Source: a virus (Duplodnaviria; Heunggongvirae; Uroviricota; Caudoviricetes). Taken from it: a stretch of DNA of 4,253 nucleotides. The stretch lies in the IMG/VR virus record IMGVR_UViG_2713896778_000030; one strand, written 5' to 3'. Shown here in pieces: positions 1 to 4,253 of this stretch. How positions within the stretch are numbered: position 1 is the stretch's first letter; each line of letters starts with the position of its first letter. The position numbers and the translations under genes were made by a program. The notes beneath the pieces were generated by a model. That model was not told the origin of the DNA, ran no database searches, and saw nothing but the letters and a program-made list of their open reading frames with translations.

Positions 1-64
1 GAGACTTTCTGAAGTAAAGGCGCATACCGCTTAGTTACCGCTCTGATAACTCTTACCTGTCCTG

Positions 65-97
65 CAATGGCGCTGATGTCAATATAAAGCGCCATTG
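65..97. other. Perfect 10-bp inverted repeat (stem-loop); possible + strand terminator
   Basis: CAATGGCGCT (65-74) and AGCGCCATTG (88-97) are exact reverse complements with a 13-nt loop. A C/T-rich tract CTGCTTCTTTGCC follows on the + strand. All three + frames have stops within the first 35 nt, so an upstream + strand gene could end just before it. Confidence 0.35.
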
Positions 98-335
98 CTG
101 CTTCTTTGCCGATCCCGGGATGCCTTCCATTCTGATGTTTGACTTCGCCCACTGAGAAACCCTCTGTTTCCCCTTAACGCCGGGGTAGCGGAACAAAAAC
201 CTGCTGCATAGTTATTAAAGTTGAACCCTGCCGTCATGTTCATACGCCTCGGGCTGGCTACTTAACCCCTGACCACTGCCGGGTAACTCGAAGTATTTCC
301 CTGCGTTCTGTGGGGCGGGGTGGGTTGGTATTTTT

Positions 336-363
336 AGTTTAATAAACATTAAACTTAAGTCAA
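336..363 (-). promoter_or_regulatory. Leftward PL-like promoter (-35 TTGACT, 16-nt spacer, -10 TAAACT on the minus strand)
   Basis: The reverse complement of 358-363 (agtcaa) is TTGACT and of 336-341 (agttta) is TAAACT. These are the same two hexamers as the rightward promoter at 1351-1380. An operator-like palindrome covers the spacer and -10. Confidence 0.4.
337..354. promoter_or_regulatory. Operator candidate OL: 18-bp palindrome GTTTAAT-AAAC-ATTAAAC
   Basis: The 7-bp arms GTTTAAT and ATTAAAC are exact reverse complements around a 4-bp spacer AAAC. It has the same architecture and spacer as the site at 1362-1379. Confidence 0.5.
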
Positions 364-376
364 GTAAAAACTAAAC
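359..376. promoter_or_regulatory. Degenerate second operator-like site ending in ACTAAAC
   Basis: gtcaagt-aaaa-ACTAAAC: the right arm is the conserved heptamer and the left arm matches the consensus at about 5 of 7 positions. The following CTAAACCG-N-GG (371-381) recurs at 1393-1403. Confidence 0.3.
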
Positions 377-386
377 CGCGGGACAT

Positions 387-419
387 AACAAACACAACGC
401 TTTTGATAAAGTCGTTGCG
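387..419 (-). terminator. Weak candidate intrinsic terminator downstream of the toxin gene
   Basis: On the minus strand, cgcaacg (rc of 413-419) pairs with cgttgtg (rc of 393-399), giving 7 bp including one G-U, with a 13-nt loop, followed by TTTGTT (rc of 387-392). The stem is short and the U tract is interrupted. Confidence 0.25.
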
Positions 420-447
420 GTTGTTATGTTTCTATTGGTAGTGAAAG

Positions 448-726
448 TTAGGGAAACTGGCGTCTTGCGTGGATCACGTTTACTACTTCAACGCTTGATG
501 TTGTTACGCGGTATAGAATTATATAGTTAGGGTGGGCTACAATCTCACGCAAGCCAGGTACTCTGTCGCTTGGTGGGTATAAATACGGATGTTCGGATAA
601 CGGCAGCACACAACCCCTTAATCGCTGCCATAAGCGTTCAGCCGCATCTATGTCGAAACGAGCAATATAACTAGTTATATCATCTAGGTCGGTATCTGCG
701 CTTTCAAGCCATAACACGGGTAACAT
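448..726 (-). CDS. parE2: ParE-family type II toxin (RelE/ParE fold), 92 aa
   Basis: Minus-strand ORF with ATG at 726-724 and TAA at 450-448. Protein begins MLPVLWLESADTDLDDITSYIARFD and ends VVNVIHARRQFP; length and N-terminal pattern fit ParE toxins. The start is 1 nt after the antitoxin stop (TAA-a-ATG), with a GGAG Shine-Dalgarno (rc of 739-742) inside the antitoxin 3' end. The symbol is recalled from the three-component paaR-paaA-parE systems of E. coli O157:H7; paralog 1 versus 2 cannot be resolved from memory. Confidence 0.75.
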   Translation of the reverse strand: MLPVLWLESADTDLDDITSYIARFDIDAAERLWQRLRGCVLPLSEHPYLYPPSDRVPGLREIVAHPNYIILYRVTTSSVEVVNVIHARRQFP

Positions 727-727
727 T

Positions 728-919
728 TTACTGCTTGCTCCGTTCCTTGCGCATCTTAGCAAAGCGTTCTGCCATTCTGCGCTCAACTTCGTCATGGGGA
801 ATTGCTGGGCGCGGATCTGCAAGGCTCGTTGCTACTTTCGCACGCAGCCATTCGTTGTAACTGTTTTCTTGTTCAATGGTTTCAAATTCAGAAACCATTG
901 GTGAAAGGGCTCTATTCAT
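728..919 (-). CDS. paaA2: Small antitoxin partner of ParE (PaaA-like), 63 aa
   Basis: Minus-strand ORF with ATG 919-917 preceded by GGAGGA (rc of 923-928) and TAA at 730-728. Protein MNRALSPMVSEFETIEQENSYNEWLRAKVA...KMRKERSKQ is highly charged, as expected for a small disordered antitoxin. It sits immediately upstream of and coupled to the ParE gene. The 63-aa length matches my recollection of PaaA2. Confidence 0.65.
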   Translation of the reverse strand: MNRALSPMVSEFETIEQENSYNEWLRAKVATSLADPRPAIPHDEVERRMAERFAKMRKERSKQ

Positions 920-939
920 GTTTCCTCCGGTTTTATAAC

Positions 940-1311
940 TCAGGCGCGGCGGCATTTTTGCGCCGCAATCCATCTCGCTATGAGATCTTCCATTGATTCT
1001 TTTTTCTGCTTTAACTCGCTGATTATCTGGCGTTGCTCATCCTCAGGGAAGGCTGAAAAAATCTGCAATAATTCCAGTTGATTAGACGTTAACCCTGCAT
1101 GTGGTGGAGAAACCCCCGGTTGTTCTGCGTATTCCGCATCCAGATACCCTTCCGGCATCCCGTATGTTTGCTCTATTCTTCTGGCAGCCTTTTCTCCAAA
1201 CGAGGCTCTCCCACTCATTAGTTGAGATAGGTAGCTCTTCTCTTTGGGTGGCAGAGTTTTATCTTTAAACCACTCCTTGAGACGTAAACGGCGAATTTCT
1301 TTTTTTTGCAT
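940..1311 (-). CDS. paaR2: HTH transcriptional regulator (PaaR-like); putative CI-type prophage repressor, 123 aa
   Basis: Minus-strand ORF with ATG 1311-1309 and TGA 942-940. Protein starts MQKKEIRRLRLKEWFKDK and carries an HTH with recognition-helix-like segment KSYLSQLMSGRASFGEKAARRIEQ. It is first in the operon with the antitoxin and toxin and divergent from a cro-like gene. There is no Shine-Dalgarno; a -10-like hexamer sits 6 nt upstream of the ATG. The upstream in-frame ATG at 1374 would lie inside the divergent promoter region. Confidence 0.65.
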   Translation of the reverse strand: MQKKEIRRLRLKEWFKDKTLPPKEKSYLSQLMSGRASFGEKAARRIEQTYGMPEGYLDAEYAEQPGVSPPHAGLTSNQLELLQIFSAFPEDEQRQIISELKQKKESMEDLIARWIAAQKCRRA

Positions 1312-1317
1312 GTGGTA

Positions 1318-1346
1318 ATTATCTTTAGTAATCACTAAACAAGCAA
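1318..1346 (-). promoter_or_regulatory. Leftward PRM-like promoter for the repressor operon
   Basis: On the minus strand, -35 TTGCTT (rc of 1341-1346), a 17-nt spacer, and -10 GATAAT (rc of 1318-1323). The spacer is exactly the 18-bp operator-like site at 1323-1340. The predicted transcription start falls at or next to the A of the ATG at 1311. Confidence 0.4.
1323..1340. promoter_or_regulatory. Operator candidate (OR, PRM-proximal): cTTTAGT-aatc-ACTAAAC
   Basis: TTTAGT (1324-1329) and ACTAAA (1334-1339) are exact reverse complements around a 4-bp spacer. It shares the heptamer ACTAAAC with the sites at 1373-1379, 1392-1398 and 370-376. Confidence 0.5.
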
Positions 1347-1350
1347 ATAC

Positions 1351-1380
1351 TTGACTCAATGGTTTATTAAACACTAAACT
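1351..1380 (+). promoter_or_regulatory. Rightward PR-like promoter for the cro-like operon
   Basis: -35 TTGACT (1351-1356), an 18-nt spacer, and -10 TAAACT (1375-1380). The hexamers are the same as in the leftward promoter at 336-363. The -10 lies inside the operator-like site at 1362-1379. Confidence 0.45.
1362..1379. promoter_or_regulatory. Operator candidate (OR, PR-proximal): GTTTAtT-aaac-ACTAAAC
   Basis: 7-bp arms with one mismatch around spacer AAAC; same spacer and arm consensus as the site at 337-354. Confidence 0.5.
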
Positions 1381-1387
1381 CGCAAAA

Positions 1388-1398
1388 AAACACTAAAC
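1388..1398. promoter_or_regulatory. Operator half-site aaac-ACTAAAC
   Basis: Third copy of ACTAAAC preceded by the AAAC spacer motif, with no matching left arm. It lies between the PR -10 and the cro-like Shine-Dalgarno. Confidence 0.3.
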
Positions 1399-1408
1399 CG
1401 AGGAAGGT

Positions 1409-1711
1409 ATGACATTAAAAGAGTTTATTAAATCATTAAGGGTTGGTGATGCTAAGAAATTCGCGGCCAGACTTGGTGTATCGCCATCTTACTTATCGCA
1501 AATGGCGTCTGGACGAACAGCTATATCTCCAACCCGCGCCCTTATGATCGAATCTGCGACGGAAGGCCAAGTAAGTAGGGCGGAGCTACGACCTCATGAT
1601 TGGGAGCTTATTTGGCCTGAGTATGCGAGCGGCATTCGTTTGGGGCAAACACATGTAGTTCATGCTGAAGGTGATTGTAGTGCATGCTTATCTGATGGAG
1701 TTGATTCATGA
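1409..1711 (+). CDS. Cro/YdaS-like HTH DNA-binding protein, 100 aa
   Basis: ATG 1409 preceded by AGGAAGG (1401-1407). HTH segment AKKFAARLGVSPSYLSQMASGRTAISPTRALMIESAT resembles the YdaS/Cro family. It is divergent from the repressor gene. The stop TGA 1709-1711 overlaps the next ATG (ATGA). Confidence 0.65.
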   Translation: MTLKEFIKSLRVGDAKKFAARLGVSPSYLSQMASGRTAISPTRALMIESATEGQVSRAELRPHDWELIWPEYASGIRLGQTHVVHAEGDCSACLSDGVDS

Positions 1712-2198
1712 AAATCAAGCATGAACACATCCGCATGGCGATGAATGTCTGGGCGCATCCGGACGGCGAAAAAGTACCGGCTGCGAAAATTACCAAAGCG
1801 TATTTCGAGCNNNNNNNNNNNNNNNNNNNNNNNNNNNNNNNNNNNNNNNNNNNNNNNNNNAAGCGTATTTCGAGCTGGGAATGACGTTCCCGGAACTGTA
1901 TGACGACAGCCATCCGGAAGCCCTGGCCCGTAATACCCAGAAAATTTTCCGTTGGCTGGATAAAGACACCCCTGATGCTGTTGAAAAAATGCAGGCTCTG
2001 TTACCGGCGATCGAAAAGGCGATGCCGCCTTTGCTGGTGGCCCGTATGCGCAGCCACAGTTCTGAATATTACCGTGAGATCGTCGAACGGAGGGAGCGGC
2101 TGGTGAAGGATGTCGATGATTTTGTTGCGTCAGCGGTTGTTTTGTATGACCAGATGAATCGCGGCGGCCCGGCAGGGAATGCTGTGGTGATGCACTAA
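1708..2198 (+). CDS. YdaT-family (CII-like) regulatory protein, interrupted by an N run; about 141 aa once the gap artefact is removed
   Basis: ATG 1708; the N-terminus MKIKHEHIRMAMNVWAHPDGEKVPAAKITKAYFE reads up to the N run. After the N run the sequence (K)AYFELGMTFPELYDDSHPEALARNTQKIFRWLDKD...VVMH continues to TAA 2196-2198 in a frame offset by 2. A 15-mer is duplicated on both sides of the gap. Family assignment is recalled similarity to Rac-prophage YdaT and gene order after the cro-like gene. Confidence 0.6.
1811..1860. other. Assembly or scaffold gap (50 N) with duplicated flanks
   Basis: The 15-mer aagcgtatttcgagc occurs at 1796-1810 and again at 1861-1875. The two flanking reading frames differ by 2, which equals 65 mod 3 (50 N plus one copy of the 15-mer). 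Confidence 0.8.
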
Positions 2199-2220
2199 AA
2201 GCACGGTGTTCGGGGGTTTT

Positions 2221-3183
2221 ATGAGCAGCAAGCTTCATGGTCTTGTCTGGGAAGGGTGCGCCTTCACCGGCATGATCTTATCCAGGGTGGCGGTTATGGC
2301 CCGTCTTGCAGACTACAGCAATGACGAGGGCGTGTCATGGCCTGCCATTGAAACTATCCGGCGTCAGATCGGTGCAAGAAGTGAATCCACAGTGAAATCG
2401 GCTATTGCAGAACTGGCGAAAGAGGGCTGGCTGACGAAGGAAGAGCGTAAGGTCGGTGGGCGTAATGTAAGCAATATCTATCGGCTTAATGTGGAAAAAC
2501 TCGAAGCAGCTGCGGCGGCGGCGCGTGAGTCATATAAACCGAAAAGAAAAATTAGCCCGGCAAAAAATGACCCGTTAACAGTTGACCCGTCAAATATTGA
2601 CCCCTCAACGGTTGACCCGTCAAATTTTGATGGATCAACTGTTGATAAAAAACTGCCGATTAGGGGGGCGATGATTGACCCCGATCCGTCAGTATTAAAA
2701 CCTGATCCGTCAGATAAAAGATCTTCTTGTCCGGACGCTTCGCAACCGGACCCGCAGACGGCTGAACAGGATTTTTTAACCCGACACCCTGACGCGGTTG
2801 TGTTCAGTGCGAAAAAACGCCAGTGGGGAAGTCAGGAAGATTTGGTGTGCGCACAGTGGATCTGGGGACGAATCGTGAGTCTTTACGAGCAGGCGGCCAG
2901 CGATGATGGCGAGATCACTAGACCGAAAGAACCCAACTGGACAGCATGGGCCAATGACGTTCGCACAATGCGGATGCTGGATGGCAGAACTCACAGACAA
3001 ATTTGTGAAATGTTTGGGCGTCTCCAGCGGGATTCGTTCTGGGTAAAAAACATCATGAGTCCGGCAAAACTCCGGGAAAAATGGGATGAACTGGTTATCC
3101 GCCTGGGGCGTTCGCCTGCGCAGCGTTGCGTGAATCACATTTCTGAACCGGACACTGAAATACCGCCGGGCTTCAGGGGGTAA
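2221..3183 (+). CDS. Phage replication initiator (O-like), 320 aa
   Basis: ORF 2206-3183 in the supplied track opens at GTG; the preferred start is ATG 2221, 4 nt after GGGGG. The N-terminal region (LSRVAVMARLADYSNDEGVSWPAIETIRRQIGARSESTVKSAIAELAKEGWL) looks like the winged-helix N-domain of phage replication initiators. A central linker has tandem peptide repeats DPLTVDPSNIDPSTVDPSNFDGSTVD encoded by iteron-like DNA repeats. The C-terminal domain is not recognised specifically. Confidence 0.65.
   Translation: MSSKLHGLVWEGCAFTGMILSRVAVMARLADYSNDEGVSWPAIETIRRQIGARSESTVKSAIAELAKEGWLTKEERKVGGRNVSNIYRLNVEKLEAAAAAARESYKPKRKISPAKNDPLTVDPSNIDPSTVDPSNFDGSTVDKKLPIRGAMIDPDPSVLKPDPSDKRSSCPDASQPDPQTAEQDFLTRHPDAVVFSAKKRQWGSQEDLVCAQWIWGRIVSLYEQAASDDGEITRPKEPNWTAWANDVRTMRMLDGRTHRQICEMFGRLQRDSFWVKNIMSPAKLREKWDELVIRLGRSPAQRCVNHISEPDTEIPPGFRG
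2566..2655. repeat. Candidate replication origin: tandem 15-bp iteron-like repeats inside the initiator gene
   Basis: Head-to-tail 15-bp units: aatgacccgttaaca (2566-2580), gttgacccgtcaaat (2581-2595), attgacccctcaacg (2596-2610), gttgacccgtcaaat (2611-2625, identical to unit 2), tttgatggatcaact (2626-2640), then an A-rich unit gttgataaaaaactg (2641-2655). The core TTGAC-CC-GTCAA has inverted-repeat arms. Related copies (tgaccccgatccgtcag, cctgatccgtcag) lie at 2676-2713. Confidence 0.55.
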
Positions 3184-3224
3184 GTGTTAATTTCTGGTCA
3201 TGAGGTAATTTTCAGGAGGGCTTG

Positions 3225-3274
3225 NNNNNNNNNNNNNNNNNNNNNNNNNNNNNNNNNNNNNNNNNNNNNNNNNN
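3225..3274. other. Gap (50 N) removing the 5' end of the following gene
   Basis: AGGAGG (3214-3219) lies 5 nt before the N run, and an open reading frame resumes at the first base after it (3275). No duplicated flank is visible here. Confidence 0.7.
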
Positions 3275-3553
3275 GAGCTGGTTGCCAGTGGCGATGTATA
3301 CAACTCTGGTTACGGGTTATTCCCGTCTGAACAGGCTCGTAAGGACTGGCAAAATGCCCGCAAAAAACTATCTAGGGCAAAGGTGAAGAAACCATCTGTG
3401 GTTGATCCGGATCTTATCTGGTCATTACCAGACGGAGAAATACGCCGCTACGACAGGCGTCTGAACATAATCTGTAGCGAGTGCCGGAAGAGCGAAGCTA
3501 TGCAGCGTGTACTGGCTTTCTATCAGGGTAATTTTCAGAAGGTGCTGTTGTGA
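3275..3553 (+). CDS. Ren-like protein, 3' fragment (start codon inside the N run)
   Basis: Open frame from 3275 to TGA 3551-3553 encoding ELVASGDVYNSGYGLFPSEQARKDWQNARKKLSRAKVKKPSVVDPDLIWSLPDGEIRRYDRRLNIICSECRKSEAMQRVLAFYQGNFQKVLL. The C-terminal motif N-L-[VI]-x-[KS]-E-C-R-x-S-x-A-M-x-R-V-L-A-x-Y matches my recollection of the lambda Ren C-terminus (NLVFKECRQSAAMKRVLAVY). It sits directly downstream of the replication gene, as ren does in lambda. This rests on memory, not a search. Confidence 0.45.
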   Translation, partial: ELVASGDVYNSGYGLFPSEQARKDWQNARKKLSRAKVKKPSVVDPDLIWSLPDGEIRRYDRRLNIICSECRKSEAMQRVLAFYQGNFQKVLL

Positions 3554-3658
3554 GCCAAATTAACAATCGGAACTTCGTGAAGAGAAAGCATAATCCAAAT
3601 CTGAATAATTAAGTTCAGCACTGTAAATAAAATTTAATCCTTAACTGGAGGTATATTT

Positions 3659-3871
3659 ATGTTAAATACACAGAAAGCCATTAATGCGGAAAAATATAAC
3701 GAGTGGGCAAGAAAATTCTCTGAGCAGATTTTTAAAATTACTGGCGATGAGAATGCGGCAAAAAATGAATTAGAACCGTGGACGCCTGAAGGAGCCGACC
3801 CAAATTATTGCTGGAGGGAGGTTGATCCAGTTGATGCTGCAAATGAAGCTATGAGTTATCACAACGATTAA
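3659..3871 (+). CDS. Small acidic hypothetical protein, 70 aa
   Basis: ATG 3659 preceded by TGGAGG (3646-3651) with a 7-nt spacer; TAA 3869-3871. Protein MLNTQKAINAEKYNEWARKFSEQIFKITGDENAAKNELEPWTPEGADPNYCWREVDPVDAANEAMSYHND has 14 D/E against 7 K/R, with an acidic C-terminal half. The gene is visibly more AT-rich than the replication genes. No family recognised. Confidence 0.5.
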   Translation: MLNTQKAINAEKYNEWARKFSEQIFKITGDENAAKNELEPWTPEGADPNYCWREVDPVDAANEAMSYHND

Positions 3872-3881
3872 TGTCAGGAGG

Positions 3882-3897
3882 CCGCCCGAAAGGGCGG
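3882..3897. other. GC stem-loop CCGCCC-GAAA-GGGCGG
   Basis: Perfect 6-bp G/C stem with a GAAA tetraloop, 11 nt after the stop of the 70-aa gene. There is no U tract on either strand, so it is not a canonical intrinsic terminator; it may be an RNA stability or processing hairpin. Confidence 0.45.
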
Positions 3898-3983
3898 TAA
3901 TGAATGGTCACATTATTTAGAAAAAATATCCGCGAAAGAGTAGAACAACAGAATTTCTGTTTCTCATTCTGTTTATCGTGTTG

Positions 3984-4121
3984 ATGATACCGATATCCCC
4001 GTTAATCCTAGTCTGGATAATCGGAAAAATAATTGAGCCAGTTATTGAATTGTATAACGACGTGGTATGGGCGTCATTCAACACACTGCACAATAAAATT
4101 AATCCGTATAAGGAAAACTGA
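3984..4121 (+). CDS. Small hydrophobic protein, 45 aa as written; probably the distal part of a ~73-aa membrane protein broken at an A6 tract
   Basis: ATG 3984 to TGA 4119-4121 encodes MIPISPLILVWIIGKIIEPVIELYNDVVWASFNTLHNKINPYKEN. The frame is open upstream to 3921 (KKYPRKSRTTEFLFLILFIVL...) without a start codon. An ATG at 3904 in the +1 frame reads MVTLFRK into the A run 3921-3926. The stop overlaps the next gene start (TGA-t-ATG). No Shine-Dalgarno precedes 3984. Confidence 0.3.
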   Translation: MIPISPLILVWIIGKIIEPVIELYNDVVWASFNTLHNKINPYKEN

Positions 4122-4122
4122 T

Positions 4123-4253
4123 ATGGCAACTTTGACAAAAAAAGAACGGGCATGGTTGAACGAATTACAGGAAGTTCTTGATCGCTGTCCATCACCGAAA
4201 AAAATTGGCTTTTACACCATTGGCGATAAAAGCATTTACCTGTATGACCTACG
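4123..4253 (+). CDS. Hypothetical protein, 5' fragment (continues beyond the window)
   Basis: ATG 4123 with AGGA (4111-4114) 8 nt upstream; open to the window end. Encodes MATLTKKERAWLNELQEVLDRCPSPKKIGFYTIGDKSIYLYDL, which has normal globular-protein composition. Not recognised. Confidence 0.4.
   Translation, partial: MATLTKKERAWLNELQEVLDRCPSPKKIGFYTIGDKSIYLYDL

Follow-up and report, generated by a model that had tools for sequence, protein, structure and literature searches.

The question raised by the locus at 336–381 is whether this immunity region carries, to the left of its toxin gene, a second operator/promoter copy comparable with the lambda OL/PL, as the original prediction proposed, and what such a copy would control. 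The window, i.e., the whole stretch of 4,253 nucleotides analysed here, corresponds to the immunity region of an E. coli lambdoid prophage of the CP-933P/Sp12 type. CP-933P is a cryptic prophage of E. coli O157:H7 EDL933, and it is called Sp12 in the Sakai strain; the source of the window is a near-identical copy of this prophage and not EDL933 itself. According to the list of open reading frames (ORFs) and Pfam, paaR2, paaA2 and parE2 lie on the minus strand, and ydaS and ydaT lie on the plus strand, followed by a replication gene. The parE2 toxin gene (448–726, minus strand) is identified by Pfam ParE_toxin (1.9e-16) and by genome annotation, and the paaA2 antitoxin gene (728–919, minus strand) by Pfam PaaA2 (1e-19). 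The leaderless paaR2 gene (940–1311, minus strand) encodes the CI-analogue repressor acting at OR and OL, a protein of 123 aa starting with MQKKE, the start of which is known from N-terminal sequencing (Jurenas et al., mBio 2021, PMC8630535). The ydaS gene (1409–1711, plus strand; Pfam YdaS_toxin/HTH_3) encodes the Cro analogue, which is also a repressor of PL according to the reporter result of Jurenas et al.

Chromosomes of E. coli O121 and other STEC strains match bases 1–1420 of the window at 100%, phage Evi matches them at 98.5% identity, and about 595 of 5426 complete E. coli genomes contain at least 80% of these bases. An O157:H7 genome differs from the window by four substitutions within 1–1810 (200, 1112, 1357 and 1594), none of which falls in 330–447. 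The difference at 1112 alters one PaaR2 residue, and that at 1357 (C in the window, T in O157:H7) lies in the PR spacer directly after the -35 hexamer. Runs of N are found at 1811–1860 and 3225–3274. The former has an identical 15-base sequence, AAGCGTATTTCGAGC, on both sides, which suggests a scaffolding gap with overlapping contig ends rather than a true interruption of ydaT; ydaT is intact in the annotated O121 genome whose sequence matches bases 1–1420 at 100%.

The element itself is composed of a minus-strand promoter and two operators that overlap it. Operator OL1 (337–354, GTTTAATAAACATTAAAC) reads GTTTAAT-AAAC-ATTAAAC, with GTTTA-N8-TAAAC as its core. It was originally described as a perfect 18-bp palindrome; the coordinates are right and the inverted 7-bp arms are perfect, but the 4-bp core AAAC is asymmetric, and 14 of the 18 positions are symmetric. 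In a repeat search, the symmetry reaches 11-nt arms at 91% (333–343/348–358). The distance from the parE2 stop (448) to OL1 is 94 bp, close to the 100 bp first estimated. The degenerate neighbour predicted at 359–376 (GTCAAGTAAAAACTAAAC) is found as operator OL2, one half of which is a good half-site, ACTAAAC, while the other half is the -35 hexamer of the promoter. The promoter scan agrees with the predicted minus-strand promoter and with the identity of its hexamers to those at 1351–1380: TTGACT-16-TAAACT is located at 363 to 336 on the minus strand, and TTGACT-18-TAAACT at 1351–1380 on the plus strand, where it is PR, so that the hexamers are the same and the spacers are 16 and 18 nt, respectively. 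The -35 hexamer of PL occupies 358–363 and the -10 hexamer 336–341, both on the minus strand; the latter consists of the last five bases of OL1 plus a T, and OL1 spans both the PL spacer and the -10. It counts against this promoter that TAAACT agrees with the consensus at four of six positions. Because of the promoter geometry, transcription is predicted to start at about 329 on the minus strand (A at 329, range 327–331), 7 nt after the -10. On the other side of paaR2, the OR region (1323–1398) contains operators at 1323–1340, 1362–1379 and 1381–1398, PR (TTGACT at 1351–1356, TAAACT at 1375–1380) and PRM, and has been covered by footprints (Jurenas et al., 2021, PMC8630535).

The duplicated tail next to OL2 and its OR counterpart is also present as predicted (CTAAACCGCGG at 371–381 and CTAAACCGAGG at 1393–1403, sharing CTAAACCG-N-GG). 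It is found in none of the related loci described below and was rejected as a meaningful element; the extra CCG-N-GG is probably coincidental or specific to CP-933P, as far as alignment of the loci can tell. The number of convincing operators at OL is two on the present evidence, whereas three have been reported for CP-933P (Jurenas et al., 2021, PMC8630535). The candidate for a third at about 381–398 is weak, with roughly 9/14 matches to the repeat family in a hand alignment, and neither a half-site survey nor a weight matrix yields a convincing operator beyond the two. Three half-sites at a spacing of about 24 nt occur in three relatives (L011, L013 and L023). Another operator-like match (1422–1440, 14.4 bits, AGTTTATTAAATCATTAAG on the plus strand) lies downstream of PR within the first codons of ydaS.

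The operator pattern at OL is beyond chance, and in the window the motif is confined to OL and OR. The half-site AYTAAAC occurs seven times versus 1.19 expected, always within 337–376 or 1334–1398, and a count of seven was reached by one of 200 shuffles. The repeat search brings together a 14-nt family at 341–354, 363–376, 1327–1340, 1366–1379 and 1385–1398, and aligns 337–355 with 1362–1380 at 89%. A 19-nt weight matrix trained on operators of other genera, the window being excluded, gives 22.1 bits to 336–354 and 17.0 bits to 358–376, and all remaining matches above 15 bits are in OR; in 200 shuffles, the best match averaged 8.6 bits and was at most 18.0 bits.

The element at 336–381 has in fact been known as PL933P/OL since 2021. 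The octameric state of PaaR2 in solution, like that of lambda CI, prompted a search of CP-933P for a lambda-like PL/OL, and the region found was named PL933P with three operators, OL1-3, and was seen to have the same hexamers as PR933P (Jurenas et al., 2021, PMC8630535). In the same study, 18-bp inverted repeats with the half-site consensus GTTTAGTAA were described, and repression of a PL933P-gfp fusion was about 100-fold with either PaaR2, the CI analogue, or YdaS, the Cro analogue (PMC8630535). Transcription starts of PR933P and PRM933P were mapped by 5'-RACE, PaaR2 and YdaS footprints were obtained on the 97-bp paaR2-ydaS intergenic region, and 5'-RACE, EMSA and footprinting were limited to PR and PRM (PMC8630535). 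The two cloning primers of their Table S3, F-PL-SacI and R-PL-BamHI, match the window exactly at 427–447 and 330–351, respectively; therefore, the fragment that was tested corresponds to window 330–447, with the whole element, OL1 included, inside it. An O157:H7 chromosome in which all eight of the published primers checked are present shows no difference from the window over these 118 bp. PL933P of CP-933P is thus the same element as that at 336–381, with the same -35 and -10 as PR933P and the same cloned fragment. Since the reporter fragment extends no further than 330, which is only six bases beyond the -10, the core of the active promoter must lie at or above 330, which fits the proposed hexamers. 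A limited literature search found no later work on PaaR2 binding at OL.

The same arrangement is found outside E. coli. A scan of one genome per species gave 27 loci with PaaR2 homologues (43–76% identity), from Xenorhabdus, Photorhabdus, Yersinia, Morganella, Raoultella, Enterobacter, Erwinia, Massilia, Mycoavidus and other genera, most of them with a divergent YdaS-like gene. Their repressor-cro intergenic regions are strongly conserved around GTTTA-N8-TAAAC sites. Downstream of the repressor gene, GTTTA-N8-TAAAC occurs in 22 of the 27 loci (20 at 10/10 and two at 9/10); many of these 22 loci are closely related, with 14 distinct operators among them, although 22 of the 23 56-nt modules, the window included, are distinct. 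Chance would give about 0.25 sites at 9/10 or better per locus, and the cro-side flank of the related loci has no site at 10/10 apart from OR. The conservation extends to the promoter: all 22 distinct modules have a T after the operator, 21 of the 23 aligned PL modules, the window included, read TAAACT at the -10, and a -35 of the form TT[GT]AC[TAG] is placed 16–18 nt from the -10. An exact GTTTA half-site is also found 22–24 nt upstream of the OL1-type site in 15 of 23 loci, and PR of the same related loci is built alike, with its -10 derived from an operator half-site. OL is absent within the 2.5 kb fetched from L015, L020, L021 and L028, and the L025 contig is too short for assessment. The lambda-like second copy envisaged at the outset is upheld both by this module in 22 of 27 loci and by the PL933P reporter on an identical fragment (PMC8630535).

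In the relatives, OR and OL are separated by about 0.5 to 2.4 kb. From the repressor gene to OL, the interval in L003-L029 measures about 100 to 1900 bp and is either without genes or filled with varied cargo, such as a DUF4236 protein in L022, an Arc/RHH protein in L029 and uncharacterised ORFs in L017 and L023. Neither PaaA2 nor ParE2 is present in any of the 27 related loci. The OL module, present in relatives without the toxin-antitoxin (TA) cassette, therefore predates the insertion of this cassette. From this comparison, the PL/OL module is an ancestral and maintained part of this immunity type, and paaA2-parE2 is an insertion confined to the CP-933P type, placed as cargo after the repressor gene and before OL. 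In two Yersinia loci (L017 2501–3133 and L027 2501–3169), a PaaR2-type N-terminal DNA-binding domain is fused to Peptidase_S24, and these loci have the same GTTTA-N8-TAAAC operators at OR and OL. No S24 autocleavage domain was detected in PaaR2 by Pfam, and its C-terminal half is of a non-cleavable type with a weak match to the C-terminus of DicA. One operator-promoter design would seem to be common to repressors of many genera that retain the PaaR2-type DNA-binding domain, whereas the C-terminal halves of these repressors differ, S24 self-cleaving in some and of the PaaR2 type in others.

Between the parE2 stop and OL, repeat search and folding reveal a long hairpin, its arms measuring 22 nt and its loop 3 nt (383–429, minus strand). 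The minus-strand RNA of 383–429 has a folding energy of -24 kcal/mol (z = -4.3; no equally stable fold in 200 shuffles), and UUUAGUUUUU comes after it. This hairpin is likely the terminator of the paaR2-paaA2-parE2 transcript, a function suggested by the predicted fold, and it would shield the PL operon from PRM read-through. A plus-strand promoter-like match, TTGATA-16-TATGTT with an upstream TG (403–430), lies inside the hairpin.

Downstream of the predicted start, the PL leader (about 167–331, minus strand) is common to prophages of other immunity types, and in Rac the DNA upstream of ydaG matches it at 87% identity. The homology to the Rac leftward leader (L031 4466–4620, K-12) begins at about 325–331, which in both prophages lies just a few bases beyond the -10. 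Rac has, at the corresponding position, its own TTGACA-17-TATAGT flanked by ATTAGGC-type repeats, a site that, by its sequence, resembles a PL/OL of Rac. Lambdoid mosaicism leads one to expect a module boundary where the transcript is predicted to start, and this boundary indirectly supports a start near 329. The leader RNA (329 to 150) folds no more stably than shuffled sequences (z = +1.16), and a structured leader or riboswitch was dropped on that ground. Rfam searching of the whole window at E <= 1 gave two chance microRNA-like matches only, with nothing relevant in 1–460.

The original prediction also pointed to the DNA beyond position 1 as the place to look for early leftward genes or an antiterminator. 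The former are present: in complete genomes, ydfC, dicF, dicB, kil, an exonuclease gene (exo), xis and int follow to the left, all on the minus strand, and they are 93–97% identical to the ydfC-dicF-dicB region of Qin. The latter was not found, as neither an N-like antiterminator (small minus-strand ORFs in 53–349; Pfam, NCBIfam) nor a boxA-type nut was detected. A search for boxA (CGCTCTTA, one mismatch allowed) gave no minus-strand match in 1–330, with the total count at chance level by this simple consensus test, and does not support a lambda-type nutL in the leader. N is not used by all lambdoid phages. The DicF small RNA gene (L001 7263–7314; Rfam RF00039, 74 bits) is about 0.7 kb to the left of window position 1, between ydfC and dicB and on the same strand as PL. 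Both ydfC and dicB are pseudogenes in the O121 genome and intact in the O157:H7 strain TR01. A leftward transcript from PL is plausible, and a single transcript may run across all of the leftward genes.

The coding content just after the leader is less clear-cut. A 44-aa ORF (215–349) was rejected as a gene since it begins upstream of the predicted transcription start, and a 54-aa ORF (79–243) was rejected since its frame is not conserved with Rac. Just downstream of the PL leader, two ORFs overlap in antisense. One is a minus-strand ORF of 118 aa (start at window 152; L001 7796–8152), which takes the ydaG position of Rac with a shared Shine-Dalgarno sequence and is annotated in phage Evi; the other is a plus-strand ORF of 68 aa for a CxxC zinc-ribbon protein (L001 7811–8017; NCBIfam ECs_2282 family, 57 bits), which is annotated in RefSeq and converges on PL. 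The tblastn identities of their homologues (94–98.5%) are too alike to choose between the two. Given a converging plus-strand ECs_2282 gene to the left of the leader, it is not certain that transcription from PL reads through to dicF and dicB. A perfect 11-bp inverted repeat (64–98, GCAATGGCGCT-N13-AGCGCCATTGC, with TGCTTCTTTG next on the plus strand) is located in this leader/ORF region, and it may terminate transcription of the plus-strand ECs_2282 gene or bind a protein.

The region thus resembles lambda in several respects. Like lambda OL/PL, the element at 336–381 is separated from OR by the repressor operon; operators of OR specificity overlap its promoter, which both the CI and Cro analogues repress (here known from the reporter, PMC8630535); cargo lies between the repressor gene and OL, rexAB in lambda and paaA2-parE2 here; and the repressor has been reported to be octameric. 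On the other hand, the CP-933P-type operators have no sequence similarity to lambda operators, two of them are clear here in contrast to three in lambda, the -10 in CP-933P is made from an operator half-site, PaaR2 is without the S24 autocleavage domain, neither an N gene nor a boxA-type nutL was detected in the leader, and OL and OR are about 1 kb apart as compared with 2.4 kb in lambda. Rac (racR, followed by ydaG-ydaF-kilR and others) shares the leader (87% at 169–331), and Qin (dicA, followed by ydfABC-dicF-dicB) shares the genes further to the left (93–97%). Both differ from the present prophage in immunity specificity, Rac having ATTAGGC-type repeats and RacR and Qin having DicA, and the homology stops at the promoter.

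Taken together, the element at 336–381 is best explained, with a probability of about 90%, as the left operator-promoter OL/PL (PL933P) of a CP-933P/Sp12-type prophage, subject to classical repression by occlusion, with its -10 and -35 embedded in OL1 and OL2. A minus-strand sigma-70 promoter (-35 at 363–358, -10 at 341–336, start at about 329), directed away from paaR2-paaA2-parE2, would produce a transcript with a leader of about 175 nt followed by ydfC, dicF, dicB, kil, the exonuclease gene, xis and int. OL1 would provide the -10 and the outer half of OL2 would be common with the -35, such that PaaR2 or YdaS bound there would exclude RNA polymerase; octameric PaaR2 may, in addition, loop cooperatively between OL and OR.

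This looping leads to a different emphasis, in which OL would be mainly a distal anchor: octameric PaaR2 would bridge OL and OR over about 1 kb and tighten repression of PR and PRM, with control of PL being secondary. The octamer in solution, like that of lambda CI (PMC8630535), and the retention of operators at both ends in relatives, where some 0.5 to 2.4 kb lie between OR and OL, speak for such a role, which is plausible, compatible with the OL/PL reading and does not exclude it. A pure anchor, however, would have no need for the -35, the spacer and the T completing the -10, all of which are conserved with the operator, and the cloned fragment is an active promoter (PMC8630535), which makes it rather unlikely that anchoring is the main role.

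The other possibilities are far less probable. The activity and repression of the reporter might come from another promoter inside 330–447 and not from TTGACT-16-TAAACT, considering that the fragment is AT-rich and that start mapping by Jurenas et al. was limited to PR and PRM. The fragment, however, has a single promoter-like site on the minus strand, the match at 403–430 being on the plus strand, opposite to gfp, and the promoter geometry kept in relatives indicates the same hexamers; such a second promoter is very improbable. Slightly more improbable still is a non-functional relic, either a partial duplication of OR that arose with insertion of the TA cassette or a recombination scar. The tail that OL and OR have in common, CTAAACCG-N-GG, might hint at the copying of a segment, and the absence of the TA genes from all 27 related loci marks them as an insertion; relatives that have no TA cassette nevertheless possess the module, which lies nearer to or farther from their repressor genes and is accompanied by other cargo, conservation of the tail is lacking, and the promoter is active and regulated (PMC8630535). 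That the element is a chance resemblance in AT-rich intergenic DNA is hardly credible: the half-sites are indeed short and AT-rich, and one of 200 shuffles did reach seven AYTAAAC, but all matches in the window fall into two clusters of 40–65 bp at the expected places, an independent weight matrix puts OL1 above every shuffle, and a syntenic site exists in 22 loci.

As left operator-promoter of this prophage, PL/OL matters for silencing of the early left genes, including those for the division inhibitors DicB and Kil, DicF, and the recombination/excision genes, and it bears on the enclosure of the ParE2 toxin-antitoxin pair within the immunity circuit. This role was already proposed and reporter-tested in 2021 (PMC8630535), and the additions made here are modest: the design is conserved well beyond E. 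coli, it is older than the TA insertion, S24 and non-S24 repressors share a single type of operator, and the mosaic joint with the Rac leader falls where the transcript is predicted to begin. It is tentatively conceivable, with the balance somewhat against it, that, among the several dicF-dicB-kil operons in enterohaemorrhagic E. coli, one has promoters of the PL933P type at its head, with a bistable PaaR2/YdaS switch deciding cell by cell on DicF and the division inhibitors. If the switch does head such an operon, the immunity state of a cryptic prophage would be tied to the physiology of its host.

Follow-up and report, generated by a model that had tools for sequence, protein, structure and literature searches.

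The three minus-strand genes at positions 448–1311 of the window (the whole 4,253-nucleotide stretch of viral DNA that was analysed) very probably constitute the paaR2–paaA2–parE2 operon, which belongs to the immunity region of a lambdoid prophage, of the CP-933P/Sp12 type, in pathogenic Escherichia coli, with PaaR2 playing the part of lambda CI and PaaA2–ParE2 forming an addiction module in the slot of rexA–rexB. The locus is real and was read correctly by an earlier note that had only the sequence to go on, but it is already known in detail. The comparison with rexAB, which that note had drawn, is itself in print: Prolic-Kalinsek et al. (PMC9986795) place the toxin–antitoxin pair explicitly in the rexAB slot. 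The current study supplies gene identity, anatomy, the promoters and operators recognizable from the letters, the setting in the prophage and the distribution. DNA binding, regulation, operon structure, bistability and plasmid stabilization are taken from published experiments on near-identical sequence (99.8 %, O157:H7).

The operon and its products

The genes of the region are as follows.

940–1311, minus strand: paaR2, 123 aa, ATG at 1311–1309; CI-analogue repressor with an N-terminal HTH domain and a DicA-like C-terminal oligomerization region
728–919, minus strand: paaA2, 63 aa; antitoxin without a DNA-binding domain
448–726, minus strand: parE2, 92 aa; ParE-family toxin
1409–1711, plus strand: ydaS, 100 aa; Cro analogue (Pfam YdaS_toxin, E 3.3e-12; HTH_3, E 6e-7; weak P22_Cro; PHROG 35 'transcriptional repressor')
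1708–2198, plus strand: ydaT, CII analogue (distal part matching Pfam YdaT_toxin, E 8.8e-11); split by an assembly gap
2221–3183, plus strand: replication-initiator gene in the position of lambda O (Pfam HTH_36, E 2.1e-6; weak DnaD_N), bounding the immunity region on the right

The open reading frame list and direct reading of the sequence both confirm the three minus-strand genes, and the coordinates and spacing given in the earlier note are exact: 20 nt (920–939) lie between paaR2 and paaA2, and 1 nt (727) between paaA2 and parE2. The start of paaA2 is preceded by GGAGGAAAC-ATG, in which a GGAGG Shine–Dalgarno sequence lies 5 nt upstream of the ATG. The paaA2/parE2 junction reads TAA-A-ATG, with parE2 beginning one base past the paaA2 stop codon.

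ParE2 matches the Pfam ParE_toxin family (PF05016; E 1.9e-16, 60.9 bits with the cut-off at 23) and is identical at 92/92 residues (100 %) to the crystallized E. coli O157:H7 ParE2 (PDB 5cw7_B). The same RefSeq protein, WP_001303511.1, is common to O121 and O157:H7 genomes. PaaA2 is recognized by its own Pfam family (PF21217 PaaA2; E 1e-19, 70.7 bits against a cut-off of 27), has no HTH, RHH or AbrB match in Pfam, and is identical over residues 2–63 to PDB 3zbe_A. The region thus holds the constituents of a PaaR–PaaA–ParE system, namely a ParE-family toxin, a PaaA-type antitoxin and a tightly spaced regulator on the same strand directly upstream of paaA2. A single transcript, toxicity of ParE2 and its neutralization by PaaA2 have been reported for the same locus, with identical ParE2 and PaaA2 proteins (PMC8630535).

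Residues 1–66 of PaaR2 are identical to PDB entries 7nkv, 8c3k and 8c3l, which represent the PaaR2 N-terminal domain and were deposited as 'Phage repressor protein CI'. Over its full length, the protein differs from PaaR2 of O157:H7 strain EC4115 by a single substitution in the inter-domain linker, G67V (V67 in the window). Protein searches against characterized PaaR, PaaA and ParE proteins, which the earlier note had advised, end in complete identity for ParE2 and PaaA2 (5cw7, 3zbe) and in one substitution for PaaR2. The calculated mass of EC4115 PaaR2 (G67) with a His6 tag, 15081.0 Da, matches the 15081 Da published for PaaR2-His (PMC8630535), which ties the EC4115 sequence to the studied protein. 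The tagged V67 protein of the window has a calculated mass of 15123.1 Da, and its identity with the full-length studied protein was rejected by intact mass (15123.1 vs 15081 Da); it is a V67 variant.

PaaR2 matches PHROG 5736 ('transcriptional regulator', E 2.3e-39), and its residues 71–119 resemble NCBIfam DicA (PRK09706) with an E of 1.1e-6, a hit below the curated cut-off. DicA is the repressor in the CI position of the Qin prophage, and the similarity to it lies in the C-terminal region of PaaR2. The 123-aa protein gave no Pfam match at all, neither to an HTH nor to an S24 peptidase, and PaaR2 is described as devoid of a peptidase motif and unresponsive to SOS or mitomycin C (PMC8630535). 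Because the S24 peptidase domain is absent, PaaR2 is not a member of the CI family, and its induction route would be unlike that of lambda. PaaR2 is a DicA-like short prophage repressor, a functional analogue and not a homologue of lambda CI.

Control region and regulatory circuit

The regulatory features identified in and around the operon are listed below.

1312–1408, no strand: OR region, 97 bp between paaR2 and ydaS, with repeated operators and the promoters PRM933P and PR933P
1346–1318, minus strand: PRM933P, weak, −35 TTGCTT (1346–1341), 17 nt, −10 GATAAT (1323–1318); from a relaxed promoter scan
1351–1380, plus strand: PR933P, TTGACT–18 nt–TAAACT; from the promoter scan
336–363, minus strand: PL933P-type leftward promoter, TTGACT–16 nt–TAAACT, just beyond parE2, with flanking OL-like repeats at about 333–381
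1701–1718, no strand: OM, the main operator of YdaT (TTGATT-N6-AATCAA), lying on the ydaS/ydaT junction and linked to PRE933P
383–429, minus strand: hairpin, putative operon terminator (timm-like position), between the parE2 stop codon and PL

The earlier note had described the repressor gene as divergent from a cro-like gene across an operator-bearing region, which agrees with the content of the 97-bp OR. The half-site TTTAGTR occurs four times within 1324–1397, where 1.02 occurrences would be expected in the whole window, and the observed total was reached in 0/200 shuffles. A direct repeat, D1, links 1324–1347 to 1363–1386. The promoter that had been suspected near 1318–1346 is PRM, the leaderless start of which has been mapped by 5′-RACE (PMC8630535). 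In the window, 6 nt separate the end of its −10 element from the A of the paaR2 ATG, an arrangement that suits a leaderless paaR2 transcript. On the far side of the operon, the PL hexamers found by the promoter scan are the same as those of PR, and repeats I1, I7, I9 and D2 link 337–381 to OR. Correspondingly, the published PL933P has the same −35 and −10 elements as PR933P and is accompanied by three OL operators (PMC8630535). The arrangement is that of a lambdoid switch: divergent repressor and cro-like genes lie over common repeated operators that overlap both promoters, and a second OL/PL set lies beyond the repressor operon. The OM motif, for which a YdaT footprint has also been described (PMC9986795), has one exact match in the window, with 0.02 expected by chance.

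The hairpin downstream of parE2 corresponds to inverted repeat I2, with 22-nt arms that are 82 % complementary and a 3-nt loop. RNA of the minus strand from 365 to 447 has a predicted folding energy of −24 kcal/mol (z = −5.2), equalled in 0/200 shuffles. A simple terminator scan made no call at 383–429, as no T-run follows immediately; we infer that this hairpin probably terminates the operon. Within the operon, the standard scan of the minus strand detected nothing resembling a promoter, either in paaR2 or in the 20 nt that separate it from paaA2, and nothing resembling a terminator between one gene and the next. A relaxed scan picked out a weak promoter-like site inside paaR2 at 1050–1022 on the minus strand (TTCCCT–17 nt–GATAAT, 8/12), with a consensus score equal to that of PRM. 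This candidate site could give rise to some PaaR2-independent transcription of the toxin–antitoxin genes.

Jurenas et al. 2021 (PMC8630535) mapped PRM, PR, PL and PRE, and showed PaaR2 to be a functional analogue of lambda CI, and YdaS and YdaT to be analogues of Cro and CII. Repression of PR and PL by PaaR2 and its autoregulation of PRM were shown by EMSA and DNase I footprinting, by reporter fusions and by the bistability of the locus (PMC8630535). Footprints of PaaR2 and YdaS occupy overlapping sites across the 97-bp region, each protein represses PRM, PR and PL, and PaaR2 at low levels activates PRM (PMC8630535). YdaT activates PRE, which can also drive the operon (PMC8630535). Two heritable states, 'RAE2-on' and 'ydaST-on', make the locus bistable, and mutation of paaR2 abolishes one of them (PMC8630535). 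The proposal in the earlier note that the HTH gene is the CI equivalent of this prophage is thereby upheld, in the sense of an analogue and not a homologue: the N-terminal domain is that of 7nkv and 8c3k, and the protein represses PR and PL and autoregulates PRM (PMC8630535).

A working model can be put together for the window. The weak PRM would drive a leaderless paaR2 mRNA starting at the ATG, in keeping with the 5′-RACE, N-terminal sequencing (MQKKE) and mass spectrometry reported for this mRNA and its product (PMC8630535). PaaR2 would bind the repeated operators in the 97-bp OR and at OL, and so would repress PR (ydaS–ydaT and then the replication genes) and PL while autoregulating PRM, the part taken by CI in lambda. 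YdaS would compete in a Cro-like manner for the operators of PaaR2, generating the bistable switch, and YdaT bound at TTGATT-N6-AATCAA would activate PRE as CII does, opening a second route into the operon.

Prophage context, distribution and related systems

Positions 1–1810 and 1861–3224 of the window are 100 % identical to a prophage of E. coli O121 strain RM8352. This prophage lies beside potC, and its gene order is int-xis-exo-kil ... parE2-paaA2-paaR2 / ydaS-ydaT-O ... Q ... lysis; the annotation of the RM8352 prophage includes no second repressor. The module thus lies between int-xis-exo-kil and the replication, Q and lysis genes, as it also does in phage Evi. The replication-initiator gene has been identified as an o homologue (PMC8630535). 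Further to the right, 3275–4253 is mosaic, with 96 % identity to O121 and a best match of 98.4 % to any complete genome. The interruption of ydaT consists of 50 N at 1811–1860 together with a 15-bp duplication, and a comparison locus (L001) carries an intact 426-bp ydaT. The possibility that runs of N conceal relevant sequence was considered and rejected, the assembly gaps lying outside the operon.

The paaR2–paaA2–parE2 locus of CP-933P (O157:H7 EDL933) and Sp12 (Sakai) is the same locus, with identical ParE2, PaaA2 and YdaS proteins that share their RefSeq accessions. The likeness extends to gene order, spacing, the 97-bp OR, PRM, PR and PL and the YdaT operator, and the DNA is 99.8 % identical to O157:H7 genomes. 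Because of this match and a neighbouring 'ECs_2282 family' gene, the prophage was grouped with Sp12/CP-933P. It differs from the O157:H7 copy in having V67 in place of G67 in PaaR2, and represents the variant of O121 and related Shiga-toxin-producing E. coli.

Of 5426 complete E. coli genomes, 595 contain the whole three-gene module together with OR, and 579 of the matching records reach at least 99 % identity. The module also occurs in the deposited genome of Escherichia phage Evi, where it is 98.3 % identical and none of the four reading frames is broken; a literature search on this phage returned incidental mention only. About 38 genomes match the toxin–antitoxin part of the query only. In E. 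coli RM9245, two regulators precede a paaA–parE pair whose proteins are 92 % and 91 % identical. A PaaR2 orthologue (74 % identity) occupies the cI position beside the operators. Between this orthologue and paaA there is a 153-aa XRE-type HTH protein with a C-terminus 54 % identical to that of PaaR2. The toxin–antitoxin-only genomes and the RM9245 variant agree with a published proposal in which immunity regions gained the pair by insertion. A regulator of its own may have come with the pair, and the RM9245 variant could reflect entry as a self-regulated three-gene cassette, the regulator of which was later lost.

Comparison with lambda cI-rexA-rexB and cro-cII reveals the same plan. A leftward, leaderless repressor transcript from PRM is divergent from cro and cII analogues over common operators; there is a second operator set at PL, the repressor gene is followed by two co-transcribed passengers, and on the right there is a replication gene. 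However, no sequence homology to CI, Cro, CII, RexA or RexB is seen, and the repressor is without an S24 autocleavage domain. The OR carries four 18-bp inverted repeats (PMC8630535), compared with three operators in lambda, and the place of RexAB is taken by a ParE toxin with its antitoxin. DicA/DicC of Qin (E. coli K-12) and RacR/YdaS/YdaT of Rac also resemble the locus, in combining a short HTH repressor that has a DicA-like C-terminal region with YdaS/YdaT members on the opposite strand. Qin and Rac have no paaA–parE pair behind the repressor, however, and the N-terminal HTH of PaaR2 is divergent, with no Pfam HTH match. Classical parDE systems (RK2, Vibrio cholerae, Caulobacter) share the ParE-fold toxin, the short unstable antitoxin and plasmid-stabilizing addiction. 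In contrast to these, PaaA2 lacks a DNA-binding domain and is not autoregulatory, control resting with the prophage repressor network, and ParE2 reportedly neither binds GyrA59 nor inhibits gyrase.

Role of the toxin–antitoxin pair

In the model outlined above, paaA2 and parE2 would be passengers in the slot of lambda rexA–rexB. PaaA2, which is unstable, intrinsically disordered and without a DNA-binding domain, would sequester ParE2. On loss of the locus, PaaA2 would decay and ParE2 would then damage DNA and induce the SOS response. PaaA2–ParE2 would thus act as an addiction module guarding the immunity region, and hence the prophage, from deletion or replacement. The role in prophage maintenance suggested by the earlier note finds published support in the stabilization of an unstable mini-F plasmid, which the locus achieved as efficiently as ccdAB (PMC8630535). 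This result applies to plasmids and not to a chromosomal prophage, and, CP-933P being cryptic, maintenance of lysogeny has been demonstrated in reporter constructs only. The authors propose that addiction protects the immunity region against rearrangement (PMC8630535), and we infer that addiction is the natural selective function of the pair.

The further suggestion that toxin expression is tied to the lysogenic state holds in part. The toxin gene is co-transcribed with the repressor, but both states of the switch allow transcription of the operon, PRE offers another route into it, and ParE2-dependent SOS induction, the sign of ParE2 activity, was detected in neither state (PMC8630535). The toxin–antitoxin genes might be expressed mainly from an internal promoter of their own and so independently of the immunity switch. 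Both states give appreciable expression of a reporter placed at the 3′ end of the operon (PMC8630535), and the site at 1050–1022 within paaR2 scores as highly as PRM (8/12). This reading is nevertheless unlikely. The standard scan of the minus strand gave neither a promoter in paaR2 or the 20-nt gap nor a terminator between the genes, and the gaps, at 20 nt and 1 nt, are too short to hold regulatory DNA. Moreover, earlier expression studies, in the summary given in PMC8630535, indicated a single operon repressed by PaaR2, and reporter output tracks the PaaR2/YdaS state both up and down (PMC8630535). A different challenge to the CI-like role of PaaR2 would make it the DNA-binding half of an antitoxin that has been split in two, a dedicated regulator and not an immunity repressor, with the cro-like neighbour incidental. 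Such an origin would account for the missing DNA-binding domain of PaaA2 and recalls the first description of the locus, by Hallez et al. 2010, as a three-component toxin–antitoxin system in which the regulator represses its own operon (as related in PMC8630535). Pair-linked regulators do exist, as the second HTH protein of RM9245, with its PaaR/DicA-like C-terminus, lies directly upstream of paaA–parE. Nonetheless, PaaR2 footprints extend over each of the two divergent promoters, PaaR2 also represses PL, a promoter outside the toxin–antitoxin operon (PMC8630535), and these data on PR and PL have already largely refuted the dedicated-regulator reading. It is rendered highly improbable by the loss of one state of the bistable switch on mutation of paaR2 (PMC8630535), the resemblance of the PaaR2 C-terminus to DicA, a CI-position repressor, and the annotation of no other repressor in the RM8352 prophage. 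In RM9245, too, it is the PaaR2 orthologue (74 % identity) that occupies the cI position next to the operators.

If PaaR2 is accepted as the immunity repressor, the pair linked to it could still have a purpose other than addiction. Defence genes are often found in the repressor-linked 'moron' slots of temperate phages, and phage defence is a function of some toxin–antitoxin systems. PaaA2–ParE2 might accordingly be a functional replacement of RexAB, an abortive-infection or exclusion system fired by a superinfecting phage, for example through shut-off of host transcription or degradation of PaaA2, with addiction a secondary side effect. The rexAB-like position and co-transcription with the repressor are compatible with this, as is the intact and nearly invariant state of the module in 595 genomes and its presence in the genome of phage Evi. 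However, neither protein has homology to RexA or RexB, the Pfam matches being to ParE and PaaA2 alone, and a PADLOC search gave no defence-model match for PaaA2–ParE2, or for any of the three proteins, at E <= 0.01. A literature search found no paper testing or reporting phage exclusion by the pair. It has also been argued, by the group behind the studies of the locus, that activation of a type II toxin through antitoxin decay takes at least 1 h and is slower than the phage cycle. As addiction has direct experimental support (PMC8630535), exclusion as the main function is judged quite unlikely, and PaaA2–ParE2 is best regarded as an addiction module.

With the locus already dissected genetically, biochemically and structurally, the finding as such adds nothing to the literature. 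Its practical worth lies in annotation. RefSeq labels PaaR2 a 'hypothetical protein', PaaA2 a 'RelB family antitoxin' and YdaT a 'toxin YdaT family protein', as against the published immunity repressor, PaaA-type antitoxin and CII analogue. Phages and prophages that carry the module and are still lytic, Evi being a candidate, could serve to test exclusion, the target of ParE2 and inactivation of the repressor.

Assembly gaps and the distal segment

Two runs of undetermined bases interrupt the window, and the segment beyond the second differs in its affinities from the sequence that precedes it:

1811-1860: run of 50 N, an assembly gap with a 15-bp duplication on its flanks
3225-3274: run of 50 N, an assembly gap standing in for 143 bp of the DUF977 gene
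3275-4253: C-terminus of the DUF977 gene product, a 70-aa ORF and a DUF4014-like ORF

The duplicated sequence around the first run, AAGCGTATTTCGAGC, is found at 1796-1810 and again at 1861-1875. This run splits the ydaT gene of the window artificially; in L001, the prophage locus of E. coli O121 RM8352, ydaT is an intact gene of 426 bp. Neither run is an equal-length mask.

The first 3.2 kb of the window matches the O121 prophage perfectly, whereas the distal segment shares only 96% identity with it. Amongst complete E. coli genomes, the best identity of the distal segment is 98.4%, so the source prophage is mosaic and lacks an exact representative in the genome collection.

Related immunity modules and their annotation

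Comparison with other genomes reveals both a close relative of the module and a four-gene variant of the operon:

L002 14825-16088: entire immunity module in Escherichia phage Evi (LR597642.1), 98.3% identity, reading frames intact
L003 5989-7289: four-gene operon variant in E. coli RM9245

The Evi sequence is a deposited genome of 40 kb. The record annotates neither parE2 nor an integrase; close to the position for the latter is a 'mobile element protein'. In RM9245, a PaaR2 orthologue (74% identity) is followed by an extra XRE-HTH protein of 153 aa, then PaaA (92%) and ParE (91%). The extra protein has a PaaR/DicA-like C-terminus, and its gene shares 32 nt with that of the antitoxin. The variant operon occupies the same lambdoid immunity position, facing YdaS and YdaT homologues. 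Two further genomes, those of strain 472 and AUSMDU00002545, match window positions 1-1800 in two pieces, with an IS1203 insertion between them. The insertion lies outside 448-1408, because this region matches AUSMDU00002545 in one piece.

RefSeq names for the corresponding part of the O121 prophage (L001 20448-22133) are behind the literature: PaaR2 is a 'hypothetical protein', PaaA2 a 'RelB family antitoxin' and YdaT a 'toxin YdaT family protein', although the published role of YdaT is that of a CII-like regulator, not of a toxin (PMC8630535). In the clustering at 90%, 132-aa HTH proteins (P0019, P0022 and P0030) with a PaaR-like C-terminus are grouped with the 63-aa PaaA2. No similarity between these proteins and PaaA2 was evident, and their inclusion is probably a clustering quirk.

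Candidate control sequences of the operon

A strong hairpin (383-429; 22-nt arms, -24 kcal/mol, z = -5.2) sits between the stop codon of parE2 and the PL-type promoter. One possibility is that it terminates the operon, in the position of timm in lambda; another is that it is a bidirectional terminator. Phage Evi carries four substitutions across 379-406, two of them in the left arm.

Within paaR2, two features were located:

1111-1116: PaaR2 codons 66-67, G66-V67 in the window, G66-G67 in O157:H7 EC4115 and E66-I67 in phage Evi
1022-1050, minus strand: weak sigma-70-like site, TTCCCT-17 nt-GATAAT, 8/12

Amongst these three sequences the inter-domain linker of PaaR2 is variable and the remainder of the protein invariant. 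The sigma-70-like site, approximately 100 nt upstream of paaA2, scores the same as PRM, the mapped paaR2 promoter. Basal transcription of the toxin-antitoxin genes, independent of PaaR2, could start from this putative site.

What the first reader, a model, noticed from the sequence alone, without database searches (positions are those of the whole stretch)
1309..1323. Repressor mRNA is probably leaderless
The minus-strand -10-like hexamer GATAAT (rc of 1318-1323) ends 6 nt before the repressor ATG (1311-1309) and there is no Shine-Dalgarno between them, so the predicted start is at or next to the A of the ATG. Lambda cI transcribed from PRM is a well-known leaderless mRNA, so the parallel supports both the start-codon choice and the repressor assignment.
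Basis: partly seen in the sequence, partly recalled or inferred. Interest (0 to 1): 0.45.

Follow-up and report, generated by a model that had tools for sequence, protein, structure and literature searches.

The report
Leaderless paaR2 prophage repressor mRNA

Summary
On the minus strand GATAAT (1323..1318) is followed by six bases (TACCAC) and then the ATG at 1311..1309. No Shine-Dalgarno lies upstream. A weak -35 (TTGCTT, 1346..1341) sits 17 nt upstream of the -10. One error: the in-frame upstream start at 1374 is GTG, not ATG.

The gene is paaR2, the CI-like repressor of a CP-933P/Sp12-type lambdoid prophage of Shiga-toxigenic E. coli, followed by paaA2-parE2 and facing ydaS-ydaT. The window is 100% identical to E. 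coli O121 over the 1401 bases compared (400..1800). It differs from O157:H7 by 4 bases in 1..1810, none in the -35, -10, spacer or ATG.

Jurenas et al. 2021 (mBio, PMC8630535) mapped the PRM933P start by 5' RACE onto the paaR2 start codon.

New here: in 41 related loci, mostly Enterobacterales and Burkholderiales, the -10 to ATG distance is 6 nt in 38, while those six bases vary freely. The start is always ATG. The opposite cro-like gene has a variable, SD-bearing leader. Interest is low.

The parts
1309..1311 (-). paaR2 start codon ATG. Its A (1311) is the inferred +1 of the PRM933P-type transcript.
   Evidence: Sequence read. RefSeq also starts the CDS here (WP_001169687.1, 123 aa). 5' RACE in EDL933 places +1 at the translation start (PMC8630535). 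The homologs' N-termini align at this Met.
1312..1317 (-). 6-nt discriminator TACCAC between the -10 and +1. It contains no SD.
   Evidence: In 41 homologous loci the length is 6 in 38, with 38 distinct sequences. Information content is 0.05-0.22 bits per column.
1318..1323 (-). -10 hexamer GATAAT (5 of 6 matches to TATAAT).
   Evidence: The equivalent hexamer in homologs is CAAAAT, CACAAT, GACAAT or TAAACT. A-11, A-9 and T-7 are invariant, though A-11 and T-7 are partly invariant by my selection rule.
1323..1340 (-). 18-bp imperfect palindrome GTTTAGTGATTACTAAAG (operator, IR1 type). It fills the PRM spacer and overlaps the first base of the -10.
   Evidence: Repeats. ACTAAAC occurs 4 times in the window against 0.47 expected. 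The paper reports 18-bp palindromes with consensus GTTTAGTAA overlapping PRM933P, and PaaR2 and YdaS footprints.
1341..1346 (-). -35 hexamer TTGCTT (3 of 6 matches), 17-nt spacer.
   Evidence: TTTGCTTGT is invariant in the 9-sequence alignment. The assignment is inferred from spacing, because the paper's Fig. 1B is not readable here.
940..1311 (-). paaR2 CDS (123 aa plus stop). CI-like repressor without an S24 peptidase domain. This is the V67 allele.
   Evidence: No Pfam family matched.
728..919 (-). paaA2 antitoxin, co-transcribed downstream of paaR2.
   Evidence: Pfam PaaA2, E = 1e-19. RefSeq CDS.
448..726 (-). parE2 toxin.
   Evidence: Pfam ParE_toxin, E = 2e-16. RefSeq CDS.
1351..1380 (+). 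Divergent PR-type promoter TTGACT-18-TAAACT for ydaS-ydaT.
   Evidence: Promoter scan. It is conserved in homologs. PR933P was mapped by RACE in the paper.
1409..1711 (+). ydaS (Cro analogue). It is leadered, with the SD AGGAAGG at 1400-1406.
   Evidence: Pfam YdaS_toxin/HTH_3. Sequence read.
1617..1736 (-). PRE933P-type fragment with the YdaT box TTGATT-N6-AATCAA (1701-1718). It is the source of an alternative, leadered paaR2 transcript.
   Evidence: The PRE primers map exactly. PRE activation by YdaT is reported. The YdaT box motif is in the abstract of PMC9986795 and.

Best explanation
Coordinates 1309-1323 hold the -10 element, the discriminator and the +1/start codon of the maintenance promoter (PRM933P type) of paaR2. 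paaR2 is the CI-like repressor gene of a CP-933P/Sp12-like lambdoid prophage.

The proposed mechanism is as follows.
- RNA polymerase with sigma-70 uses TTGCTT-17-GATAAT and starts at the A of the ATG.
- The paaR2-paaA2-parE2 mRNA therefore begins with AUG and has no 5' UTR or Shine-Dalgarno.
- It is translated by the leaderless route, in which the ribosome binds a 5'-terminal AUG, as for lambda cI from PRM.
- The promoter is weak. Its spacer is filled by an operator palindrome bound by PaaR2 and YdaS.
- PaaR2 stimulates PRM at low level and represses it at high level. YdaS shuts it off.
- A second, YdaT-activated promoter (PRE type, about 400 nt upstream) can supply a leadered transcript.

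What is shown and what is inferred:
- Shown in the literature for the near-identical allele: the transcription start, the product size, the footprints and the regulation.
- Shown here: the sequence geometry, identity to that allele, and conservation.
- Inferred: that the same start is used with this allele (C at 1357, V67), and the ribosomal route of initiation.
For: Geometry.

Identity with the characterised locus:
- 100% match to E. coli O121 over the 1401 bases compared, 400..1800.
- Only 4 differences from O157:H7 strain 86-24 in 1..1810, none within 1309-1346.
- 30 of 30 published primers map, 29 of them exactly.
- The O157 allele plus His6 gives 15,081.0 Da, exactly the published mass.
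- Residues 1-66 are identical to PDB 7NKV/8C3K.

[quoted passage not shown] Footprints and regulation are.

Support computed here:
- The chance level is low.
- The first 35 nt of the mRNA are predicted unpaired. MFE is -3.4 against -6.7 kcal/mol for shuffles, and 194 of 200 shuffles fold at least as well.
- Lambda has the same geometry, TAGATT-TAACGT-ATG.
- In 41 homologous loci the -10 to ATG distance is 6 nt in 38, 5 in 2 and 7 in 1. There are 38 different discriminator sequences. The start is always ATG.
- 27 of the 41 have no alternative in-frame start upstream before a stop.
- In the same loci the PR -10 to cro-like start distance varies from 22 to 32 nt (one case of 51), and each has an SD.
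Against: - No transcript data exist for this exact allele. The window has C rather than T at 1357, which is 46 nt upstream of +1 in the operator region. This could alter regulation, but not the promoter core.
- The promoter is below the threshold of the consensus scan.
- In the paper, N-terminal sequencing and the mass measurement were done on the pBAD construct that already lacks upstream sequence. For the native context the evidence is RACE (5 clones) plus equal band size.
- The hexamers the authors boxed (Fig. 1B and Table S1) could not be read. My -35/-10 assignment is therefore inferred.
- PRE-derived transcripts would be leadered, so 'leaderless' applies only to PRM transcripts.
Confidence: 0.94

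Rival explanations
1. PaaR2 is translated from a leadered mRNA and starts at an upstream in-frame codon: GTG 1374, or the GTG or TTG 8 and 16 codons upstream of 1311. The GATAAT would then simply be codons (Asp-Asn).
For: The reading frame is open for 27 codons upstream of the ATG. Automatic gene callers often choose such starts. P0001 (144 aa, 231 member sequences) and P0002 (150 aa, 153 member sequences) are examples.
Against: - The RACE start at the ATG excludes these codons from PRM transcripts.
- The protein made from its own promoter has the same size as the ATG-start construct.
- Homologs from many genera begin at the aligned Met.
- 27 of 41 related loci have no upstream in-frame start at all.
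- The upstream 'codons' are the conserved -35, operator and -10.
- No SD precedes any of these alternative starts.
Confidence: 0.03
2. The hexamer is conserved and placed there only because it belongs to the operator (the right flank of IR1). The real promoter for paaR2 would be elsewhere, for example the YdaT-dependent PRE-type promoter, so the functional mRNA would be leadered.
For: The operator palindrome 1323-1340 abuts and overlaps the hexamer. PRE933P exists and reaches PRM-like activity when YdaT is expressed. The whole roughly 60-bp core is free of indels across homologs, so the fixed spacing is not unique to the 6-nt segment.
Against: - The PRM933P fragment (1311-1384, bounded by the primers) drives gfp on its own and is regulated by PaaR2 and YdaS.
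- RACE on RNA from the EDL933 lysogen finds the 5' end at the ATG.
- PRE is silent without YdaT, and PaaR2 represses ydaT expression.
- The columns that never vary are the sigma-70 contact positions A-11 and T-7, together with A-9. A-11 and T-7 are partly invariant by my selection rule.
Confidence: 0.05

Closest known systems
paaR2 / PRM933P of cryptic prophage CP-933P (Sp12) of E. coli O157:H7 (Jurenas et al. 2021, mBio, PMC8630535)
   Same: It is the same gene and promoter.
- The -35, spacer, -10, discriminator and ATG are identical.
- The intergenic region is 97 bp.
- The gene order is the same: paaR2-paaA2-parE2 facing ydaS-ydaT-O.
- The published primers match.
- The leaderless start was mapped by 5' RACE.
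   Different: This is an allelic variant, identical to E. coli O121 over the 1401 bases compared (400..1800; ten records at 100% include O121 strains, and O26 strains are at 99.9%). The differences are V67 instead of G67 in PaaR2, C instead of T at 1357 in the operator region, and one synonymous change in ydaS.
Lambda cI transcribed from PRM
   Same: - It is a maintenance promoter divergent from PR with shared operators.
- The promoter is weak and is stimulated by its own repressor at low dose.
- The geometry is -10, then 6 nt, then ATG: TAGATT-TAACGT-ATG against GATAAT-TACCAC-ATG.
- The first codons are A-rich.
- A second, CII-type-activated promoter gives a leadered transcript.
   Different: - There is no detectable sequence homology in the promoter.
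- PaaR2 (123 aa) lacks the S24 self-cleavage domain.
- The paper reports four 18-bp palindromes rather than three operators.
- The operon carries a toxin-antitoxin pair instead of rexAB.
Leaderless cI and cro mRNAs of telomere phage PY54 (PMC4488713)
   Same: RACE shows a prophage repressor mRNA beginning with the AUG.
   Different: In PY54 cro is also leaderless. Here ydaS has a roughly 21-nt leader with an SD. The proteins and operators are unrelated.

Membership tests
Leaderless bacterial mRNA | The transcription start coincides with the first base of the start codon. | not testable with these tools
   No RNA data are available for the window. 5' RACE on the allele with an identical promoter core places +1 at the paaR2 translation start (PMC8630535). 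The geometry here fits that, with the -10 ending 6 nt before the A.
Leaderless bacterial mRNA | The start codon is AUG. Leaderless translation in E. coli strongly prefers a 5'-terminal AUG (from my own knowledge of the field, not checked here). | tested here: met
   ATG at 1311..1309. All 41 related loci with this promoter geometry also have ATG.
Leaderless bacterial mRNA | No Shine-Dalgarno or usable 5' UTR between the promoter and the start codon. | tested here: met
   No GGAG, GAGG or AGGA within 20 nt upstream. Only 6 nt separate the -10 from the ATG.
Leaderless bacterial mRNA | An accessible, unstructured 5' end. | tested here: met
   The first 35 nt are unpaired in the MFE and centroid structures. 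Folding is weaker than the shuffle mean (z = +1.49), and 194 of 200 shuffles fold at least as well. This is a prediction only.
PaaR2 (CP-933P repressor) family | Sequence identity to PaaR2, and the paaR-paaA-parE operon facing ydaS-ydaT. | tested here: met
   122 of 123 residues are identical to the O157:H7 protein. Residues 1-66 are identical to PDB 7NKV/8C3K. Pfam finds PaaA2, ParE_toxin, YdaS_toxin and YdaT_toxin in the neighbours.
Lambda CI / LexA-type (S24) repressors | A C-terminal S24 peptidase self-cleavage domain. | tested here: not met
   No Pfam hit for the 123-aa protein. Relatives that share the N-terminal domain at about 70-80% identity do carry PF00717. PaaR2 works like CI in the switch, but it is not an S24 family member.
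Lambdoid PR/PRM bidirectional switch | Divergent promoters that share repeated operators bound by both the repressor and the Cro analogue. | tested here: met
   PR was called by the scan. ACTAAAC occurs 4 times against 0.47 expected. Binding itself comes from the literature.

The most novel reading that the evidence does not exclude
The leaderless arrangement may not be a peculiarity of CP-933P. It may be a conserved, selected feature of the whole family of prophage repressors that share the PaaR2 N-terminal DNA-binding domain.

- The family includes both short PaaR2-like repressors and long S24-cleavable ones.
- Its members are mostly from Enterobacterales and Burkholderiales.
- The repressor ATG is locked exactly 6 nt after the -10 in 38 of 41 loci.
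- The six intervening bases vary freely.
- The opposite cro-like gene keeps an ordinary leader of variable length.
- Pasteurellaceae relatives have switched to an SD-led start.

I found no statement of this in the papers I read.
Probability: 0.6. Interest if true: 0.35.

Novelty: already known. Interest (0 to 1): 0.12.

Why it matters
For this window it matters little. The result was published, with experiments, for the same promoter.

It has practical value for annotation. Gene callers frequently extend paaR2 upstream to 144 or 150 aa, in clusters with hundreds of member sequences, because no SD marks the true start.

The comparative pattern gives a ready-made set of candidate natural leaderless mRNAs in many genera. 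It includes sister lineages that use an SD instead. That set could help in studying why maintenance-promoter repressor transcripts are so often leaderless.

Tried and rejected
- **Consensus promoter scan.** It did not call PRM, which scores 8 of 12 against a threshold of 9. This is not evidence against PRM, because it is a known weak, activator-assisted promoter.
- **Pfam on PaaR2.** No family matched.
- **EDL933 record.** I tried to retrieve it by adding the SNP implied by primer 'YdaS RT2' to the query. No record matched 100%. I used O157:H7 strain 86-24 as a proxy. Its PaaR2-His6 mass reproduces the published 15,081 Da.
- **First attempt at that query.** It changed the wrong base and was redone.
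- **Table S1 and Fig. 1B of the paper.** These hold the boxed hexamers but are not held as text.
- **P0004.** I asked whether this 73%-identical variant is the O157 paralogue PaaR1. It occurs in only 19 genomes, and no O157:H7 strain is among the 12 listed, so I did not label it.
- **Photorhabdus/Xenorhabdus homologs (L003-L011, L016, L018).** Their upstream region is different (cttataaataaaATG) with no clear -10 at the right spacing. I could not classify them.
- **RacR.** The Rac paper (PMC11879457) does not mention leaderless transcripts.

Full report
**What is in the sequence**

Read on the minus strand, the region is ...TTGCTT GTTTAGTGATTACTAAA GATAAT TACCAC ATG CAA AAA AAA GAA....

- GATAAT is the reverse complement of 1318-1323.
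- Six bases, TACCAC (1317..1312), follow it.
- The ATG is at 1311..1309, so its A is the 7th base after the hexamer, the usual +1 position.
- TTGCTT (1346..1341) lies 17 nt upstream of the hexamer.
- None of GGAG, GAGG or AGGA occurs in the 20 nt before the ATG.

The promoter scores 8 of 12 against consensus. That is why the consensus scan reported only the divergent promoter TTGACT-18-TAAACT at 1351-1380.

One detail of the finding is wrong. The in-frame start at 1374 is GTG, not ATG. Further in-frame GTG and TTG codons lie 8 and 16 codons upstream.

**Is it more than chance?**

- Only 1 of 143 ATG trinucleotides in the window, on both strands, has a hexamer matching TATAAT at 5 or more of 6 positions and ending 5-7 nt upstream. 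It is this one.
- Shuffling the 68% A+T intergenic region gives such a hexamer at exactly 6 nt in 1.2% of trials.
- With a -35 matching at 3 or more of 6 positions as well, the figure is 0.6%.

This is suggestive but not decisive on its own.

**What the locus is**

Pfam identifies the neighbouring genes.

| Window coordinates | Strand | Pfam match |
|---|---|---|
| 728-919 | - | PaaA2 |
| 448-735 | - | ParE toxin |
| 1409-1711 | + | YdaS-type HTH |
| 1881-2198 | + | YdaT |
| 2221-3183 | + | HTH_36 helix-turn-helix domain (the O-like replication gene; O identity rests on position) |

The repressor itself matches no Pfam family.

- The window (bases 400..1800) is 100% identical to E. coli O121 chromosomes and 99.9% or more to many other Shiga-toxigenic strains.
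- RefSeq starts the 123-aa CDS at the same ATG.
- Residues 1-66 are identical to PDB entries 7NKV and 8C3K, 'Phage repressor protein CI'.

This is the paaR2-paaA2-parE2 / ydaS-ydaT immunity region of a CP-933P (Sp12)-type cryptic lambdoid prophage.

**The claim is already published**

Jurenas et al. [quoted passage not shown] They report the following.

- A 97-bp intergenic region separates paaR2 and ydaS. In the window this is 1312..1408, also 97 bp.
- 5' RACE on EDL933 RNA gave a PRM933P start that 'matches the predicted translation start'.
- PaaR2-His made from its own promoter has the same size as PaaR2-His made from a construct with the ATG placed at the araB transcription start.
- The N-terminus is MQKKE and the intact mass is 15,081 Da.

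I checked that the window is the same object.

- All 30 gene-specific primers of their Table S3 map to the window, 29 of them exactly. These include the primers that bound PRM933P at 1311-1336 and 1364-1384.
- Against O157:H7 strain 86-24 the window has four differences in 1..1810: positions 200, 1112 (V67 instead of G67), 1357 (C instead of T, 46 nt upstream of +1) and 1594 (synonymous in ydaS).
- None of the four lies in 1309-1346.
- The G67 protein plus His6 computes to 15,081.0 Da, exactly the published mass. The O157 proxy therefore has the same computed mass as the protein the authors studied.

Two caveats apply. The N-terminal sequencing and mass were obtained from the pBAD construct that already lacks upstream DNA, so the native-context evidence is RACE plus band size. 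The hexamers the authors boxed are in a figure and an empty-text table that I could not read, so my -35/-10 assignment is inferred from spacing.

**How it works**

The same paper shows how the promoter is regulated.

- PaaR2 and YdaS footprints cover both promoters.
- There are 18-bp palindromes with consensus GTTTAGTAA.
- In the window one such palindrome, GTTTAGTGATTACTAAAG (1340..1323), fills the PRM spacer and touches the -10.
- The half-site ACTAAAC occurs 4 times in the window against 0.47 expected.
- PRM933P is weaker than PR933P. It is stimulated about 4-fold by low PaaR2 and repressed by high PaaR2 and by YdaS.
- A YdaT-activated PRE-type promoter between ydaS and ydaT gives an alternative transcript, which is necessarily leadered. 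In the window this fragment is 1617-1736, with the YdaT box TTGATT-N6-AATCAA at 1701-1718.

The 5' 35 nt of the predicted leaderless mRNA are unpaired in the predicted fold. Folding is weaker than the shuffle mean, and 194 of 200 shuffles fold at least as well.

Lambda itself has the same geometry, TAGATT-TAACGT-ATG.

**Comparative evidence gathered here**

A protein search found about 150 relatives.

- Most are 121-127 aa and begin at the aligned Met.
- A second set of about 210 aa carries the same N-terminal domain fused to an S24 peptidase.
- Several clusters from automatic gene calling are extended upstream: 144 aa with 231 members and 150 aa with 153 members. Their extra residues (...TKDN...) are the operator and -10 read as codons.

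A scan of one genome per species returned 63 loci. Of these, 38 share a recognisable core, and two E. coli-type variants obtained by look-up share it too. Most are from Enterobacterales (Yersinia, Enterobacter, Erwinia, Proteus, Brenneria, Klebsiella, Raoultella, Citrobacter, Pantoea and others) and from Burkholderiales (Mycoavidus, Glomeribacter, Pandoraea, Massilia, Caballeronia, Paraburkholderia and others). Nitrosomonas, Dechloromonas and Martelella loci are also among them. The core reads:

ACTAAAC-N5-GTCAAGTATTTGCTTGTTTAG-N4-TACTAATCAAAAT-N6-ATG.

Counting the window as well gives 41 sequences.

- The distance from the -10-like hexamer to the ATG is 6 nt in 38, 5 in 2 and 7 in 1.
- The intervening bases take 38 different sequences.
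- The start codon is ATG in all 41.
- 18 encode short repressors and 20 encode long S24 repressors.
- 27 have no alternative in-frame start upstream before a stop.

Column information content is 0.05-0.22 bits in the six discriminator positions. It is 2.0 bits at -11A, -9A, -7T and the ATG. A at -11 and T at -7 were part of my rule for locating the hexamer, so those two are partly invariant by construction. The -9 position and the low discriminator values are not.

There is an internal control. In the same loci the distance from the PR -10 to the cro-like start codon varies from 22 to 32 nt, with one case of 51, and each has an SD. However, the whole core between the repressor ATG and the PR -35 is free of indels, so the fixed 6 nt is part of a larger rigid block.

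Pasteurellaceae relatives instead have a GGAG-type SD 6-8 nt before the start (L046, L052, L054 and L058; L056 and L059 by eye). Photorhabdus and Xenorhabdus relatives have a different upstream region that I could not classify.

**Verdict**

The thing is already known, through direct experiments on a promoter identical in every functional element.

The only new element is the comparative pattern. It suggests that leaderless expression is a conserved property of this repressor family. That is an inference from sequence and needs 5'-end mapping in other members.

Noticed in passing
window 1811-1860 and 3225-3274: There are two runs of 50 N. The first is an assembly join, not missing sequence. 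The 15 bases AAGCGTATTTCGAGC are duplicated on both sides. In the O121 chromosome the two flanks overlap by exactly 15 nt, giving an intact 141-aa ydaT. The sequence after the second gap is not found as an exact, full-length match in the 13.4-kb stretch of the O121 record that I fetched (L001).
   Followed up: partly
proteins P0001 and P0002; window 1312-1374: Automatic gene callers often extend paaR2 upstream, to 144 aa from GTG 1374 (231 member sequences) or to 150 aa (153 member sequences). This is probably because the true ATG has no SD. The extra 'TKDN' residues are the operator and -10 read as codons.
   Followed up: yes
loci L020, L023, L027-L030, L036, L038, L040 and others: The PaaR2 N-terminal DNA-binding domain (about 60 aa, 70-80% identical) is found fused either to a short coiled C-terminus (PaaR2-like, about 123 aa) or to an S24 LexA-type peptidase (about 210 aa). 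This looks like modular exchange of the induction module on one operator-recognition module.
   Followed up: partly
L023 and L024 (Erwinia), L036, L028-L030, L043, L047: the 6 nt before the ATG: In some relatives the six-base discriminator is itself SD-like (GGGAGG, AGGAGG, AGAGGT, AAAGGT, TGGAGC, TGGAGA) and directly abuts the ATG. That is too close for a normal SD. It might matter for leadered PRE-type transcripts. It remains unexplained.
   Followed up: no
L044, L046, L052, L054, L056, L058, L059 (Pasteurellaceae): Homologous repressors in Haemophilus, Aggregatibacter, Pasteurella, Rodentibacter and Mannheimia appear to have an SD-type motif ahead of the start. The script scored a GGAG or GAGG 6-8 nt upstream in four of them (L046, L052, L054, L058). 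L044, L056 and L059 were read by eye. They are predicted to be leadered, a natural contrast group.
   Followed up: partly
window 2547-2621 and 2680-2713: 15-bp periodic repeats containing TTGACCC(G/C)TCAA lie inside the O-like replication gene (four copies). A second pair, CC(C/T)GATCCGTCAG, follows. These are probably origin iterons, as in the lambda O gene.
   Followed up: partly
window 1701-1718: The YdaT box TTGATT-CATGAA-AATCAA has the ydaT ATG (1708) inside its spacer. It matches the published CP-933P and Rac YdaT recognition site.
   Followed up: partly
window 1357 and 1112: This allele differs from the experimentally studied O157:H7 allele at 1357 (C for T). That base is directly 3' of the PR -35 and lies in the operator region. 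It also differs at codon 67 of PaaR2 (V for G), in the linker after the DNA-binding domain. The effect on the switch is unknown.
   Followed up: no
window 330-447: This is the PL933P-type promoter region downstream of parE2. It is bounded exactly by the published PL primers and contains another ACTAAAC operator half-site at 370-376.
   Followed up: partly
L003-L011, L016, L018 (Photorhabdus and Xenorhabdus): PaaR2 homologs at 47-53% identity have an unrelated upstream region (…CCCTAGATATATAGGTTCTTATAAATAAA-ATG). It has no SD, and a TATAAA ends only 4 nt before the ATG. Whether these are leaderless is unclear.
   Followed up: no

Follow-up and report, generated by a model that had tools for sequence, protein, structure and literature searches.

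The operators of a CP-933P/Sp12-type prophage immunity region and their counterparts across bacterial genera

The closest described relatives of the locus considered here are the immunity switch of phage lambda and the immunity regions of two E. coli prophages, the cryptic prophage CP-933P and Rac. In lambda, the right operator (OR) combines divergent, back-to-back promoters with tandem pseudo-palindromic operators, on which the repressor CI and the Cro protein act with opposite site preferences. CP-933P shares this arrangement, with operators of similar size and with a repressor and a Cro-like protein in the corresponding roles, and it also shares the leaderless repressor mRNA, the positive autoregulation of PRM, the distal OL/PL cluster, an octamer-forming repressor and a CII-like activator whose target, PRE, lies between the cro-like gene and the cII-like gene. 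Specifically, the centres of lambda OR3, OR2 and OR1 lie at about -20, -42 and -66 from the PRM start, which the CP-933P centres at -20.5, -40.5 and -59.5 resemble. The number and spacing of the sites differ, however, as lambda has three operators spaced 23-24 bp apart, whereas CP-933P has four at 19-20-bp intervals.

The proteins differ more than the layout. PaaR2, the CP-933P repressor, has no detectable sequence homology to lambda CI, matches no Pfam family and lacks the S24 peptidase domain, so that the CP-933P switch is not RecA/SOS-inducible; PaaR2 works like CI yet stands outside the CI/LexA family. The place of lambda rexAB is taken in CP-933P by a ParE toxin-antitoxin pair, and the CP-933P prophage, unlike lambda, is cryptic. 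Lambda CII, furthermore, is unrelated to its CP-933P counterpart YdaT, a POU-type tetramer (PMC9986795).

The CP-933P version has been studied directly. Jurenas et al. (2021, mBio 12:e02947-21; PMC8630535) worked on its 97-bp region from strain EDL933, and the operators, the promoters and the bistability of the switch are thereby already known, having been characterised experimentally on essentially the sequence analysed here. Purified PaaR2 and YdaS gave specific shifts with multiple complexes in EMSA, where a composition-matched 97-bp fragment served as the negative control, and DNase I footprints extended over both promoters, covering about 78 bp for PaaR2 and 27 + 32 bp for YdaS, which protects the PRM side first, at low concentration (PMC8630535). 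Footprints of this length do not resolve the individual 18-mers. In gfp fusions, PaaR2 and YdaS each repress both PRM and PR; repression by PaaR2 is stronger at PR, and at a low level of this protein PRM is activated about 4-fold. A two-colour single-cell reporter, carried on a plasmid and not at the chromosomal locus, revealed two heritable states, and bistability was gone in paaR2 or ydaS stop-codon mutants. PaaR2 was found to be an octamer in solution and to be without a peptidase motif, and mitomycin C gives no response (all PMC8630535).

The same paper describes four evenly spaced 18-bp inverted repeats, IR1-IR4, with the half-site GTTTAGTAA, the conserved left half being missing from IR2 and IR4. 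Beside these inverted repeats it defines 'pseudosymmetrical' operators OR1-OR3, and it leaves open whether direct or inverted repeats are recognised (PMC8630535). The text of the paper, as distinct from its figures, reports no reporter fusions with operator-site mutations, and a literature search found no paper with base-level PaaR2-DNA or YdaS-DNA contacts.

The RacR/YdaS/YdaT region of the Rac prophage of E. coli K-12 has its gene order and its YdaS and YdaT protein families in common with CP-933P, whose YdaS and YdaT share only 26% and 31% identity with their Rac counterparts (PMC8630535). RacR, in contrast, is a different repressor with different operators from PaaR2. The YdaT boxes of the two prophages, ATGATT-N6-AATCAA in Rac and TTGATT-N6-AATCAA in CP-933P, are nearly identical and are cross-recognised between prophages; Rac YdaT binds between racR and ydaS as well, but its CP-933P counterpart reportedly does not bind between paaR2 and ydaS.

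The analysis presented here places a further copy of this switch in its genomic and evolutionary context. With high confidence, positions 1312-1408 are the OR of a CP-933P/Sp12-type immunity switch, in which PaaR2 and YdaS act as competitors on a common set of operators, and these overlap the divergent promoters. The evidence comes from two sides: binding, footprint extent, transcript starts, repression and activation, and bistability are taken from the literature, while sequence identity, geometry, statistics and cross-genus conservation were established in the present work.

Identity and gene content of the window

The window, the whole stretch of 4,253 nucleotides that was analysed, is the immunity region of a lambdoid cryptic prophage of the CP-933P/Sp12 type from E. 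coli. Prophages in E. coli O121 genomes match the region at 100% identity, and O157:H7 matches it at 99.8%. Between positions 1 and 1810, the window differs from prophage Sp12 of O157:H7 Sakai at four bases only (200, 1112, 1357 and 1594), and Sp12 is in turn identical to CP-933P of EDL933 (PMC8630535). The 97-bp paaR2-ydaS intergenic region (1312-1408) matches Sakai at 96/97 positions, with IR1, IR3, IR4 and all four promoter hexamers unchanged. Its single difference is at 1357, where the window has C and Sakai has T; this base lies directly 3' of the PR -35, outside IR1, IR3 and IR4 and outside the hexamers. Downstream of the O-like gene, the genes differ from those of Sp12.

The published experiments can be mapped onto the window through their primers. 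The EDL933 genomic primers of PMC8630535 map with 0 mismatches in 28 of 29 cases, the exception marking the SNP at 1594. All amplification and cloning primers, for promoter, gene, EMSA and footprint fragments, are exact (21/21), and FL1, FL2, F-PRM, R-PRM, Footprint1 and Footprint2 show 0 mismatches. Within the species, 593 of 5,426 complete E. coli genomes carry the 97-bp region. The exact allele of the window, with C at 1357, is rare: it occurs in 9 of these 593 carriers, O121 strain RM8352 being named among the matches listed.

The genes of the switch are arranged as follows.

448-726, minus strand: parE2, Pfam ParE_toxin
728-919, minus strand: paaA2, Pfam PaaA2, forming an antitoxin-toxin pair with parE2
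940-1311, minus strand: paaR2, a 123-aa CI-like repressor that has a DNA-binding domain at its N-terminus and lacks an S24 peptidase domain
1409-1711, plus strand: ydaS, a 100-aa Cro-like HTH protein
1708-2198, plus strand: ydaT, a CII-like activator, interrupted at 1811-1860 by 50 N with a flanking 15-bp duplication
2221-3183, plus strand: an O-like replication gene, read rightward after ydaT

The 123-aa repressor and the 100-aa Cro-like protein named in the original prediction, which had been made from the letters alone, are thus paaR2 and ydaS, and both are as it described them. In Sakai, Sp12 is annotated with a 'phage repressor protein CI' (ECs_2279) and a 'phage antirepressor protein Cro' (ECs_2278). 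PaaR2 differs from the Sakai protein in one residue (V67 here, G67 in Sakai), and it agrees at every position of residues 1-66 with 7nkv, 8c3k and 8c3l, structures of the N-terminal domain that the PDB names 'Phage repressor protein CI'. A Pfam search with PaaR2 returned no family at E <= 0.01, and hence no Peptidase_S24; the protein does match phrog_5736, a transcriptional regulator family.

PDB 8c7k ('Phage antirepressor protein Cro') has the same sequence as YdaS (100% identity), and 8co2 is a second YdaS structure. By Pfam gathering thresholds, YdaS belongs to the Cro/YdaS HTH family, scoring 46.5 bits against YdaS_toxin (PF15943; cut-off 30) and 29.8 bits against HTH_3 (cut-off 23), with P22_Cro at 16.2 bits, below its cut-off of 30.2. 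YdaT differs in one residue from PDB 8bt1, has a further structure in 3c4r and matches phrog_163, a CII-like activator family. PaaA2, ParE2 and YdaS are identical in protein sequence to their Sakai counterparts, and paaA2-parE2 are co-transcribed with paaR2 from PRM.

Operators interleaved with divergent promoters

Promoters and repeats share the intergenic region in the following way.

1318-1346, minus strand: PRM933P, with -35 TTGCTT (1346-1341), a 17-bp spacer (1340-1324) and -10 GATAAT (1323-1318), read directly from the sequence
1351-1380, plus strand: PR933P, with -35 TTGACT (1351-1356), an 18-bp spacer and -10 TAAACT (1375-1380), found by promoter scan; drives ydaS-ydaT
1323-1340, no strand assigned: IR1, 18-bp pseudo-palindrome CTTTAGTAATCACTAAAC in the PRM933P spacer, with its centre at about -20.5 relative to the start of paaR2 transcription
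1343-1360, no strand assigned: IR2, a weak site overlapping the -35 elements of both promoters, with 2/9 matches in the left half and 6/9 in the right; coordinates reconstructed
1362-1379, no strand assigned: IR3, 18-bp pseudo-palindrome GTTTATTAAACACTAAAC covering part of the PR933P spacer and 5/6 bases of its -10
1381-1398, no strand assigned: IR4, matching the consensus in its right half only, CACTAAAC, the third ACTAAAC; coordinates reconstructed

The coordinates of IR2 and IR4 are reconstructed from the text of PMC8630535, on the basis of the even spacing that it describes, and not from the paper's figures.

Both promoters agree with published transcript starts. The -35 of PRM933P matches the consensus at 3/6 positions, and it is because of this weak element that the promoter scan did not list PRM933P. 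Its hexamers are nevertheless correctly placed for the 5' RACE start, which falls on the first base of the paaR2 start codon, an A (window 1311), so that the mRNA is leaderless; leaderless translation is backed by N-terminal sequencing (MQKKE) and mass spectrometry (PMC8630535). The predictions for PR933P and PRM933P are both in accord with the 5' RACE start sites of that study. The two starts lie about 76 bp apart, and the promoters are divergent and back to back.

ACTAAAC had been predicted to occur three times in 97 bp, and it does, at 1334-1340, 1373-1379 and 1392-1398. Two of these copies had been read as right arms of 18-bp palindromes at 1323-1340 and 1362-1379, with 7-bp arms and a 4-bp spacer. 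This holds too, with the refinement that both palindromes are imperfect: arm pairing is 6/7 in each, and self-symmetry counted over 9-bp half-sites is 7/9 for the first and 6/9 for the second. As had likewise been proposed, the first palindrome fills the 17-bp spacer of the leftward promoter (1340-1324) and the second covers the rightward -10, to the extent of 5/6 bases of TAAACT. The two palindromes are the published IR1 and IR3, and the third ACTAAAC is the right half of IR4. In the published work, IR1 is placed over PRM933P, within the PaaR2 and YdaS footprints, and IR3 over PR933P (PMC8630535).

With sites spaced at 19-20 bp, IR1 and IR3 are good palindromes, while IR2 and IR4 are essentially half-sites. 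IR3 is centred at -59.5 from the PRM start and IR2 at about -40.5, and the C/T polymorphism at 1357 falls inside IR2. IR4 overlaps the expected start site of PR as well as the 5' UTR of ydaS, and it contains an 11-nt stretch, AAACACTAAAC at 1388-1398, that is an exact copy of 1369-1379. The left half of IR4 is variable within E. coli, both in sequence and in the length of its A-run, with A7 and A8 spacer alleles between IR3 and IR4. None of the intergenic positions that vary within E. coli falls in IR1, in IR3 or in the ACTAAAC half of IR4.

Inverted repeats between two genes could also function by forming hairpins in RNA or DNA (terminator, attenuator or 5' UTR structure) in place of serving as duplex operators, and IR1 can indeed be folded as a small hairpin in the minimum-free-energy structure. 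The fold is, however, unexceptional (z = -1.44, with 15/200 shuffles at least as stable), the stems are AT-rich with loops of 4 nt, and an Rfam search of the window returned no family. Furthermore, IR1 and most of IR3 precede the start sites of PRM and PR, respectively, so neither is contained in the main transcripts. The chance that the palindromes work as hairpins is accordingly close to negligible, and the duplex operator reading is the one pursued below.

The distal cluster, the YdaT box and the proposed circuit

The operator motif is not confined to the intergenic region. The consensus GTTTANT-N4-ANTAAAC is matched with 0 mismatches at 1362-1379 and with 1 mismatch at 1323-1340, and it recurs at 337-354 (0 mismatches) and 359-376 (2 mismatches), two sites that were absent from the original prediction. 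A fourth ACTAAAC is likewise found far from the intergenic region, at 370-376. These distal sites, together with a box for YdaT, add the following features.

336-376, minus strand: PL933P/OL cluster, with operator-like 18-mers at 337-354 (GTTTAATAAACATTAAAC) and 359-376 (GTCAAGTAAAAACTAAAC), interleaved with the leftward PL promoter
336-363, minus strand: PL933P, with -35 TTGACT (363-358), a 16-bp spacer and -10 TAAACT (341-336), found by promoter scan
1701-1718, no strand assigned: YdaT box (OM), TTGATTCATGAAAATCAA, spanning the ydaS stop and the ydaT start

The hexamers of PL933P are those of PR933P (TTGACT and TAAACT). The PL primers of the published study map to 330-351 and 427-447 of the window; in that study, PL933P/OL lies downstream of the toxin-antitoxin genes, and PaaR2 or YdaS lowered expression of a PL933P-gfp fusion about 100-fold (PMC8630535). 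OL1-OL3 are mentioned for CP-933P (PMC8630535); in the window, a search for third and fourth OL sites flanking 337-376 at 19-22-bp spacing returned no half-site match.

Recurrence of the motif at both promoters bears on a further reading, according to which the repeats simply reflect promoter elements and an AT-rich composition and do not serve as operators. The region is AT-rich, and the -10 TAAACT of PR (1375-1380) and that of PL (341-336) each overlap an arm of the motif. The ACTAAAC of IR1 lies in the PRM spacer, however, and that of IR4 downstream of the PR -10, so neither is a promoter hexamer. Composition does not account for the counts either: ACTAAAC occurs 4 times in the whole window against 0.47 expected, and the 18-bp consensus 4 times against 0.27 expected, and in both cases 0/200 dinucleotide-preserving shuffles reach the observed 4. 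This reading is also contradicted by the specific EMSA shifts and the DNase I protection, obtained with a composition-matched 97-bp negative control (PMC8630535). It is thus very improbable that the repeats are by-products, and their reading as operators is retained.

The YdaT box matches the YdaT operator TTGATT-N6-AATCAA defined by DNase I footprint (PMC9986795), of which 0.02 copies would be expected by chance. It belongs to the YdaT-activated PRE933P, which provides a second route to paaR2 expression (PMC8630535). Of the features of a lambda-type switch, the window contains divergent genes with two promoters, at least three tandem operators and a distal OL/PL; competition of the two regulators with opposite order of occupancy is known from the published experiments.

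In the model that the data support best, PRM933P, reading leftward, produces a leaderless paaR2-paaA2-parE2 mRNA, and PR933P, reading rightward, produces ydaS-ydaT. PaaR2 preferentially shuts PR, and PL as well, and at low levels it stimulates PRM. YdaS, in turn, fills the PRM side first and shuts PRM. Mutual repression between PaaR2 and YdaS gives rise to two heritable expression states. The second operator cluster with PL at 336-376, and the YdaT-activated PRE near 1701-1718, complete a lambda-like circuit. The bases contacted by each protein are inferred, as is any looping between OL and OR by octameric PaaR2.

The original prediction of a bistable switch of the OR/PR/PRM type is supported by the published experiments on DNA that is identical at 96/97 positions (PMC8630535). 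The EMSA, DNase footprinting and reporter fusions that it had proposed are part of that published record, in which PaaR2 and YdaS bind and repress. The full set of four sites, the OL/PL cluster at 336-376, the leaderless paaR2 mRNA, the YdaT-activated PRE and the missing RecA-cleavable domain of the repressor had no place in it.

Counterparts of the operators in other genera

The comparison was extended to 27 loci that encode PaaR2 relatives (43-76% identity) in other genera, including Xenorhabdus, Photorhabdus, Yersinia, Erwinia, Enterobacter, Raoultella, Morganella, Arsenophonus and Massilia as well as the fungal endosymbionts Mycoavidus and Glomeribacter. By tblastn, a divergent YdaS homologue was detected in 22/27 loci and a YdaT homologue in 11/27, and homologues of paaA2/parE2 in 0/27.

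A search for the motif in related prophage immunity regions, which had been suggested along with the original prediction, produced a clear signal. Upstream of the repressor genes, 27 x 140 bp contain 45 copies of the pattern [GA]TTTA-N7-[CT]TAA[AT]C, compared with 22 in the other 134.8 kb, an enrichment of about 73-fold. In 21 of the 27 loci, a pair of such sites lies 37-39 bp apart, representing the counterparts of IR1 and IR3. Between the two sites, the sequence GTCAAG-N2-TTTGCTT is nearly fixed in the relatives and corresponds to two -35 elements placed back to back; the PR -35 (GTCAAG, on the other strand) and -10 (AGTTTA) are conserved. The IR1 counterpart keeps the same position relative to this promoter core. 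IR1 begins 29 nt from the ATG in 16 of the related loci and in the window, which indicates that the leaderless geometry is conserved. Furthermore, an OL-like motif site is present 450-1040 bp past the repressor start in 17/27 relatives.

The remaining repeats behave differently from this pair. No counterpart of IR4, the third ACTAAAC, was found in the 27 relatives, and the match of IR2 to the consensus is not conserved beyond the promoter hexamers. In these comparisons, IR1 and IR3 are the evolutionarily conserved operator core, and the third repeat and the toxin-antitoxin genes were detected in the E. coli lineage only.

These comparisons also speak to the question of how the sites are recognised. 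The switch could be the same while PaaR2 oligomers bind head-to-tail to direct repeats as the recognition units, with the inverted symmetry being secondary. Several features of the window agree with this: CACTAAAC occurs three times on the same strand, IR4 has solely the CACTAAAC half, the stretches 1324-1347 and 1363-1386 form a 24-nt direct repeat of 83% identity, and AAACACTAAAC is exact at 1369-1379 and 1388-1398. In the published work, the 'pseudosymmetrical' OR1-OR3 and the octameric state of PaaR2 point in the same direction (PMC8630535). The third copy is, however, the one for which the 27 relatives have no counterpart, and across these loci both outer arms of each site are kept while the centre varies, IR3 retaining a nearly invariant GTTTA...TAAAC and IR1 following the consensus gTTTAg-N4-TACTAATC. 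The asymmetric centre of IR3, moreover, is inverted in the window as compared with most relatives, with the arms unchanged, which is more readily explained by a symmetric dimer site than by a directional repeat. HTH proteins, the class to which both PaaR2 and YdaS belong, typically bind as symmetric dimers, and this likewise counts against direct repeats. Head-to-tail recognition of direct repeats is thus considered unlikely, and competition of PaaR2 and YdaS for shared palindromic operators is kept as the preferred reading.

A more far-reaching proposal can be put forward only tentatively, and the analysis leans against it as a whole. Under this proposal, the window would belong to an old and widespread type of immunity region, extending from Enterobacterales to Burkholderiales, in which two 18-bp GTTTA-N8-TAAAC palindromes 37-39 bp apart flank a double -35 core of constant sequence (GTCAAG-N2-TTTGCTT), in most cases at 29 nt from the start of a leaderless repressor gene. 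IR1 and IR3 would then be the sole ancestral operators, IR4 and the toxin-antitoxin pair would be additions of the E. coli lineage, and the rare C1357 could shift the bias of the switch.

What the present analysis adds to the experimentally characterised switch is the comparative picture across genera, together with the natural alleles 1357C and the A7/A8 spacer. The conserved IR1/IR3 core could guide base-level binding studies. The switch is of interest in two further respects: it is a lambda-style bistable circuit that is built from proteins unrelated to CI and CII, and a ParE toxin-antitoxin module of EHEC prophages is under its control.

The toxin-antitoxin pair and candidate terminators

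Comparison of the window with 27 loci from other genera that encode PaaR2 relatives (L003-L029) bears on how the toxin-antitoxin genes came to lie within this immunity region. Specifically, paaA2 and parE2 are absent from all 27 related immunity regions, and in most of these about 450-700 bp separate the repressor start from the OL-like site, compared with about 960 bp in the window. Since none of the relatives carries the two genes and most have the OL-like site nearer the repressor start, the arrangement fits a history in which the toxin-antitoxin pair would have been inserted into the interval separating OL from the repressor gene, a hypothesis put forward in 2021 (Jurenas et al., PMC8630535).

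The window furthermore contains two structures that can be considered as possible terminators:

383-429: inverted repeat whose 22-nt arms are 82% complementary and stand 3 nt apart
3874-3899: GC-rich hairpin, GGCCGCCC-GAAA-GGGCGG

The inverted repeat has the parE2 stop (448) on one side and the PL/OL cluster of operators and leftward promoter on the other, and may terminate transcription of the paaR2-paaA2-parE2 operon or serve as an insulator from PL. The terminator scan of the window did not call it, as it lacks a T-run. The hairpin lies directly past the stop of a 70-aa open reading frame (3659-3871) and overlaps the next ATG, and may represent either a terminator or a translational-coupling element.

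Natural variation in the operator region

Among the 593 E. coli genomes carrying the region, just 9 share the exact 97-bp paaR2-ydaS intergenic allele of the window. At position 1357, directly 3' of the PR -35 element TTGACT and within the weak operator site IR2, the window has a C, while O157:H7 Sakai, O157:H7 TR01, phage Evi and others have a T. Within E. coli, natural variants are concentrated at 1381-1391, in the left, non-conserved half of operator site IR4; they include G/A at 1383, A/G at 1387 and a run of either 7 or 8 A residues, which sets the spacing between IR3 and IR4 at 19 or 20 bp. In the related locus of Xenorhabdus khoisanae (L014), the operator pair is displaced to -376/-339, and a tandem array of at least four copies of a roughly 21-bp unit, TACGGTAAATAGTGTTATGTG, occupies the stretch between that pair and the repressor start, from about 340 to 0 bp ahead of the gene.

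Replication-gene repeats and runs of N

Within the O-like replication gene, positions 2547-2621 hold at least four repeats with a 15-bp period and a consensus of about TTGACCCGTCAAnnn, which code for the VDPSNIDPSTVDPSNF stretch of the protein. By analogy with lambda, these repeats look like origin iterons that lie inside the gene for the initiator.

Two stretches of the window consist of undefined bases:

1811-1860: run of 50 N inside ydaT
3225-3274: run of 50 N at the start of the DUF977 gene

Compared with the O121 and Sakai genomes, the first run is an insertion, with a 15-bp duplication, AAGCGTATTTCGAGC, on either side of it (1796-1810 = 1861-1875), so that ydaT gives the impression of being interrupted; the second stands in place of 143 bp of the DUF977 gene start. 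Both runs have the look of artefacts of assembly or masking, not of biological features.

Mosaicism and spread of the immunity type

The O121 genome is 100% identical to the window over 1-3224 but only 96% identical to its right end, 3275-4253, and downstream of the O-like gene the O121 prophage differs in gene content from the O157:H7 prophages (TR01, Sakai Sp12), a difference that is typical lambdoid mosaicism. The 40-kb record of Escherichia phage Evi (L031; LR597642.1), which was deposited as a phage, includes the entire parE2-paaA2-paaR2/ydaS-ydaT module, 98.3% identical, but has a different replication gene, annotated 'Primosomal protein I'. With the complete module present in a phage record, the PaaR2/YdaS immunity type therefore extends beyond cryptic prophages.

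Follow-up and report, generated by a model that had tools for sequence, protein, structure and literature searches.

The O-like initiator gene of this prophage carries a run of short tandem repeats in its middle, which raises the question of whether the repeats form the origin from which the prophage replicates or serve another function of the gene or its product. The window, that is, the whole stretch of 4,253 nucleotides that was analyzed, contained the complete gene, and the features are listed in Table 1. The 15-bp repeats are probably the iterons of a prophage replication origin located inside the gene of their own initiator, as in lambda.

Table 1. Features of the initiator gene and its repeat array (positions in the window)
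Feature	Position	Strand	Remarks
O-like replication initiator gene, 320 aa	2221..3183	+	ATG at 2221 per RefSeq
N-terminal winged-helix DNA-binding domain, presumed iteron reader	2221..2532	+	aa 1-104
Predicted disordered linker coding region	2539..2733	+	aa 107-171; holds all repeats
Putative iteron units, five, 15 bp, contiguous, in-frame	2566..2640	.	starts 2566, 2581, 2596, 2611, 2626
Array unit AATGACCCGTTAACA	2566		
Array units GTTGACCCGTCAAAT	2581, 2611		
Array unit ATTGACCCCTCAACG	2596		
Array unit TTTGATGGATCAACT	2626		
12-bp palindromes TTGA-N4-TCAA	2582-2593, 2597-2608, 2612-2623, 2627-2638		
Degenerate sixth unit GTTGATAAAAAACTG	2641..2655	.	left half-site and A-tract
Diverged unit fused to first conserved GATC element ATTGACCCCGATCCGTCAG	2674..2692	.	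GATC at 2683
Second and third GATC elements CCTGATCCGTCAGATAAAAGATCT	2701..2724	.	GATC at 2704, 2720
Lambda-O-type C-terminal domain	2752..3114	+	aa 178-298
C-terminal tail AQRCVNHISEPDTEIPPGFRG	3118..3180	+	resembles extreme C-terminus of E. coli DnaT

The initiator is a mosaic homologue of lambda O

The gene encodes a mosaic homologue of lambda O, composed of a winged-helix N-domain, a linker predicted to be disordered and a lambda-O-type C-domain. Its product was 100% identical to WP_000095671.1 in E. coli O121 RM8352, and the RefSeq label of the gene is merely “helix-turn-helix domain-containing protein”. The match to PHROG 391 (“replication initiation O-like”, 2.2e-115) and the homology of the C-domain to lambda O confirmed the sequence-only reading of the product as a replication initiator. 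The mechanical list of open reading frames starts the same gene at GTG 2206.

In the AF2 model, the N-domain (pLDDT about 72-86) contained helices at residues 3-16, 20-31, 43-50, 55-67 and 91-104 and a β-hairpin wing at residues 71-89. Foldseek searches with this model gave weak matches to DnaD and to the ArsR, MarR and PadR winged-helix dimers (E 2e-3 to 2e-2), which indicated a generic winged-helix fold and nothing finer. The Pfam model of the lambda-O N-terminal domain was not matched at E <= 0.01; the only Pfam matches of the N-domain were HTH_36 (2.1e-6, residues 25-71) and a sub-threshold DnaD_N. When the protein was aligned with lambda O by hhalign, the C-domains aligned and the N-domains did not. 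A distant relationship of lambda O to HTH_36 has been reported from HHpred (PMC5509034). The linker (residues 107-171) had a pLDDT below 50. The C-domain was matched to lambda O with a probability of 99.6%, an E of 1e-24 and 41% identity (hhalign, family alignment A1; residues 181-299 against residues 170-276 of lambda O), and its DNA was 86% identical to the O genes of phages HannyBb, mEp460_ev081 and PhiR42_1. Sequence searches of the PDB with the initiator gave matches limited to the 21-residue DnaT-like tail (2ru8_A, 6aep_A and 9zbt_D, DnaT 159-179; phmmer E 0.01-0.03), which corresponded to positions 159-179 of the NCBIfam DnaT model. DopC, another O-like protein, has been reported to carry the same DnaT motif (PMC5509034).

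In this prophage, the gene order was repressor, YdaS-like, YdaT-like and initiator. The next gene after O was DUF977/Ren-like, and a helicase-loader gene (P or DnaC-like) directly 3' of O was absent; in relatives, a DnaC-like gene and DUF977 followed the initiator. Of the viral contigs in which the N-domain was identical and the gene complete or almost so, 76 in all, a DnaC-like gene came next in 51 and did not in the other 25. A phage Dam methylase gene was often present a few genes downstream of the initiator. The prophage contained an IS66 insertion and may therefore be defective.

A 15-bp repeat array lies in the linker coding region

The head-to-tail 15-bp units, put at four to five by the sequence-only reading, were recovered by Tandem Repeats Finder, which reported the array at 2556-2630 with a period of 15 (5.0 copies, 71% matches, score 66) and also with a period of 30 (2.5 copies, 84%, score 101). 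The two units said to be identical (2581-2595 and 2611-2625) did match in sequence, and the diverged copies described out to 2713 were real (ATTGACCCCGATCCGTCAG at 2674-2692 and CCTGATCCGTCAG at 2701-2713). The 5-bp inverted arms TTGAC/GTCAA, however, held for two units and not elsewhere; the arms conserved throughout the family were TGA/TCA, lengthened to TTGA/TCAA in the subfamily of this gene. The six units, including the degenerate one, encoded the peptide NDPLT VDPSN IDPST VDPSN FDGST VDKKL.

The motif TGA-N4-TCA occurred four times at exact 15-nt steps (2583, 2598, 2613 and 2628). In 1000 dinucleotide-preserving shuffles the mean was 1.07 sites per whole window, and a cluster of four was reached in none. 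Throughout 17 kb of the same prophage, TTGA-N4-TCAA was found only at the four array sites, with 0.49 expected. An origin of the repeat array by chance was excluded. The array occupied nucleotides 346-435 of the 963-nt gene, and the annotated iterons of lambda occupy nucleotides 349-433 of the 900-nt O gene, so that the lambda-like placement proposed earlier was borne out.

The DNA of the array is conserved more strictly than the peptide

The sequence-only reading had looked to the iterons of relatives for comparison. When this comparison was made, an array with a 15-bp period, TGA-N4-TCA and 3-7 units was found directly after the N-domain in 19 of 19 relatives. Their hosts were Escherichia, Shigella, Klebsiella, Citrobacter, Yersinia, Mixta, Edwardsiella and Erwinia; the N-domains were 52-77% identical across genera, and viable phages such as SfII and phiNP were included. 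TGA-N4-TCA was near-invariant, two third-codon positions included: the information content was 1.71 bits at position 3 and 1.42 at position 12 of the unit, both third codon positions, and 0.37 and 0.43 at positions 1 and 2. Codon 1 encoded nine different amino acids yet ended in T in 55 of 58 distinct units, and the codon-4 serine was TCA in 67 and TCG in 9 of 76 cases, compared with TCA at 49 of 362 serine codons (13.5%) elsewhere in the same genes. Because the 19 arrays all have one reading frame and a common descent, their units cannot be counted as independent, and these codon statistics overstate the strict significance. The 58 distinct units encoded 47 distinct pentapeptides. Units occurred in both orientations, with GTTGAGGGGTCAACC being the reverse complement of GGTTGACCCCTCAAC, which means that DPS and EGS units are the same DNA site. 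The retention of T3, A12 and TCA/TCG in units with varying pentapeptides, together with the reverse-complement units, indicates that selection acts on the DNA of the array and not on the encoded peptide. The proposal that the linker is constrained at both levels thus stood for the DNA and failed for the protein, in view of the 47 pentapeptides and the predicted disorder.

Near-identical E. coli alleles differed by whole units, with 2, 3, 4 and 5 units in proteins of 305, 310, 315 and 320 residues. The super-period of the array was 30 bp here and 45 bp in Edwardsiella. The N-domain scan of genome contigs returned at least 3 loci among the matches listed; the scan of viral contigs returned 80 loci, all with 100% identical N-domains, which served for the counts of neighboring genes and units only. 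The N-domain family with the 15-bp TGA-N4-TCA array was joined to at least four unrelated C-domains. Conversely, phage HannyBb had the same C-domain with an unrelated N-domain, and at the equivalent place carried five 23-bp repeats (CATCGGTTCAAAATG...) followed by three AT-rich 12-bp repeats. The repeat type therefore covaried with the N-terminal DNA-binding domain, independent of the C-domain, and the N-domain and the array were inherited together while C-domains were exchanged.

The gene family is very common: of 5426 complete E. coli genomes, 3265 matched at least part of the initiator gene, and in 1514 of these the match covered at least 80% of it. Relatives were present in the Shigella serotype-converting phages SfII and SfIV, in some Stx phages (phiP27 and Stx2_KH16-043), and in Klebsiella, Citrobacter and Yersinia phages. 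No origin was annotated at the array in any of the phage records examined, and a full-text literature search for the motif strings returned only unrelated primers and the like. The paper on Stx-phage replication regions (“Eru”) does not discuss iterons or origins, and the word “iterons” was absent from the Shigella phage genome papers that the search returned. The arrangement of an intragenic origin is familiar, but the common enterobacterial phage family carrying it is undescribed. The iteron consensus (15-bp period, TGA-N4-TCA) and the predicted origin position could be used for annotating origins in this prophage family, for predicting replication specificity or incompatibility between co-resident prophages, and for designing replication-defective or recoded variants. 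The array would also be a clean case of overlapping constraints, with a binding-site code written through a disordered protein linker.

Modestly AT-rich DNA and GATC sites lie next to the array

Within the gene, AT content peaked over 30-40 bp at 2622-2661, which included the sixth unit (77% AT over 30 bp and 70% over 40 bp); the best 40-bp value in lambda is 80%. The arrays of relatives closed with an equivalent ...GA/GG-AAAAAA... unit. The minimum of duplex stability was not at the array, as the lowest segments of the region were intergenic, and the minima within the gene flanked the array and were modest. The candidate AT-rich element beside the array is weak, and no strong unwinding element was found. 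The three GATC sites were spaced by 21 and 16 bp, the second and third in a stretch inside a 68% AT segment (2689-2728), and the GATCCGTCAG context was kept 40-70 nt past the array in 18 of 19 relatives.

A scan for promoters and terminators found none inside the initiator gene, so there was no sign of an internal oop- or pO-like element. DnaA boxes (TTWTNCACA, up to one mismatch) numbered 11 in the window against 9.06 expected, a count reached by 63 of 200 shuffles, and no cluster of them was found at the array. The boxes were thus not enriched, and a DnaA-dependent, oriC-like origin was not supported.

Alternative explanations of the array

Three other explanations were weighed against an origin. 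Sites to which the initiator binds for autoregulation or copy control, by a roadblock in its own gene, handcuffing or titration, with replication starting elsewhere, would account for the conservation of the DNA and its covariation with the N-domain, both of which point to binding and not to firing. The lack of a strong AT-rich unwinding element next to the array also speaks for this reading. Iterons of plasmid replicons serve both initiation and control. The array nevertheless sits where the proven ori sits in lambda, with a homologous C-domain encoded downstream of it; the sister module of HannyBb has iterons with an adjoining AT-rich repeat in the same place, and over 17 kb of early-region DNA of the prophage the motif formed no second cluster. 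A purely regulatory role is therefore considered unlikely.

It is very unlikely that the DNA is functionless and the repeats are a by-product of a flexible, low-complexity DPS-type linker grown by replication slippage. The in-frame period, a multiple of three, the predicted disorder of the encoded linker and the differing unit numbers among alleles are what slippage would give, but the peptide varies (47 of 58) while the third-codon T3 and A12 are kept, every serine codon is TCA or TCG where TCA makes up 13.5% of the serine codons in the rest of these genes, the reverse-complement units encode unrelated residues (DPS and EGS), and the palindromic core is kept across genera despite the divergence of the N-domains. 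A nucleic-acid structure, either a DNA cruciform or an mRNA hairpin modulating translation of the initiator, could also be the selected feature. A long imperfect hairpin was predicted in single-stranded DNA over 2577-2643 (dG -16.9 kcal/mol, z = -5.3, 0 of 200 shuffles as stable), with arms of 33 nt that were 79% complementary. However, palindromic units in a run fold in this way automatically, as noted for lambda-type iterons (PMC7466680), and unit numbers from 2 to about 8 and super-periods of 30 or 45 bp mean that no specific fold is conserved, which makes selection for such a structure extremely improbable.

Proposed mechanism of initiation

If the array is the origin, dimers of the N-domain would bind the palindromic units TTGA-N4-TCAA or, in an alternative register, the alternating junction palindromes TCAA-N3-TTGA. 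Sites 15 bp apart would place neighboring dimers on nearly opposite faces of the helix, where they could assemble into a compact, O-some-like structure and so distort the DNA beside it. The center-to-center spacing of 15 bp is tight for winged-helix dimers. Opening would probably take place just right of the array (2641-2725), where the DNA is modestly AT-rich and contains A-tracts, and the two to three conserved GATC sites there may be control points for Dam and SeqA. The lambda-O-type C-domain and the DnaT-like tail would bring in DnaB with a DnaC-type loader. The loader would be that of the host in this prophage, because no loader gene follows O, and may be the phage-encoded DnaC-like protein in many relatives.

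A more far-reaching proposal, which we regard as tentative and rather doubtful, is that this is a distinct lambda-derived replicon with a 15-bp-packed filament, GATC control in place of an AT tract and a DnaT-mimicking tail in place of P or DnaC. Dimers alternating between helix faces would then form a tight filament and not the wrapped O-some of lambda, and the pair or trio of GATC sites would control opening and re-initiation through Dam and SeqA, replacing a long AT tract, which would fit the phage Dam methylase gene often found downstream. The tail would recruit host DnaB-DnaC directly, making a phage P or DnaC gene dispensable.

Comparison with known replication systems

As in lambda, the putative origin lies inside the initiator gene, in the DNA for the linker between the N- and C-domains, its iterons have internal dyad symmetry, and the gene belongs to the early-right operon behind cro/cII-like genes. 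The lambda ori has four 18-19-bp iterons and an AT-rich tract, and forms an O-some; its iterons are spaced 20-24 bp apart in three frames with the core ATCCCTC...GAGGGA, whereas the units here are 15 bp apart, contiguous and in frame, with the core TGA-N4-TCA. Also unlike lambda, no P gene follows O, the N-domain is HTH_36, and the protein ends in a DnaT-like tail that lambda O does not have.

In each of the phages lambda, P22 and L, the O or 18 gene contains iterons of its own kind (PMC8022706; PMC7466680), with four repeats of about 20 bp in gene 18 of P22 and six imprecise 11-bp repeats (TGTCCAACGGA) in that of L (PMC8022706). The gene 18 products bind origins and are distantly related, and the coding region of each contains a repeat type of its own, as here, but the repeats differ in sequence and length and the initiators in family; for phage L, the origin role was likewise deduced from sequence alone. 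DopC, a domesticated O-like protein of Cellvibrionales and Oceanospirillales, shares the HTH_36 N-domain and the DnaT C-terminal motif and has been called lambda-O-like, but it is chromosomal and paired with the P-like DopE, and its authors saw no iteron-like repeats in dopC (PMC5509034). The Rac prophage, reported to hold the active origin oriJ (PMC3945230), has the same gene order in its ydaS-ydaT-ydaU-ydaV module. Its YdaU, however, belongs to DUF1376 and not HTH_36 and has its own internal repeats (four copies of AAGCAGATGTTCAA), so the oriJ data do not transfer to the HTH_36 family and were rejected as experimental support.

HannyBb, mEp460_ev081 and PhiR42_1 share the C-terminal part, with the C-domain and DnaT-like tail 86% identical in DNA, and HannyBb, the one phage inspected among the three, also has a Ren-like/DUF977 gene after O with no loader between; the group differs in its unrelated N-domain and its iterons (23 bp in HannyBb). 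Iteron plasmids combine a winged-helix Rep protein (RepA, pi) with tandem 17-22-bp binding sites. Plasmid iterons are located outside rep and typically have a spacing of about two helical turns, unlike the intragenic units at 15 bp here, but both systems would pair a winged-helix initiator, the fold being assigned here from AF2 and Foldseek, with a tandem array of sites.

A 15-bp palindromic repeat array in the initiator gene

Tandem Repeats Finder detected a period of 15 (5 copies) and a period of 30 (score 101) at 2556-2630. All tabulated array units were in frame with the initiator gene and encoded the peptide NDPLT VDPSN IDPST VDPSN FDGST VDKKL. The motif TGA-N4-TCA occurred four times in the array with a spacing of exactly 15 nt, and when the window was shuffled 1000 times with dinucleotides preserved, a cluster of four never arose (mean 1.07 sites per whole window). 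The 12-bp palindrome TTGA-N4-TCAA was found at just these four positions in 17 kb of prophage, with 0.49 expected. The head-to-tail 15-bp array proposed by the sequence-only reading was therefore borne out, as were its two identical units and its diverged copies as far as 2713. Since TTGA and TCAA half-sites alternate, the dimer site could be either TTGA-N4-TCAA or TCAA-N3-TTGA.

Features of the window, with positions in window coordinates unless marked aa (initiator residues)
Feature	Position	Strand	Detail
parE-type toxin	448-750	minus	ParE_toxin 2.5e-16
PaaA2-type antitoxin	728-919	minus	PaaA2 1e-19
PaaR2-like regulator	940-1311	minus	PHROG 5736 match
YdaS/Cro-like regulator	1409-1711	plus	
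YdaT/CII-like protein	1708-2198	plus	broken by run of N
Upstream N run	1811-1860		50 bases
Initiator	2221-3183	plus	320-aa "helix-turn-helix domain-containing protein"
Winged-helix domain	aa 1-104		AlphaFold2
Low-confidence, presumably disordered stretch	aa 107-171 (2539-2733)		AlphaFold2
Helical C-domain	aa 178-295		AlphaFold2
Floppy tail	after C-domain		AlphaFold2
Array unit AATGACCCGTTAACA	start 2566		
Array unit GTTGACCCGTCAAAT	start 2581		
Array unit ATTGACCCCTCAACG	start 2596		
Array unit GTTGACCCGTCAAAT	start 2611		same as unit at 2581
Array unit TTTGATGGATCAACT	start 2626		
Array unit GTTGATAAAAAACTG	start 2641		
Two further diverged copies	2674-2692, 2701-2713		
GATC sites	2683, 2704, 2720		
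DUF977/Ren-like gene	directly after initiator		
Downstream N run	3225-3274		50 bases

Conservation of the DNA rather than the peptide

Relatives of the N-domain were gathered at 52-77% identity from E. coli genomes, from Mixta, Edwardsiella and Erwinia genomes (among the matches listed) and from phages (44 records, 12 diverse ones used, including SfII, phiNP, YeP1, phiP27 and several Klebsiella phages), and 19 genes were extracted for unit analysis. This comparison, which the sequence-only reading had suggested, revealed that all 19 genes have an array with a 15-bp period right behind the N-domain, made up of 3-7 units, with typical units such as TCTGACCCGTCAAAA, TCTGACACGTCAAAA, ATTGACCCCCCAACG and GTTGAGGGGTCAACC. 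The information content over 58 distinct units, which are not independent samples because the arrays have a common origin by descent and are all read in one frame, departed from the expectation for coding sequence. At position 3 of the unit, the last base of its first codon, the content was 1.71 bits, against 0.37 and 0.43 bits at positions 1 and 2; position 12, which likewise ends a codon, had 1.42 bits. Codon 1 specified nine different amino acids, yet ended in T in 55 of the 58 units. The serine at codon 4 was always TCA or TCG (67 + 9 = 76/76), whereas in the remainder of these genes TCA made up only 49 of 362 serine codons. Several units were exact reverse complements of others (TTGAGGGGTCAA and TTGACCCCTCAA), so that the DPS and EGS peptides represent one DNA site in opposite orientations. 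Taken together, the codon positions and the inverted units indicate that the conserved object is the DNA palindrome TGA-N4-TCA, in the form TTGA-N4-TCAA in the window's subfamily. Of the proposed 5-bp inverted arms, the palindrome was thus retained but the arm length was not. Likewise, the linker had been thought to be constrained as both DNA and protein; the third-codon signal upheld the former, whereas the 47 different pentapeptides encoded by the 58 units spoke against the latter, and the array-encoded peptide rides along in the presumably disordered linker.

The same codon-position data contradict a pure peptide linker or a product of slippage, and despite the shared ancestry their inverted pattern is hard to explain otherwise. 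The array can form a long hairpin (z = -5.3), an automatic outcome of its palindromic units. The differing numbers of units contradict a structural RNA or DNA element. A binding-site array serving only autoregulation or copy control is disfavoured, since the position is the same as that of lambda ori and other motif clusters are absent from the 17 kb of prophage. DnaA boxes were not enriched, and no internal promoter or terminator was predicted in the initiator gene. The candidate iteron array is widespread, cleanly supported by the comparative data and directly testable, and would not surprise a specialist.

The super-period of the array was 30 bp (two units) in the window (2566-2640) and 45 bp (three units, one inverted) in Edwardsiella ictaluri (L008 3355-3444); such differences among relatives hint at a higher-order organisation of bound initiators. 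In the K-12 cryptic prophage CPS-53, the yfdO pseudogene (L005 1924-2631) has lost the N-terminal DNA-binding domain of this family but still carries its array, with four TCTGAC..TCAAAA units, together with its GATC block and C-domain.

AT content and a downstream GATC block

No strong AT-rich tract was found at the array, where the richest 40 bp (2622-2661) was 70% AT compared with 80% in lambda; 2689-2728 was 68% AT. Beyond the array, at a distance of about 40-70 nt on its downstream side, the motif GATCC(G/A)TCAG(T/A)A recurred two or three times at a spacing of 12-24 bp; the copies resembled right half-iterons (CCGTCA). At least two GATC sites of this block were present in 18 of the 19 genes (equivalents in the relatives' loci L003-L009 and L090-L101), and in three genes they were the sole GATC sites. 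Speculatively, the block could provide Dam/SeqA targets or control, or be part of the unwinding region. Many relatives have a Dam-type methylase gene within the first one or two genes after O.

Prophage context and helicase loading

The window corresponds to the part of a Rac-like lambdoid E. coli prophage that is devoted to immunity and replication. Its initiator gene was 100% identical to that of several E. coli O121 strains, RM8352 among them. A three-gene paaR2-paaA2-parE2-type toxin-antitoxin module (448-1311, minus) occupied the usual place of the lambdoid cI repressor, divergent from the ydaS/ydaT-like genes. Both runs of N arose as artefacts of scaffolding or masking and have no biological meaning. 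The upstream run was flanked by a 15-nt duplication, AAGCGTATTTCGAGC, which together with the run makes the YdaT-like gene 65 nt longer than in the closed genome L001 (491 vs 426 nt); the downstream run stands in for about 143 nt, among them the beginning of the DUF977 gene.

In this prophage, O is followed by the DUF977/Ren-like gene and not by a helicase-loader gene of the P or DnaC-like kind (window 3184-3553; L001 9019-9441). Among 76 viral contigs with an identical N-domain, a DnaC-like gene lay between O and DUF977 in 51, and DUF977 followed directly in 25; isolated phages such as HannyBb and SfII likewise had no loader gene adjoining O. The last 21 residues of the initiator, AQRCVNHISEPDTEIPPGFRG (aa 300-320, window 3118-3180), matched the far C-terminal end of E. 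coli DnaT (PDB 2ru8, 6aep, 9zbt), and relatives with unrelated C-domains also ended in ..P.GFRG/S/T. This tail may be the source of "primosomal protein I" annotations. The O-like protein DopC has been reported to carry the same motif (PMC5509034), and DnaT is believed to bring in DnaB/DnaC (PMC13377028). It is plausible that a DnaC-type loader would be recruited through the tail.

Comparison with lambda and other origins

An iteron origin within an O-type gene is textbook knowledge, and homologues are already called "replication protein O" by phage annotators. Full-text search found no literature description of the contiguous, in-frame HTH_36-family iterons with a 15-bp period and a TGA-N4-TCA core, of the conserved GATC block of these initiator genes, or of the P-less arrangement with a DnaT-like tail. 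The lambda record has an origin annotation, whereas all relatives' records examined had none.

The initiator matched PHROG 391 "replication initiation O-like" (2.2e-115) and, over aa 25-71, Pfam HTH_36. In an AlphaFold2 model built from 76 homologues, the presumably disordered stretch coincided exactly with the DNA carrying all the repeats. Foldseek matches, all weak (E 2e-3 to 2e-2), were with DnaD and with winged-helix dimers of the ArsR, MarR and PadR types. The initiator-family profile aligned with lambda O (probability 99.6%, E 1e-24, 41% identity), but the alignment was confined to the C-domains (aa 181-299 vs 170-276 of lambda O), so the protein is a mosaic O that combines the C-domain type of lambda with another kind of DNA-binding domain at its N-terminus.

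The array occupied nt 346-435 of the 963-nt gene and the annotated lambda iterons nt 349-433 of 900, in agreement with the lambda-ori-like placement noticed initially. Near-identical E. coli alleles varied by whole units, with 2, 3, 4 and 5 units giving 305, 310, 315 and 320 aa; in Stx phages, extra iterons lengthen O by residues (PMC7466680). In YdaU of the K-12 Rac prophage (L102 2972-3063), which belongs to DUF1376 and not HTH_36, AAGCAGATGTTCAA occurred four times mid-gene with spacings of 33, 33 and 12; these repeats may be the iterons of oriJ, the Rac origin.

The initiator N-domain and array were joined to at least four unrelated C-domains, with the junction just behind a conserved "...DPSDK..SCP" block. 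Conversely, HannyBb had the window's C-domain (86% DNA identity) but an unrelated N-domain, and at the equivalent place its O-like gene (L002 3846-4002) carried five different 23-bp direct repeats (spacing 23, 23, 23, 24), followed by three AT-rich 12-bp repeats, ACAGAGAATACA. Because 23 is not a multiple of three, the 23-bp units do not all share a reading frame. With the AT-rich repeats they look like a lambda-like origin of another specificity on the C-domain of the window protein. This corresponds to the classical lambdoid pattern, where origin specificity, comprising the N-domain and the iterons, moves as one unit, a principle described for Stx phages (PMC7466680) as well as for lambda, P22 and L (PMC8022706).

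Follow-up and report, generated by a model that had tools for sequence, protein, structure and literature searches.

The stretch of DNA analysed here (4,253 nt, hereafter the window) covers the immunity, replication and early-right region of a lambdoid prophage of Escherichia coli, and its features are compiled in Table 1. The genes for a ParE toxin, a PaaA2 antitoxin and a repressor-like protein form a minus-strand set (448–1374), which resembles the three-component paaR2-paaA2-parE2 toxin-antitoxin module of O157:H7 prophages. This set occupies the place of the cI/rex region of lambda. From the cro-like gene onward, every gene is located on the plus strand, and the series leads over the replication genes into a region of small genes, where an ORF of 70 codons is found between the DUF977 gene, previously read as Ren-like, and a DUF4014 gene. 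Within the O-like gene, four tandem TTGACCCGTCAA-like 12-mers are located at 2567–2623 with a distance of 15 nt from each other, and these repeats are probably the iterons of a replication origin, comparable to ori of lambda. The window also includes two runs of 50 N (1811–1860 and 3225–3274). The 15 nt preceding the first run (AAGCGTATTTCGAGC) recur directly after it, suggesting that the sequence at this point was masked or joined and is not natural, while the second run conceals the start of the DUF977 gene.

Table 1. Features of the window, with positions counted from its first nucleotide.
Feature	Position	Strand	Remark
ParE toxin gene (PF05016)	451–822	−	
PaaA2 antitoxin gene (PF21217)	731–973	−	
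Repressor-like gene	940–1374	−	
pR-like promoter	1351–1380		TTGACT-18-TAAACT
YdaS/Cro-like gene	1409–1711	+	
YdaT-like gene	between YdaS/Cro-like gene and O-like initiator gene	+	
O-like replication initiator gene	2221–3183	+	
DUF977 ('Ren-like') gene	stop codon TGA at 3551–3553	+	
Non-conserved part of the spacer	3554–3589	+	remnant of the junction between DUF977 module and frame; relatives align only from about 3589–3592
AT-rich conserved frame leader	3590–3651	+	ends in SD sequence TGGAGG (3646–3651); also present in empty frames
Cassette-specific segment	3652–3873	+	222 nt (7-nt spacer, coding sequence with stop codon, 2 nt); replaced by filler GATTTCTGCACCCTCAGAACA in empty frames
Gene for the 70-aa acidic protein (phrog_4659)	3659–3871	+	stop codon TAA at 3869–3871
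AGGAGG	3876–3881	+	proposed SD sequence of the downstream gene; abuts the hairpin on its 5′ side
GC hairpin with GAAA tetraloop	3882–3897	+	3′ element of the frame; no U-tract
DUF4014 gene	3904–4121	+	DUF4014 match with E 3e-15 on the frame 3978–4118

An earlier note on this DNA had described positions 3554–3897 as an AT-rich insert starting behind the stop codon of the Ren-like gene. The turn in base composition at this point is real, as the replication genes exhibit a GC content of 49–52% (O-like gene 51.9%, DUF977 part 49.1%) vs. only 30.5% in the following spacer and 39.9% in the 70-codon ORF. The GC content is still low after position 3897, with 35% in the DUF4014 gene and 40% in the next gene. 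AT-richness is a property of the entire small-gene region and not of an island around the 70-codon ORF. Of the proposed insert, an optional, insert-like part does exist, but it is narrower (the cassette-specific segment of Table 1), and the AT-richness runs on beyond the end that had been assigned to it.

The 70-codon ORF is a genuine gene. A set of 83 loci (the IMG/VR set together with the window, ArgO145 and EDL933) contained 23 distinct alleles, for which a pooled pN/pS of 0.22 was calculated and third codon positions were the most variable ones. The length of the ORF was exactly 70 codons in 82 of the 83 loci. It could nevertheless be argued that the ORF is non-functional, either as a decaying remnant or as a chance ORF within a recombination linker: it is dispensable and missing from most copies of its intergenic frame (see below), frameshifted or truncated copies occur (P0108, P0113, P0115–P0119 and L162), and the neighboring DUF4014 gene is itself frameshifted, in the manner of a pseudogene, in the window. 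Such a lack of function is extremely unlikely, though, given the pN/pS value, the constant length, a core motif which is retained down to 34% identity in other genera and a confident predicted fold.

The encoded protein matches phrog_4659 (PHROGs v4) with an E-value of 3.4e-50 and over the entire profile (residues 1–70 on profile positions 1–70 of 70), and so do all 13 of 13 diverse relatives. As this family carries no functional annotation, membership in it is uninformative with regard to a mechanism. An identical protein (WP_000935420.1; UniProt A0A0D6ZST7; 'hypothetical protein') is present in E. coli O157:H7 EDL933 and many Shiga-toxin-producing E. coli (STEC), and also on the DNA level the gene is 100% identical in EDL933 and many further STEC strains. 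A search of 5.8 billion proteins yielded matches exclusively from Escherichia/Shigella, all with an identity of at least 71% and all labelled as hypothetical. An exhaustive HMMER search with a profile, and another search seeded by a profile, added a few more distant relatives (34–50% identity, 61–93 aa) from Klebsiella, Salmonella and other assemblies, and the residues Y13, W16, F20, T28, E37, L38, W41, P57, A60 and A61 are kept among them. The product had been called unrecognised in the earlier note, and it still is: it belongs to no Pfam, NCBIfam or PADLOC family, its PHROG is without function, it is named hypothetical in every source, and no literature on the gene or its neighboring genes was found.

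The genes of the distant relatives are always located between replication genes and NinB/NinG/Q. The relative from Klebsiella has a 4-nt overlap with its upstream neighbor and no spacer. A conserved gene partner of the distant relatives was not found; as their neighbors differ in every genus, the gene context offers no guilt-by-association lead. Among complete genomes of E. coli, a match to the ORF is present in 856 of 5,426, with a query coverage of at least 80% in 632 of them. Giant proteins with repetitive matches (1,885–3,770 aa, 5–14 matching stretches) were rejected as relatives, and likewise as an indication of a polyvalent-protein repeat module, as each of their stretches reaches only 5.6–10.6 bits. 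The repetitive giants P0121, P0126 and P0127 obtained E-values from 1e-19 to 1e-6 against the 70-position profile by a summation of 5–14 stretches below 11 bits each; whole-sequence E-values for short profiles are misleading where repeats are summed.

Upstream of the ORF, the intergenic spacer of 105 nt (3554–3658, 30.5% GC) and the Shine-Dalgarno (SD) sequence TGGAGG, followed by the 7-nt spacer TATATTT and the ATG at 3659, were both found as previously described. Only the second part of this spacer is conserved. Before about position 3589, the upstream variants of other loci differ in sequence. An ORF of 20 codons at 3550–3612 (VSQINNRNFVKRKHNPNLNN), which overlaps with the stop codon of the DUF977 gene in the motif GTGA, is probably a junction remnant rather than a gene, judging from related loci, in which sequence and frames differ. 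In contrast to this first part, the AT-rich leader is kept ahead of the ORF across at least five upstream contexts, and a comparison of loci places the begin of conservation about 60 nt before the ATG of the ORF, irrespective of the upstream gene. No significant RNA structure in the leader was detected when compared to shuffled sequences (z −0.42).

The leader and the hairpin behind the ORF turned out to be parts of a common intergenic frame. Scanning IMG/VR for the exact 19-nt sequence of the hairpin resulted in 125 occurrences. The ORF precedes the hairpin in 33 of these and is absent in the other 92, of which 91 exhibit the same 21-nt filler GATTTCTGCACCCTCAGAACA after the same CCTTAACCGGAGG. 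The lone exception (L107) is an unrelated terminator-like context, in which the 19-mer is followed by TTTCTTTTGT. An empty frame therefore reads AATCCTTAACCGGAGG-GATTTCTGCACCCTCAGAACA-TCAGGAGG-hairpin and includes the same leader, SD sequence and AGGAGG-hairpin as an occupied one. The extent of the cassette-specific segment was read from an alignment of occupied frames (the window and L001/ArgO145) with empty frames (L090, L093, L097, L091 and L114). The empty frame of L090 and the occupied frame of ArgO145 even share both neighbors, namely a zinc-ribbon-like gene of 118 aa upstream and a DUF7167 gene of 60 aa downstream. Four contigs contain one occupied and one empty frame at a distance of 1,064 nt, and ArgO145 has both kinds as well. 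Across the complete E. coli genomes, the empty frame is present in 2,394 of 5,426 (2,017 with a coverage of at least 80%); leader and hairpin without the ORF thus occur in about three times as many genomes as with it. At the 3′ side of the hairpin, conservation stops exactly, irrespective of which gene is located downstream.

The strong ribosome-binding site and the trailing hairpin had both been assigned to the ORF as its own. As the same leader, SD sequence and hairpin are found without the ORF, and indeed more commonly so, they have to be regarded as properties of a reusable element. The ORF is an optional occupant of this reusable intergenic frame. All empty sites having a single filler is compatible with an insertion of the ORF as well as with a deletion of it. 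To our knowledge, neither the frame nor its dimorphism between occupied and empty has been described so far, with our literature search having covered the gene and its neighbors.

Some further observations were made on the frame. In L003 (vB_EcoS-666R9, 3001–3665), the window spacer 3554–3651 is present after the DUF977 ('LygF') gene, and a 168-aa hypothetical gene and reverse-strand genes are located in the stead of the ORF, which represents a third type of content at this junction. In empty frames (e.g., L090, about 3320–3357), CCCTC, located 9 nt downstream of the orphan SD sequence GGAGGG, is able to pair with it, and the resulting 5-bp stem would be a second hairpin right before AGGAGG and the main hairpin. 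This pairing is kept in a shifted register in the variant L146 (GAGTG...CACTC); the whole empty frame folds with a z of only −1.97. An empty frame of the E. coli type (94% identity, H50) is also present at 11316–11413 of PP818812.1, a phage of 'Actinobacillus pleuropneumoniae' (vB_Apl-pPE4), where it adjoins an Ead/Ea22-like gene. This unexpected host is possibly a misassignment or a contamination.

The hairpin itself has the 6-bp G/C stem and the GAAA tetraloop that had been noticed before (GCCGCC-C/GAAA/G-GGCGG). Its six G:C pairs become seven pairs if G3881:U3898 is counted, its dG is −15.5 kcal/mol, and in its context it folds better than 200 of 200 shuffled sequences (z −3.85). Natural variants keep the structure and are compatible with selection for it: where C is replaced by U, a U:G pair results, and a loop of GAGA instead of GAAA is still of the GNRA type. 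A true compensatory double substitution in the stem was not present among them. Among 81 distinct frame contexts, 67 have TCAGGAG/G flanking the stem. The next start codon could be determined in 62 contexts and lies 6–11 nt past the stem in 61 of them, and the genes starting there belong to at least five unrelated families. An SD-like 4-mer is present in only four of the 62 spacers between stem and start codon. In the window, AGGAGG and the ATG at 3904 are separated by 22 nt, of which folding of the 16-nt hairpin would leave 6 nt. This arrangement suggests that AGGAGG and hairpin form a split ribosome-binding site for the following gene. L075 and L083 have a degenerate stem with GAGAGG as its 3′ arm, and in some contexts this arm could therefore itself be an SD sequence.

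Other roles of the hairpin were considered as well. An intrinsic terminator was rejected, as a U-tract follows the hairpin in no copy of the frame and no terminator was called; in the window, the hairpin is followed by TAATGAATGG, and the first 8 nt behind the stem include only three T. In a nut site of the lambda type, a boxA (CGCTCTTA-like) precedes a GNRA-like boxB hairpin by a few nt, and the site is located closely behind an early promoter. This candidate was rejected too, as no boxA-like 8-mer within one mismatch is present near 3800–3900 and the only matches are at 39 and 1537. The position of the hairpin after the replication genes is also atypical for a nut site. A search of Rfam with the window and the empty frame yielded no family. 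It is further conceivable that the hairpin is mainly an element of RNA 3′-ends, that is, either a barrier to 3′ exonucleases after processing or a terminator that is weak or depends on a factor, with the proximity of the start codon being incidental. A very stable GNRA-capped stem (see dG and z above), which is located between cistrons and conserved independently of the flanking genes, would fit with this idea, and so would L107, where the 19-mer and its following TTTCTTTTGT look like a true terminator. The lack of a U-tract in every frame copy speaks against it, and a start codon at 6–11 nt, an abutting AGGAGG and the absence of any other SD sequence in 58 of 62 spacers would be unexpected for a pure stability element. 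We therefore consider this explanation unlikely, although a protection of 3′-ends and a split ribosome-binding site are compatible roles and may well not exclude each other.

The gene behind the hairpin in the window, encoding a DUF4014 protein, is frameshifted. At 3921–3926 it contains a run of six A, where intact alleles (72 aa) have seven, and its N-terminal 26 codons are in a different frame than the remaining 47 codons (3978–4121). In EDL933 the gene is annotated as 'frameshifted', too. The A6 run may represent either a slippage-prone run or a fixed pseudogene.

With regard to the protein, the net charge of about −7 and its concentration in the C-terminal half were recovered: residues 1–35 have a net charge of +1 and residues 36–70 of −8, at a pI of 4.5. 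D and E account for 20% of the residues, and for 13–23% across the family. The C-terminal part is acidic in all family members (−3 to −10), while the net charge of the whole protein ranges from −7 to +2, with P0130 exhibiting +2 and the Salmonella-type proteins −2 and −3. AF2 predicts an ordered fold with a long helix (2–28), a short helix (31–38) and a C-terminal helix (57–66), and with an ordered loop that carries the conserved Trp residues. Two runs agree on this fold: a shallow alignment gave a pLDDT of 81, and with an alignment of greater diversity the pLDDT was 86.5 (pTM 0.75), all five models of this run reaching 80–86.5. No hydrophobic or membrane segment is present in the 70-aa protein, which is predicted to be soluble and cytoplasmic, with a size of about 8 kDa. 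Searches of Pfam and NCBIfam gave no match for this protein, and the PADLOC defence models matched neither the ORF nor its three neighbors. A sequence-profile search of the PDB returned chance matches only, and the best hit in the viral structure library BFVD had an E-value of 0.68, with none being significant. Solved structures did not give a significant match to the predicted fold either.

As a further idea, the protein might mimic region 2 of an ECF sigma factor in a stand-alone form and bind either an anti-sigma partner or, at the clamp helices of beta-prime, RNA polymerase. Such binding would redirect or inhibit host transcription. Yet, Sigma70_r2 was matched by none of the 13 family members at E-values up to 10, and hhalign against region 2 of RpoE gave a probability of 0.5%. 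We regard this idea as very unlikely.

On the plus strand, no terminator was called before the ORF, except for one weak call inside cro. Consensus scans, which a weak promoter could escape, found no sigma-70-like promoter on this strand in 3300–4253 and, when the whole window was covered, none near the ORF. As far as can be judged from the sequence, the ORF is thus a member of the early (pR) operon and not an independently transcribed unit. The suggestion of a moron-like gene stands insofar as the ORF is optional between identical neighbors, but an own promoter and a U-tract terminator are absent by scan. In its full form, this suggestion says that the gene has its own promoter in 3554–3658 and a terminator in the hairpin, and that the prophage expresses from it an anti-restriction or anti-defence DNA mimic or else an exclusion factor. 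It would be in line with the ORF being optional between isogenic flanks, a region that is AT-rich relative to the replication genes, the acidic C-terminal half in every family member, a protein without known function and a −10-like TAAAAT at 3628–3633, which is conserved in occupied frames but has neither a −35 nor a TG. Apart from the result of the promoter scan, it conflicts with a hairpin that lacks a U-tract and has the next start codon only 6 nt later, and with the larger number of genomes that contain leader and hairpin without the ORF. A moron in this sense is rather improbable.

The predicted activities of such a moron fare similarly. An anti-restriction function as a DNA mimic finds no support: D and E make up just a fifth of the residues, and neither PHROG, Pfam, PDB nor BFVD revealed a similarity to any anti-defence protein, Ocr and ArdA included. 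The varying net charge of the family, being positive in P0130 and only weakly negative in the Salmonella-type proteins, weakens this idea further, and we regard a DNA-mimic role of the protein as quite improbable. An exclusion factor is unlikely as well, as there is neither a hydrophobic segment nor any sign of an expression independent of the early operon. The 60-aa DUF7167 protein, which is encoded after the frame in many relatives (L001 4314–4496, corresponding to ArgO145; L090, L100 and others) and is absent from the window, has a net charge of −15 with 20 D/E among its 60 residues. By its composition, it appears to be a better candidate for a DNA mimic than the 70-aa protein.

The explanation we favor, with a probability of roughly 60%, is that the ORF is a dispensable gene of the pR operon of E. 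coli and Shigella lambdoid prophages which resides in a frame for recombination and split ribosome binding, and that its product binds another protein. The frame consists of the AT-rich leader with its SD sequence, either the 222-nt cassette or the 21-nt filler, and AGGAGG together with the GNRA hairpin, and it recurs between many different gene pairs, sometimes twice per phage. With about 60 nt and about 25 nt of shared homology, it would most likely allow a reassortment of genes by recombination, including the 70-codon ORF; this role in recombination is, like the split ribosome-binding site, inferred. For translation of the following gene, the folded hairpin would shorten the distance between AGGAGG and the start codon from 22 nt to about 6 nt, and the hairpin might in addition shield processed mRNA at its 3′-end. 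The 70-aa protein, in turn, would act stoichiometrically by binding and modulating a host or phage protein early in lytic growth. We propose this last part with low confidence. A stoichiometric binder is suggested by the lack of an enzymatic or DNA-binding signature, which is an argument by exclusion, given that no fold or sequence match was significant. That the target belongs to host defence or host takeover is possible but doubtful. A more far-reaching version would see in the frame a dedicated, expression-ready docking site, whose homology arms, SD sequence and split-site hairpin let small genes swap while translation of the next gene stays undisturbed, and in the 70-aa protein an inhibitor with a new fold, directed against host defence or the transcription machinery. 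There is only a small chance that this version is correct.

The 70-aa protein is present in about 12–16% of complete E. coli genomes, notably in Shiga-toxin-producing strains with several lambdoid prophages, and the frame in about 40%. As occupied and empty versions exist between identical neighbors, matched natural pairs of knock-out and knock-in are at hand, which makes a functional test straightforward. If the frame is confirmed as a split ribosome-binding site and linker, it would provide a mechanism, on the level of sequence, by which small genes are shuffled with operon expression staying intact. These findings add detail and do not overturn current views: the gene family is already catalogued, and the frame belongs to known kinds, namely the mosaic linkers of lambdoid phages and the split ribosome-binding sites of the T4 type.

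Compared with Ocr, ArdA, Ugi, T7 Gp2 and AcrIIA4, the 70-aa protein is likewise small, soluble, acidic (pI 4.5), phage-encoded and, by prediction, early. Yet there is no similarity to them in sequence or fold, its charge density is modest and its net charge is not conserved, so that the resemblance is to the general class of small acidic phage inhibitors only. Morons have reportedly been described in lambdoid phages. Like them, the ORF is a small optional gene whose flanking genes lie next to each other in related phages, and its composition is unlike that of the upstream genes. It differs from them in lacking, by scan, an own promoter and an intrinsic terminator, in having a composition like its downstream neighbors and in being embedded in the early operon. 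Conserved linker or boundary sequences are part of the modular theory of lambdoid phage evolution and have reportedly been discussed for HK620. The frame resembles them, as it is a short conserved intergenic sequence that flanks exchangeable genes and as the same gene is found with differing neighbors on either side. Its two SD-like motifs, its GNRA hairpin and its dimorphism between occupied and empty set it apart from such linkers.

The closest parallel for the putative role in translation are the split ribosome-binding sites of the T4 genes 38 and 25 (Nivinskas et al., 1999; Malys and Nivinskas, 2009; reviewed in PMC3014915). There, an intervening structure shortens the spacing from 22 to 5 nt (gene 38) and from 27 to 11 nt (gene 25), and enhances initiation (PMC3014915). 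In both systems, the SD sequence is too far from the start codon (22 nt in the window as well as in T4 gene 38), a stable hairpin between the two cuts the gap to 5–6 nt, and the arrangement is conserved among related phages. Unlike in T4, where it belongs to one gene of the T-even phages, the element in the window is portable, being found in front of at least five unrelated downstream genes of temperate lambdoid phages. A few of its copies (4 of 62) have an SD sequence of their own in the spacer. If confirmed, it would extend the mechanism of T4 genes 38 and 25 to temperate phages.

Follow-up and report, generated by a model that had tools for sequence, protein, structure and literature searches.

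A DUF4014-family prophage gene very probably knocked out by the loss of one A from a seven-A run at codons 7-8

DUF4014 proteins are small membrane proteins encoded in the early regions of Stx phages and P22-like phages. The described genes closest to the locus analysed here are WP_000256993.1 of CB9615, L0067 (AAD25412) of phage 933W and gp77 of phiSTEC1589, which are the same gene in uninterrupted form and carry either seven consecutive A residues (A7) or AAAAGAA at codons 7-8; 933W L0067, phiSTEC1589 gp77 (A7) and the ArgO145 gene are all intact at 72 codons. The phage alleles are 89-93% identical to our sequence at the DNA level and share its length, start, stop and stop-N-ATG junction. 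In 933W the gene lies in the early-left (ea) region, whereas at our locus it belongs to the early-right operon and is placed after the replication genes. Homologues in epsilon15 (gp46), g341c (gp23), epsilon34 (gp27), ES18 and HK225 belong to the same family with about 50% identity over the full 72 aa, and those of the epsilon15 group are likewise small single-pass membrane proteins of the ea region. Unlike its homologues in CB9615, 933W and phiSTEC1589, the allele described here has only six A residues (A6) and is truncated at codon 26.

The names "sugar acetyltransferase inhibitor" and "O-polysaccharide acetyltransferase inhibitor" given to these proteins come from the original annotation of epsilon15 gene 46, as a note in the g341c record indicates. 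The current epsilon15 record lists gp46 as "hypothetical protein" and the inhibitor label has been withdrawn. Proposed phage acetyltransferase inhibitors were described as "not investigated to date" in a 2022 review (PMC9558356), the epsilon34 paper noted homology alone for its homologue, and our literature search returned no mention of DUF4014, the inhibitor names or 933W L0067. DUF4014 homologues are also present in phages that are not known to block acetylation, for example epsilon34 and the Stx phages. The database-propagated inhibitor label is a legacy guess from epsilon15 without experimental basis. Our best guess is that the intact protein has a putative role in lytic growth, in which it would bind a host inner-membrane protein.

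The window, meaning the whole 4,253-nt stretch of DNA that was analysed, is a scaffolded draft with two 50-N joins and its locus is part of a lambdoid (Rac-like/Stx-phage-like) prophage. Pieces 1-1810 and 1861-3224 were 100% identical to the Rac-like prophage of O121 strain RM8352, with a true overlap of 15 nt. The third piece (3275-4253) was mosaic, tracking the same prophage to about 3755 and then continuing as an A6-type cassette. Read directly, ATG 3904-3906 on the plus strand opened frame 0, which entered the A6 run at 3921-3926 (frame 0 codons TTA TTT AGA AAA AAT), translated as MVTLFRKNIRERVEQQNFCFSFCLSC and reached TGA 3982-3984 after 26 codons. The -1 frame was closed on the upstream side by TAG 3918-3920 and was open from 3921 (KKYPRKSRTTEFLFLILFIVLMIPISPL...) to TGA 4119-4121, with the translation KKYPRKSRTTEFLFLILFIVLMIPISPLILVWIIGKII...KEN. 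Both frames had been described with these coordinates in an earlier sequence-only reading of the window, and all of them checked out. The same reading proposed that one extra A would fuse the two frames into a 73-aa protein. Adding one A to the run did fuse them into full-length DUF4014, at 72 aa rather than 73. The frame 0 stop at 3982-3984 overlaps ATG 3984-3986 of the DUF4014 frame as TGATG (3982-3986), a detail absent from the earlier account, and GTG 3978 and TTG 3981 are likewise in the DUF4014 frame. The features of the locus are as follows.

3904-4121, plus strand: DUF4014-family pseudogene with a 1-nt deletion (Pfam, PHROG, PGAP); A7 would give 72 aa.
3921-3926, plus strand: A6 homopolymer, the frameshift site (alignment A1); AAAAAAA or AAAAGAA in intact alleles.
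3904-3984, plus strand: frame 0 remnant ORF; of its 26 codons, 1-7 encode authentic DUF4014 sequence and 8-26 are out-of-frame read-through.
3927-4121, plus strand: -1 frame segment holding DUF4014 residues 9-72 and the stop (hydropathy, AlphaFold, family alignment A2).
3978-3986, plus strand: possible internal restart codons GTG 3978, TTG 3981 and ATG 3984 (sequence reading).

To identify the product of the fused frames it was compared with curated families. The +1A fusion matched Pfam PF13198 (DUF4014) over profile positions 1-72 of 72 with an E-value of 3.5e-25 and 88.6 bits (cut-off 23.2 bits) and PHROG 1832 over 1-72 of 72 with an E-value of 5.8e-45, a match to DUF4014 far beyond chance. 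The fragment beginning at the internal GTG scored only 56.8 bits (E 3.1e-15 for the 47-aa fragment), indicating that the homology reaches beyond any internal start, as far upstream as the A-run. In the family alignment of 35 members (A2), residues T3, L4, F5, R6 and K7, which are in frame 0 here, and Y9, P10, R11, S13 and R14, which are in the -1 frame here, were invariant or nearly so, and position 8 was variable (K, E, N or Q). The N-terminal motif had residues 1-7 (M-x-TLFRK) in frame 0 and residues 9-14 (YPRKSR) in the -1 frame, and this division of a near-invariant, and therefore functional, motif between both frames pins the frame switch to codons 7-8, that is to the A-run. Every invariant column of A2 was found in the fused sequence, which had the DUF4014 hallmarks of 72 aa, M-x-TLFRK-x-YPRKSR, one hydrophobic helix with P30/P33 and the LHNKINPYKE tail. 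The frame of the window allele itself was interrupted, shifting after codon 7 and stopping at codon 27. The frameshifted pseudogene status is already known, as PGAP (NCBI) labels identical DNA in RefSeq "DUF4014 family protein, frameshifted" over the exact span 3904-4121. A DUF4014 profile search of 1.84 billion representative proteins returned 24 clusters only and the named matches of a protein homology search were all from Escherichia, Shigella or Salmonella, indicating a very narrow family. None of the three cassette proteins had a model in NCBIfam.

Hydropathy of the fused 72-aa protein peaked at 3.0 at residues 19-37. The N-terminal 17 residues contained 6 K/R and 1 D/E, and the C-terminal 28 residues contained 2 K/R and 4 D/E. 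AlphaFold, run with the 35-sequence alignment, gave helices at 14-28 and 32-66 (mean pLDDT 82) with a break at a conserved M-I-P. The -1 segment consisted of the basic YPRKSR, a hydrophobic helix at about residues 18-44, a C-terminal helix and the conserved LHNKINPYKE tail, and the ancestral 72-aa protein combined a conserved basic N-terminus of net +5, the Pro-kinked hydrophobic helix and the C-terminal helix. From these models the DUF4014 protein is predicted to be a single-pass protein of the inner membrane with one Pro-kinked membrane helix in an N-in/C-out orientation, which would leave the N-terminus in the cytoplasm and the C-terminal helix in the periplasm. The earlier proposal of a membrane protein with a positive N-terminus agrees with this prediction, and of its "one or two" transmembrane helices both hydropathy and AlphaFold favoured one.

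Alleles of the run were compared by DNA alignment. Intact alleles read AGAAAAGAATAT or AGAAAAAAATAT, giving K-K or K-E at codons 7-8, and the window read AGAAAAAATAT at the same site. Of 5426 complete E. coli genomes, 269-270 carried the A6 allele as an exact 48-nt match; they included O157:H7, O26, O103, O111 and O121 strains and came from many laboratories. The A7 allele (80 nt, 100% identity) was present in 17 complete genomes, including O55:H7 CB9615, RM12579 and DEC5 strains. The CB9615 gene is intact and has the same two neighbours in a three-gene cassette (WP_000935420 - DUF4014 - WP_000224233); a comparison over 614 nt showed two differences only from the window, T4012C and one additional A. 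At least 1000 contigs have a protein on record that is identical to the fused 72-aa sequence. An apparent absence of A7 with a 49-nt query (21-nt flanks) was rejected as an artefact, which we attribute to the BLAST low-complexity filter masking A7 but not A6 and leaving flanks too short to seed; the 80-nt query recovered the 17 exact genomes.

These comparisons bear on whether the window is simply misread at a true A7, an option the earlier reading had left open as a homopolymer sequencing error. The window is a scaffolded draft in which one of the two 50-N joins lies between overlapping contigs and the third piece is mosaic, and homopolymers are error-prone. However, window 3397-4253 was 100% identical to complete genomes with A6, among them O157:H7 ECP17-1298, the 979 nt around the A-run held no other anomaly, and two A7 runs 200-280 nt downstream (4137-4143 and 4198-4204) were read as A7. 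The A6 haplotype also has T4012, unlike its A7 sibling, and with an identical A6 in 270 complete genomes a sequencing or assembly error is exceedingly unlikely. A genuine inactivating frameshift, another option named in that reading, was supported by the intact A7 alleles together with the identical A6 genomes. The reading had also held that A6 in multiple isolates with no intact homologues anywhere would count against it. A6 was indeed found in multiple isolates, but intact homologues exist.

A pattern scan of viral contigs gave, among the matches listed, 71 DUF4014 loci, with AAAAGAA at 52, A7 at 12, A6 at 6 and AAAAAAG at 1. All 65 of the non-A6 alleles among these matches were uninterrupted (64 of exactly 72 codons and 1 stop-loss fusion), and 6 of 6 A6 alleles among them stopped at codon 26. 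One A6 allele (L080) had the SNP background and flanking genes of the A7 alleles L031, L082 and L111, and the A6 allele of the window had the background of the A7 alleles L008 and L119. As these are two distinct A6 backgrounds, each with A7 siblings, the loss from A7 to A6 arose at least two times, which marks the run as a slippage hotspot. We conclude that 3904-4121 is very probably a DUF4014-family prophage gene that was inactivated when an A7 run at codons 7-8 lost one A. The majority allele is AAAAGAA (Lys-Glu), which a G-to-A change (Lys-Lys) turns into a perfect A7; replication slippage then shortened A7 to A6 on at least two independent occasions. The locus offers a clean example of a synonymous-looking change from AAAAGAA to AAAAAAA creating a slippage hotspot at which the gene is then repeatedly killed. 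A7/U7 runs are under-represented in E. coli genes, for which indels and slippage are a plausible reason (Sharma et al., PMC4066793).

In complete genomes the A6 haplotype outnumbered its exact A7 sibling by 270 to 17. This excess may point to a selected OFF state and not to neutral decay, and over-sampling of STEC or clonal or horizontal spread could explain it equally well. There were no secondary decay mutations downstream of A6, consistent with a recent event but not in itself proof of loss of function. A rival reading is a contingency-type switch, in which A7 and A6 would toggle the membrane protein and its coupling to the next gene at a useful rate, with OFF favoured in STEC lysogens. The phase-variable genes of Neisseria, Haemophilus and Campylobacter are homopolymer contingency loci, and like them the DUF4014 coding sequence has a mononucleotide run close to its 5' end and both frame states among its close relatives. 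Homopolymer contingency tracts usually have 8-9 or more units. The run here is short for such a locus at only 6-7 nt, is mostly interrupted, and belongs to an accessory gene of a phage early operon rather than to a cell-expressed surface antigen. Both run lengths were found on each of the two independent backgrounds, the OFF allele is common and indels and slippage are known to concentrate at A7 runs (PMC4066793). Elsewhere in the family, members had N-termini from alternate frames of the same 5' DNA (P0109, P0131, P0129 and P0140), again marking the region as an indel hotspot. Weighing against a switch, 52 of the 71 viral-contig alleles among the matches listed were G-interrupted and therefore cannot switch, the 269 exact-match genomes were all fixed for one A6 haplotype with mixed populations unreported, and in the repressed early operon of a prophage ON and OFF would rarely be exposed to selection. 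We consider such a switch distinctly unlikely. A combined version, in which a low-rate ON/OFF switch would have let the OFF state spread in STEC (for example if the intact protein were costly on leaky expression of the prophage early genes), possibly with a 45-aa C-terminal product made by termination-reinitiation at the UGAUG, is also very unlikely.

If the gene is inactivated as we propose, ribosomes starting at ATG 3904 of the A6 allele would make a 26-residue nonsense peptide and halt at TGA 3982-3984. Programmed frameshifting would instead yield the full-length protein from the A6 allele, and was assessed along with transcriptional slippage that adds an A. Programmed -1 sites such as dnaX (A_AAA_AAG), IS911/IS3 and the lambdoid tail chaperone (G/GT) have an in-register heptamer with the rest of the protein in the -1 frame, and the window shares both: A_AAA_AAU at 3921-3927 is an X_XXY_YYZ slippery heptamer in the zero frame of ATG 3904, and a -1 slip on it would yield exactly the A7 protein sequence. 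In contrast to these sites, the locus has no downstream stem-loop or pseudoknot, no upstream Shine-Dalgarno-like stimulator and no conserved two-frame layout, and its A-site codon is AAU in place of the highly shifty AAG of the dnaX heptamer. Folds 3' of the run were no better than shuffled sequence (3927-3990, z = -1.6, 15/200 shuffles as stable; 3915-4000, z = -1.3, 19/200; not significant), and no Shine-Dalgarno-like element was found about 10 nt upstream of the run, where the sequence is TTATTTAG. The two-frame organisation was not conserved among homologues (65/65 non-A6 viral-contig alleles among the matches listed were single ORFs), and each A6 allele had a near-identical A7 sibling. 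E. coli transcriptional slippage requires longer runs, and the hairpin at 3881-3898 stops 22 nt short of the run, a distance too great for it to drive such slippage. Heptamers without a stimulator shift at 2-10 times a background of ~0.055% (Sharma et al., PMC4066793). Full-length protein would then come only from spontaneous -1 slips, at no more than about 10 times that background or a few tenths of a percent. Because unstimulated heptamers are weak and A7/U7 runs are depleted (PMC4066793), we rate programmed recoding as highly improbable.

Restart inside the gene would give a different product from the A6 allele, a functional C-terminal fragment of 45-47 aa begun at GTG 3978 or ATG 3984, for instance by UGAUG termination-reinitiation. 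The overlap of the frame 0 stop with ATG 3984-3986 would suit this, the 47-aa fragment still matched DUF4014, and gene calling in some draft genomes yields precisely the 47-aa protein begun at the GTG (P0016). However, no purine-rich Shine-Dalgarno sequence was found upstream of GTG 3978, TTG 3981 or ATG 3984, and TGATG is not an adaptation, being the V-L-M-I coding sequence of all intact alleles. A start at ATG 3984, as the sequence-only reading had suggested, would drop the near-invariant basic N-terminus and about half (about ten residues, 18-27) of the hydrophobic helix, and the ~14 apolar residues left are too few for a membrane span. We regard a functional restart product as quite improbable. 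Given the slippery heptamer and the TGATG overlap, low-level full-length or C-terminal products from the A6 allele are possible.

The plus-strand frames also had to be weighed against an open frame on the opposite strand, which the earlier reading had named as a possible expressed product.

3917-4195, minus strand: antisense shadow ORF of 92 codons with a GTG start; its ends vary among relatives and it is not considered a gene.

The antisense frame was stop-free in all relatives examined, a point in favour of a real gene there and a spurious plus-strand reading. The third codon positions of the sense and antisense frames coincide, and the two were judged by conservation of ORF boundaries. The plus-strand ORF has a fixed length of 72 codons with a conserved start, ribosome-binding site, stop and junction, and its product matches curated families end to end, whereas the ends of the antisense ORF wander (91-133 codons) into the unrelated genes flanking DUF4014. 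The antisense ORF had no family match and no PADLOC match at E <= 0.1, no GGAG-like Shine-Dalgarno sequence was present ahead of its GTG (reverse complement of 4196-4215), and the neighbouring genes are all on the plus strand. The ORF at 3917-4195 is a shadow ORF, and we give next to no credence to a minus-strand gene.

The pseudogene lies between two genes for acidic proteins, and its flanks contain the following features.

3659-3871, plus strand: upstream cassette gene, 70 aa, WP_000935420.1 (acidic, pI 4.5, PHROG 4659).
3876-3898, plus strand: AGGAGG at 3876-3881 and, directly after it, a G+C-rich hairpin at 3881-3898 (7-bp stem, GAAA loop), 5 nt before ATG 3904.
4110-4125, plus strand: junction with AAGGA 4110-4114 in the DUF4014 tail, TGA 4119-4121, one base and ATG 4123-4125.
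4123-4253, plus strand: beginning of the downstream gene, which continues beyond the window end; its complete product, WP_000224233.1, has 87 aa (acidic, pI 4.9, PHROG 1714).

The stop was described earlier as overlapping the next start. The stop-N-start layout held, but there is no overlap, one base lying between the two codons (TGA-T-ATG). TGA-(A/T)-ATG with AAGGA was found at 63/63 scorable junctions of 72-codon alleles among the matches listed, leading into at least three different downstream gene starts. As the junction is kept despite differing downstream genes, the translational-coupling layout is a conserved feature, and the junction is probably a mosaic joint. In the A6 context the termination-reinitiation coupling of intact alleles would be lost, and the downstream gene should still be translatable because it keeps its own AAGGA ribosome-binding site. 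The membrane protein and the acidic downstream protein had been proposed as a two-gene exclusion or abortive-infection module. This found no support: PADLOC at E <= 0.1 gave no match for the fused DUF4014, the 70-aa upstream protein or the 87-aa downstream protein, the downstream partner gene differs between phages, and the cassette sits inside operons of the early lytic phase, which for the DUF4014 gene of 933W, g341c and MG40 means the ea region, with no promoter-like site of its own found on the plus strand.

Under the inactivation we favour, the broken cassette would have spread among STEC prophages through the usual mosaic recombination. Loss of DUF4014 would probably be tolerated because it is an accessory early-operon gene, and a second, intact copy may often be present in another prophage of the same genome. 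RM8352 has both intact and broken copies: its Rac-like prophage carries an intact AAAAGAA allele, and another of its prophages carries the A6 cassette. In itself the event, a homopolymer frameshift that disrupts an accessory gene of a prophage, is ordinary and of little weight, and it makes natural ON and OFF alleles of a DUF4014 gene available for functional tests.

The hairpin ahead of the gene, at -16.9 kcal/mol and z = -3.2, was more stable than all 200 shuffles (0/200 as stable). It has no U-tract and is therefore not an intrinsic terminator, in agreement with a terminator scan that returned nothing at 3876-3898. Rfam at permissive E-values over the window gave two chance miRNA-like matches only, both away from the locus. 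The hairpin was kept in alleles with the same upstream junction, with a G-U-compatible change in ArgO145.

The translation start of the DUF4014 pseudogene, ATG 3904, lies downstream of two elements on the same stretch (3876-3906):
3876-3881, consensus AGGAGG, 22 nt upstream of ATG 3904
3881-3898, hairpin with a GAAA tetraloop, between AGGAGG and ATG 3904

Fold computation indicated that the hairpin was very stable (-16.9 kcal/mol, z -3.2). Once folded, it would give AGGAGG normal spacing to the start codon, a 'split SD' layout similar to that of T4 gene 38. Alternatively, GGGCGGU in the 3' arm of the hairpin is itself a near-consensus ribosome-binding site that would be sequestered in the stem. 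In contrast to the window, 933W-type alleles lack the hairpin and carry a normal AAGGAG in its place.

The N-termini of some DUF4014 family members (P0109, P0131, P0129 and P0140) corresponded to the same 5' DNA translated in the other two frames, returning to the DUF4014 frame ahead of or inside the hydrophobic helix. These look like either compensated double frameshifts or the use of a start codon outside the DUF4014 frame; one of them, P0109, was present on 74 contigs. A further allele (L074, IMG/VR contig IMGVR_UViG_2778261223_000007) had lost its stop codon; its ORF continued past the 1-nt spacer and entered the next gene, producing a natural fusion over the stop-N-ATG junction. Two uninformative or unsupported names for the family are spreading in databases. 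'O-polysaccharide/sugar acetyltransferase inhibitor' goes back to an epsilon15 annotation that was later withdrawn, and 'released from the phage upon host infection' is the label in PHROG; we looked for an experimental basis for either name and found none.

The same type of slippage-prone tract that broke DUF4014 occurs twice, intact, among the first 28 codons of the downstream 87-aa gene:
4137-4143, A7 run
4198-4204, A7 run

Depletion of A7 runs has been reported in E. coli genes (PMC4066793).

E. coli O121 RM8352 carried an intact DUF4014 gene (the AAAAGAA allele, WP_000209148.1) and an A6 pseudogene in separate prophages of one genome (L130 and L131), and therefore the loss of a single copy may be buffered by the other. 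Comparison of the window with L130 and L009 placed a joint within the window:
~3640-3756, mosaic joint

As far as 3755, the window matched the Rac-like prophage of O121 at 100% identity; beyond that point it showed 38 differences, because there it carries the A6-type cassette known from other prophages. The joint reflects either genuine recombination or a short-read contig that is chimeric across a shared stretch of 116 nt.

Two 50-N runs in the window are scaffold joins (regions 1796-1875 and 3225-3274). The 15 nt preceding the first run (1796-1810) recurred after it (1861-1875), and both flanks mapped contiguously onto O121 RM8352 with the same 15-nt overlap. In the RM8352 reference, 143 nt occupy the place of the second run. 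It follows that the window derives from a scaffolded draft assembly.

Elsewhere in the window, annotation of the identical O121 locus identified a toxin-antitoxin pair, which adjoins a repressor-like gene:
448-919, minus strand, RelE/ParE toxin and RelB antitoxin pair
940-1311, minus strand, prophage repressor-like gene

The pair also adjoins cro-like/YdaT genes.
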